A stretch of DNA of 64,000 bases from Zygnema circumcarinatum SAG 698-1b (GCA_037447605.1 CM074815.1:2356001-2420000); one strand, 5' to 3'; shown: positions 1 to 64,000, counted from the first letter of the stretch. The notes: generated from the letters alone by a model not told the origin. Program-made: numbers and translations.

Positions 1-506
1 ATGGCCTCAGGTTTGAGAGGGGGACTCGCAGCCGAGTCTATGGCTATACAGACGCTGACTGGGGAGGGGATTTGGATTCATCCCGCTCCACATCTGGATA
101 CGTTTTCTTGAATGCAGGTGGGGCCATCACATGGAATTCCACCTTGCAGTCTTCAGTGGCTCTCTCCAGCACTGAAGCAGAGTATATGGCAGCTTGCCAT
201 GCAGCCAGGGAGTGTGTGTGGCTGCGGAACTTCTTTGGGGAGTGTGAGCGGCCTCAACTCCCCTTACCACTCTTCACAGACAATCAATCCTCTATTGCTC
301 TCATGGAGAATCCGGTGTTCCACAAGCGGAGCAAGCATTTCCGGATCCAATACCATTACGTGAGACAGGAGGTGAGAGAAGGACTTGTTAGTATCAAGTT
401 CATTGGAACCAGGGAGCAGGCGGCCGACATGCTGACGAAGGCAGTCAGTGGTGAGACCTTGAGGATTAATTCGGATCTCATTGGGCTGGGGCCTCTCAGG
501 AACTAA
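1..506 (+). CDS. Ty1/Copia pol 3' end (RT C-terminus + RNase H), subfamily U; 5'-truncated by window edge
   Basis: ORF 72..506 has SRSTSGY..AITWNS..VALSSTEAEY..FTDNQS..HKRSKHF..ADMLTK, the Copia RNase H signature; the frame continues upstream (YTDADWGGD). Confidence 0.95.
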   Translation, partial: GLRFERGTRSRVYGYTDADWGGDLDSSRSTSGYVFLNAGGAITWNSTLQSSVALSSTEAEYMAACHAARECVWLRNFFGECERPQLPLPLFTDNQSSIALMENPVFHKRSKHFRIQYHYVRQEVREGLVSIKFIGTREQAADMLTKAVSGETLRINSDLIGLGPLRN

Positions 507-512
507 AGTGCC

Positions 513-888
513 AAAGAGGGGGAATGTTAGTGTACATAGTTAGTTCAGATTAGCATGTTTGTGTTGGCGCTTAGTTCCTAGGGGTGTGCTTCTAGGTGTG
601 ACATGTATGGGGACGGACTTACTTCAGCGTGCGCGCGGCGGCGAGACCGACCGCGCAACCGTACGGATAGTATGGACCGTACGGACCGTACGGTCGGTAC
701 GGACAGTACGGCCGGGAGTCCGACATTTGGTACCGCGCCGAGGAATCGGTCCTGGCGTACGGAATCGTGGACTGATGCGGCGGCAAAAGGCGGCGAAGTC
801 GGTGGAGTCGGCGGAGCCTACTTTGCGTACGGAAGATAGTCCTTGTGGGTGACGGCGGGAAGTTCAGCTCGGCGGTAGAGTACATGGC
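513..888 (+). mobile_element. Polypurine tract + 5' part of Copia 3' LTR (subfamily U), interrupted at 888
   Basis: AAAGAGGGGGAA at 513-524, then TGTTAGTGTA at 525; homologous to the complete LTR at 9480-10420. Confidence 0.85.
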
Positions 889-1522
889 TGTTGGTGCAAG
901 GGGCAGTAAGAAAGGAAAGACACAAGGAAAGGGCAACACATGCCCTGGGTATCAGAGCTCAAAACTTTTCTTTTTCTTCTCCTTGGGCCACATACCGCTT
1001 CCGCCACGATATGCCTTCTCGTCCACCTCTTGCCAGGTGCGCACAGCGGAAAACTAAACACCCCACCTACAAGTGCACTTCTTCAACTCCTCCATGGTCT
1101 CGGCTCCTCAACTCCACGCTCCTCCAATGATCTCCTCGTGTGGAGCAACACACCGCCCATACAATGGTCGCCTCCACTCATCCACCACGTCAATCCAACA
1201 CGAGGACTCACATGACAAATGATACAGTAGTAAGGAGAAAGCCCACGGCCCTAAAACTCCTTAAACTTCATGAGTGTAATACAAGCTCTTGAGGAAATCT
1301 ACATCGATCCCGTATGCTAGATTCTCCTCCTCACATGAGCACTATCCTATCCTCTCATAGATAGCCTACACCCCAACTGCAGTAGCCAAGCACTACCTGC
1401 CTCCATGAACTCCTCCTCTACCTCAACACATGAGGGACACACCATCTAACTTCTTCACTAAAGCTTAGCATGATGAGAGCTAGTTCCTTCACGACCTTCA
1501 TACACAAGGCCGGACTCCTCTA
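889..1522 (-). mobile_element. Copia LTR (subfamily Z), 3' portion, inserted antisense into the U LTR
   Basis: 889 starts TGTTGGTGC, the reverse complement of LTR end GCACCAACA. 960-1200 is the reverse complement of 25435-25680. Carries the shared AAGGAGTTTTAG..CTTTCTCCT motif at ~1231-1263. Confidence 0.75.
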
Positions 1523-1532
1523 NNNNNNNNNN

Positions 1533-3278
<1,746 letters not shown>

Positions 3279-5458
3279 TGTAGCCAACGCTGAGCACGGC
3301 GCTACAGCACCACGAAGATCTCCCGCGCAGTTTGTCGTGCAAATTTGTCGGTCGGTCGAGGTCGGACTGCCGGGGAACCGACATCTTTGGGACCTTGTCA
3401 CGGGCCTTAGCGCCGCCTTTCAGCGCCCAGCGGTCAGCCGGTCGGCGGTATGCGCTCTTGTAGCGCGTCATTATCGCGTAGCGTCGTATATGCGGCGGCG
3501 CCCGAACCTGCGCGGCGGCTCGGAAGTAGAAGCGGCGACCTCGGCGTGGCGACCGCCCGCGAGGCTACACCAGCGGCGTCACCGCCCGAGTGGTGGGCCC
3601 ACTATACAGGACCCTCATCTTTGGTAGAGGTTATTGAGGCGTATAGGGCGGGGGCGAAATGCTGCTTGACATTCAATCGAACCGACTTCTCTCTCTCTCT
3701 TCCCCTCTACCTCCACGACTCCTGTTGACCCGCCCAGAACCCGGTTTCTGGACTTCGTTACATTGGTATCGAGCCATTTTTCTTGATCTACGGTGTCACG
3801 CTCCCACCATAGTCTGCAGCAGCGCGGGGTGAGGGAGCGGCTGCCGTCGGGGCTACACCGCCCGGTCCCCGCTTCCTCCCCACCTCCCCACCCGTTACCC
3901 GTTTCACCACTGCGGGTAGGCCGAGGCCACCGAGGAAGCATGTTCCCCGGCGGGGCTCGGTCCAGCGACCTCGGCGGCGGGCCTGTCGGCGAACGAGCGG
4001 CGGGAGAGACTTCGGCAGACCCTCTCCTGCAACACGAGGACTTTTGGCGCCGTTGGCGCTGCGGACGACTCGTGGCCGAGGCGGGCTGGCTACTCTAGCG
4101 TTAGGCAGCCAGCGGGATGGCCCGGGCGACCCGCTGAGCGGCGGCTCACCTCGTTGAGCTCCTCCTGGCCCGGTCGCGGGCGAGAACCCGGCGCCGGGGA
4201 GGACTTCACGGTGCTTGACTTCTGTAGGGACCTCGCGGAGGTTGAGGCGGGACATCGTGAACAAGAGGTGGGCCCTCGCGCGCAGGGAGGTAGAAGAACT
4301 GGTCCTCCTCGGGGGTCACTTGGGGTGCCACCTCTGTGAACTTCGTTGCGGTGGTACCTCCCCTCCCCTCGGCGGCCCGCCTCAGGGGTACGGCGGCGAC
4401 CCACCACTTGGCGAGGGTAGGGGCTCTGCGATATCCAGATGGGGTCATCCTCCCGAGTAGGTGGGGGATACCCGCCCGATCGCTGCTTGGGGGCGATGAC
4501 CTTGACCCAGCGGGCAGCGCGCCACCCACGGCGGGGTTTCGCAGCGGCGCGGAGTCCCACCCATTTCATTGTGGGGTGGCGACCCATTACCGGCGCGTTG
4601 GCGGTGGAGTGCGGCCCGAGCCAGGGTTACGCTGCGGCGACGGCGCCCGCGGGAAGAGTGGGTGAACTCCATGCCCCTCTCTCCGTGAGACGGTTTCAGC
4701 GTGTTCTCTAACCTTAGGGCGGCATCAGCGGCCGGTTGGCACCGATTTTAAGCGAGATGAACAAGCACTTTGGCGTCGCTGGAGCCCGGCTTGGAGGGTG
4801 CGTGGAAGTATGCCACTACAGTGCTTGGGAGCGAGCGTGCTTGATTCCTCCGCGGCTAGAACCGCGGTGTCGATTACTTTCGTGACACCCCTCCGAAGGT
4901 GAGTTACTACGGGTTCTCCATGGGGTTGAAACCTCACATTGCTAACCAACTGTTGCTCAACCCCGCTACTTCTAAGCCCTGGATGGCTGCGGACGCAAAT
5001 CTGTTTTATGCGGCCGCTGTGAACGCGGACGCGCGGACCGTAGCGGCAGACCCTTGGCGTGGGACTTGGTCCCCTGTACCCTCTGGCTCCAACTCGCCTC
5101 GGCGGGAGACCCCACCCTTTGGGGCTCGTGGGGCGCCAAGGGGCTTGGCGTCTGAGGGATGCACCCGACTCAGCCCTTGGGCAGGATACCCCAAAGTGAC
5201 GTCCCAAGAAGCGGACAGGCTCAAGAGGGAGGGCCGTTGTTACCGTTGCCGACAGGCGGGCCATCTGGCTCGTGACTGTCCCAAGGGCCAGCAAGCTCCT
5301 GGCCCGGAAAACGGACCTCCACCTGCAGTCTAGAGGTTGTTGCAGGTGGTAGTGGTGGGGGGGGGGAAATGGTTGTTGGAGCTGCCAGGCGTAGGGATTT
5401 TGTTGTACCCTTTTCGACATTTATTAGCAGATATTATGGTAGGCATTTGCTGCATCGA
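3279..5458 (+). mobile_element. Ty3/Gypsy element 5' part: LTR 3279-3762, PBS 3764-3775, degenerate gag, start of pol
   Basis: TGTAGC...GTTACA LTR followed by TGGTATCGAGCC (Met-tRNA-like PBS); Gag C-terminus has a CCHC knuckle; ends at N gap. Confidence 0.8.
3940..5333 (+). pseudogene. Gypsy gag (frameshifted/stop-interrupted), C-terminal zinc knuckle intact
   Basis: ORF 4899..5333 reads PKVTSQEADRLKREGRCYRCRQAGHLARDCP; the upstream part is broken across frames and the start is approximate. Confidence 0.7.
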
Positions 5459-5567
5459 NNNNNNNNNNNNNNNNNNNNNNNNNNNNNNNNNNNNNNNNNN
5501 NNNNNNNNNNNNNNNNNNNNNNNNNNNNNNNNNNNNNNNNNNNNNNNNNNNNNNNNNNCGCCAGATA

Positions 5568-7002
5568 GAACGCAACCTATTGCACGTGTCACAAAAACGT
5601 CCATATCTGAATAGGGAGAACGCTTAATTGACTCAAACTTTATGTGCATACGGCGGACTCACTGTAGAGTGACGCTGAGAAATTTCGGTGCAAAAAAGTA
5701 AAAGACAAAAAAGTTATATATAACGGAGTGGACGTGTATAGGAACGCAACCTATTGCACGTGTCACAAAAACGTCCATATCTGAATAGGGAGAACGCCAA
5801 ATTGACTCAAACTTTTTGTGCATACGGCGGATTCACTATAGAGTGACGGTGAGAAATTTCGGTGCAAAAAAGTAAAAGACAAAAAAGTTATATATAACGG
5901 AGTGGACGTGTATAGGAACGCAACCTATTGCACGTGTCACAAAAACGTCCATATCTGAATAGGGAGAACGCTTAATTGACTCAAACTTTTTGTGCATACG
6001 GCGGACTCACTGTAGAGTGACGCTGAGAAATTTCGGTGCAAAAAAGTAAAAAAGAAAAAGTTATATATAACGGAGTGGACGTGTATAGGAACGCAACCTA
6101 TTGCACGTGTCACAAAAACGCCCATATCTGAATAGGGAGAACGCTTAATTGACTCAAACTTTTTGTGCATACGGCGGACTCACTGTAGAGTGACGCTGAG
6201 AAATTTCGGTGCAAAAAAGTAAAAGACAAAAAAGTTATATATAACGGAGTGGACGTGTATAGGAACGCAACCTATTGCACGTGTCACAAAAACGCCCATA
6301 TCTGAATAGGGAGAACGCTTAATTGACTCAAACTTTTTGTGCATACGGCGGACACACTGTAGAGTGACGCTGAGAAATTTCGGTGCAAAAAAGTAAAAGA
6401 CAAAAAAGTTATATATAACGGAGTGGACGTGTATAGGAACGCAACCTATTGCACGTGTCACAAAAACGTCCATATCTGAATAGGGAGAACGCTTAATTGA
6501 CTCAAACTTTTTGTGCATACGGCGGACTCACTGTAGAGTGACGCTGAGAAATTTCGGTGCAAAAAAGTAAAAGACAAAAAAGTTATATATAACGGAGTGG
6601 ACGTGTATAGGAACGCAACCTATTGCACGTGTCACAAAAACGTCCATATCTGAATAAGGAGAACGCCAAATTGACTCAAACTTTTTGTGCATACGGCGGA
6701 TTCACTATAGGGTGACGGTGAGAAATTTCGGTGCAAAAAAGTAAAAGACAAAAAAGTTATATATAACGGAGTGGACGTGTATAGGAACGCAACCTATTGC
6801 ACGTGTCACAAAAACGTCCATATCTGAATAGGGAGAACGCTTAATTGACTCAAACTTTATGTGCATACGGCGGACTCACTGTAGAGTGACGCTGAGAAAT
6901 TTCGGTGCAAAAAAGTAAAAGACAAAAAAGTTATATATAACGGAGTGGACGTGTATAGGAACGCAACCTATTGCACGTGTCACAAAAACGTGTGCACAAA
7001 AG
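5568..7002. repeat. 174-bp tandem satellite, ~8 monomers
   Basis: TGCACGTGTC recurs at 5581, 5755, 5929, 6102, 6276, 6450, 6624, 6798 and 6972 (period 174, once 173); monomers are near-identical. Confidence 0.98.
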
Positions 7003-7620
7003 TGTTAGTGTTAGGCTAGTTAGGAACTTGTAAATACACTAAGTTGTTTTGGTACTAAGTTCTTAGGGGTGTGCTCTTAGTCCGAATTGTACGTGTGACC
7101 GCTCTGCTGCATCGTATTGGTGCCTTAGGGGGCGTACAGAACCGCTGCCGCACAAAGATCCGGCCAAACAGTGTACTCTGAGCGGTAAGCGCTGGGTGTA
7201 CGCCATCGAAAGCATTGGTTTCAACGCCAAGTGAGTGCGGAGTACGGCGCGAGGGCGGCGAGGCGCCGCGAGTGCGCTGACTCATAAACTACTGATTGTT
7301 AGTGTCGGACAGCTTGGACAGCAGAAAGTGACGACGGCGACGGGATTGGCCAAGGGCGCGAGCGCTGATCCGCTGGAGCCTAAAAGCGCGCGCGCGCATC
7401 GGAAGGAATGTTTGGGCGCGACCGCGATGCGCCACGTGGAGCCCATGTAGCGGGTCCGCTGGGCTCGGATCGCATTTTAAAATGTCGGCGACAAAAGTCG
7501 CTGCGCGGCCGGCAAAGCGCGTAACCGCATCGTGACAGATGTATCAATGGGACAAGACTAGGTCGGTGCCGCCGTAGGTTTACGCAGGCGACTAGCTGGT
7601 CGCTATTCCCTCGGTGCGCT
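7003..7620 (+). mobile_element. Copia LTR 5' part (subfamily W), noisy copy of 10921-11550
   Basis: TGTTAGTGTTAGGCTAGTTAGG start, with the same satellite junction GTGCACAAAAG as at 10921; right end approximate. Confidence 0.75.
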
Positions 7621-7878
7621 TTAACCACGCAACCGCAAATGAAGAGTTGTCGTGGAGGAGATGGCTATTGAGCCAAAGGAGGATGCGCCAGCCCAATGCG
7701 AAATGGAGCAGCCTCAAGAGCATCCCTCCGCGGACGGAGAAGACAAGTTGGGAGGACCAGCGTCTCCAAATCGCTTCTCAAATTCAAATTGCACTAATGG
7801 GCGCATGCTTTAAGAAGAGAGCAACACGAAGAATCCCCGTGGATCATTCCGCGATCATTCCCAGTGACATGGACATGA

Positions 7879-9461
7879 TTGCCCATCGTTGCTACGGTGG
7901 CCCATGCCGCCAGCCCCGCACTTCACGAAGCCGCTGAGGGGCCGGATCAGATCAAGTGGCAGGAGGCCATTGATAGCGAGTGGAACAGTCTGATTGAGAA
8001 TCAGACTTGGCGCTTGGAGAAGCTCCCACCTGGGAGGCGTGCCATCGGCTGCAAATGGGTCTTCAAGGTTAAGAGGAAGGCGGACGGCAGCATCGATAGG
8101 TACAAGGCGCGACTTGTGGCCAAGGGCCACAAATGGGCGAGGGACTGACTACACGCATCTTTGCCCTGCAGAAGTTCAACTCCCTCCCGCCCTCATTTCC
8201 CCTATCATAAAATTCGCAGAGGGGATGGCGTCCACCTCGGGCTGACATCAAGATCGCTTGTATGGAGATCTTGATGAAGAGATATACATGGAGCAGCCGG
8301 AGGGGAAGACCGAGAAGGGATAGGAGAACCTTGTGTGCAGACTCGTGAAGAGTTTGTATGGAATGAAGCTAAAGCAGGCCCCTCGAGCATGGTATGAGAA
8401 GATCGATGAACTCTTGGCTGTGCATATGGGTTTGATCGCTTTGAGACCGATACTCTGTGTGTACTCAATCGCTTAAGATGATGATAAGTTGTTTGTTGGT
8501 GTCTATGTGGGATGACTGACCATGATCGCTAAAGTTCCCCTTCGCTAAAGATTGCAGAAGTTTAAAGGAGCTCTTGCAGAGAATTTCCAGATGATCATCT
8601 TTGGAGAAGCTCCAAGATTCTTGGGGATCCACCAAGAGGGGGCCGATGGTTCTTATTCCTTTGTCAAAGGAAGTATAAGATGTGTTGCTATGAAGTTCAA
8701 CATGTGGGAGTGCTAAAAGCCATGCACAAGTCCCATGGAGGCCGGAGTTCGGCTCACACGGCGAGATGTCCCCGCCTACGAGGAGGAGGCAAAGGCAATG
8801 GTCGGAGTGCCATATCGACCGGGCGACGGGGAGCCTCATGTATTTGATGGCACGAGGCCCCATCTGGCGAAGCCGCAGCACCCAGCGTATTCATGGAGAA
8901 CCCTACGGTATATCGTGGAAGGAGTCAAGCGTATATTTCGGTTTCTCGGCGGGAACTGTGGATTATGGCCTCGTGTTTGAGAGGGGACTCGCGTACCGGT
9001 CTATGGCTATACGTATCACGACCGGAGGGGATTTGATTCATCCCGCCCACACATCTGGATATTGTTTTTCTTGAATGCGTGTGGGGCCATCACGCGGAAC
9101 TCCACTTGCGCCTTCTCGCTGGCCCCCTTCCAAAGACCGGCGTATATATGGCAAGCCTTTTGCCATGCGTACCAGTGGGAGCTGTATATGGTCAAGGAAC
9201 TCTTTGGGAGTGTGAGCCGCCTCAGCCCCTACCACTCTTCACCTTTAATAATCACCTCTATCAGCTTCCTCATGGAGAATCCGGGTGTCTACTGCTTGAG
9301 CAAGCATCGATCCAATACCACGCTGGAGACAGAGGTGAGGGAAGGATCATAAGATCAAGTTCATTGGAACTGCGGAGCAGTACCATATAGCCGACGGCTG
9401 GGCAAATGCTGGTGAGACCTTGAGGATTAATTCGATCTCATTGGGCCTCCTCAGGAACTAA
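7879..9461 (+). pseudogene. Degenerate Copia RT-RNase H (subfamily U), many indels
   Basis: KWQEAIDSEWNSL..AIGCKWVFKVKRKADGSIDRYKARLVAKG; 8965-9480 is an indel-rich copy of 1-524. Confidence 0.9.
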
Positions 9462-9479
9462 AGTGCCAAAGAGGGGGAA

Positions 9480-10420
9480 TGTTAGTGTACATAGTTGGCC
9501 TCAGATTAAGATGTTTTATGCGGCTGGGCGCTAGTTCCTAGGTGCTTCTAGGTGTGAGATGGCGGGGGCTGTAACTTACTCTATGGTTGACTCAAGAGTG
9601 CAAGGCTGCTGAGGGCGTAGACCGACTGCTGCCGGTAGAGACTGTACGGACAGTACGGACTGTACGGACAGTCGATAAGATGACAGTACGGCCAGGAGTC
9701 CGGATTCGGGGTACCGGCCTCGGTGAATCGTCCCCGAGTACGGAATCGCAGGAAATTACGCGCGCGGAAGACTCAAGCAGAAGCTCTGGAGGCGCGAGCC
9801 GCATTCTTTGGGTACGGAAGCGTTAGTCCTCAGGGGCGACGGGCTGAAGTTCGTTCTCGGCAGAGCATATGGCCATCCGTTAGGAGCGTGGTGTTGGTAC
9901 GTTGCCAAGTCGGTGTACTATGCATACATTACCTAAGTAGTTTATTTAGGTTGTTTGAATAAGGCTGCTGCATGTATGGTTCCGGTATGCGTGACGTGAC
10001 ATGGTCACGTCACAGCCCCATACTATAGTGAGAGAGCGGGTGTGTGTTAGTAACCTTCTTGATATGCATTGCAAGGCTATGGCAGTTTGAGGGCATGGTT
10101 GGGTAAGCGAGGAGGGACCTTGTGAGGAGTCTCCGTGTGTGGAGAACTGCTTCACGTGAAGGTGGTACGGTGGTGGTGATCATGTGTTCAAAGATTGGCT
10201 TAGGCTTATGGGGGCTTGAGCTAGAAAGATTGTGATTATAAAGGAGTTTTAGGCTGGGAGCTTTCTCCTACGTTTTTCTATTCCTCGCGGTGTTGTGTAT
10301 GCACGTGAGTGAAAAATGAGTGAGAGTGCTGCGGGCACCAGGAGGGAAGTTTCCATGGACAGTGAAGAGGGAGAAAGGGTGGAAGGTGAATTTGCTTCTC
10401 ATCCCTCTGCCCCTCTCACA
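9480..10420 (+). mobile_element. Complete Copia 3' LTR (subfamily U, 941 bp) abutting satellite
   Basis: PPT AAAGAGGGGGAA immediately upstream; TG...CA ends (TGTTAG...CTCACA); satellite resumes at 10421. Confidence 0.85.
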
Positions 10421-10920
10421 TAACGGAGTGGACGTGTAAAGGAACGCAACCAATTGCACGTGTCACAAAAACGTCCATATCAGAATAAAGAGAACGCCAA
10501 ATTGACTCAAACTTTGTGTGCAGACGGTGGACTCACTGTAGAGTGACGGTGAGAAATTTCGGTGCAAAAAAGTAAAAGACAAAAAAGTTATATATAACGG
10601 AGTGGACTTGTATAGGAACGCAACCTATTGCACGTGTCACAAAAACGTCCATATCTGAATAGGGAGAACGCTTAATTGACTCAAACTTTTTGTGCATACG
10701 GCGGACTCACTGTAGAGTGACGCTGAGAAATTTCGGTGCAAAAACGTAAAAGACAAAAAAGTTATATATAACGGAGTGGACGTGTATAGGAACGCAACCT
10801 ATTGCACGTGTCACAAAAACGTCCATATCTGAATAAAGAGAACGCCAAATTGACTCAAACTTTTTGTGCATACGGCGGATTCACTATAGGGTGACGGTGA
10901 GAAATTTCGGTGCACAAAAG
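10421..10920. repeat. 174-bp satellite, ~2.9 monomers between two LTRs
   Basis: Same monomer and orientation as 5568-7002. Confidence 0.97.
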
Positions 10921-11612
10921 TGTTAGTGTTAGGCTAGTTAGGAACTTGTAAATACACTAATTTGTTTTGGTACTAAGTTCTTAGGGGTGTGCTCCTAGTC
11001 CGAATTGCATGTAGGACGCCTAGCGACTTGATACAAGTCGCCGGGGGGGTAATGCTTGGCGTAAGCGCGCGCACAAGATCTGGCGAAACAGGTGTGCGGG
11101 CGGTGCCTTGGGTGCTCACCCCACGGCCATGAGCGCAGATTGGTCCTTAGTGCAGAAGTGCAGGCCTTGGCTGGCCCGAAAGATGCGCCCGTGAAGTCGC
11201 GCCAGACTCATAAACGGCGCTGATTGGTTGTAGTGCTGACGCGCGGACGCAGAGTACGGACGTGCGACTTCAGATTGGTTGCGGCGCGAGCGCGGATCCG
11301 CGGAGCGCAAAGTTGCGGCGCAAAAACGACGAAGGAATGTCGGCGGCGAATCGCGATGCGCCACGTGGACATTCATGTAGTGGGTCCGCTAGTTCGATCG
11401 TACGGCCGAAATGTCGGCGGACAAAAGTCGCTAAAAGGGCTGGCAAAGCGGCAGAACTGCACGGACAGATGTACGAATAGACAAGAATTAGGTCGGTGCT
11501 ATCGTAGGTTTACGAGGCGCACTAGCTGGTCGCTATTCCTGAGTGCGCCCACTGAGATAGTGCATGGGCTTGCAATGGCGGACGAGACGTGACAACTTGT
11601 GTCACATCACAC
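10921..11612 (+). mobile_element. Copia LTR 5' portion (subfamily W), interrupted by a Y LTR
   Basis: TGTTAG start; the middle is homologous to the V LTR (reverse complement of 18440-18739). Confidence 0.85.
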
Positions 11613-12075
11613 TGTTGGTGCAGGGACTCCTCCACTGCTGCCGTCCGTTCCTCCATTCGGGTCACCCTCCATCGGAGTTCGCGTTCCAATCGACGATGAC
11701 ATTTCCAAATCCCTCACATTCACTCATAGCCCATTTTACTCACAGAGTGAATCACAGCAATAATGCACAGCGGAATAACAGAGAGAAATGAATAGGAGAA
11801 AGCTCCTGGCTCTAAAACTCCTTAATAGTGAATTCACTCATACATTGAGAGACCCCCTCTCAAATCGGCCGCTCAGCAATCTCACAGCTCACTACCTCAC
11901 AGCACGAGTAAGTGTAGTGTCGCAACACGAGCGAACAGCATAACAGAGACTACAACAGCCTGAATGAATTGTTACCTAAAACAAAAACAATCCTTAAGTA
12001 CCATGTCACTACACACGTGACAACATGCTGCGAAGCTTCACAACATCGACTAGCGGCCTGCAAGGGCCCTATCCC
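11613..12075 (-). mobile_element. Copia LTR 3' half (subfamily Y), antisense
   Basis: Essentially exact reverse complement of 24972-25434. Confidence 0.93.
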
Positions 12076-12085
12076 NNNNNNNNNN

Positions 12086-13303
12086 CCCAGGATCGAATGT
12101 GGAAGGCGACCAAGTGAGGATCAAGAGGGGGATGATGATCTCTCGGGCCTTTGGATCAAGAGGGGGCAGCTTGTTCAGACAAGGGAGCATACATTTAGTT
12201 GTGGGACACTAGGGGATTGTAGTGGTCTCATGGACCTAGGGCCCATGGGGAACTAAGTACCAAGAGGGGGATTGTTAGTGTAAAGTAGTTAGGGACTTGT
12301 TGTACACTAAGTTGTTGGTACTAAGTTCTAAGGAGGGGTGTGCTCATTATGTCTACATTGTACGGCGAACCGTCTAAGTGACCGTACAAGTCTTTAAGGG
12401 GTGTGCGTGTAGCGCGCAGAGCCTGATTTGGCAAGGCAAGGCATCAGAATGTCGGTGCGGCCAATCAGTGGTACGATTTGGAAGGCCAAGACCATGGGTG
12501 TACGGACATTGGTCGGTGGCGAGGCGCGGCGTGGCGGAGTCAGATGTGACGTGGCGCGCCGCGACAAATCGGGACGTGACGAGGCGCGAATCAACGCGCG
12601 GAGCAGAATTGATGAAGTACGGAGTCAGCAATGTCTCAAGTGGAGGACAGTGGCGAATCGGAAGGCGCCACGTGTCGGGTTAAAGGGAAGGCCTATACGG
12701 CCTAGGTCGGTGGCTCTCGTAGGCTTACGGGGTCCCACATGACGCCAAGTAATGAGGAGTCAGATCCTACGGTGGAGGACTCGGATGGAGATAAGGCTGA
12801 GGCGGATCTGACGGCATCGATGTGCTGGATCCGTGCAAGCTGAGGAGGATCCGACGGCGCGAGATTAGGATCGGGATAAGGGTCTTGCAAGGCGTAGCAT
12901 GTGCGGCCGTGACGTGACAATGTCACTATTGGCGCCATATTGTATTTAAGGGTTAGATTGTTTGGTAGAAGTTAACCTTCTCGTGACTCACATTGGGGAG
13001 TGAGGCTGTCTTGCTTAGGGCCAAGGAGATAGTGGGAAGAGTTCAGCTTGTAGTGGGTGGTTTATTCACGTAGCTTGAGTGGAGGTGCTTGAAGCTTGGC
13101 TCTAGTGTTGTCAAGTTGTATTTCATCTTTATCTTAAGGAGTTTTAGGGTGGTGGCTTTCTCCTTACATTTTCATATTTCCGCTGAGTTGTTCTCTTGCA
13201 TTTAGTGTGCTTTGTGTGATTGAGCAATTCATTGAAGATGTCGAGTTCTACCCAAGGTAGAGGAGAAGTGGCAGCCCCACCAAGGGAGGGCGCTGCAACA
13301 ACA
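12086..13303 (+). mobile_element. Copia subfamily X: degraded RNase H end, PPT and complete 3' LTR (12273-13303)
   Basis: ..LGPMGN* then AAGAGGGGGA PPT; LTR TGTTAGTGTA...GCAACAACA; inserted into a Y LTR. Confidence 0.85.
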
Positions 13304-13824
13304 TGTTATGCTGATTGCTCGTGTTGCAACGCTACACTTACTCGTGCTGTGAGGTAGTGAGCTGTGAGATTACTTGGGTGGCCGATTTGAGAGGGAGTCT
13401 CTCAATGTTGTGAGTGAATTCATTATTAAGGAGTTTTAGAGCCAGGAGCTTTCTCCTATTCATTTCTCTCTGTTATTCCGCTGTGCATTGTTTGCTGTGA
13501 TTCACTCTGTGAGTAAAATGGGCCATGAGTGAATGTGAGGGATTTGAATATGTCATCGTCGATTGGAACGCGAACTCCGATGGAGGGTGACCCGAATGGA
13601 GGAACGGACGGCAGCAGTGGAGGAGTCCTTGCATCAACAAGTGGTATCAGAGCTCATGGAGACTCGGAGGACCATGTCAAGTTCAGCATTCCGGCCTTTG
13701 ATGGGCAGGATTATAAGGCGTGGAGATGGAGGTTGGTTCCCTTGCTTGTAGGCAAGGGGTTGCTTGGGTATGTTGATGGCAGCATCAAGGCGCCGGAGTT
13801 ACCGGTTGGAGCCTCAGCGGAGCA
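13304..13824 (+). mobile_element. Subfamily Y 5' LTR remnant (13304-13639), PBS (13642-13653) and gag N-terminus (ATG 13550)
   Basis: Matches 25102-25434; TGGTATCAGAGC is the initiator-Met PBS; HVKFSIPAFDGQDYKAWRWRL is Copia Gag. Confidence 0.92.
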
Positions 13825-14220
13825 TGTTGGTGCAGCGGCCTCCGTGCGAGGTGCTGCCACTTCTCCTCTGCCCTCGGTAGAGCTCGACATCTTCAATGAC
13901 TTGATCAACCACACTCCTCAAGGATGTAGACACACACACAAGTCTGAATGCAGTAGAACAGATCAGCGGAAATGAGAAGATGTAAGGAGAAAGCCTCCAG
14001 CCTAAAACTCCTTAATATAAAGATGTATACAACTTGACAACTCTAGAGCCAAGCTTCAAGCACCTAAACTCAAGCTATGTGAATACACCACCCCACTACA
14101 AGATGAACACTTCCCACTATCTTCTAAGCCCAAAGAAAGATAGCCTCACTGCCTACGTGAGTCCCGAGAAGGTTAACTCCTTCAAAACAGACCTCCATCA
14201 TATACAACAATGGTCGTGTG
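13825..14220 (-). mobile_element. Copia LTR 3' portion (X/W-like), antisense in Y gag
   Basis: Starts TGTTGGTGCAGC; reverse complement is homologous to 12930-13303. Confidence 0.85.
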
Positions 14221-14615
14221 TGTTAGTGTATAGTAGTTAGTCACTAGACAAGTTGTTGTTGGGACATTAGTTTTGTGTGCGTGTGTTGTGTGTGGCCCCT
14301 GGCGGCGATGTGCGCCTAGACCGACAGGCGGCGGTACGGACTTTGGTTGGTGGAGAGGCGCGGCGCGGCGGAGTCAGAAGTGACGAGGCGCGACGTGACG
14401 AATCGAAAAGTGACGTGGCGCGGACGCGGACGCGGAGCGAATCGAAGATGTGACGCGACGCGCGAAACTGCGCGCAAATTTGAAGTGACGTGGCGCGGCG
14501 TCAGCCTTTGGATTGGCTGATTTGGACTTGGCGCGAAGTGGCGTCAGATTGTCAGCGCGCGATTCAGAATTGTACAGAGCTGCGTCGAATTGTCGGTGGC
14601 GTGAGACGACGCGAG
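14221..14615 (+). mobile_element. Subfamily Y LTR 5' portion, ends at N gap
   Basis: Matches 24448-24830. Confidence 0.9.
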
Positions 14616-14625
14616 NNNNNNNNNN

Positions 14626-17600
14626 GCGCCGGAGTTACCGGTTGGAGCCTCAGCGGAGCAGCAGTCGGAGCATGACGTGGCGCTCGCACGATGGAAAGCC
14701 AAGGACAACAAGGCCCTGACGCAGATTGTAATGAGCGTAAGAGGAAGTCCGTCCTCTATGCTATATGATCTGAAAACCTCTCATGCCATGTGGAGATGCC
14801 TAGAGGAAATGTATGATGTAAAAGACAATGTGACGATCGTCAGTCTTTACACGCAGCTAGGCAAGATGAAGATGACTTCAGATGAGAAACTAGAAGCTTA
14901 TATGGTCAGGTTTGATGCTCTGATGGAGAGGTTCATAGCCCTTGGGAAACCATTAGAGGCAGACCATAAGATAAGCCAGTTTCTAGGGGGTTTGACCAGT
15001 AGATTCGATGTGGCAGTGGCGGCTTTGAGGACAGTCCTGACTAATACCACGATGACTCTTGAGCAAGTCAAGCGTAGGATAAAGGAGGAGGACTCCATTC
15101 AGGATGTCGGCAGCCCTGAGGAGAAAGTGCTTGCGTTGCACACTCGACCGAATCGAAGAGGAGGCGCCCCGAAGTCAGCCCGAGGAGAACGCTCGGCAAT
15201 TACGTGTTACACGTGTGGCAAGACCGGCCACTACTCCAGCGATTGCTTCAAGAACAGAGGCAGCCAAGAGAAGGGAGGAAACGCGACTTCATCCGGCAAG
15301 AAGGAGAAGAAGGCGTTCAGTGGCACTTGCTTCAAATGCAAGAAGAGAGGCCACAGGAGTTCAGACTGCAAGGTAGCAGTTGAGAACAACCTCATGCTGG
15401 CGGAGAATACTGAGAATGCGTTTGTGGGAAGGATTCAGGTAGAGGATCCGAAGCGGCCGTGGCTGATTGATTCCGGCGCTTCTACGCATATGTGCGGAGA
15501 CACATCGATGTTCTCCAAGCTCGACAACTTGGAGAAGACACGCTCAGTCCATTCAGCAACCGATGAAGGAGTCACCGTGACAAGAGGTGGAGCCGTGAGG
15601 ATGATACTCGGAGACGGCTCGGTCATCAATGAAGAAGACATACAAGAGAAGTTGTCAATTGGTGACGTTCTTCACACCCCTGGGCTAAAGCAGAATTTCA
15701 TGTCTGTTAGCCAAGTGTGTAAGAAAGGATACAGTGTTCTGTTTGAGGAGAAGTCATGCGTGGCCATCCATACAGAAACTGGGAGACAGCTGTTCAGGGG
15801 TTATGAGAGAGGAGGGCTGTATTTTCTTGATTACAAGAGGGAGAATTATGAGCATGTCAATGCAATCTCAGAGAATGCCGTAGATGTATGGCATAGAAGA
15901 CTTGGTCACTTACACCATAGAGGAATGCAGCAGTTGGCTGAGAAGGGGTTAGTCCGTGGGCTAGACCCGGGTGTAGTGGAGAAGGAGCTTGGGTTGTGCC
16001 AGGAGTGTGTGGAGGGCAAGGCGCACAGGAGACCATTCGTGAGGAGTGGAGACGAGTCCTATCGAGCGCGAGAGAAGTTGGAATTGGTACATTCTGACTT
16101 GTGTGGCCCAGTTACACCGGCGACCAACGGCGGAGCACGTTACTTCGTCACGTTCCTCGACGATTACTCGAGGAAGATTTGGATTACGCTCCTCAAGAAC
16201 AAGTCAGAGGCTTTCGGAGCCTTTCGAGATTGGCTGAACCAGGCGGAGACAGAATCAGGACAGAAGCTGAAGGCTTTGCGCTCAGACAATGGCGGCGAAT
16301 TCAAATCGAAGGAGTTCGCAGAGTTCCTGAAGAACCGCGGTATAAGGCATGAATTCTCTGCCCCCTATTCCCCTCAGAGCAATGGAGCAGCTGAGCGAGT
16401 GAATCGGACATTGGGGGACATGGCTCGGACCATGTTGATTGATTCCCCCTTTCCAGCTTCTTTTTGGGGAGAAGCGGTTTCTACTGCTGCGTACATTAGA
16501 AACAGATGTCCGTCTTCTGTTCTGAAAGACCAGGTCCCTGAGCAGATGTGGAGTGGGAGGAAGCCCACAGTTTCCCACCTGAGGACCTTTGGCGCGCGAT
16601 GCTGGGCTGCACTGCCCAAGGCGCGACAGAAGAAGAAGTTTGACCCCCGAGCGGTGGAGGGTTATGTTCTCGGCTATAACACCAACAGCCGCACGTATAG
16701 GGTGTGGAACCCTCGACTGCAGGAGGTCCTGAGCACGAGGGACATTACAGTTGATGAGGGAAGTGCTGTTGAGCGTGTTGCAGACTCTCAGATCTTTCCT
16801 CCAGCGAAAGCGGATTTCGAGATCGTGTATGAGGAGGGAGAGACGAGTGGAGAGCGTGATGTCACTGTGCAGGATGCCAGCACATCACAGAGTGAAGGAG
16901 CCGAGCCAGCAGCTGCGTCAAGCGAGCCTGCTGATGTTGGAGAGTCGCCAGAGGAGGCGCATGCGGAGGAGCCGCAGAATTCGACGGAGACGATTCCAGT
17001 GCACACTCAGTTGAGTGAGGAAGAGGAGAACTCCGTGGAGACGGTGCCGCTGCACACGCAAGAGTCTGAGGACCTTGAAGCGGCCGAGAGAGAGGCTATG
17101 TTAGCTAACATGCCTCCAGGTTTTGTACCCGGACTCTACTTCTATCCGAGAGGACGAAGCGCGAAGGAGGTTCGGAAGAGCAGTCGGGACAGGAGGCGAC
17201 CAGATCGGTATTCGCCTGAGAACAACCTTATCCAAGAAAGAGTGCCTTCAGATTCAGCTGACCTTGTGGGAGTTGCCCATTGCTTTATGATCACGGAACC
17301 ACAAACCTTTGAGGAAGCGCACGACGGAGTCGATGGCGACAAATGGCGGGTGGCGATCGATAGCGAGTGGGACAGCTTGATAGAGAACGGCACGTGGAGG
17401 TTGGAGAAGCTGCCTCAAGGGAGGCGAGCTATTGGCTGCAAATGGGTCTTCAAAGTCAAGAGGAAGGCAGACGGAAGCGTGGACAGATACAAGGCGCGGC
17501 TAGTGGCGAAGGGATACGCCCAGAAGTATGGAGTTGACTACGTGGAGACTTTCGCTCCAGTGGTAAAGTTCAACTCCTTGAGAGCCTTGATTTCCATCGC

Positions 17601-18004
17601 AGCGGCTGAAGGAATGCATGTCCATCAGCTGGACATCAAGACGGCATTCCTGTACGGAGATCTAACGGAAGAGATCTACATGGAGCAGCCGGAGGGGAAG
17701 GTGGTCCCAGGAAAGGAACACCTAGTCTGTCGACTAGTGAAGAGCCTATATGGTTTGAAGCAGGCGCCCAGAGTGTGGTACGAGAAGATAGATGATCTTC
17801 TGAGGAGGAATGGTTTCGACCGATTCGAAACAGATCATTCCGTGTACCGTCAAGGAGAGGGGGCGGACATCATGTTCGTCGGGATCTACGTTGATGATCT
17901 CATAATGGTGAGCCTCTCGCTTGAAAGAATCAGTTCCTTGAAAGAGTTGCTTCAAGCGAATTTCAAGATGTCAGATTTGGGGAAGCGGTATCTGCTTGGG
18001 ATAT
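14626..18004 (+). CDS. Copia Gag-Pol (subfamily Y): Gag with two CCHC knuckles, protease, integrase, RT; interrupted in RT
   Basis: ORF 14677..18024: CYTCGKTGHYSSDC, CFKCKKRGHRSSDC, WLIDSGAS, WHRRLGH..C..C, DDE core, YVDDL; PR-IN-RT domain order. Confidence 0.97.
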
Positions 18005-18014
18005 TATATAAAAT

Positions 18015-21000
18015 CAGTTATTAAGGAACTGATCGCTGCTCGGCAACACCTCGTGTGTCATTCTCCACAGGAACTCGTGTTCCCACCGATGTAGACATTC
18101 CCACTCTTACACTCTCAAGGCTCTATCTCAATTCACTCATCGCCCATAACTCACAGAATGAACACCAGAGATAAGCACAGCGGAAATCAATCGAGAGAAG
18201 TGTAGGAGAAAGCTCACGGCTCTAAAACTCCTTTATAATAAAATGTCCACCCACATGAAGTTCTCCCACCACTACAAGGTAAGTCCCTCTTACTCACTAC
18301 CTCACGACACAAGTGAAGGCAGCCTGACAGCACGAGCAGGCACAGAATAAGAGACAGAACTAGTATGGTTATTTTCCCATAGTAAAACTATGCACTATAT
18401 AATATGGCGCCCGTGACGTGACACACATGTCACGTCACGCCCGCCATTGCAAACCCATGCACCGAGTTTCAGTGGGCGCACTCAAGAATAGCGACCGGAG
18501 AGTGGCCTCGCAAACCTACGACGACACCGACCTAGTTCTTGTCTGTCCGTACAGTCGTCCGTACAGTTCCGCCGTTTCGCCAGCCTTCCTTAGCGATCTT
18601 CGCCCGCCGACACTTCGGCCGTACATACGAACCAGCGGACCCACATCACGAGTGGTCCACGTGGCGCATTCCGATTCGCCGCCAAGTATCTCCCATGTCG
18701 TTTTCGCGCCGCAACTTTCCGCTCCGCGTTTTGCGCCCGNNNNNNNNNNGAACACGAATCCTGATGTTGATCGTGATGTGTCCACGTCACCTCCCCAATC
18801 TGAGTCGGTGTATCCGATCACTCTAATTGGCCCCCTCTCATACCTGAGGCCGTAATCCAAGGTTCCCCGTACATACCTGAAGATTCTCTTCACGGCTTCC
18901 CAATGTTCTGGACCCGGATTCTCCATGAACCGACTTGCGGCGCTCACAGCCTTCGCCAAGTCCGGTCGGGTACCAATCATTAGGTACATGAGACTTCCGG
19001 AGGGCAGATCTGCACGTAATCTCGCGCATATCCGCTGGGTGTGTGTTTCCCAGCATCCGCTAAGTGGCGCCATCTCCATTGCATACCGCGGCCCCTATCT
19101 CCATGGGGTTTAGCACTTGATCCGCAATCTTCCATATGAAATCTTGCAAGTACGTCTGCGGCGTACTTCTTCTGACACAGAAAGAGGCTGCCGTCCTGCC
19201 CCCTCTTCAGCTGCATCCCTAACAGATACTGCGCTTCCCCTAGGTCCGACATCTTGAAGTTAGCCTGGAGCAGCTCCTTCAAATCATTGATTCTCTCCAA
19301 CGAGAGACTCACCATAATGAGGTCGTCAACATAGATCCCAACGTACATGAGATCCTCGTCCTCCCCTTGTCGGTAAACGGAATGATCCGTTTCGAATCGC
19401 ACGAATCCGTTCCTCCTGAGAAGATCGTCTATCTTCTCATACCAGATCCTGGGCGCCTGTTTCAGTCCGTACAGACTCTTCACTAGGCGACAAACCAGAT
19501 CCTCCTTGCCCGGGACAATCTTTCCTTCCGGCTGTACCATGTAGATCTCCTCAGCGAGATCTCCGTACAGAAACGCGGTCTTGATGTCGAGTTGATGTAC
19601 GTGCATCCCCTCGGCCGCTGCAATCGAAATTAGGGCACGGAGCGAATTGAATTTTACCACGGGCGCGAAGGTCTCCGTGTAGTCAATTCCGTACGCCTGG
19701 CTGAAGCCTTTCGCCACCAGGCGCGCCTTGTACCGATCGACGCTCCCGTCCGCCTTCCGCTTCACCTTGAACACCCACTTGCATCCAATGGCCCTTCTTC
19801 CCCTCGGCAGCTCCTCAAGTCGCCATGTCCCGTTCTCTAGCAAGCTGTCCCACTCACTGTCAATCGCTGCTCGCCACTTTTCGCCATCGACCCCGTCGTG
19901 CGCCTCCTCAAAGGTTTGCGGTTCGGTGATCATGAAGCAGTGCGCTTCTCCCGCGAGTTCAGCCGAGTCAGTGGGCACTCTCTCCTGCACAAGGTTAGTC
20001 TGCGAGGGCCTGAATCGATCAGGCCTCCTCACCACGCGGGTGCTCCTCCGCGGTCCTTGCGTTCTCCCACTCCTTGAGTTGAAGAAAATCCCCGGGACAA
20101 ACCCGGGAGGCATGCTTGCCAACATCGCCTCTCTCTCAGCCGTCTCTAAGTCCTCAGACTCCTGTCCATGTACCGGCACAGTTTCGGCCGAGTTCTCCTC
20201 GTCTGACAGGTGAGTGTGTAGTGGAGCCGTTTCCGTCGAAATCTGCGGCTCTCCCGCTTGCGGCACTTCGGGTTCAGCTCCCACGTCCGCTTCGACGCTT
20301 GGTAACGTTTCTGGTTCAGCTCCTCTGCTCTCGGGCATGCTGACCTCCTCCAAAACTGGGACCTGGACGGCATCAACGCCTTCTCCCCTGGTCTCCACGT
20401 CCTCGTACACAATCTCCAAATCTGTCTTTAGGGGTCGGGTCTCACCTAGTCGTGTCACCGCCCCTCTCTCATCCACCGTGATGTCCCTCGAGTTCTGAAC
20501 TTCATTCGACCGAGGGTTCCACATCCTGTAAGTGTGGCTGTCGGTGTTGTAGCCGAGAAAATACCCTTCCACGGCTCGAGGATCGAATTTCCTCTTCTGC
20601 TTTGCTTTCAGCACTGCCGTCCAGCAGCGCGCTCCGAAAGCCTTCAGGTGGGACACCGTGGGCTTCCTCCCACTCCACACCTCTTCAGGGACCTGTTCCT
20701 TTAGAATAGAGGACGGGCATCTATTTCTAAGGTAGGTGGCAGTCATCACTGCCTCTCCCCAAAACGATGTTGGAAAGGGGGAATCAATCAACATGGTCCT
20801 CGCCATGTCCCCCAGCGTCCTATTTACCCTCTCAGCAGCTCCATTACTTTGAGGGGAGTAAGGAGCAGAAAATTCATGCCTTATTCCGCGAGTCCTCAAG
20901 TACTCGCCGAATTCCTTCGAATTGAATTCCCCTCCGTTGTCCGAGCGCAGAGTCTTCAGCTTGGATCCGCTCTCTCGCTCCATCTGTACGTGCCACTCTC

Positions 21001-23755
21001 TGAAGGCTCCGAAAGCCTCAGACTTGTCCTTGAGAATTTTCACCCAGATTTTCCTCGAAAAATCATCGAGAAATGTGATGAAATATCGGGCTCCTCCAGT
21101 CGTTGCCGGTGTCACGGGACCGCAAAGGTCGGTGTGAACCAGACCCAGCTTCTCTTGCGCATGGAACGTCTCCTCTCCACTCCTCGCGAATGGTTTTCTG
21201 TGCGCCTTCCCCTCTATGCACTCTTTGCAAAAACCGAGCTCCTTCTCAACTACATCTACATCTAACCCGCGGACCAGCCCCCTTGCGGCAAGCTGTTGCA
21301 GTCCCCTATGGTTCAGATGGCCAAGTCTACGATGCCAAAGATTTACTACACTTTCAGATATTGCCATTACCCCTTCATCTTCCTCTCTTCTATAATGAAG
21401 GTAATATAGACCTCCCTTCTCATACCCCTCAAATAGCTGCTTTCCGGTCTCCATATGAGTAGCCACGCATGACTTCTCACTAAAGGTAACCTCGTACCCC
21501 TTCTTACACACTTGGCTAACAGACATGAAGTTCTGTTTCAGCTCAGGGGTGTGAAGAACATCACTGATGCACAGACGCTCTTCTCTTCTTTCTTCGTAGA
21601 TGATTGAGCCGTCTCCGAGTCGCATCTTGACTACTCCTCCCTTTGTGACTGTCACTCCCTCTCCGGTTGCCGAGTGAACAGATCGGGTCCTCTCCAACGT
21701 AACCAACGTGGAGAACATCTGCTTGTCGCCACACATGTGTGTGGAAGCGCCAGAGTCAATCAGCCATGGCCGCTTCAGATCCTGAACCTGGATCTTCCCA
21801 ACAAAGTCAGAATTTTCAGTGAGCATGAGATTCGTCTCCACTGCCACTCTGCAATCTGCAGTCTTGTGGCCTCTCTTCTTGCACTTGAAGCAGATTCCCT
21901 TGAACCCCTTCTTGCCGGATGATGAAGCTCCTCCTCCCCGATCTGGGGTGCTCTTGTTCTTGAAGCAGTCCGCAGAGTAGTGGCCAGTCTTGCCACACGT
22001 GTAGCACGCTCCCGCGGGGCGTTCACCTCGGTCTGTCTTCAACGCGCCTCCTCTTCGGTCTTGACGCGAGTGCAGCGCCAGCACCCTCTCTTCGGTGCCG
22101 CCAACGTCTTGGACTGTATCCTCCTCCTTGATCCTTCGCTTCACTTGCTCAAGGGTCATCATGGAGTTCGTTAGTACTGTCCTAAGAGCCGCAACTGCCA
22201 CATCAAACCGACCAGGCAGTCCCCCTAGAAACTGGCTGATCTTATGGTCCCCCTCTAACGGTTTCTGCAAGGCTATGAACCTCTCCATTAGAGTGTCAAA
22301 TCTGACCATATATTCCCCTAGTTTCTCATCTGAGGACATCGTCATCTTTCCTAGCTGCGTGTAAAGGCTGACAATCGTCACGTTATCCTTTACATCATAC
22401 ATCTCTTCTAAGCACCTCCACATAGCATGTGAGGTCCTGAGATCATACAGCATAGACGAGGGACTTCCCCTCACACTCATGACGATCTGGGTAAGGGCCT
22501 TGTTATCCTTAGCCATCCATCTGACGAGCGCCGTGTCGAACTCCGACTGCTGCTCCGCCGTGGCTCCCTCCGGCAGCACCGGTGCCTTGATGGTGCCGTC
22601 AACGTAGCCGAGTAACCCCTTGCCCACGAGCAAGGGGACCAGCCGCCATCTCCACCCCTTGTAGTCCTGGCCGTCGAACGCTGGGATGCTGAACTTCACG
22701 TGGTCCTCCTCGCCACCATGGGCTCTGATACCACTTGTTGGAGTGGGGGACTGATCCCCGCTGCTCCCGGCAACACCTCGTGTGTCACCCTCCACAGGAA
22801 CTCGTGTTCCCACCGATGTAGACATTCCCACTCTTTCACTCTCAAGGCTCTATCTCAATTCACTCATCGCCCATAACTCACAGAATGAACACCAGAGATA
22901 AGCACAGCGGAAATCAATCGAGAGAAGTGTAGGAGAAAGCTCACGGCTCTAAAACTCCTTTATAATAAAATGTCCTCCCACATGAAGTTCTCCCACCACT
23001 ACAAGGTAAGTCCCTCTTACTCACTACCTCACGACACAAGTGAAGGCAGCCTGACAGCACGAGCAGGCACAGAATAAGAGACAGAACTAGTATGGTTATT
23101 TTTCCCATAGTAAAACTATGCACTATATAATATGGCGCCCGTGACGTGACACACATGTCACGTCACGCCCGCCATTGCAAACCCATGCACCGAGTTTCAG
23201 TGGGCGCACTCAAGAATAGCGACCGGAGAGTGGCCTCGCAAACCTAATTTTACCTATTAATCACCTAAATTTTGTCCGTCTGCATAGCCGTCTGCAGGTA
23301 CAGTTCGGGCCAAGCTGCCAGCCTTCCTAGCGATTCGCCACGACTTCGCCGCATTACGAACCAGCGGACCCACATCACGAAGTGGTCCACGTATTATTCC
23401 GACGCCAAGTATCTCCCATATGTTTTGGCGCCGCAACTTTAAGCTCCAGCGTTTTAGCGCCCGAGCGCCGCGGCAATGGAAATCGCTGGCGATACGACTC
23501 TGCCGAATCAGCGTCCAGCGCCTCGACCAATCAAAGTAGCGCGTAAAATGCGTGGCCTTTTCCAGCGTCAGCGCCCGCGCGACCAATCGCCGCCGCTCGT
23601 TGAACTCCAGCGCACTGCGGCGCACTGCGCCCTAAGTCAGAACACCGACATCACTAAATCTAGAAGCACTACGCCTAGCAGATCTCATGTTCAACAACTG
23701 AGTACCACAACAAGTTAGTGTGTCCAATGTAATGTCTAACTATCATACACTAACA
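18015..23755 (-). mobile_element. Near full-length Copia element (subfamily V) nested antisense in Y RT; 5' LTR 22736-23755, PBS 22721-22733, 3' LTR ~18015-18739
   Basis: The two LTRs are almost identical over ~470 bp (18040-18510 vs 22765-23240); PBS TGGTATCAGAGCC; RNase H and PPT presumably fall in N gap 18740-18749; left boundary is noisy. Confidence 0.92.
18750..22825 (-). CDS. Copia Gag-Pol (subfamily V); frameshifts near 19000-19110 in late RT
   Basis: 1283-aa ORF 18980..22831 with Gag, protease, integrase and RT; RT continues in ORF 18516..19079 (SLMYLMIGTRPDL..YTDSDWGGD). Confidence 0.95.
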
Positions 23756-23761
23756 CTAACA

Positions 23762-24429
23762 TGCCTTACAGGTCTGCGATTGGGAGTCTGATGTACCTGA
23801 TGATTGGAACGCGTCCGGACCTGGCGAAAGCAGTGAGCTCGGCCAGCCGATTCATGGAGAATCCGGGCCTCGAGCATTGGGAGGCCGTGAAGAGGATATT
23901 CAGATATGTGAGAGGGACGCTTGATTATGGGATCAGGTATGAGAGGGGGCCAACCAGAGTGATTGGCTATACAGACTCAGATTGGGGCGGTGATGTAGAT
24001 ACATCGCGCTCGACTTCAGGTTTCATTTACCTGTATGGAGGTGGAGCGATTTCGTGGAGCTCCAAGTTGCAGGACTCGGTAGCGTTATCGAGTACAGAGG
24101 GCGAGTACATGGGTGCTTGTCATGCTGCAAAGGAGGGCGTATGGTTTCAGCAGTTCTTTGATGAATGCAAGAGAGAACAACGCCCGATTACCTTGTTCAC
24201 CGATAATCAATCATCGATTGCCCTGGTGGGAAACCCGGTGTTTCACAAGCGGACCAAGCACATCAGAGTGCAGTACCATTATGTACGGGAATTGGTCGAG
24301 GAGGGTTTGATCGATGTGAAGTTCGTAGGCACGAAGGAGCAAGCCGCCGATATGCTGACGAAAGGAGTTAGCGGAGAAACCCTGCTGGTGAATGGCAGGT
24401 TGGTTGGGCTGGGGCCCATGCAAAACTAA
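23762..24429 (+). CDS. Copia RT C-terminus + RNase H (subfamily Y continuation)
   Basis: PYRSAIGSLMYL..YTDSDWGG..ADMLTK; the ORF's ATG at 23761 is created by the LTR junction. Confidence 0.95.
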
Positions 24430-24435
24430 AGTCCC

Positions 24436-25434
24436 AAAGAGGGGGATTGTTAGTGTAATAGTAGTTAGTCACTAGACAAGTTGTTGTTGGGACATTAGTT
24501 TTGTGTGCGTGTGTTGTGTGTGGCCCTTGGCGGAGATGTGCGCCTAGACCGACGGGCGGCGGTACGGACTTTGGTCGGTGGAGGCTGTGGTCAGGAAGTG
24601 GCCGGCGGCCGCGACGAATAAAGAAATGGCGATGGCAGCGGACCCAGCGGGCTTGAGTCGAAGATGTGGCCTTGACAGCAGCTAGCATAATTTGAAGTGG
24701 CGATGGCGTGGCGTCGGCCTTTGGATTAGCTGATTTGGACTTGGCGCTGAGTGGCGTCAGATTGTCGGCCGATTGAGGTATGCCAGACTGCGTCCGAATT
24801 ATGCGGTGGCGTGAGGCGGCCAGCGAGGTTGTAGCGTCATCTATCTTGGAGGCAAGGTCAGATCCTACGGCGCAAGACGTGGATTGAACGGAAGGCTGAG
24901 TCGGATCCGACGGAAGCAAAGGGCTGGATCCGTGTGAGTCTACGAGGATCCGACGGCGCAGGATTAGGATCGGGATAGGGCCCTTGCAGGCCGCTAGTCG
25001 ATGTTGTGAAGCTTCGCAGCATGTTGTCACGTGTGTAGTGACATGGTACTTAAGGATTGTTTTTGTTTTAGGTAACAATTCATTCAGGCTGTTGTAGTCT
25101 CTGTTATGCTGTTCGCTCGTGTTGCGACACTACACTTACTCGTGCTGTGAGGTAGTGAGCTGTGAGATTGCTGAGCGGCCGATTTGAGAGGGGGTCTCTC
25201 AATGTATGAGTGAATTCACTATTAAGGAGTTTTAGAGCCAGGAGCTTTCTCCTATTCATTTCTCTCTGTTATTCCGCTGTGCATTATTGCTGTGATTCAC
25301 TCTGTGAGTAAAATGGGCTATGAGTGAATGTGAGGGATTTGGAAATGTCATCGTCGATTGGAACGCGAACTCCGATGGAGGGTGACCCGAATGGAGGAAC
25401 GGACGGCAGCAGTGGAGGAGTCCCTGCACCAACA
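24436..25434 (+). mobile_element. PPT + complete subfamily Y 3' LTR (24448-25434, 987 bp)
   Basis: AAAGAGGGGGA, then TGTTAG...CCAACA. Confidence 0.95.
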
Positions 25435-25731
25435 GATTGGAGTGATGGATGAGTGGAGGCGAACATTGTATGGGCGGTGTGTCGCATCACACGTGGAGAC
25501 CATTGGAGGAGCGTGGAGCTGAAGGAGCCGAGACCATATAGGAGATGAAGAAGTGTTCTTGTAGGTGGCGTGTTTTGTTATCTGCTGTGCGCACCTGGTG
25601 AGGGGAGGAAGAGAAGGCATATCGTGGCGGAAGCGGTATGTGGCCGAAGTAGAAGTGGAAGAAGTTTTGGAGTTGACTCAAGCATGTTTTATCCTTCCAC
25701 TAGTCTCCAGTCCTACCCCCTCACACCAACA
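25435..25731 (+). mobile_element. Subfamily Z LTR 3' portion (target of the Y insertion)
   Basis: Homologous to the reverse complement of 889-1200; ends CACCAACA. Confidence 0.75.
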
Positions 25732-25737
25732 CTAACA

Positions 25738-26273
25738 ACATCGACTAGCGGCCTGCAAGGGCCCTATCCCGATCCTAATCCTGCGCCGTCGGATCCTCGT
25801 AGACTCACACGGATCCAGCCCTTTGCTTCCGTCGGATCCGACTCAGCCTTCCATCCGATCCACGTCTTGCGCCGTAGGATCTGTGTAGCGAACTGAACGC
25901 TACAGACACCATGATGCCCGCGCGTCATGGAGACCGTTACCATAATGCCATCGGCATTCTGGAGTTAATTGTGCGGTTCGGCCGTACAATGCCACCGTAC
26001 AACCGTACGGCTTGGGTGTACGGATCCGTATTCATCTGTACGGACAGTACGCTTGAGTGCGCTCGAGGACGAGCCCGGTTTAGGTGGGGAGGAATGTAGC
26101 GAAACGCTATACATGTGTTGTATGGCCTAGTACTTACATCCGCGGTTGCCTTTTAATGGTAAAGCACTGGTGTGGGTACCGGGAGGTCCTGTGTTCGAAC
26201 CCTCTTGAAGGCGGGTTTGTTGCATAATGTCCCAACAACAACTTGTCTAGTGACTAACTACTATACACTAACA
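25738..26273 (-). mobile_element. Broken antisense Y LTR (pieces 25738-25883 and 26225-26273) enclosing a foreign insert
   Basis: The pieces are reverse complements of ~24858-25003 and ~24448-24497; ~360 bp between them is missing. Confidence 0.85.
25884..26224 (+). mobile_element. Small LTR-element fragment: PPT (~26082-26094) + 130-bp LTR (26095-26224) containing a tRNA-like segment (TRIM-like)
   Basis: AGGTGGGGAGGAA, then TGTAGCGAA...TTTGTTGCA; internal TGGTAAAGCACTGG (A-box-like) and GTTCGAACC (B box); homolog at 53063-53202. Confidence 0.7.
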
Positions 26274-28890
26274 GTTGGATGAGACCATTCGAACAAGCAA
26301 ACGTCTGGAGCTTGTTCATATGGATTTGTGCGCATCAGATGTTGAGAGCATTGGCGGCAATCATTATTTTCTCACCATTGTTGATGACTACAGCAAGAAA
26401 GTTTGGGTGAGAATGATCCGGCACAAGCATGAAGTCTTCAGAGCTTTCTTGGGATGGAAAGCCATGGTTGAAAGAGAAAGTGGAGAGCTGATAAAGAGGA
26501 TTAAGACTAACAATGGGGGTGAATTCAAGAACAGGAGTTTTGAATAGATGTGTGCAGAGACAGGTATAAGGCAGGTATTCAGTGCCCCTTATACACCGCA
26601 ACAGAATGGAGTTGTGGAGAGGATGAACAAGTCATTGATGGATATTGCAAGGTGTAACCTGCTGGAGAGCAACCTTCCAGAAAACCTTTGGGCTGAAGCA
26701 GTTATTGCAGCAGCATACATCAAGAACAGAAGCTACAACTCTTTGCTGAAGGAACAAACTCCACAAGAAAGGTGGGCAAGTTCAAAGCCCAATATTTCTC
26801 ATCTTAGAGTGTGGGGGAGCAGGTGTACTGTTTGGATCCCTCAGCACAAGAGAAGTTGGAAGATGGCAGCTAGAGGGAGAACAGGTTTTATGGTTGGATA
26901 TAGCCGTGACAGTTACCAGTACAGGATTTACAATCCTCAGATGCAGCAAGTTATTACCAGCAGGAACGTGCAATTTTATGAGGATGAGTGTATTCAGAAG
27001 AAGACAATGCATCAGCCAAGGACTATCAATCATCAGTCAGCAGTTGAGAGTGATGAGGAGGATTCAGATGAGAGTGATGATGAGGATACACCAAGAAGGT
27101 CAGCAAGGATGGAGACAAGACCTTTGGAGACAGAGCAAGAGGTGCAACCTCAAACAGAGACAAGAGGAGAATCCAGCACACAAGGATTAAGGAGATCAGA
27201 GAGACCAAAGAAGCCAGTAGTGAAGTTGACATCAGACAGAATTGGAGAACTACATATGGCTGAGGAGAAGAAAGGTGGGAGACACAGACTTTCAATTGGA
27301 ACAATTTACTGCAATCAGGTGGTAATTGGAGAACCACAAAGTTATCAAGAAGCCTTAGAAGGTGAAGATGCAGAGAAGTGGAAAGGTGCAATAGATAGTG
27401 AGTGGAATAGCTTGTTGGAGAACAAGACTTGGACTTTGGTGGAGTTGCCAAAAGGGAGGACAGCAATTGGCGCTAAGTGGGTCTTCAAGAAGAAGTTGAA
27501 GTCAGATGGAAGCATTGAGAGATACAAGGCCAGATTAGTTGCCAAGGGATATAGACAAATTGAAGGCATTGATTTCACAGAGACTTTTGCTCCAGTAGTG
27601 AAGATAGAGAGTTTAAGGAGCATTCTTGCTATTGCAGCTGAGAAGAAATGGCACATTCACCAAATGGATGTGAAGACGGCATTTCTGAATGGAGAACTGG
27701 AAGAAGAGATTTTCATGGAGCAACCAGAAGGCAAAGTGGAGCCAGGGAAGGAGCACTTGGTTTGCAAGCTGAAGAAATCGATTTATGGACTGAAGCAGGC
27801 TCCAAGACTCTGGTATGAAAAACTTCATGAAGTATTGTTGAAAGAGAAGTGTGAAAGATTTGATTCTGATCATTCAGTCTATAGGAAAGGACTTGGTGAA
27901 CGGATGGTTGTCATTGGAGTTTATGTGGATGATTTGGTCATTGTTGGACCAACTTTGCAAGAAATTCAGAAGCTGAAGAGGACGTTGATGAAGCACTTCA
28001 GAATGTCTGATTTGGGAGAAGCTGAATATATTCTTGGAATCCAGATTCAGAGGGGGACAGATGGTTCAATTTTCATGAATCAGAAAAAGTATATGGGTGA
28101 GATTTTGGAGAAATTTGAAATGAAGGATGCTAAGCCAGTAAGTACCCCATTAGATGTGAGTGTGAAGTTGACAAGTGAAATGTGTCCTAAAACAAAGAGA
28201 GAAAGGGAATACATGAAGGGGGTCCCATACAGATCAGCGGTTGGAAGTCTGATGTATCTCATAACTTCTACTAGACCAGATTTGGCAGTGGCTGTAGGAA
28301 TGCTAAGCAGGTTTCTGAACGATCCAGGAAAGGCTCATTGGGAAGCCGTGAAGAGGGTTATGCGATATGTGAAGGGGACCATGGAGACAGGAATCAAGTT
28401 TCAGAAGATTGAAGGAGAGCCAAAGGTTGTTGGCTATTGTGATTCAGATTGGGGAGGCTGTATTGATACAGGCAGAAGTACCAGCGGTTATATCTTTGTT
28501 TGTGCAGGAGCAGCACTTTCATGGAACAGCAAACTTCAGGAGTGTGTGGCATTGAGCAGCGCAGAGGCTGAGTATATGGCGGCTTGTCATGCAGCAAAAG
28601 AAGCTAAGTGGTTGCAACAGTTGTTTGCAGAGTTGAAGGAGCCGCAGCCAAAGTTATTGATGTGGAGTGATAGTCAGAGTTGCATTGCATTGGTTAAGAA
28701 TCCAGTTTATCACAAGAGGACAAAGCATATTGATTTGAAGTATCATTTCATTCGTGAGTTAGTAACCAAGAAGGAGATTGAGCTGAAATATGTTCACACC
28801 ACAGAGCAAGCTGCTGATATGATGACAAAGGCAAGGACAGGACCAATGATTGGTAGATGTTGCAGACTTGTAGGATTGATGAGTGCTTGA
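26274..28890 (+). CDS. Copia pol (integrase-RT-RNase H), distinct subfamily Q; 5'-truncated, one in-frame TAG at 26545-26547
   Basis: ORFs 26275..26547 and 26548..28890 are in the same frame; LELVHMDLC, APYTPQQNGVVER, YVDDL, YCDSDW, ADMMTK. Confidence 0.95.
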
Positions 28891-28909
28891 GTTGTCCAAC
28901 CCTTGCATC

Positions 28910-29353
28910 AAGAGGGGGAATTGTGATAGATGATGATGCTGCGGGCTGTACGGACTGTTGTACGGACGAGTGTACGGACAGGTGTACGGATGCGTAGGAT
29001 CGCACGTGTATATGTAGGATCGCACGTATGAGAGCTTAAGGGAATGTCCGAGAAGGAAGAAAAGTGTCAAGTGCTTTAGGCGACAGGTTTCAGAATGGAA
29101 TTCTTCATGCATGGACAGTGAGTAGAAAAGGAAGCGCTGCGCAGTAGATTAGCAAGGAGAAGAAAAGCAAGGAAGAAAGGAAGAATAGAGGAAGAGAGAA
29201 GAGAGTAGAGAGAAGAGAGAAGAAAGGATTGAAGTGAAGTTGTAATAAGGCCTCTTATGAAATAAAAGAGTACTTTGAGTGATATGTGCTGATCTCGTGT
29301 GATCTTGAGTTTTGTGTGTTAAGCTTGAGTGTGTATGTTTTTCTTCTGTCACA
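28910..29353 (+). mobile_element. PPT + subfamily Q 3' LTR (28922-29353, 432 bp)
   Basis: AAGAGGGGGAA, then TGTGA...TCACA inverted termini. Confidence 0.85.
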
Positions 29354-30530
29354 TTTTCCCCCTTTTCCCCCTTTTCCCCCTTTACCGTCTTTTCCCTCTT
29401 TTCCCTCTTTTCTCGGTTTTCCCTCATTTCCCGGTTTTCCCTCATGTCCCGGTTTTCCCTATTTTCCCGTTTTTCCCTCTTTTCCCACTTTTCCTTCTTT
29501 TCCCCCTTTTCCTCCTTTTCCCCCTTTTCCCTCTTCTCCCACTTTTCTCTCTTTCCCTCTTTTCCCTTTTTTTCCTCTTTTCCCTCTCTTCTTGTTTTTC
29601 CCGCTTTTCCTGTTTTTCCCTTGTTTTCCCGCTTTTCCCTCTTGTCCCTCTTTTCCCTCGTTTCCCTCTTTTCCCCCTTTTCCCCCTTTTCCCTCTTTTC
29701 CCTCTTTTCCCTCTTTTCCCACTTTTTCCCCTTTGCCCTCTTTCCCCTGTTTCCCCTCTTTCCCCTCTTTGCCCACTTTGCCCTCTTTGTCCTCTTTTCC
29801 CTCTCTCCCCTCTTTTCCCTCTTTTCAATCTTTTCCCTCCTTTCCCTCTTTTCTTTCTTTCCCCTCTTTTCCCTCTTTTCCCTCTTTTCCCTCATTTCCC
29901 TCTTTGCCCTCTTTGCCCTATTGTCCCTCTCTCCTCTCTTTTCCCTCTTTACCCTCTTTGCACTCTTTGCCCTCTTTCCACTCTTTTCCCTCTTTTCCCA
30001 CTTTTTTCCTTTTCCCACTTTTCCCTCCTTTCCCTCGTTTCCCCGCTTTTCCCTATTTTCCCTCTTTTGCCTTTTTTCCCTCTTTGCCCTCTTTGCCCTC
30101 TTTGCCCTCTTTTCGCGCTTTTCCCGCTTTTCCCTCTTTTCCCTCTTTTCCCTCTTTTCCCTCGTTTCCCTTTTTGCCCTCTTTACCCTCACTTCCCTCG
30201 TTTCCCTCTTTTCCCTCTTTTCCCTCTTTTCCCTCTTTTCCTTCTTTTCCCCCTTTTCCCCCTCTTCCCTCTATTCCCTCGTCTCCTTCTTTTCCCTCGT
30301 TTCCCTCTTTTCCCTCTTTTCCCTCTTTTCCCTCTTTTCCCTTCTTTCCTTCTTTTCCCTCTCTCTTTTCCCTCGCTCTTTTCCCTCGTTTGCCTCTTTT
30401 CCCTCTTTTCCCTCTTTTCCCTTCTTTCCTTCTTTTCCCTCTCTCTTTTCCCTCGCTCTTTTTCCTCTTTTCCCTCTTTTCCCTCTTTTCCCTCTTTTCC
30501 CTTCTCCCTCTTTTCCTTCTCCCTTCTCCC
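29354..30530. repeat. Degenerate 9-mer minisatellite (TTTTCCCTC)n, ~130 units, polypyrimidine/polypurine
   Basis: Direct reading; the 9-nt phase is kept, producing FPS/FSL/FPL and REK/GKE/RGK pseudo-ORFs. Confidence 0.97.
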
Positions 30531-31328
30531 TCGACCAGATGGTTAACCATTTGGTAGAGGCTTCGTGACATATTTTGGACAAGGCGGTGACTGACTAAAG
30601 TCAGCCAAGGCGCAGGAAAGGCCTCGACCATATGGTTAAGCATCTGGTCAAGTGTCCGTGGTCAATCTTTTTGCACGAGGTGGTTACTAAAGCGAGCCAA
30701 AGCACCGAGAAATCATCGACCACGTGGTTACCCATCTGGTCGAGGCTTTGTGGCTAACTATTTGCGAGGCGGTTACTGACTAAGGCCAGCCAGGGCGCAG
30801 ACCCATCTGGTCGAGGCTTTGTGGCTAACTATTTGCGAGGCGGTTACTGACTAAGGCTATCCAGGGCGCAGAAATATCCTCGACCATATAATTAATCATT
30901 TGGTCAAGGCTTCGTGACTAATCTTTTTGCACGAGGCGGTTACTAAATCGACCCAAGGCACAGAAAAAGCATCGACCAAATGGTTAACGATCTGGTCGAG
31001 CTTATGGCTAACCATTTGTACAAGGCGTTGACTGACTACGCCAGCCAAGGCGCAAACACAGCCTCTACCAGATGATTAACCATTTGGTCAGGGCTTCGTG
31101 ACTAACGATTTGCTCGAAAGCGGTGACTGACTTAAGCAAGCCAAGGCGCAAAAAAGGCCTTGACCATATGGTTAACAATCTGGTCAAGGGTCGGGACTAA
31201 CCATTTGCAGGAGGCGGTGACTGACTGAAGCAAACCAAGGCGCAAAAAAAGGCCTTGACCATAATGTTAACCATCTGGTTGAGGCTTCGTGGCTAACCGT
31301 TTGCACGAGGCGGTGACTGACTAAAGCC
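30528..31328. repeat. ~92-96-bp tandem repeat, ~9 diverged units, each with a ~34-bp palindrome
   Basis: Units start at 30531, 30624, 30716, (30801 partial), 30880, 30972, 31064, 31160 and 31255; consensus GCCTCGACCAGATGGTTAACCATCTGGTCGAGGC. Confidence 0.93.
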
Positions 31329-32039
31329 TTAAAAACCCTAGAACCAACCTAGAAACCCTAAAAAGCCTTAATAACCCGTTAGTAGCCATAAGGAACTAGT
31401 TAATTTCGCACCACCGATAAGAAGGGGGGTTTTCATGGAGTGTTCATAGAAAATTACAGGTATATGCAGGACGGAGAATGAGAATCCACCCGCCATAAAA
31501 TCGGTAGGGCTGATAAGAATGAAAGGCCAGAGAGGCAAAGCAATATGGCAGTTGCCACTAATTACAAGCTGCAAAACTAGGCCACAGTGTGGCGCAAGGG
31601 AAATCGCTCTCACAACACTGGCTCTCCTCACCTAGCGAAAGCTTTTACTTGCCTAGCCAGTGTGAGCCAGCCTTTGATCGCTTTTGTGGACGCCTGTCAC
31701 TTTCCCTACCCCGGCACCGTTTATTAACAAATGGAACACGTCGCTTTCACTCTGACGTAGCTGACGAATGGAGAATACTTTAAGGATAGGAGTAACAAGT
31801 AACAGCGAAATGAAAGTTGCATCAAAGTGAAGCAGAGTAGCGGTCCACGATTTGTGTAACGTATTGCTCCGCGAAACTCCTTCCTCATCACGACTTGCTG
31901 AGTGCGCTTATGGAGAGATTTAAATGACAACATTCAGATCAAGTTCCAGCTTTTTCAGTGCGGAGCGCATGTCGCTACGGAACAGGAACGCTTTGATGTC
32001 TTCTGCCGCGGACAATGGAGGGTGCCTCGCGGCCCATCG

Positions 32040-34812
32040 TCAAATCGTCCGCACGGGCTCGCGAAAATTGATGCCAATGCGCTGCTCCTGCTGGTTGTAC
32101 TCCACCACCGCCTGCCCGTCCTTGAGATCTGCACGCGTTCAAGGGGCACGTCAGCAAGGCCCTTGAGGTGCATTCTGAGCCCTCTTGTCTCATGAAGCGC
32201 TGCCTATGTGCTAAGCATTGCCCCCTCCTTGATGTGGCTAATGATGAACGGATAAGTCAGAACACGATCAGTAAAACAAAGCAGTCCGATGATGTTCAAT
32301 GGTGTACAACGAAAGCGGAGGGCACAGTCGCAAAGCGGGAGTACCTAGCAACAAGGCCACACGCAGAAAGAAAAAGTGGTTCAACAGTTGAGCAGAATGA
32401 CCTACCAACTACATAAACTAAATGTTGTCCTTCTCCCCACAATGAGCCGCTGCTTGAAGCTTCTTCTGCGAGCTTGAGCTTCTCAGCCACGGCCGCCAAA
32501 ATGTCAGCTGGGGTAGAACTACCTAATCTAGGAGGAGTTTGCCCGCCTTTAAGAGCTCCTTTCGAGACATCCGGTGAGGAGCCTATGGACCCTTGGCTCA
32601 AAGACCATTCCTGGGCTGCTGACCTGGTCATCTGCGTGCTGCCCTGAACATCGCGGGATCGAACAGACGGGGCTGAAAAAGCGCTGACACTCTTCCGAGG
32701 AGGAGATTTAGGGGGTACGCCGGAGGCCGTTCGAAGGGTTGAGGCCTGAGGGGAGCCGGCGGGGCCTTTGGGAGTGGTCGCGGAGGAGCCGCCCGTCTGA
32801 GAGTCCGCGGATGGCCCCTGCGATGCTGAATGCGGACTCCTTCCGTGCGCTTGAGCTTCTCGGAACGAAGTTGGACTTCCATCACATCTTGTTTGAATCT
32901 TTTTGAGGTTGTTGCCGGTGTGGATTCTCACATGGCTAGCACCAAGATCTGGAGAGAGAGGGATTTCCGCAGCCCCTCGGCTGTCCCTTGCCTCGTCCGC
33001 TGTGGGAATAGGTTGGTTCAATGGGATGCTGCTCTGGGAGCCACAATGCAGTTGGATCCATGGATGCGCTGCAGGTCCACGTGAAGAGCATGCGCAGCTG
33101 GTCGTCAGATATATTCACTATCAGATTGCCTGAAGCAAGAGAATTGAAGATGAATTTCTTGAACGAAGGCAGAAAGCAGCTGCAAGAAAAAATGGGGGAC
33201 CGTAAGCATGAAGAGGGACATTTGCGTCCCCCCTGCCGGCGTGTGCGAGTACGACATTGATTGACGCAGTTTATGCTTACCTTTGGCTTCCACTGGAGTG
33301 ATCCTTCTTGCCGGGTCTATACAAAGCATTCGTCGGACGAGATCTTTCGCCTCATTTGAAATATGACGCCAAGGGCCACCCTCCAAGTCGAAGACACCCG
33401 CCCTAATTTTTGTGAAGATGCCCTCGCGATTTTCTCCCCAGAATGGCGGCACGCCGCAGAGGAGGATGTATAAGATGACCCCGAGACTCCATGCGTCAGC
33501 TTCGGGGCCGTACGAGCGGTTCAAGACTTCGGGGGCGATGTAATACCTGCACAGCTCACGTGCAACCACGGGACACGTTACGTTACGACCGGTTGCGGGA
33601 CAATTGCGCTGAAGGCCTGCCAAAATCAGGCTCTGAATGTTCGTGCGGAGGGGAAAGTTGTGCAGTCCTTTCCATTCCACTGGGAGCAGGAAAGAGTTGG
33701 TGAGCAGGGGGCAAAAACAAAAGTCATGAGCCTGCGGATAAGGCTTGGTTTCTTACGGTGTTCCCACCGCCTGTGTCAGCTTCACTCCCGGTTCGAAGAA
33801 AACGGCCTGCCCGAAATCGACCACTTTTACAGCAGTGTCCGAATTCATGGATGTCATGAGAACGTTCTCCGGCTTCAAGTCACGGTGCATAATACCATGG
33901 CTGTGGCAATAGTCAACCACAGAAAGCAAAATTCTACAGAGGCGAGCTGCCTCTTTCTCGGGGTAGTGCTTCTTCTGTTGGACGCGGTCGAATAAGTCTC
34001 CTCCTTCACAAAGCTCCATAATAAGGTGCACATTCTGCTCCCCGCCTCGCAGTCACATCACGTCAGACACAAAGTACGGCCAATTTCCGACATTTTCTTG
34101 TGTTCTCAACGCTCTGACGGAGGTCCTGAATTCCTCCGTAGGAACCAGTAATTTCTGCATGCGTGCCTTATAACACTCCGAATGCTTTCTCTTTGAGGGC
34201 TGGTGCGCTGCGGGTGTCTGGTGGAAGCGAAAAGCGGAAAGCAGCGCGGCGGCTCACCTGGTCATCCTCAATTACAGCCCGCAGGCTCGCCACAGCGGGA
34301 TGGCTGCTCACTTTGCGGTGTGCGCGCACTTCAGAATGCACCTCCTCCAGATCCGCGGCTGAGAGCATGCGGCTCTTTGAGAGCGTTTTGCAGGCGTACG
34401 ACTCCCCCGTGCGGCGGTCAATGCAGTGGCGGATGACGCCGGCCATGCCGGTGCCGAGCTGGCGGCCGAGCACATAGTGATGCTCCACATTACTGTACGG
34501 GATGCCCAGAATGTGCGCAGTGCGCTTGGAGGGCTCTGTGGACTGCGTGCGACGCAGTGGCGCGGGGGGCTGCTCGCCGGCGGCGGGCTGCCGCCAACCG
34601 GGCGGGGGCGGAGAGTGCGCATGGTCGGCGGTGGAGGAGGCGGGGCGGCCGGCGGAGGAGGAGGAGGAGGGGCTGCGCGGGGGAGGGGGCGTGCGGATGG
34701 GGGAGGTGGGCGCGCTCAGGCTCAGGCTCAGGCCCAGGCCCGCCCCGGCACTGCTGCCCCCTGCATGGCCCCCATGGCCGGGCGCGGGGCGGGCGGCGGA
34801 GAAGAGGCCCAT
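32040..34812 (-). CDS. CDPK-superfamily Ser/Thr kinase without EF hands (kinase 1), 5 exons
   Basis: Exons 34812-34258, 34034-33757, 33546-33281, 33068-32406, 32128-32040 (last exon inferred); [45 protein letters not shown]; MG N-terminus. Confidence 0.9.
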
Positions 34813-35137
34813 CGCTCCTGCCGCGCCACGCCGCGCCGCGCTTCGCAACCGCCAGAAAGACGCCTCAGCGCACGCCGCCCGCCCGCCGACCCCTCAGGAG
34901 AGGCCTCATGAGAAGGCCGCCGCCGCTGCCGTACGGCCGCTCGCCCGCCGTACGGTCACCCCGCTTTGCGGGGCCGCTCGCAAACGGTCGTGTCCGTACG
35001 GTAGCTCGTGCGCGTTACGTGACTGTGTACGGACGCCGTAGGTGGTGGGCCCTACTGTACAAGCAGTCCTCATATTTTCCACCATGTACAGTGCGTCCCC
35101 AAGAAATTCGCCCTGATTTTGCCGAAACCACATTTTT

Positions 35138-35240
35138 GTACGGTAACTCTGTGTTAGCCGTACTACTCGTACGTGTCGTACTATCCGTACTATCCGTACT
35201 TTAATAATCGTACTAACCGTACTATTCGTACTTGCTGTAC
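35138..35240. promoter_or_regulatory. Array of GTAC (SBP/SPL-box, CuRE-like) cores upstream of kinase 1
   Basis: GTAC at 35138, 35160, 35169, 35178, 35187, 35196, 35210, 35219, 35228 and 35237 (9-bp phase); function inferred. Confidence 0.5.
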
Positions 35241-36019
35241 TAGCCGTTACGGGCTTAAGCAAAACTAACCGAATCTTCCCGCATGTGCCGCCATGAGGCG
35301 CTCGCTCCTCTCCCCTGCGTCTTGGCTTCGATACGGCACGCTACGATACGATAATGCGCAATACGGTACGATATAGTGTGGTACGATACGTACGAACAAA
35401 CATGAACTCTAACATAATTTTGCCCGCCTATTGATAACACGAACCTTCTATTTGCAAAATCAAGATTTTCGCCCCATATTTGCCAAAACCATGGCGAAAA
35501 TATGAGGACTGCTTACTCGCCAACCGGCACCGCAGCGACCGTCCGTACACGGGGCCCTAGCGGTCTACGCCGCGAGAATCGTACGGGAACGACCGGCTGA
35601 CCGCCAAAATGGAATGACCCCCGCCGTGACACCGAGAGGAAGGGAAGGGCCGCCCCGATGCCTCGCCTGCGGCTGCTGCTGCTGCTCTGCTGTCAAATAG
35701 GTGACCACCATAAAAGGTATCCAACTTGTCATAAAAAAATTGGACAAGATTCAATTGGTCCACGCGCGGGCTAAAGACGGCCTCATTAACTGGTAGGAAT
35801 GACCGAAGCCGTAGAGGCTTCAGCATTAGTTTTACACTTCCAGCACATCAAAGCCACGCCATCGCGCATGTGACATGAAATCTTAGCATGGGGAATCTGC
35901 CTGTACTCGTTGATAGAGTGAAGGGCCTCCTAATGCAGGCACGAGTGTCTCGTTCACGCCGAGTGCTGCAGAGAATGCAGCCCCTGCCCTGCTGGCCCTG
36001 AGTTGCTGGCAGAGCGGCA

Positions 36020-39000
36020 TCACACGGCGGCAGAAGGAGACGTGACAGACGGTCGGTCTGTGTGCACGCGGACGTAGCCAATTGGAGGACATCGGAAATA
36101 CGTCACTGAAGCATCAGGGTTTCCCAAAAAATCTCGCGCCTGCTGACACAAGCACGCACAAGCAACACGGTATAACTCATTGAAGCAGTTGGACGATATC
36201 AGACAGGTACAGCTCAACTGCAGCACCACTGTTTGAAGGCTTAAAATGCTCATACTTTCCAGTGTTCTTTGAACATTGAACTACAATACCCATAGTATGT
36301 CGGGTTTGAAAAATCAAGAGATGAGGAGGTATATAGAACATGGAGCCTGTACATTTGACGTGCTTCGAGATTTCCCAGCCATTACTTTGCTTGTCTCGAG
36401 GTGCCAAGGGCACTCACAGATGGGTGCCATGTGTGAGGCAATCGCAACTTGAAACACACGCGCAAGGTGTGAATGCGCCCCAAACCCCAGACATTGGCAT
36501 TGCAGCAAGAGGCACGCATCGCACCTTTGCAACCGCATCGATGATTGTGGGAGCCATTTCCCAGCGCAGGATCGCAGGGCCCCTTGTATCCGTGGCCCCC
36601 ACAACAAACACTTTCCCCACCTGCAGCCCCAATTACCGTGTAAGAGGGACCAATACTACCTGCGCCCAGGACGACCTATGCATTCCGGGAGAGATGGCGC
36701 CGCACTGCCTCCTTGTGGACAGGCAATCATAAACAGATCACCGCCCACTTGCTCAAGAACTGATGCCCATTGTTTGGGACCAACGCAATAAAACTAAAGT
36801 GGACAGTTCGCACTATATGAAAGCCTTTGATGTCACAAGAAGCACCCTCGCGCTGACAACCATCGGAAACAGCACTCCATGCACGGCACACGTTTGCAGC
36901 GATAGCCACTCTCTCTGTCAGTCTCCAGCTCGCTGTTCAAGGGACGAGCAGACGCACCTTGTCCATCCCGTGGGCCGCCCATGTGTACATGAAGAACCCG
37001 TGAACTGCCGCAGGCCCCTTCCCCTGTCGATAGATGTCGTTCAGCCGGTCGTTGTTGACAAACTTTTCTTGATACGCCTGACACCACACCTTTCACAGTC
37101 AACAGTGCAGCTTGCCACTATGGAAACAACCCATGCGAGCTCCACTGCTCACACAAAGAAATAGTTTTTAGTTGCCATTCAACTGCTTTGCTCCAGCTGC
37201 TTCTGCAGAGTGCATTTGGGCAGATTTGGGTAACTCATGCGTATCTCCACAGGACATTGCAGGCAGGGCATCGGACCCCGCACCTCAAATTCATCAAGAC
37301 CCGGGGCCACCTTGATGACCTCCTCAAACAGCTCTTTATAACCGTCGTGAGCGGGAGAAGACCACTTGTAATGCATCTCATTTACAATCACCTGTCAGCA
37401 CCTCAGACCTCTCTAACAAATGAGTATGCAAACTGTTGCATTGCATCTCCTGCGTGCAACGACGCCTCTCTGAATCACCAATCCTGTCCACCCTTTGAAG
37501 TCCCCTTTGAAGGTCACAGTAGTCACGCCATACAGGTAGTTTCACACCAATCCATGTCCCATTTCGTTGTCCAATCACAACCCAGCAACAGCTAGTGAGA
37601 CGAGCAGCGGGAGAGCAAACAGTGAGCGCACCACACAGCCGCCCTCTCGCAGCAGCGGAACGCCGTCCACGTACCTGCGGGGGCACCTCGCCGCTATTAT
37701 GTTGTGCGACATCAATGGCAGACGGCCATGAATAGAGATTGCGGAAAGAAAAAGGGGGTAAATGAGGTGGCTGCACTCACATATTGTAGTAATAACCTAG
37801 TGAGTATGTATTCACCTGTACGTCCACGCCCCCTTCTGTCAGCAGTGCAATCAGGAAATCACTGTTTGCTAAGTCATTAACACACCTCGGGAGTGAATCG
37901 GGCCGGGACTCTGAGCAGACTCATTTTCCCGTTTCATTTTACGGACCGGTGTGGATGACGGATGGGTTTCTTTGAAGCTAAAAAGCAAGAGAACACGACT
38001 TCAATCGAGGACCCTGCAAAATTGGCAATGGAGGAGGCAGGGAGGGCTGGGAACCCATCCTCAGCAAACATGTGCAAACTATGCTGTGTATGGCAAATGG
38101 TTCCGTGATGTGATGAATACGAATTTCCGGTTTGAAAGGCATTACAACGAAGCGTCTCTTTTTTATGGTACCATTTTTTATGAGCTGCAGTTTTCTGAAC
38201 AAGCTTCATGAATTGTGATAGTAAGACTAGAAAGAAAATTTAGTCAATTTCAGATGTTTTGGAAATGACTGTGAGTAATGCAAGAGTAGCTATGTGGAGC
38301 AGGAGCTATTGGTTGGTCAAAAGCTCCTCTTCGAACTGCTCTGCTGCAAGAAGAAGTAACAGACGCTGCTGTAAGACGACTGATTTATGATCTTCTTCCT
38401 GTTCCTCTACTGTTTCACCTTTCTTTTCTCAACAAGTTTTTCGACATCATGCCCCCAGCACCTCCAAAGAGCCCAATTTTTCCCCCTTGGTCTGTTCGTG
38501 GGATGCCACAATCATCACCGGAGTAGCGCAAGACAGCAAGCATCGGCTCATGAATAATTGCTATGGCTGCTTCACAAGCATCTGTAGACGCTATGGAAGA
38601 AGAGCAACGATCCAGTAATGCAGAATGTTGAACAATTGGTCTCACTAAACGACACATGCTCCGTGACATCTTGAGGGATAACCTGGCAGGTGGTGCCCAC
38701 CAGTAAGGGGTTAAGGTAGCAGTCTTTGGTGTATGGCCCCAAGCAGGAGGGCCCCATGATTAAGATGTCAGCCTGCATGGCCATCACTCCCATCTCAAGG
38801 GCAGTCTTTTAGAACCAAGACGGCGTTTTCGGCAGATGTGATGCAGGAGCGACTACAGCGGTCCCCGACATAACTCATCATCTTCACACAACCTCCGAAC
38901 AACCACTTGAAAGATAAGAAACGTGCAGGTAACGTTCTGAAAACAATTCTGGAAACACAAAGAAAATGAAGATAGAGCTCTCGTTCCCTCCTCCCATGTC

Positions 39001-42000
39001 CATTCCCAGCAGTGAGTAGATGGCTGCGTGCACTGCGGTTGGTTCAGCCAGCCCTGCTCCCCCACCTGGCCATGCACGTCGATTATTTTGTCGCGGTAGT
39101 TGCATGCCAATGTGCGCTCGTGCACCGCCTGCGTCTCCCCCGCCGTGACTTGAAGGAGGCCGAAGGGCGCGCGGGTGAACCAGAAAACGCGCATTCGCAG
39201 CCAAAGGGGGAGAATCTGCCGCGACTCACACACCGCAGCCCACATTAGTTTGGCACAATCCACTGAAGGCACTTGAGAATGAAACACCGTTTGCCAGAAA
39301 AAGACATGTCATTATCCTGCCATTTTTCATATGGTCGACAGCTTTACGAGAGAAAGCCGGACTTTCCGAAACTCGATCTCTGCCATGCAATGCCCAATCA
39401 CGGGAGCGTTAGAGAAACTACTCCTACGCCAGCTGTGAAAGCCGTAAAACAATCATGATGAAGGATATTAGTTAAGGGTAGAATCCAAAGCGCAACTATG
39501 AGACTGGTCGTACGCTCTGGTGCTTTATTGTATGTCGAGACAAACTGTGATAATGAATCGAATTCGAGGACACTAGTATGGTTTGATTCATGATGCAGAA
39601 CGCCTTGAGCTGTCAAATATCCTTCGTTATGGATATACATCATGACGTCAGCTTCAAGGTCCTTCATGAGTAAGAAAGAAGTTATGAACTAGTTTGAGAA
39701 AACCAATGCAGTGGCTAAACGGGCATCAGAAGGTACTGAATTGGCATTCATCTCCCGATGGCGATGCCATCAAATGTACATGGACAAAGGCAAAATGTAG
39801 AACGGAGGTGAACTGGTCACAAATGACCTAGGAACGAAAGAAAAGCTATGAGCGGAGCTCTGCTTCCAGTCCTAACAACGCGGCTCTAGAAGCAGCCGCG
39901 AGCATCGGAGGCATCAGAAGAGACAGAAGTTCTACTCTTGAGAAATGGATGTACTTGCTATCTTCAAGTTTCAGATACTTCCAGATCTAACGTATGACAA
40001 ATATGTATACATCAAGCTGAAAGTTATGGTATGTCGACATTACCAGGCCAGTTGCACTTGCAAAGTGCCAAGCTCTAAAACTGGAGACTTTAAGTCAAAC
40101 CTCAAACCTAGTTAACCTTTGTTTACAACTTGCTTCAATCACAACGAAGAATACATGATTTGATGGAATGCGAAAGATAGGTATGGTTCTTACCCAGACG
40201 TTCCACAAAATCTTCTTCTCAAACATTCACTCTCTAAAGTGGCCGATCCTCAAGCACCATTGTTGCTCATACAACTATGAGCACGTGTCTACGAGCACAA
40301 CCATCCTAACGCAGCAGCGAGATCGGGGAGAGATTCTGAAATCTCGGTCCACTTCCATGGGTGTGGAGGCAAAGTTCGCACCTTGAGTCCGAACACAGTG
40401 AGGTACATCAGGATCTTCTGGATGAGGCTCATTTGGCGCACAAGGGTGAGGACAAAGTCAATATAGAACGGGAACAGCTGCATGAACAAGTGCCAAGCGG
40501 TATGGCATTAACGGAAAATGTCCAGCCAAGCCTCACGAATTGCACCAAGGAAGGTAGAAAGGCATTTTCCAACTCTTGCCAAGCTGGAGCCCCTTCTCCC
40601 AAAACAAGTAACATACAACATACTAGGTATGGACTGGACACCCTTTTACTGGACTCTCTCCTCTCGGTGGCTCTCCTAGAAAATCAGCATTTAGTTCTCA
40701 AAAGTCAAAGACAATCAGTACATTCCAGAAAGGTAGAGCCAGTATTCTCGTTCAATGCATAGACAATTGTGGAAGCTCCACCGTATGATGAGAGCACTCT
40801 TATCATCCAACCATTTATGCTATGGAACGGCAAATTGATGGACAGAAACCCAGTGAATCATTCCTATAGAAAAGGAGTATTCTAAGTTTTAACTCGCGAC
40901 TTACACGGTGTCTGTACACCGAATTTGATAACTTCTTGTTCACCTAGCAGGGCGTTAATGTAGAGGGAGAAATAATCCAAAGAGTCAACAGAAATACCAT
41001 CACTTAATAAATAGTTTTTGTGGCTTCGACAGACATAGGCAGTATTTGCACTTCTTTAATATTTTCAATGGGCAGGCTTAGAAAGACTCCCACGAGAATT
41101 CTGTTCATGTGTTGCGTTCATCCTTAAGTCTGCTCACAAAGCAGCTTCCTAAATGCAAACGGCCTTCTGTTTCATAAGGGGCTGAGTTCTAGCATTTTGC
41201 TTGTACAACGTTACATCATGATGACAGTATGATTCCTCCTGAGGAAAAGTGCTAAAGAAAGGCCTATGCTTTTATTCTTTGAGGGAGGGAGGGAGGGAGA
41301 AGGGAGGGGAAATTTCCAAGTCTGAGGAGAACAAGAAGAGGAGTCCGCACCTGGTCGTCCAGGACAGTCTCCACATGGAACACCTCCGTGCGCTTCTGCA
41401 TGATGCGGCCGATGCGGTTGAAGGAGCGATGCATTGCGCTGTTGGGCGGGTCGTACAGCGACCGCGTGCGTCGCAGCGTCTGCGAGTCGTGGTTGTGCCG
41501 CAGCGAGTTGTAGTGGACCTGCCACCCCCTTGTTCGCTCTAAGAGCTTGAAAACTTTCGAATTCGGCAGAAATGCTAGAAATTCAGGATAGGAGGCTCTA
41601 AGTATCGTTTGCACAACCCAACCAGGTAGTCTTGAAATGGAGGAACTCACCATCCCTGTCGCATACGACTTATAGCCACCGTCCATAGAGACATAGTTTA
41701 CATTTGCATATATTACCAAATCTGCCTCTGCAAATGCCTTATTAATCTGCAAAGCACAACCCAGGATTAGAAGCCAAAGACCTGTAGTGGTGCAGAAGTG
41801 GAAGCCCACTTCTGCAAGCATGACTTTCCTCTTATGCCACTTTTAAGCACTCTCATATTTGTCAGACTGCGTTAGCTTGACAGGCAGCTGACTTCCTTGT
41901 CCTCGGATTAACAGTCATGATCTAAGTCTCAGATACTATGCCAACTCCAGGGTAAATAGTCTCTAACAATTGCAGAGAGGAAGGCCGACTGAGCGATAAG

Positions 42001-44139
42001 AGTCCACCTCCTTAGATCTGCAGGGACCTGACCAATCTATCAGATTAAATGGCCTGACTTGCCAAATCGAAGTGATTCAATGTGGATCCTGGAACTAATG
42101 TTTCCACATCGTCTTCTTAAAGAAGACTTGGGTGTTTGTAAGAGACCTACACGAACATTCCCAAGCACACATAACTATCCGTGAAGGAAGCCACGAAAAA
42201 TGTAGTAGCCATAGAAACGCGTCAGAAAAAAAAGCGAGACTCTAGAACAAACATAAGACCTGAATCCAAGGATTGTAATTCAACTGTCAGTTTTAGGGTT
42301 GCCACTAACCTATTCGAGAAAAGCAAGTAGCCCCGAGTGCAGTCCTCAGCACCAAAAAACTCCCAAAAAAAGGCAAAGCTCCCCCACAAACACCCGCCAA
42401 GCCAAGTCTGCGAGCCCTGTACCTCCACGTCCTCTCCGTGCCGCGTCTGTCCAATGTGAACGCTCTCGTGGCGGTCCACCGCGTTGTAGTTTCGCATCCT
42501 GCAATTGGGCCATGGCAGGGACAGGCCACGGGGCATTTGGCTGACAGATCGACTATTATCCGATGGAAAGGTACAGCGAAAGGACGCTGAAATGGCATCC
42601 TAAGCTGATCATCACGCCCAGAATGGCCTTGGAGCACTACCACTGTGCGAATTGAAGCTTGACAATAGATTTCCAACAAGGCAAACTGAAGCCAACCAAA
42701 GCGACCAAAGCACAAGGAAGTTTATTGCACGGCATTGTATAGCTCTTTATGAAGCAGATAATTAACGAAGAGAAACCACATGATGACAAATGGGGCCTCA
42801 CCTTTGAGGATGGTATTTAGCAAACAGCCGGGGTCCACAAATGTGGCGAAATTCATCGGGACGAATATAGCGATGCAATGCTATTGAACACACAAACTCG
42901 ATATCATCAACACCCTCGTCTACACACATGGCCTCTGCTTGCTCCATTATAAGTCTCCGAATGTCAGGGCTCCTCATCGGAGGCAATGGTATGCTCACAT
43001 CATCAAAAGCAAAAAGGACCTGCGCGCAACTAGGGAACAGCCATTCAGCAAATCACACACGAATAAAATACTACGCTATTGTCAAGTATCCAATGTACTA
43101 ACAACCTCAAGTGCCAGGCGTAGTGAAGAGCATTATTGTATCATCCTACACCTCAGACGACCACAAAGGCCAAGCCATACTTTCGCTTCCTATCGTACTA
43201 TCCAGTCAGAAACCTCGACTTCTATGAACTGGGTGTAAGTGATGGTGATGATAATAAGGACAGAAAACACAAAAGGGAAGGTCCATGGTGTATACGTAAT
43301 AATCAGAAAACAAGGACCTATGAACAGGGGAAACAATACATTAAGGTAATCACTCGCTTCGTTCTCAAGCCCAAACTAAGAGCCTACTCCCCAGCTGTTC
43401 CCGCATCTTCCTCACACAACCGCAAAAATTATTTGCAATTGCTGCTTATCCAGCTCTTGTGTACCACTGGCCTGTGCTTGAGCATGCAGAAAGGAACATG
43501 CCGCTTCGATACCTTAGGCCGCGCTTTTGCCGCCTTGAGTGCTCTAAGCTTTGCCCTCAGCGGCTCGCTCCCGACCGGATGGTCGAGCGCCTCCTTCACC
43601 ATGGCCGCCATCTGCTCCGAAGTGGCGGCTCGTCAGTGCACGCGTCCGCCTTGTCGCTGCTCCATGCCATGGATGGAGGCCATGACGCATTATGGCATTG
43701 GGACAATCAGCCCACATCGATACGAATACATGTGGCTAAAGAGTCCTGAACGAGTTTACGCCTTACCTGGCTCACATTCATATGCAAGTCCTTGTCAGCC
43801 TGAGACAAAACTTCTGCATTTCATTACGGAGAAAACCGCAGCCATTAAATTCAGCCTCTCTATTGCTCTCGGTGTCAACAGGATCTTCAGGGTTTTGAGG
43901 GTTTTTTTAGGGTTTTTGAGGGTTACAGAAGGCTTCAAAGTCTCTGTGTAGGAAGAAAACAGAATGCATCTCCAAAATAATGCACAGAGAGCATGTAGAG
44001 CTCGATGACGTCCCGTGCTTCTTACCTTCGCAGCACCTGTCACTCCATCTTTCCGGGATCCCGCGTAGACCACTCTCGTACCTTCCGGTAATTCCAACAG
44101 CTCCATGGTTTCCCCAGCCTGGAACAGAAATTTCTCTCC
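36020..44139 (-). CDS. LarA/DUF2088 (lactate racemase, nickel-pincer nucleotide family) domain protein, >=15 exons, >=536 aa; 5' exon(s) unresolved
   Basis: Exons 44139-44026, 43611-43513, 43019-42802, 42498-42423, 41746-41651, 41518-41351, 40477-40382, 39215-39066, 38772-38701, 37815-37781, 37674-37632, 37391-37284, 37077-36958, 36620-36525, 36139-36020 splice GT-AG into one 1611-nt frame; motifs ALDHPVGSEPL, FDDVSIPLPPMRSPDIR, SIALHR, MDGGYKS, HNH, LNPLL, PLLREGG. Confidence 0.88.
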
Positions 44140-46112
44140 CTGCCCGATTGCATAATGGCAGGCAAATGGTAAGGAATCTCACCAGAAGCATGAAAACTAA
44201 AAAGAGGTAGTTAGGCTTTTAGGGTAAAACATTCGCTGAAGTATCACTTCAGCTGTCAGATTATTGATTCTGAAGAGCAAAAATCTAACAAACCACGTGC
44301 ACATTGGAGACCAGTAGTTTGGCAAAGGAGGCAAGTTTTCAAGTGGGGCAAAAAAAGGTGATGCAAAGAATGACCTTTTTTGAATAAAAAATTTGCGGTG
44401 GGATTTTGTGAGTTTCCGAGCTGCCCGTCCAATTTCGAGGAGACTCTGGTGTGGCCGAGAGGGCACAAGGGCGCAAAAATCGCCGACTCTTTCTCCTGCG
44501 ATTTTCCCATCTTTAGAACCCAAAAGTCGTACTGAGCAACAGACAGAACAAGGCAGCATTCTAAAAATAGACGAGTCGTTTTCTAATGTTCAGGCAGTCC
44601 TCGATTCTCCATCCTCTTTCCAGCGATCCCCTGACAAGTAGCCTGTACTTCCAATCCAGCTGCGCTACTACACTGTAAAAAATGGGTGTAATTATCGATA
44701 ATCAACAGCAACAGAGACTTAAGGCCCTGCATTTCCATCTGTTAGCAGACCTAATAGCAATCACTCATACCACAAATCTCTCCACAAGAGCAGCTTATTG
44801 TTCGAATCACTACAACGAAATTTTTTGACAATAACCAACTGGTATTTGTTGGGAACCGGCAATGCTCACGGACTGTCAGACCAAGACGTCCCCCGCTTGT
44901 CTCACACACACCAGCTATTTACGCTCTAAAAATGCCTGACTCGCTTCTCCCTGCATTTTTATGTTTTGAACACCCGTCCAGAATTTGCAAGTATGTATTT
45001 CCTAAATCTTACTCGCGTTGTCAACATAACGACAAAACGAAGTAAACTCAATCAACTACTTTCAACAAACTACATGCTTCTGACGGCCGGCTAATGCATT
45101 CAAAATTCGTGTGCTGGGAGCCTTTCATTGGGAACCATCTCCACTCCGCATTTCGATAGGACTGAAAGACGCAACACGGCCATCAGACACTGCATCACCA
45201 AAACTGTTCGATCACGAAACATCTGCCCATATATCGTTGCTTGTCCAAAAAAAAAAAAAAAAAATCATAATGTATTATAGTTATCCAGTTTGCAGCTCAG
45301 CAGCTTTCTTCTAACTGAGGACTTTGACGTCTTAATTTGAAGCTTATAGGCATGATGCCTAACGATTCGCTTGAAAAGAGCACATCTGTTCGTGCCGCTT
45401 GATTAGACTGAACTCGTGGCTGGACGCGTATCATTTCTTATACTGTTTCCCGATGCATCATGCAGTAAAAGGATGAATGCATGGCCTTGTCAAGATGTAC
45501 GTGATAAGAAAATTGCGTTTCCTTAAGCGCGTTCATGCATGGAAATCATTTCCAGCTGGCGTAGAAGGCCGTCGGCTTTCATGTACCGAGAAAAGCCATA
45601 GGGAAACTTAACCACAGGACATTGAAAAAAAGAGAATCCAAAATGTTGCGAAGAAAGTGGAGAACGAGTGCAAAAGCAGGAAAGCTTCGAAGGAAGAGCG
45701 TGCTTCTGCCTGCTCCGCTCCCTCCTGCCCTTCCTTGTAAAGCACAGCAGGAGCGGAGGGCTGCGGGGGTGCGCAGACTGACCGGACGAGGGGAGGCCGC
45801 AGCGCGGCGCACTCTGAGCCGGGTGGCGGCGGCAGGCGGGCGCACACGCGCGGCCCCGCTGCCATCGCCATGGCCATAGCGCTCCTTCCTCCGCAGCTCC
45901 CTCCCTCTCCGCCTCGCCCCGCGTCGCCTCGCCTCCATAGCGTACCGTATATCGTATCGGAGCTGGTGAGATATTCCACACGGCACTCGTAAATATCGGC
46001 GTTCGCGGGTTGCCCTAAAAACTGAAGGCCCACTCCCTGAGTCCCCGCCCCTGTCCTCCTTGACGACATGTACGATACTGTACGGTACTGTGCAGATCGA
46101 CTCGCACGCACG

Positions 46113-46239
46113 CAGTGGTGGACCTACGGTACATATACAAGTTGGGGGGCTTTTTCCTCCCTGAGATTTTGAAAATTCAACTTTTTTTTTTGAAGGAGGG
46201 CCTAGCCCGCCTTGAGCAAACATCTTGGATCCGCCACTG
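46113..46239 (+). mobile_element. hAT-type MITE
   Basis: TIRs CAGTGGTGGA / TCCGCCACTG; 8-bp TSD CACGCACG/CACACACG. Confidence 0.85.
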
Positions 46240-46268
46240 CACACACGGCCGTCCACGTGGCTGCGATA

Positions 46269-46411
46269 CGTTGGCGGATCAGGATTTTTTGCTGAGGGGA
46301 GGCTAAGCCCTCTCCTAGGATAATGTACATAAGATAAAATAAAAAAATCTGAATTTCCAAAATCTGAGGGAGGCTGAGCCCCCCCAACTTGTATATGTAG
46401 GTCCGCCACTG
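46269..46411 (-). mobile_element. hAT-type MITE, same family, inverted
   Basis: TIRs CGTTGGCGGA / TCCGCCACTG; TSD CTGCGATA/CTGCAATA. Confidence 0.85.
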
Positions 46412-47803
46412 CTGCAATAGAAGGAAAGGAAGCACTGGCCCATGTCTGATGGACCCTTGCAACTTAGTTTCTATCGCAACCCAAAAGGCCGTACATCTAG
46501 TTTTGGCTATGACGTGAAACACTCACTCTTGCGAGCGGAGCCATTGGGAGTTGCGTCATTGGTTCCAAAGTAGAGTTCCATAGCCCCGACTTTCAGTTTC
46601 AAGGTGCTTTGCTTGCTTGCTCCCTCTGGCCACGGCGCCAATGCGTTTGCTTTTAATTGAAAATAATTAATCATCCACATGATTGACTTGGACTTCATCG
46701 AATGTCCACAAAACGCTGCGAACTTTCATGAAAGATGAACGAAGTGACTACGTCATAGATTACTTTCAAATGAAACATTACGATGAGGGCGAGTTTCCAT
46801 TCAAATACTGGCATGAGCCATGCAATTACTATGTGACCATGCAATTATTTCTAAGTTGAAGCGTAGCCGAAGCCAATTCGTTAAGGCCATCATCAAGAGC
46901 TATGCTTGACTGCGTGCTTGCTATGCTTGCTATGCTATGCCGCTATTTGGCGGCAAAGCACGTGGCAGTGCGCGAGTGAGGGAGAAGCAGGGCGCGTTGT
47001 CGCACTCGCTCGCTCGCTCGGTCAAAGGCTCGGCGTGACGCGTGATGCGTGAACTGGGTCGAGTCCGTGGACTCGGGGGTGCCGTGGGGGCCGTGGCTGA
47101 CTCCCGCTAAGGCAACCAGTCCGGGCCTGCCGCGTGGCAGTATTGCTGACGCGGGACAACCTGACTGGCTGAATCTTCCCCGGATAACGCGCAGCACGAG
47201 AAGCCACGTGTCGCAAAAGCCAATCGCCGGTCGCCGAACTCGTGCGCACGCACCGCGCCGCCGATAGTCAACGCGACAGTCAACGCGATAGTCCCGTCCC
47301 GTCACAGCGGACACGATTGGCTGCGGGCCGCGGCAGGAGGGTCCGCGTCCACGTGGCGCCGCGCAGGGCCGGGCCGCGGGGATCGCGGGAACGTGCGAGG
47401 CAGAGGCCGTGCGACGGAACATGTCGCATAAGCGGTGGAATGTTCTCTATTTTTTTTTTTTGCGAGGTAGGCTTTCAATCTTGACGAGTTGGGGAGCCAA
47501 ACTTGATGCATTCCAGAATGACATCTTGTGATCACCACAATTGCGTTAGCTATAAAAAGCACTTCATTGTCTGTCAAATCTGATCTGGTTTGGTGAGGCT
47601 ACAGCAGTGATATGTATGCAAGGCTACGATGGACTGCATCATTCAGGTTATAAACCCGTGAAGTTTCCTCCTTGTTATTGGCTACTTCGGCAGCAGCAGC
47701 AGCAGCAGGTCAGGGAGCCGTCTGATGAACGAAGTTGTCCAATCCCATGTGGACCTAACCAACCACCACCTTCTACGGTTCTACCCGAAAGCAATATTTT
47801 ACC

Positions 47804-47932
47804 CAGTGGCGGATGTACATATACTAGTTGAGAGGGCTTAGGCCCTCTGAGAATTCAACTTTTTTATCTTATGTATTATTTGTTGACAAGGGGCTCAACC
47901 CCACCTCAGCAAAAATCCTGGATCCACCACTG
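47804..47932 (+). mobile_element. hAT-type MITE, same family, third copy
   Basis: CAGTGGCGGAT...ATCCACCACTG; decayed TSD ATTTTACC/ATTAGATC. Confidence 0.8.
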
Positions 47933-48907
47933 ATTAGATCGCCGCCCCCCTCGCATCCATCAACCCTTGAAGTGACTCATTTCCATCCCCCCTCCACAAT
48001 ACAGCGCGAATTGTTTTTATTGCTTACGAAACGTGCGTGCACTTTTACACTTTGCAGAGGTCAAACAGTTTGCACTCGTGAAGCTTTTCACGTCCCGTTG
48101 CAAAATACAGCATATAGTTTCAGATGACATGCAACCAGCTACGGCTTACAGGTTTTGCATGTTGAGAAACTATACCAACTGTTGACAGCTCATGTTATAC
48201 GCATCCACTTAACGGGATCCTTTGGAGTTTGCCTACAGTTCCTCTACGCGGCTACGTTATGCTGCATTAGTATGGCAAGGAGAGGCCCTTTGCCTTATTG
48301 CTCGTTTCTCAGCAGTAACCTCCCTACACAGAGGACTCCGGAACTTCTGTGGTGGATACACTGCGATTTTGGATGATAAGAAAAATCTGTACAACTTTGA
48401 GCTTTAAAAAGTCTACGTTTTCCAAGGTGATTTGAAGGATTTAATCCTGAAAAGGTCTGCTGGCTTGACGAAGGTTCACCTCTGGATGCACAAATAGACC
48501 GATCGGCGAAAGCCACTCAATCAACTTCAAAATTAGCAGTCAGCTCATATCGCGTCAGCTTCAGTAGGGACGCCCACAATGCCTCCTTTGCGTTCTTAAG
48601 CCTGGTAGCCGGACCAATCATATTCCAGCTAGGGAATGCTTCATCCAGCGTCCGTCTCTCCACTGAGAATATGAGCTTGAAATTAATTCTGCAATAAAAT
48701 AATTAAGGAGTAATCAGTATTGGAAACCTAACCGAAAACAGGACGTAAGAAGAGCTAAACATTGCTAAAGTTTGGCCAAACGCACGGCAGGCACGACTGA
48801 GAAAAAATCTTCCTGACTTGACCTTCTAGAGACCTGCTAGGCAAGGGCTGATACTCACCGCTAGAAAAAGGTCGTGCATCTCATACCCGCAAAACTGCAG
48901 CACCACT

Positions 48908-50999
48908 TCAGTCCTGTGGCTCGGCCGCCCTAAAGCGACGGCCATTGAATCTCCAGGACGGAGGAAGGCCTTTATCCAACTTTTGCGAAGGTGCAGGAGG
49001 GACAGGCACTGTCTTGTGTCGCAACAACGACCGAGGAGCCGTTTTAAGAGGGGGGGTGCACCCCGCGGCTCGGTCGCGCAGGCGCGGATTGTATGAGGCA
49101 GTCCACTGCGACTGGTACAGAGCCCGGTGGTGCACAATGGCAGTGGAGCTCAGCGTCTGCTGCTCGCCGGAGCTACTCTTTGCGACCCCTGACTGGCTGC
49201 GAGTGGACAGCTTGCTGGAAGCGCGACTAGACGATGAATGGCACGGGCTGAGGGCGCCCTCGCTAGAGGCGGAGTGCGGGCGGCGCGGAGGAACATCGTT
49301 GAAGTTCCTGTTGCGCGGGGCCACGGCAGACGGGGCTTCGGGGGAAAGGGATACTGACTTCGAAAGCTCACTTGACCATCCTGTCGGGAGGGCTGAGCCT
49401 TGATTTGACACATCACCAACCTCCCTTGGCTTTGAATGGGAGTGACCAACCGACGATCCTCTCTGAAGTTCTGGGATAAAGCCCGACACCAGCTGCTGGC
49501 CATCTGTTCTGCAATGCAGCTGAATCCATGGATGTCCTGTGAGGCGAGACAAACAAAGAAGACGTCATTTAGCTCCATGTTGTTGGCAGTCCCCCATGTG
49601 TTGCGTTGCAGTAGCACTCCAAGAGCAAGTTGGTATCAGTAGTCAGAGCGGAAGCGAAAGGAAAATTCGCAGCCAACAACAGAGGAGTTTAGAGCTTCAC
49701 CTTTCGCAGCTTGCGGAGTGATTCTTTTGGAAGGATCTAGGCAAAGCATCCTCCGCACAAGGTCCTTCGCATCGCTCGAGATACGACGCCATGGGCCAGT
49801 TTCAATGTTAAATTCACCAGATCGAACCTTTTCAAAAATAGCGTCACGCTCTTCCGCCCAAAATGGAGGGCTGCCTGATAGAAGGATATAGAGGACTACA
49901 CCGACGCTCCACATGTCTGCTTCCAGGCCGTACGATCGGTTCAACACCTCAGGAGCTATGTAGTACCTGCAACCCAAGTGCCCGCGTGAGCGAAAGCCTC
50001 CCCGAGGAACTGTGCTGGTTGACTGCGGCAGGAGCAGCTTTCGATGAGCACAGCAGTTGCGACTTACGGAGATCCAACAATCTGCGTTAGTTCTGCACCC
50101 GGGTCGAAGAAAACAGCCGTTCCGAAATCCACAACTTTGATCATAGTATCTGACTGCTGCGACGTCAGTAATATGTTCTCAGGCTTTAAATCTCGATGCA
50201 TGATTCCCTTGCTGTGGCAGTAATGCACTACTGAGAGCAGCTGCCGGCACACGCGGGCTGCATCCACCTCCGGAAAAGATCCCTTCGTCTGAATACGGTC
50301 AAAAAGATCCCCCCCTTCGCATAAATCCATGATGATATGAACACTCTGCAAGAGGCAACAGCACAGATTCAGATAAGGGTTTCGGGTGGCATCCACACAC
50401 ACAGACTGGACCCAACGCGGCCAGCTTACATGCTCATGTTTTCAGCATGAAGCCTGCAAGGCTGACTCTCGTCTACGGGATAACGAGGGCTTCGGTCTCA
50501 CCTCGTCGTCTTCCGTGACAGCGCGCAGGCCCGCTATGGATGCGTGCCGACTCACGCGGCGCAGGGCTGCCACCTCCGACCGGAGTTCTGCCACGTCAGA
50601 CGCGCATGTCATTCGGATTTTCGGCAGTGTCTTGCAAGCGTACGCTTCACCCGTCCGCCGGTCAATGCAGTGGCGAACCACGGAAGTCATTCCTTCGCCC
50701 AACAGCCGCCCGAGGAAGTACTTCTCGGTCACATCGCTGTAGGGCATGTTCAAAATGTGGGCCGAGGCCTTCTGAGGCTCCTCTGACTTCGTTCTTCGCA
50801 GGGGCGCAGGTTTCAGCCATTCGTCGTCCTGTCCATCATCCAGCGCCGCAGCACCCGGCTGCGGCAGGCGGCTGCGGAGGGGGCTGGTGGGGAGCGAGGC
50901 GACGGCGGCGGCCGTTGCCATGCGGACGCGCTCGCCTCCGGAGGTGGTGGCTCCGCTGGAGGGTCGCGGCGCGGGGGCGGTACGGCAGTCAGCGGCCAT
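48908..50999 (-). CDS. CDPK-superfamily Ser/Thr kinase without EF hands (kinase 2), 4 coding exons; paralog of kinase 1
   Basis: Exons 50999-50502, 50345-50068, 49966-49701, 49536-48908; same intron positions and phases as kinase 1; [27 protein letters not shown]. Confidence 0.92.
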
Positions 51000-51340
51000 G
51001 GTGGACGAGAGGCGGGTGCGGAGGGGCGGAGGCGGAGAGGAGCTCCCTCGCTCCCTCCCGCGGGCCGTTGGCGCGAGTTAAGAGGGCGGCCCCGGGAGGG
51101 CCCTCCGCGGGCCCCGGGCCGCCCGGCGGCGCAAGCGACAAGCGCGAAATCACCTGCGGGAATCTGCCCGCCCGGCCGCGCGCCACGTGGCTCGGGCGGC
51201 GCCCCTTCGCCGGCCGCCGCAGGCGGTTGCCAACTGCCGCCGCGACGACCGGGAGGGGCGTTGACCGCGACCGCCCGCCGACCGACCGACCGACCGCCAA
51301 CGGCCCCGCGATCGGACGTTACTTTTGCTCGTTATTTTTA

Positions 51341-52301
51341 GGAAAATTCTATTCTCACACCTTTTTTGTTTACACACAGACCTTTTTTCGAAGGGCAGGT
51401 TCTATTCTAGAAAAAAAGGGGTTGAAAACGAAAAATGCTTTTTTCACACCTTTCTGGAATCGCTACAAACCTTTTTCCGTCGGGCAGATTTTACCGCTGA
51501 TTTTTTTTTTGGAGTGAAAAAAATATCGGCTTGCCCGAATCCGCTAGTAGCAGAATATCCGTCCGCCAAGAGATCGTTCGCAGGTGTGCGTCCTTCACAC
51601 GTGCGGTGAGTCTCCACCGTCGACTAGCTCGCTGATCGCACCACGGCAGATCACCGTTCGATCTTCAGTCGGGCTCGGTTCCAGCGAATGGCACGGGCCC
51701 ACGTGTCCTGCCAAATCCGGCTCAAACTGGGATTGTACAAAATCTGTACGGTCAGAGCTTCGAGGAAATGCAAAATATTGTACATTGAGTGCTTGAACCA
51801 ATAAAAATCAACCACGTCAAAAAAACTACGTGGCAGATGGTGATTGGGACTAATTGTCAGCCGCCGCAGGCTGGCCGGTCCAGCTCATAATTTAGCGAAG
51901 ATCTTGGGCCGAGGGACGCGCGCTCTAGCACGGGACACGGGGGCAGGAGCCATTCAATGGAACCGAGCCCGACTGCAGATCGAACGGTGATCTGCCGTGG
52001 TGCGATCTGCGAGTTAGTCGACGGCAGAGATTCATCGCACGTGTGAAGGACGCACACCTGCGAAACAATCTCTTGGCGGACGGATCTTCTGCTAATAGCG
52101 GATTCGGGCAAGCCGATATTGTTTTCTCTACAAAAAAAAAATCAGGGGTAAAATCTGCCCGACGAAGAAAGGTTTGTATCGATTCCAGAATGGTGTGAAA
52201 AAAGCATTTTTCGTTCTTAATCCTTTTTTTTCTAAAATATAACCTGCCCGTCGAAAAAAGGTCTGTGTGTAGACAAAAAAGGTGTGAGAATAGAATTTTC
52301 C
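51341..52301. mobile_element. Non-autonomous long-TIR DNA transposon (MULE/foldback-like), 961 bp
   Basis: ~350-bp inverted arms (51341-51691 vs ~51949-52301) starting GGAAAATTCTATTC; perfect 8-bp TSD TATTTTTA. Confidence 0.92.
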
Positions 52302-53062
52302 TATTTTTATTTATTTACCGTACTACCAGCAGGTTTGAACTTTGAAATTTTTTAGATTTTGGATGTTCAAATGAATTTGCTGCGTTGTCCCCTTGCCTAC
52401 CTCCTGTTGGCCGGCTTGCTTACTTGCCACCTTGGCTTGTTAGTTGGCTTTCGTCGAGCTTATCGAGAAAATGTTAATTTGAGGAGAGTAGTGGATGAAT
52501 GAATGCGACCATGCAAGCACAGACTTTGTCGCTGGCCAGAACGCTGCAGACATTGGGGAAAGTTTTTGAATGTCGCGATAATTTTGTGGAGACCTTGCTT
52601 CAACGTTTCCCGACACTGTTACTGTCAATTCAGAGTTTTCAGTAATTGGATGGGAAAAAGACGAGTTTTGGAAGAGTCTGACCGCCTTTTCACTGGAAGG
52701 CATTCTTTATTGCAAACAGTTTGATAGTTTGAATGCTCATCGAGGGTCTATTTTGAGTAGTTTACATCAGTTCTAGAAGCCTCTTATTCAACTTTAGGAC
52801 CATTACGGAAATAATAATATTTTTTATTTCATTTCTAATTTTGGTTCTTAGTTCAGCTTTCTTTTTTGTGGTTAAAACCCAGAACTTTGGGAGTTATGAT
52901 TTGGAATTTACTTCTTGTGAGGAAGTTTCCAAATTATGATGGATTCTAAAATGGTGATATTTGGAGTGATTCATGAGGGATGAAAATGAGAATGGCGAGC
53001 TTTGGATGGGGTCTGCAATGCCTTGACGCAACTGGGCCTTTTACTGAGTAGTAGTTACATGC

Positions 53063-53202
53063 TGCAACAAAACGGTGTAGGTTGAGTGCATGACCGAGTA
53101 TTTACTTTCGCAAATGCTTTTTAAGAGTTGAAGCACACGGTTAGGCCGTGTGGGTATGGGGAGGTCTATAGTTCAAACCTTGCTGGAGGCGCATTTGCTA
53201 CA
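53063..53202 (+). mobile_element. Solo mini-LTR (140 bp) with tRNA-like segment
   Basis: Aligns end to end with 26095-26224; TGCAACAAA...TTTGCTACA; flanks CATGC/TATGT (5-bp TSD with two C/T changes). Confidence 0.7.
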
Positions 53203-55786
53203 TATGTTATGATTGTCAAATGAAAAAAGTGCTTTGACTGATTGGTAAAATCCAATGTTTAATATTTATAGAGTTTGCTTCTGTTTTTAAAGCAGTGTTA
53301 TTAAGCCAACAACTAGAGTTATGTACATATGAAAAGATAGCCATTGTGAGTACAAAAGCAACTCATTTCACATTTTTGTTTAACCAAAAAAGGTATTGTT
53401 TGAGGCTTTTATGGTATCCCCGTAAATCAATCTTAAACTTTCCCGTGAATAAGCTGTTTACGATATTTAGGGGTTTTCCCGTATTTGAAGAGGCCTGGCG
53501 ATCTGTACTGCGAAAAGAAAGGTGACTGATGACTGAAACTGATGGTTTTTGCCGAACCTGTTGCGAGTCAACTGTGCGAAAAGGGCAAGTCCACTTGACG
53601 GACGTACCGACCGTACAGCTCGTTCGCACAAACTCGTCCGCATCCAAAACAGGGGCCGAAAGGCTTGTGCGGACGGACGTCCGCACATGATCCGTCATGA
53701 AGGTCCTGCCCGCCCGCCCTGTCTGACGTCCGCCACCCTCCGCCTCCTCCAGTCCCCCCCCGCCGCCTGCCGCCTGAGGGCGCGACCCGCAACACGACAA
53801 GGATCTCGGCGGCCTGCGCGCGTGCGAAGTTGTTGGAGAGTCGCGAACGCGGCAAACGCGGGGTGCGGACGCGGTCACGTCACGTCACTTCATGATCACG
53901 GTTACGCTCGGAGGCGCAGTTTTGACGGACGTTCACTCCAAAAGTTGCGAACCGTACGCCGTCGGTAGTAGGGGGGTAAGACTTAAAACATGGCCAAATC
54001 AATTTCGTATGCCTGCCGGGCGTATTTCGTATTGTACGGCGGGGAAATTCAGTAACAGCGCCGGAGTCCTAGGTTTGGAGCCCCGCGAATTCAGCAGAGC
54101 AATTTCGCAGCCGTTCGCACCTCTTTTCCGCACCGCCGCGATCCCTCCGCCGCTGCAAAATGCGCCGCGACGCGCCGCGCGCCGCCCGCCGCCCGCCGCC
54201 CTCCGTTTTGTCGTCACGCGCGTCACCACCGAGCGAGCGGCGTCCCGCCGGCGGCGGAGAGGCGCTCGCACCTGCGTGACGCGCATGGCGACAAGGCGCG
54301 GCACGATGATATTACCACATCGGCGGCGTGCGAAATTTGCAATTCAGATGCCTCCCAGAGATCCCTGAATTGGACGTGCGAAATTGAGCCTTTCTTGTGC
54401 CAATTTCGCACGCCCGGAAAAGCCGGTTTCGTAAGCCCAAAAATCCCCGAACGGTACGTCTAAGGGAAACCTTTTTAATTGAACATTGAACAATTCCAGG
54501 AAAAAATTCAATTGTTCAAAATATTGGCAGTAGGGTAGTATGAATTTCTTTAAGCTTTCGTGTTGTACCTTTTCTTTATTGAAATTGAAATCCGTTATGT
54601 TAATGATTCTGAACCATAAAGAAAATGAACATCGTAAAACGGAACAGGTTGAGAAAAAAAGAAATTAAAGATTTTGGCTTCTCAGAAAAAAGGAACTTTC
54701 AGAATCAGTTTCTCAAAACAAACCTCATATTTGTGAACACAAACATTTTGAGAAATGAGAAATGAGATATGAATTTCTATTTTTTTTCTCAATACAAGTT
54801 TTTATAGAGAACCAATTGAACATTGAACAATTAATTATCATTTGTGCTCAATTTCAAAAAAAAAAATACGGAAAAAATGGGGCCCGGGTTAAGCGGATCC
54901 CTCAAATCGCACGGAACCAACGTGGCATAAATTGGAATCCACACGTGCGACTGAACGTGTTGACTCTTTGAACATTTTCATTAAAACTTTTCGTTTTCTT
55001 AAATTGAAAAAGTTTCGACCTCGAGTGGTCAATGTTCAACCCTATTCAAAAAGATTGAGAATTGAGACATTATGTAAACTCGTTTCTCAAATTTTCAACC
55101 TGTTCGGTTTTACGGTACGGATTTTGATTTCGCGCACTACGGTTCGTTTGAAGGTACAGTACTTTTTCGAATGCAGTACGGTACTGTACTTTGTTTGAAC
55201 GTCCATTTCTGCGGAAACACATGCGGTGCCAGTCTCGAGCGCGGGCCCACCCCCCCCTCCATAAAGGCGCGGCCCCGCGCGATCCCTCGTCGCGGCGCGG
55301 CAGCGTCTCCCAACGGCCGCGGGACCGCCCTCGGGTGACGTCAGCCCTGGCACGTCGACCGCGGCCGTCAAGGAGGGAAGCTTCGCCTCCCGCACATTCT
55401 CTGACGTAGCAGGTCACCATTGGAGGATGTTCGACGACAGTGGCCAATAGGCAGGACGAGGATGGCATTGATCTCGCGATGGCGATGCCATAAACACAGG
55501 CGGCGTACTCCTGTGTGTAATAATAATTGGAGACACGCGCAGCGAGCGTCGGTTGAAATGCGCGGACGACATTTTCAAAGGGCGTGACGCGACGCGATGA
55601 CCGCAGAATCGCACGGCCGCGATCGAATCGGTTGAAAAAACGGGCGACGGCCGCGCGCACTCGAGCGAGGGCGGCGAACGCCGCGCGACACGTGGCCACG
55701 GCTCGCAAAGCGTGGAGCGATCCGTGGGCTCCGTCCACTCTCTCGGGAAGGGACGCGGCCTCGCTCGCTGGCCGGGCCCGCAGAGG

Positions 55787-55879
55787 GCGCTGGAACCGCG
55801 CTAGAGCCGCGCTGGAGCCGCGCTGGAGCCGCGCTGGAGCCGCGCTGGAGCCGCGCTGGAGCCGCGCTGGAGCCGCGCT
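55787..55879. repeat. 11-bp minisatellite (GCGCTGGAGCC) x ~8
   Basis: Direct reading. Confidence 0.95.
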
Positions 55880-57663
55880 CTTGCGAGGAGCGGCCGTTCC
55901 TGCGCGCCCCTCTGCCCTCAAGTCCGGCTCCAAGCTGAAGCGGACATGTGAAAGGCTCCTCATTTTTGGGGTGAAACTAGTTTCGGATTGGATTTCCAAC
56001 TTAGCACACAAATCGGAACCGAGGAACAAACCTGAGAAGGGATTGTAACGTAAGTGCTCGTTGACTTCGTGGGCTTTCACAACTTCGGGTGGGTTGCCAA
56101 GAGGGGGTGTCAATCTTGCTCATACATATTTACCGCATGATTCCTTCCTCTTCGCAAGTTCCCAAACCATCTCCAATTGCACATCAGCCTGTTTGAGTTC
56201 CACCAGCGCAACAGCCATGTTCTTCGTTTGCTCAGTCGCACGCCCCGTCCCCGCGCCGCCACTTCCGCGCACCCCTCTGCCGCCGCGGCGCACCCGCCCT
56301 CCCCCGCCACGCTGGCAGGGCCTGGAGGCGCGCCCGCCAGGGGCGCTGCTGCTCCCCCACGTCGTGCAAATCCGGTGGTCTACATTGATAGCAGGGAAAC
56401 GAAAAGCCATGCCATGGATCGATGAATGTGCATGCAAATCTAATGGGCGGACAGTGTTCCATCCATCAGTTATAACTCCACCCTGGCTGAAGAAATCTCA
56501 TACCATTACAGTTCGTGCAGAAAAAACAGGTTGCTTATGGCATGCTTTTGTGCATATTAAGCAAGGTCTCTAACCACCGGCAGACACTCGTGCCAATGTC
56601 GAGCCAATCTCTACAATACACATTGCTGCAGTCGTCTGAAGAACAATGTCCGAGAAGGTCGAAAAGGAGGAATGCAGAGGACCGGCAGGGAGTAGACGAA
56701 TCTGCACAGAAAATGGAAGCCATACTGACATGTTGTGAACAAGGCAACCGTTGGAAGCGCGGTAAATCGCTGCGTCAGTGGACTCATGCTCAAAATGAGC
56801 CCGGCAGTATCAGATTTTCCTTACCCATTGAACTGTTCAGTTGTTATCCTCTCTCTCGTTGTGTTGGAAACACCTCCTCGGCTTCTCGCCCTTCTCCATT
56901 CTCGCCCAATCTTCATCCCAGCACATCTTATTTTCACTCTTTTATTCTTTGTTTTTGTCCACGAAGCGTATGAAAAGGCCGTGGAAAATTACGTTCAGAA
57001 CGAGAAACAAAGAGCTGCTGAAGGCTTACCTTGCCTATGTGAAAGGAATTTTTTTAATAACATGCTAAAGACGCACAAAGTGACGAAGTGAACTTTCTTT
57101 CATGATTGAGTGGAAGAGATGCAGAAAGCAGTACGTTAGAACATACTATAGCGATGATATGCGTCGGTGCAATCGTGAGGCGTTGGAGCTACTCTAAAAA
57201 ATCAACGTCAATAACCGCGCTGCTACTGGCTATGCAGTTTTTGCGCTTTTAGGCTTTTTAGGGTTTAATCCTTTGATGTTCATCTCTCCCTCTCGTCTCT
57301 TCCTTCCCCTCCTCTCCATCTCACTTTCTCTTCCATCAGCCTGCGCCTTCCTCTCATTCCATCCTCTTCCCTGCAATCCCCTCCCTCCCTCCCTCCCTCC
57401 CTCGGGTCCCTTCAGCCTTCCCCCCGCGGCAGTGCAGTCAGTGGCGCTCCATGCGGCCAACGCCGTTCCGCACCGCTCCCGCCCCGGCCCAGTGCGATCC
57501 TGCCACGTCGCCGCCCCCCATTGGGCAAGCCGCGCGCGCCGCCGCGCGGACCAATCGCGGCGTGTCGGTGGCGTGACTTTTACGCTGCCTCCTTGCCTTC
57601 CCGCTCGCCTCCCCCTGCCCTCCTCCCTCCCCCTCCCCCTTTCCGATCGTTTGCTCGCTTGAG

Positions 57664-58872
57664 ATGAAGCTGAGCTGCGAGGCTGTACTCCCGAGCGCGC
57701 ACGCGCCAAGCCTGCCAAGCAAGGAGAACTCGCATGTAGCGCTCTTTCCCAGGGCGCCATCCAATCTGCTGCAGCTATATAAGCTCGACGAGTCCCAGGA
57801 GCTCGGCCATGGCTGCTGGGGAATAGTCAGAGTATGCACATTGCGTAAAACGGGTCAAAAATGGGCATGCAAAACCGTCATGAAGAGCAGCCTGCCGACT
57901 GCAGAGGATGTAGCAGCCTTGCTTTCGGAGGTAGCAGCAATGCAGGACCTTGAGAACCAGCTGCACGTGGTGCAGCTGAAGGAGGTGTTTGAGGATGAGA
58001 GGTCCGTGCATTTAATCATGGAGCTCTGCGATGGGGGCGACCTTTTTGATAAGATTGTAAGCAAGGGAATGCTCCTGGAGGACGAGGCCAAGGTACTGTT
58101 TCGACAGATCGTTAGAGGAGTTGCGGCATGCCACGGGAGAGGATGGATGCATTGTGATCTCAAGCCTGAGAATGTTCTCCTTTCAAAATCTGGGCTTGCA
58201 GGTGAAGGGGTGCTCCCGCAAGACCTCACGTGCGAGCAGGAAGGCCTTTTTCTTGACAGCGAAAAACATTGTGAGGAGGCAGTGACAGTGAAACTCGCAG
58301 ACTTTGGGCTAGCTGTGGATACGAGGAAAGGAAAGAACCATGGGCGAATTGCAGGCTCGCCATTCTACATGGCGCCCGAACTCGTGAAGGGCCAACCTTA
58401 TGGCATGCATGCAGATGTGTGGTCTCTTGGTGTGGTGCTCCATACAATGCTCGCCGGTGCCTTTCCCTTCAACGGCAATACGACTGAGGACGTTTTCTCT
58501 TCTATCAAGAAAGGGCGTTTGACGATGGCTGGATGTTCCTGGCAGACTATTTCTCCTGAAGCGAAGCATTTAATCAGACAAATGTTACAGATGGACCCCA
58601 CGAAGCGGCCACGAATATCTGAGCTTTTAGACCATCCTTGGATTTCTGAGGCGAGTATGAATGAGCCTGCCCGGACATCCCCGTTAAAGAAGGACCTGCA
58701 TGTGAAGAGAGGAGACGGGGAAGAAAGCCGAAGGTTTTGGAAGGGAGGCTCGAAGCTTCTATGGGAGGTTTCCACGTGGCTTCCAGCGCTCGAAACAATG
58801 GAAGTGCCCTCCGGCCTCTCTGCGGCTCTGGTGGGGATGGCTCAGAGTGCAGCTTCGTGCTTTAGGAGATAG
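57664..58872 (+). CDS. Intronless CDPK-related (PEPC-kinase-related-like) Ser/Thr kinase, 402 aa (kinase 3)
   Basis: LGHGCWG, WACK, MELCDGGDLFD, HCDLKPEN, DFG, GSPFYMAPE, DVWSLG, HPW; no EF hands. Confidence 0.93.
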   Translation: MKLSCEAVLPSAHAPSLPSKENSHVALFPRAPSNLLQLYKLDESQELGHGCWGIVRVCTLRKTGQKWACKTVMKSSLPTAEDVAALLSEVAAMQDLENQLHVVQLKEVFEDERSVHLIMELCDGGDLFDKIVSKGMLLEDEAKVLFRQIVRGVAACHGRGWMHCDLKPENVLLSKSGLAGEGVLPQDLTCEQEGLFLDSEKHCEEAVTVKLADFGLAVDTRKGKNHGRIAGSPFYMAPELVKGQPYGMHADVWSLGVVLHTMLAGAFPFNGNTTEDVFSSIKKGRLTMAGCSWQTISPEAKHLIRQMLQMDPTKRPRISELLDHPWISEASMNEPARTSPLKKDLHVKRGDGEESRRFWKGGSKLLWEVSTWLPALETMEVPSGLSAALVGMAQSAASCFRR

Positions 58873-60190
58873 TCGAGGTGAGGTGTCGAAGCGATAAGCA
58901 GTTGCAAGTGCTCTTGCGATGAGTTTGCAGCCGTTTCTGTCTCGTGAAGGAGACGAGGCCACAGCTTGTGGTGTTGGTGCTGCAGTTGGTGTACAATGTA
59001 TATGCTAGTCGTGTCTACGAACGCACACTTTGGCCATTACTCGTGGTTAATTGTGTGAGAAAGAACAACGAACTGGCAAGGGGTATTTTTTCAGAAAGTA
59101 GAGTCAGTTAAATAGGCTAGTTAAGTAAAGTTCACCTTCCAAAAACCTGTGGAATCAGAGGCAAAGCAAACCTTTGTCAGTAAATTATGGCACTTGAAGA
59201 TGGCAAAAGCATTGCCAATATGTAATCAAAACGAACGAAGACCTGATTCCTTTGTGAGAGTGATCCTTCGATGAGCTCCTTCCTCACTGAATAATTGCCA
59301 ACCTTTACGTTACGATTTGCTCTTGACCATCCATATGTGCCATAATTCCCTATGCACTAAAAGTGCTCTTTGGCTAGCAATCGAGGACCTCGGGTAATTT
59401 CGGTATGATCTTGCGTTGACCACCGCAGTCGCCTCTTCCGCCAATGTCAGCTGCCTGCTCTCAGACTGCTCTCTTTCGGTTGGTGACGATGGAAGTAGAT
59501 TTACTCTCTCAAAAGAAAGGCAGGACAGGCTGAGTCAGACAGCCTCGTGAGTTCCGAGACACTTGAGAGGAGTTCGTGGGATGTATGTGAGTTGAAGTTT
59601 TTGCAACACTAAAGGAAAAGCTACCGCAACTGAAGTTGTCGATCGCGAGTTGAGATGCGCAAACCAATCCAGCAGCCGCCATGCCGGAAGCTGATTCTGA
59701 ACGTGTCTGGGTAGGGGTGTGCCCTTGCATGGCTGGCCTTGAACTGAGCTCCATGGGACGTGAAGCTAACTCGTGTGGTGGCTGTATCTGCAGCCTGAAA
59801 AAATGGCTGAAATTATCTTCAAAAGGAGATGCAGGCGATGGGGGTTCAAAAACCGCAGTGGCCGTTTGTGCTCATGCGGTCTCGTGTAGGTTCGGTCAAA
59901 GTCGTGCATCCACTGCAAGTATGGTGCTAATGTTTCGCGCCCTTGCAGCCGTCAAACACACGTGTGCACACAGACAGATAGTGGGAGCGAGGACTTTTCC
60001 ATTGGTGTTCTAAAATCTTGACGAGTAACCAATTATAACTCAATTCGATCAAGGCATTACGTGACAATTATTCCCGGAGGTCAGACTCCTAAGATTTCTC
60101 AACTTTTATGTACAAGCTGGTCCGGAAGGGAGGATACTCCTGACACCTTCTAAAGATGTATTTTTTACCTTTTTGTTCCTAACATCTCAA

Positions 60191-61331
60191 TCAGATGTCC
60201 AATTCGAACTTGTATGAATATTCTAGGAACCCATTTTCAGCTTTAAAACTTTTGAATTCTACATCCTCAGGAAGGTCCAACACTTTGCGCCACTTCGTGT
60301 GCCCTGCAACGCCGATTTCCGGTCTCTCCCCCCCCCTGCCCGCCACCGGCCAATCAGCTTCCAGCGCCACCAGCCGCTCTCGGCCGTCGATCGTCTCGAT
60401 CGCACATGTGATCGCCATTTTCGCGAGCTTGCGGTGTGGCGCTAGTTTTACCTCTTCAAACAAAACCAGTCCGAACCTAAACCTCACCACGAAGTCGGGC
60501 AGTGCCATCGGGAAGACGACGTCGTTATTGGGACCATCTCTCGGACATGTCTCCACAGGATGGCCATGGATGTGATTCCAACACTCGCCGGCGACCTCGG
60601 AAAAGAGCTCGTTGCTCTTTATACTGCAAGGAGGGGCCACCGTGCAAGAAAAGAAAGGATAAAAAGATTGCCAGGAAAGCTCCATACTATACATATGCAA
60701 CAGGAATGTTCCATGCATGATCTCGAGGAAGCACGAGAGCTCCATGCATTATGCAGTATTCATGCATTATTGGGAATATCCCAAACGTGAAGCATTGTCA
60801 TTAAACTTAAGCCAGTTGCTCTGCGTCCTATTCCCTTTGACGACCCATGCGAGTAATGAAGCTGTTCATCACCGCTGTTTAGTTCAAGCACTCAAGTCAC
60901 AGGTAGGACTGTTTCACAACTTATCGACACATAAAAAACTGGAAATAATAACTGCAGAAGATTAATTTTAAAAACAGAGTCAATTTTTTTTATTCTGCTC
61001 AGAAGATTTCTCATCAAAATTTGGAAAATTGCACTGTGGCGGTGAGTGTCGGCGAGAAGAAGAGGAAGCAGAAGATGGGGAGGGAATTGGGCTACTTTGG
61101 AACGACTGTAGGTCGCCAGAGTACTTTCATGGCACAGAACAACGCCAGACATGCGTGCTAAGCGACGAGAAGAGAGAGAGAGGGAGAGAGAGAGAGAAGA
61201 AGAGAAGGGAAGGGAAAAAAAGCTCACCTCATGCTGGCATCAAGCTCGCTCACCCGAACCAAGATCAGGAGGGGCACCGACTTTTCCAGCAGCTTCCCCC
61301 TGAACATCGGCAGCTCCCCCAGCATCTCCAT
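60191..61331 (-). CDS. Hypothetical protein, 2 exons (61331-61228, 60623-60191); C-terminus weakly alpha-crystallin/Hsp20-like
   Basis: A phase-2 GT-AG intron joins the exons in frame; KWRKVLDLPEDVEFKSFKAENGFLEYSYK. These may be the terminal exons of a longer gene. Confidence 0.5.
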
Positions 61332-61649
61332 GCATGACTGAGAAGACCTTTACTACGTGCAGCGTAGGGAAAATTTTCACATGTCTATTTTTGACATGAC
61401 AGTTCATCTTATTCACCTTAAATTAATCGATTTGGCACACCTTTCGCAGTTCAGGGTTAATCCACATTTGTACTACAGAAACCTGCCTGGAATGCGAGCA
61501 TGCATTCCTGTTCCTTGGATGCTTTTCGGGGTTGGCTATTGCCCCCCCCGGGGGCGGCCACTGACCCTTTCTGCGCGCGGCCGAGATCAAAGCGGATGCG
61601 CGCGCCCCCCGAAACCGTGTGCGCTTCGGCCTCCGTCGTGGTGGCGCCC

Positions 61650-61828
61650 TGAGAGAGAGAGAGAGGGAGGGAGAGAGAGGGAGAGAGGGAGAGAGGGAGA
61701 GAGAGGGGGAGAGGGAGAGGGAGAGGGAGAGGGAGAGGGNNNNNNNNNNGAGGGAGAGGGAGAGGGAGAGGGAGAGGGAGAGGGAGAGAGAGAGAGAGGG
61801 AGAGAGAGAGAGGGAGAGAGAGAGAGAG
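61650..61828. repeat. (GA)n/(GAGGGA)n microsatellite with internal N gap
   Basis: Direct reading. Confidence 0.95.
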
Positions 61829-62392
61829 CGCTTTGGAACCTTTCTTTAAAGGGCTGTTTCGCCAAATATGCAGGTTAGGAACTGCCTCATAGGAAGTGCC
61901 TTTCATGTTTTATTTTGGCTTGCTTTTGGGAATTGCAGGGCATAGAAACTGAGCCCTGTATTGTATTCTGAAGGTTAAGATGAAGTGTTCGGGAGCATAC
62001 AAGAATTGCTTCTAAACGAAGCAATAATAGAACTCGTCATTTACGCCATGCAGCTGACATTTTTTTTTGAATGAAATGGAGATAACGGCAAAAGGAGTTC
62101 CTGTGTTCACCTCAAAGCAGAATTTCCGCAAGTAAACGCGGAAACCTGTTGTTTTCCCAGATAGCAGCAAAAAACTGTCGCCTCCAACCTTCACTTGAAC
62201 ATTCTCTGCAGACTCCAGCTGAGCCATTCCACACACGAAAAACTATTAAAAACCCATACACATGATCGCAGGTACGGGAATCATAAAAAAAAACAAAATA
62301 GCTATTGCGGAACACAAATGACAGCAACAAAGTGAACGAAGAGGTGTAGCATGTTCACGAAACCTCCCGTTTCCTAGTTTCCCAGTCAGTAC

Positions 62393-62650
62393 CTTCTCCT
62401 TCACCAGCCTTCCAAGTATGTTTGAGAGTAACCCTCCCACTATGCTGAACCCCGGCCCTTCCCCCGCCCTGTCGGAGAAGATCGGCCATAGACTGTACTC
62501 AGACTGCGCTGCGATTCGCCCTTCCTCCACATTGTCGCTCAGCGTGACATCTGTCACAGGTATTAACGGCGGCTGAAACTTACTGCCAGTGAGGGCAATC
62601 GCTCGAGAGGGAGACTCGGGCAAAGACGTCTGCTCGGTTGGAAGAGGGGA

Positions 62651-62681
<31 letters not shown>

Positions 62682-62691
62682 NNNNNNNNNN

Positions 62692-62730
<39 letters not shown>

Positions 62731-63829
62731 GTGAGGGGATGGAATGTACATGAAAGCAGGAAGTACATGGAACATTGGAAGGAAACAAAGGGGTCCATAG
62801 TTCTGTGACGTTTCACAGAACTCAGCTCTAACATCGATTATGAAATAGCAAAGTCAGCTTTGAGGGAATTCCTGCGTTTATATGGCATTCATACAGACGC
62901 ATTCCAAAACCATGTGCCATGTTCTATGCAGTTGAATGAGTTGGCCTTGCTGCCTGCACGCGTTTGGGGGTAGGCAAACAAAGACATCTTCAGTGAGATG
63001 GAAGTCAGCTCGCACCTGTACACTTTCAGCCGCCGGCATTTGTAGCAGGCAGTAAAATGACCCCGCTACAAGGCCGATCAGAAACATTAGGCCAAGAACG
63101 AGCCATCGTAGAAAACTATTTTCCGGGCTGCTTTCGGATTCGTCGAAGGCCAATGTAACTGCAACATTTTCCGGATTGGCAGTTACGACCTGCACAATCT
63201 CTGTATCTGGTAGAAGGACTGTTTCGTTCGACTTGCTGACAACATAGTCGCTGGTTTGGGTAGCTGTTCCCCCCTGCAGATTGTAAACACTCGCAGTAGC
63301 CGGCATCCTTTCATCGGTGAGGGTATCTGCTACAATGCTTCCGGAATCAGAATGACTTGAAGTGACTTCCAGTACATTCAATTCTGCTGTTGCATCGTTT
63401 GAATTCGAAACAAGTACTCGCCGAAGTGCAGGCCGTCGAAGGTCGGAATGAATCCTAGACTTGAAAAGTCGTAGCAATTCGGTCCAGAAGAACTTGCCAT
63501 ATTGTGCATCGACGATGGGAGCCATTATTGAGAAGGAATGCCTGTCAAAAGCACAGCAGAAAGAGGAACGGAAACTTCATAAGTTTCTAAACTTGCTATT
63601 TCCATAATTGACAAAGCACCTTAGCACGTTTAAGCTTTTGCTGCATTCTCCTTTCGCATTCTCCTTTTCACTGTCCATCCATCCGCACAAGGCAAAACTG
63701 AACCCTCCTCACCATCGCGCTTCGCTCAAATCTGCCGAAATCTCGCCACTTGATCCGACGGCCCACAGGAGGTCCACTGGTTGCGTGCGCAAGTAAGCGA
63801 TTTCCTTTGTGCCAATTTTCTGCTCAAAC
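62393..63829 (-). CDS. Partial multi-exon gene for an unknown single-pass membrane protein; 5' end outside the window, 3' end unresolved
   Basis: Exons 63829-63713 and 63541-63016 splice in frame; hydrophobic FLRWLVLGLMFLIGLVAGSFYCLL; probable further exon ending at 62393. Confidence 0.55.
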
Positions 63830-64000
63830 CTGTCGTCGCCAAAGGTCACACGATCATGCTATTTAAGTTAGCATGTGCATATGTTTTTTAGTTAGTTAGT
63901 TAGTTAGTTTCACGTGTGTTAGACATGATCTCGAGGATGCAAGCCATGTGAGGAAGAGCCTTAGTTTATCTTTCGCTTTGTACCATACAGAAAAGAGATG

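Follow-up and report, generated by a model that had tools for sequence, protein, structure and literature searches.

A 64,000-nucleotide stretch of the Zygnema circumcarinatum SAG 698-1b genome (GCA_037447605.1, CM074815.1:2356001-2420000; hereafter the window) carries on its minus strand, from 44139 to 36020, a nuclear, correctly spliced and expressed gene whose product, judged from its sequence, is a two-domain member of the LarA superfamily, on a divergent branch next to LarAH14/15/16 (NCBIfam NF052592). To our knowledge, this superfamily and its nickel-pincer nucleotide (NPN) cofactor are treated as essentially prokaryotic; here, a streptophyte alga expresses a member of a LarA branch other than GntE, which is conserved from the prasinophytes onward. 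As an overall explanation we favour, with moderate confidence, an NPN-dependent enzyme acting on a lipid alcohol, which would have been acquired once, in ancient times, and would probably reside in an organelle, most likely the plastid.

Codon-by-codon reading of the window resolved 15 exons between these two positions (E1 to E15, Table 1), separated by introns that all have GT..AG ends. The exons add up to 1608 coding nucleotides, that is 536 codons, followed by TGA; none of them contains an in-frame stop, and two codons are split by introns (AGG between E3 and E4, ATG between E10 and E11). The frame was checked for each exon and each codon, rather than on a joined sequence. An Rfam scan of positions 35500-46500 gave no match.

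Table 1. Exons of the LarA-like gene, with positions counted from the first nucleotide of the window
Feature	Position	Strand	Basis
E0, upstream coding exon	44375..44495	-	tblastn with Spirogloea, Mesotaenium, Closterium and Mesostigma orthologues; sequence
E1, 38 codons, starts GEKFLFQAGETMELLELPEG..	44026..44139	-	NF052592 positions 11-42
E2, 33 codons	43513..43611	-	NF052592 positions 46-67
E3, 72 codons + 2 nt	42802..43019	-	NF052592 positions 73-142, E 4e-23; phmmer, 209 matches
E4, 1 nt + 25 codons	42423..42498	-	sequence; NCBIfam scan; RNA loose end at 41748 entering the E4 3' end
E5, 32 codons, ..ANVNYVSMDGGYK..	41651..41746	-	RNA contigs; sequence; NF052592
E6, 56 codons, VHYNSLRHNHD..	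41351..41518	-	RNA contigs; sequence; NF052592
E7, 32 codons, hydrophobic part of interdomain element, LFPFYIDFVLTLVRQMSLIQKILMYLTVFGLK	40382..40477	-	RNA contigs; sequence; alignments
E8, 50 codons, end of insert and start of C-terminal domain	39066..39215	-	RNA contigs; NF052592 positions 290-338
E9, 24 codons	38701..38772	-	RNA contigs; sequence; NCBIfam scan
E10, 35 nt	37781..37815	-	RNA contigs; sequence
E11, 43 nt	37632..37674	-	RNA contigs; sequence
E12, 36 codons	37284..37391	-	RNA contigs; sequence
E13, 40 codons	36958..37077	-	RNA contigs; NF052592 positions 426-463
E14, 32 codons	36525..36620	-	RNA contigs; sequence
E15, 39 codons + TGA stop (36022-36020)	36020..36139	-	RNA contigs; sequence

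Public RNA data, as contigs from four runs of three studies, were compared with positions 36000-41990. These contigs skip exactly the ten introns from E5 to E15, which show CT..AC ends on the plus strand, and a contig loose end at 41748 continues into the end of E4; junctions are thus seen in RNA-derived contigs in 11 of 14 cases. Word depth is about 50-520 across the exons, compared to 0-20 across most intron stretches. The E1/E2, E2/E3 and E3/E4 junctions are based on canonical splice sites and collinear homology. A preliminary description of the window had proposed a nuclear gene of 15 exons with a stop-free 536-aa frame and had called for an RNA check of its splice junctions; the GT-AG introns, the intact frame and the spliced transcripts bear this out, except that the frame, although free of stops, is truncated at its N-terminus. 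Specifically, a conserved coding exon (E0) lies upstream, ends at 44375 (..PPQIFYSKK, followed by GT), is in frame with E1, encodes ..SPRNWTGSSETHKIPPQIFYSKK and was recognised by tblastn with orthologues in the four genera named in Table 1. Its donor after 44375 is firm; for the acceptor, which is uncertain, there are five candidates, at 44510, 44495, 44492, 44488 and 44486; the RNA contigs extend 137-166 nt past E1, as calculated from record lengths. An in-frame ATG was looked for in E0 and is absent, therefore at least one further 5' exon must exist. Scanning for the first exon returned several upstream ATG ORFs, also in the 45610-45880 region proposed for a first exon in the preliminary description, as well as several E0 acceptors. 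The 536-aa model is N-terminally incomplete.

The nearest named family is NF052592 (LarAH14/15/16), which nine exons match in collinear order. Searches were carried out exon by exon or with database orthologues, and the window protein itself stands outside the tree and the fold model described below. Full-length algal orthologues align with NF052592 end to end at 447-462 bits (272 bits for a faulty Chlorokybus gene model) and do not reach its equivalog cut-off of 740 bits; a Latescibacteria-like sequence (P0327) scores 519 bits and a Chloroflexota sequence (P0059) 821 bits. Using Pfam Lar_N (PF09861), raw exon pieces gave weak collinear matches that fell short of the gathering score (E 0.0012 and 0.0067), and the orthologues scored 42.6-100 bits against a cut-off of 23.3, with E down to 1e-28. 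The family profile matched 9Q2U with an E of 8e-74, spanning both domains, and, among solved structures, the single-histidine enzymes 9Q2U and 9Q3J come closest; a phmmer search of the PDB with a raw 185-aa ORF piece gave no match. A LarA fold is predicted for a close orthologue, P0311, about 62% identical to the window protein over the tblastn-aligned exons: the AF2 model of P0311:20-605 has a pLDDT of 92 and a pTM of 0.90, and Foldseek matched it to LarA chains, the best being 9Q3K (TM 0.85), with 5HUQ, 9EIA and 2YJG at 0.69-0.76. The profile matches, the aligned motifs and this comparison agree with the initial assignment of the protein to the LarA superfamily and its long FDD.S.PLPPM..PDIR subfamily, for which a profile search and a structure comparison with LarA had been suggested.

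The only characterised eukaryotic LarA homologue is LarAH15/GntE of Phytophthora nicotianae, and a 2024 survey placed all eukaryotic LarA homologues in the GntE branch (PMC11770544). The oomycete enzyme and the algal protein are both eukaryotic members of the LarA superfamily, from different branches. Specifically, 4NAR was the weakest LarA match (E 0.0048; TM 0.56), and no GntE model was found among the NCBIfam matches; on this evidence, the green-algal clade lies outside the GntE branch.

In the window, E3 carries the FDD motif (Asp77 and Asp78, codons 43004-42999), with LarA Asp72 as its counterpart, and the Arg92 of PDIR (42959-42957). His120 of ALHR (42875-42873) corresponds to LarA His108, the first catalytic His, Lys195 (41671-41669) to LarA Lys184, and His211 (41491-41489), located 16 residues past this Lys, to LarA His200, a Ni ligand. 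These Asp, His, Lys and His residues are invariant in 74 aligned bacterial and algal sequences and are present in the window as well, in agreement with the earlier proposal of a retained cofactor Lys, Ni-His and first catalytic His. The second catalytic His (LarA His174) is absent, and its place is occupied by Asn184, Val185 and Asn186 (41704-41696), the window reading Asn-Val-Asn-Tyr. In addition, Ile81 (42992-42990) stands at the position of LarA Arg75, which is Ile, Leu or Val throughout the family. In LarA, Arg75 contacts both the phosphate of the cofactor and the carboxylate of the substrate; its loss removes one cofactor-phosphate contact, and we would guess that the invariant Arg of PDIR replaces it. 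The alteration of the catalytic His noted in the preliminary description is no algal novelty: the second His is indeed missing, but the alignment indicates that its loss and that of Arg75, which had gone unremarked, are common to the whole family. As summarised in PMC12611868, such an altered active site is the hallmark of LarAH groups 14/15.

The algal protein and LarAH14/15/16 of NF052592 share FDDxSxPLPPMxxPDxR, LHR, GGxKS, the His 16 residues past the Lys, a 45-residue interdomain element and the lack of both His174 and Arg75. The algal sequences read GGYK and HNHD, where the main family has GGHK and HHN, and the algal orthologues are set apart by a hydrophobic insert, N-terminal extensions, spliceosomal introns and a long stem. 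Lactiplantibacillus plantarum LarA (5HUQ) has the same fold and shares Asp72, His108, Lys184 and His200, but it possesses both His174 and Arg75, has about 110 fewer residues and belongs to an operon with larBCE. The best match in both sequence and structure is provided by LarA_Sp and LarA_Bw of group 17 (9Q2U/9Q3K and 9Q3J; PMC12611868), which resemble the algal family in carrying a single catalytic His and a residue other than Arg at the place of Arg75. In contrast to the algal family, these two enzymes are devoid of the 45-residue insert, carry Lys where this family has Ile or Leu, and show a loop, with Asn replacing His174, that is four residues longer. Near-invariant Asn residues are found 11 and 9 residues before the Lys in the family and 10 residues before it in LarA_Sp, as compared by spacing in the alignment.

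Across the 74 sequences, and despite a long stem, no change is seen in the Lys that tethers the cofactor, in the nickel-binding His, in the ribose Asp or in one of the catalytic His residues, and LarA_Sp, a single-His relative, was purified with NPN bound (PMC12611868); from the conserved residues we infer that the algal protein uses NPN. Both observations speak against a protein that works without NPN, be it cofactor-less, otherwise cofactored, a pseudoenzyme or a structural partner. This alternative, which would agree with the absence of two canonical active-site residues (His174 and Arg75) and with the searchable literature, in which no green-lineage NPN enzyme was found, appears unlikely to us. 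If NPN is used, green algae need nickel beyond urease.

The bacterial relatives have lipid genes as neighbours in the nine distinct contexts examined (Chloroflexota-, Actinomycetota-, Thermoanaerobacterales- and Latescibacteria-labelled, Myxococcota and two further contigs), in line with the earlier suggestion that the subfamily lies in lipid-metabolism clusters. Operon partners include ElbD/FAR, acyltransferase, HAD, Zn-ADH and lipid kinase, and a Latescibacteria-like operon has the order HAD / Zn-ADH / LarAH / DAGK_cat. In Myxococcus dinghuensis, a 536-aa Lar_N family protein is encoded between a HAD gene (like elbB) and an elbD-like gene with FAR, AMP-binding, PP-binding and acyltransferase domains, and an NAD-epimerase gene (like elbA) precedes it. 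This gene order matches that of the elbA-E operon described for the myxobacterial ether-lipid cluster (PMC9131029; MIBiG BGC0000871, as cited in a 2026 sponge-symbiont preprint), and from the order in this congener the Myxococcus family member would occupy the slot of ElbC, for which the description goes no further than a protein of unknown function (PMC9131029). The alga has no such cluster, the genes around its LarA-like gene being unrelated. Among the best 120 matches of the Zn-ADH adjoining the Latescibacteria-like gene (Poribacteria or unlabelled) none bears an algal name, so that co-transfer is not indicated, although such a search does not prove that an algal copy is absent. The operon partners are bacterial, and with no named algal orthologue of the tightly linked Zn-ADH among these matches, the algal pathway may differ. 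The elb link points to a part for ElbC in the AGPS-independent synthesis of bacterial ether lipids, a route for which we know of no described ether-forming chemistry, and it leads to a hypothesis of lipid substrates for LarAH14-16, a group of thousands of proteins.

A hydrophobic insert had also been singled out at the outset. The element between the two domains is present in every family member, measuring 45-46 residues in all groups, bacteria included, while its hydrophobicity is raised in the algae: the Kyte-Doolittle mean is -0.49 in bacteria, +0.22 in the Latescibacteria-like clade, +0.70 in the algae and +1.19 for E7 of the window. The corresponding region of the orthologue model consists of three confident helices, and E7 alone gave no match in NCBIfam.

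The enzyme would catalyse an NPN-dependent hydride transfer, by which a secondary alcohol of the substrate would be converted to a transient ketone and the hydride passed to the pyridinium C4, with one general base serving catalysis. The substrate is probably no free alpha-hydroxy acid and more likely a hydrophobic or lipid-linked alcohol, possibly a glycerolipid or ether-lipid intermediate, because the bacterial members sit in the operons listed above, because the Myxococcus member falls in the elbC slot and because the interdomain element turned hydrophobic in the algae. We know of no member of the LarAH14/15/16 family with a known substrate. Every characterised LarA homologue acts on 2-hydroxy acids (PMC11770544), and carbohydrate metabolism has been suggested for LarA_Sp and LarA_Bw, the nearest structures (PMC12611868), compared to the lipid context of the bacterial relatives of the algal protein. 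A soluble alpha-hydroxy-acid or sugar-acid racemase or epimerase, of the LarA_Sp/LarA_Bw type or of the oomycete gluconate epimerase type, with an incidental lipid neighbourhood, is nevertheless rather improbable: Arg75, the substrate-carboxylate binder in LarA, is Ile/Leu throughout the family, LarAH14 of Frankia was inactive on all seven hydroxy acids assayed with NPN supplied (PMC7583248), lipid genes recur in nine distinct bacterial contexts, and GntE2 (4NAR) is the weakest match among the LarA chains.

The proposed lipid-alcohol enzyme would probably be targeted to an organelle, with the plastid as the likeliest destination. The algal orthologues are extended at the N-terminus by 40-143 residues, a segment poor in acidic residues, and in marine prasinophytes the orthologue is fused, in a single ORF, with an Lhca-like antenna domain; tblastn of the Lhca-like tail of these fusions against the 64-kb window detected no antenna gene beside the LarA-like gene. 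A broader reading, tentative and on balance unlikely, is that the green lineage possesses a complete plastid NPN system (LarB, LarE, a half-size LarC and the LarA-like protein), in which an ElbC counterpart would act as a redox-neutral hydride shuttle on a thylakoid membrane lipid, fused to a PSI antenna in some prasinophytes. If true, this would add a second nickel-dependent process to urease in the plant lineage and provide a large bacterial family with its first reaction.

Orthologues were found across streptophyte algae and prasinophytes, up to those algae that are most closely related to land plants, and the search returned no land-plant match. Being widespread in green algae, the gene is therefore not specific to the Zygnema genome. 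In the tree, the algal sequences form one clade with 99% support, excluding the bacterial 541-aa Latescibacteria-labelled clade beside it, and the two share a long stem of their own (1.49 changes per site). This arrangement agrees with an old horizontal acquisition, as put forward in the preliminary description, after which the gene would have descended vertically. Specifically, a single acquisition from a bacterium related to the Latescibacteria-labelled clade would have preceded the chlorophyte/streptophyte split, with subsequent vertical inheritance and loss in land plants. The Latescibacteria-like clade is shallow (end branches of 0.07-0.14), shares its long stem with the deeper algal clade and is monophyletic with only 58% support, features that could also be produced if it had received the gene from a green alga. 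This direction is very unlikely, since the Latescibacteria-like gene shares its HAD / Zn-ADH / LarAH / DAGK_cat operon arrangement with distant bacterial members, where a transfer would need exact in-place replacement, and since the well-supported algal clade excludes the bacterial sequences. Bacterial contamination or a dead transferred fragment, which might be suspected in an overwhelmingly bacterial family of more than 6000 proteins (E<=1e-10), is ruled out, to near certainty, by the intact frame with fifteen spliceosomal GT-AG introns (E0/E1 intron counted), by the spliced RNA contigs of four runs, in which exons are covered far more deeply than introns, and by intron-containing orthologues in several sequenced green algae.

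Stop-to-stop translation of the minus strand, combined with tblastn searches using database relatives, gave about fifteen collinear pieces. After refinement these form a gene of fifteen exons (E1 to E15) with only GT..AG introns and 1608 coding nucleotides, that is, 536 codons followed by TGA, exactly the exon count, coordinates and length put forward in the preliminary description. E1-E15 were read exon by exon, searches used single exons or database orthologues, and the fold and tree analyses used orthologues only. This reading, including a check of the junction codons, showed no in-frame stop in E1-E15, and the two split codons are AGG and ATG.

RNA contigs from four public runs, belonging to three studies, were aligned to positions 36000-41990. 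Specifically, ten introns, from E5/E6 to E14/E15, are precisely skipped by the contigs, with CT..AC ends on the plus strand, and a contig with a loose end at 41748 runs on into the final bases of E4, so that 11 of the 14 junctions are present in RNA-derived assemblies; the other three (E1/E2, E2/E3 and E3/E4) are supported by canonical splice sites and homology. RNA word depth is about 50-520 over exons and 0-20 over most intron stretches. The stop-free exons and the intron-skipping contigs of all four runs bear out the proposal of a spliced nuclear gene and show it to be expressed. Intron 7 contains, on the plus strand, a segment of roughly 30 nt (ggcgatgccatcaaatgtacatggacaaagg) where contig depth reaches 1500-3000 in 4/4 runs, with loose ends that differ on both sides. 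This segment has no Rfam match and is a short element common to many transcripts or repeats.

The 536-residue model does not hold as the whole protein, its 5' end being absent. By tblastn with streptophyte orthologues, an additional conserved coding exon, E0, was located upstream, reading ..SPRNWTGSSETHKIPPQIFYSKK up to its end and GTCATT beyond it. The E0/E1 junction is in phase 0 and reads ..FYSKK-GEKFLFQ.., a run also present in Mesostigma, Cymbomonas and Chlorokybus. At least one further 5' exon must exist upstream of E0, because the E0 reading frame has no ATG downstream of the preceding stop; multiple acceptors are possible. Judging by record lengths, RNA contigs reach 137-166 nt past E1. 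A GC-rich minus-strand segment further upstream carries an open frame (..MAMAMAAGPRVCARLPPPPGSECAALRPPLVRSVCAPPQPSAPAVL..) resembling a transit peptide; it corresponds to the candidate first exon suggested earlier (45610-45880).

Features of the Zygnema gene and of related loci (exon matches are positions in NF052592; window coordinates unless a locus is named)
Feature	Coordinates	Strand	Match or gene content
Open frame, candidate first exon	45611-46123	minus	
E0	ends at 44375	minus	
E1-E15	44139-36020	minus	
E1		minus	11-42
E2		minus	46-67
E3		minus	73-142
E4		minus	144-168
E5	41746-41651	minus	169-200
E6	41518-41351	minus	202-255
E7	40477-40382	minus	
E8		minus	290-338
E9		minus	339-362
E13		minus	426-463
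Intron 7 element	39756-39789	plus	
Chloroflexota			Zn-ADH, LarAH, DAGK_cat/YegS, FAR+acyltransferase, HAD, PlsY
Thermasporomyces-type actinomycete			FAR+HAD, Zn-ADH, LarAH, PlsC-type acyltransferase
Thermoanaerobacterales-labelled MAG protein			FAR+HAD, Zn-ADH, LarAH, PlsC-type acyltransferase
Latescibacteria-like clade (one labelled MAG, one unlabelled contig)			HAD, Zn-ADH, LarAH, DAGK_cat, then Mla lipid-transport set
Operon and Mla genes of that clade	L010:12598-17724; contig of P0327		MlaD, MlaE, ABC ATPase, directly after HAD / Zn-ADH / LarAH / DAGK_cat operon
JGI contig L013			full ElbD architecture (FAR, AMP-binding, PP-binding, acyltransferase), HAD, Zn-ADH, LarAH, DAGK_cat
JGI contig L012			HAD, LarAH; ElbD-like gene close by
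Myxococcus dinghuensis	L089:8250-16041		NAD-epimerase, HAD, Lar_N protein (536 aa), FAR/AMP-binding/PP-binding/acyltransferase (1476 aa)
Antenna fusion ORF (Tara scaffold)	L009:4798-7605		

Assignment to the LarA superfamily, as originally proposed, is confirmed by Lar_N, NF052592 and structure-profile matches. Raw exon pieces gave weak collinear matches to Pfam Lar_N, and a phmmer search of 1.84 billion representatives, with exon 3 as query, retrieved 209 relatives, the top ones (70-76% identity) including green-algal proteins from Cymbomonas and Chlorokybus and marine metagenome sequences; Lar_N is present in the full-length relatives that were scanned. The NCBIfam match is NF052592, 'NPN-dependent hydroxyacid isomerase, LarAH14/15/16 family', to which nine window exons align in collinear order. 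End to end, algal orthologues score 447-462 bits, below the cut-off of 740, and the Chloroflexota member P0059 scores 821. The family profile matched both domains of the single-histidine homologues solved by cryo-EM, LarA_Sp (9Q2U/9Q3K, E 8e-74) and LarA_Bw (9Q3J), whereas against classical LarA and Mar2 the match was confined to the N-terminal domain. An AlphaFold2 model of orthologue P0311 (residues 20-605, 74-sequence alignment; pLDDT 92, pTM 0.90) likewise gave a TM of 0.85 with 9Q3K, compared to 0.69-0.76 with classical LarA structures. The gene represents a known family in a divergent form carried by a eukaryote. All eukaryotic LarA homologues have been placed in the GntE branch (PMC11770544), whereas the green-algal clade falls outside it.

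Columns invariant in the 74-sequence alignment include the FDD aspartates, the LHR histidine, GG-x-K-S and a histidine 16 residues past the lysine. Their window counterparts are Asp77/78, His120, Lys195 and His211, which align with Asp72, His108, Lys184 and His200 in LarA from L. plantarum; the roles of these LarA residues have been described (PMC11770544, PMC12611868). LarA His174 is absent, the window having Asn184-Val185-Asn186, with both asparagines nearly invariant across the family; LarA Arg75 is also absent, with Ile81 in the window and Ile, Leu or Val family-wide. Since groups 14/15 have been published as devoid of His174 (PMC12611868, summarising Desguin 2020), the 'altered active site' characterises the family and is no algal novelty: the cofactor residues are kept and the second catalytic histidine is missing, as first described, in a loss that is family-wide and already reported. 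From sequence, loss of the carboxylate-binding arginine would be compatible with a substrate other than a free hydroxy acid. Frankia LarAH14 supplied with NPN showed no activity on seven hydroxy acids (PMC7583248). For the algal enzyme, we infer both NPN use and the substrate. A literature search on nickel-pincer and alga returned nothing relevant; CTP-dependent activation has been assigned to LarC2 (2026 LarC study, PMC13510736). Section 2.5 of PMC12611868 gives the Ni-binding histidine as His221 in LarA_Sp and His223 in LarA_Bw; counted along the deposited LarA_Sp chain, the histidine 16 residues past Lys195 is His211, and the published His221 may therefore be misnumbered.

LarA_Sp has nothing equivalent to profile positions 262-314. 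This insert is 45-46 residues long in all family members compared, bacterial and algal alike, and the P0311 model shows it as three confidently predicted helices lying between the domains. Its mean Kyte-Doolittle value rises from -0.49 in ordinary bacterial members through +0.22 in Latescibacteria-like proteins to +0.70 in the algal ones, and window exon 7 reaches +1.19. Over 19 residues the highest mean is 1.42, below a typical transmembrane score. The hydrophobic insert noted in the preliminary description is therefore more hydropathic in algae, as an element shared by the whole family, bacteria included. A surface dipping into the membrane or binding lipid would be a reasonable reading.

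With the algal orthologue P0152 as query, 97 proteins were retrieved at E<=1e-20. The group at about 46-68% identity comprises Mesostigma, Chlorokybus, Spirogloea, Mesotaenium, several Closterium species, Prasinoderma, Cymbomonas and one MMETSP transcript, together with many marine metagenome and Tara contigs; neither land plants nor Chlamydomonas- or Chlorella-type algae are among the 97. None is identical to the window protein (closest, about 64% over aligned exons), so the Zygnema protein is absent from the searched collection. Identity to the algal proteins is 59-61% for one bacterial group, whose members are 541 aa long, and 31-38% for other bacteria; this group sits in ordinary bacterial operons, and one member is labelled Candidatus Latescibacteria MAG. 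In an unrooted maximum-likelihood tree (59 sequences, quick search, window protein left out), all 20 eukaryotic rows fall into a single clade (SH-aLRT 99). A long stem (1.49) with 100% support unites this clade with the 541-aa group and separates both from 33 further bacterial rows. The simplest history would be a single ancient transfer from a bacterium of the Latescibacteria-like clade to the ancestor of green algae, followed by vertical descent with losses in land plants and core chlorophytes. The horizontal origin suggested earlier thus fits the tree; the broad green-algal presence leaves it standing and rules out a claim specific to this genome. In the Mesotaenium model P0343, a 28-residue insertion between ..SYATGL and VHYNSL.. 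lies exactly at the E5/E6 intron site and is probably a retained intron, which would imply a shared intron position. In the Chlorokybus model P0014, the counterparts of E9-E11 and most of the segment matching E6 are missing.

The bacterial neighbourhoods in the table verify the lipid-cluster context put forward in the preliminary description (FAR, acyltransferase, HAD, Zn-ADH, DAGK_cat). In M. xanthus the order is elbA-elbB-elbC-elbD, elbC being 'a protein of unknown function' (PMC9131029); of the papers found to mention 'elbC', that review alone is about the ether-lipid gene. The M. dinghuensis order is the same, from which we infer that the LarAH family fills the ElbC slot; by analogy with this congener, the ElbC protein encoded in the ether-lipid cluster appears to belong to the LarA superfamily.

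The stretch preceding the conserved core is 40-143 residues long in algal orthologues and 19 in the bacterial P0327; Ala, Ser, Thr, Arg and Pro are abundant in the algal extensions, and Asp and Glu are scarce. In a marine prasinophyte clade, the enzyme and a full chlorophyll a/b-binding domain are encoded together in a single open reading frame 928-956 residues long. Together, the extensions and these ORF-level Lhca fusions suggest a plastid, possibly thylakoid, location. No antenna gene lies beside the LarA-like gene in the 64-kb window. In the fusion proteins (P0315, P0322, P0010 and P0329) the linker is Ala/Lys-rich, the antenna domain is nearest Lhca9/Lhca2 (E 2e-63 to 7YCA chain 5), and the arrangement is kept in several divergent clusters; one fusion frame is part of a 290-kb Tara scaffold that also bears eukaryotic genes.
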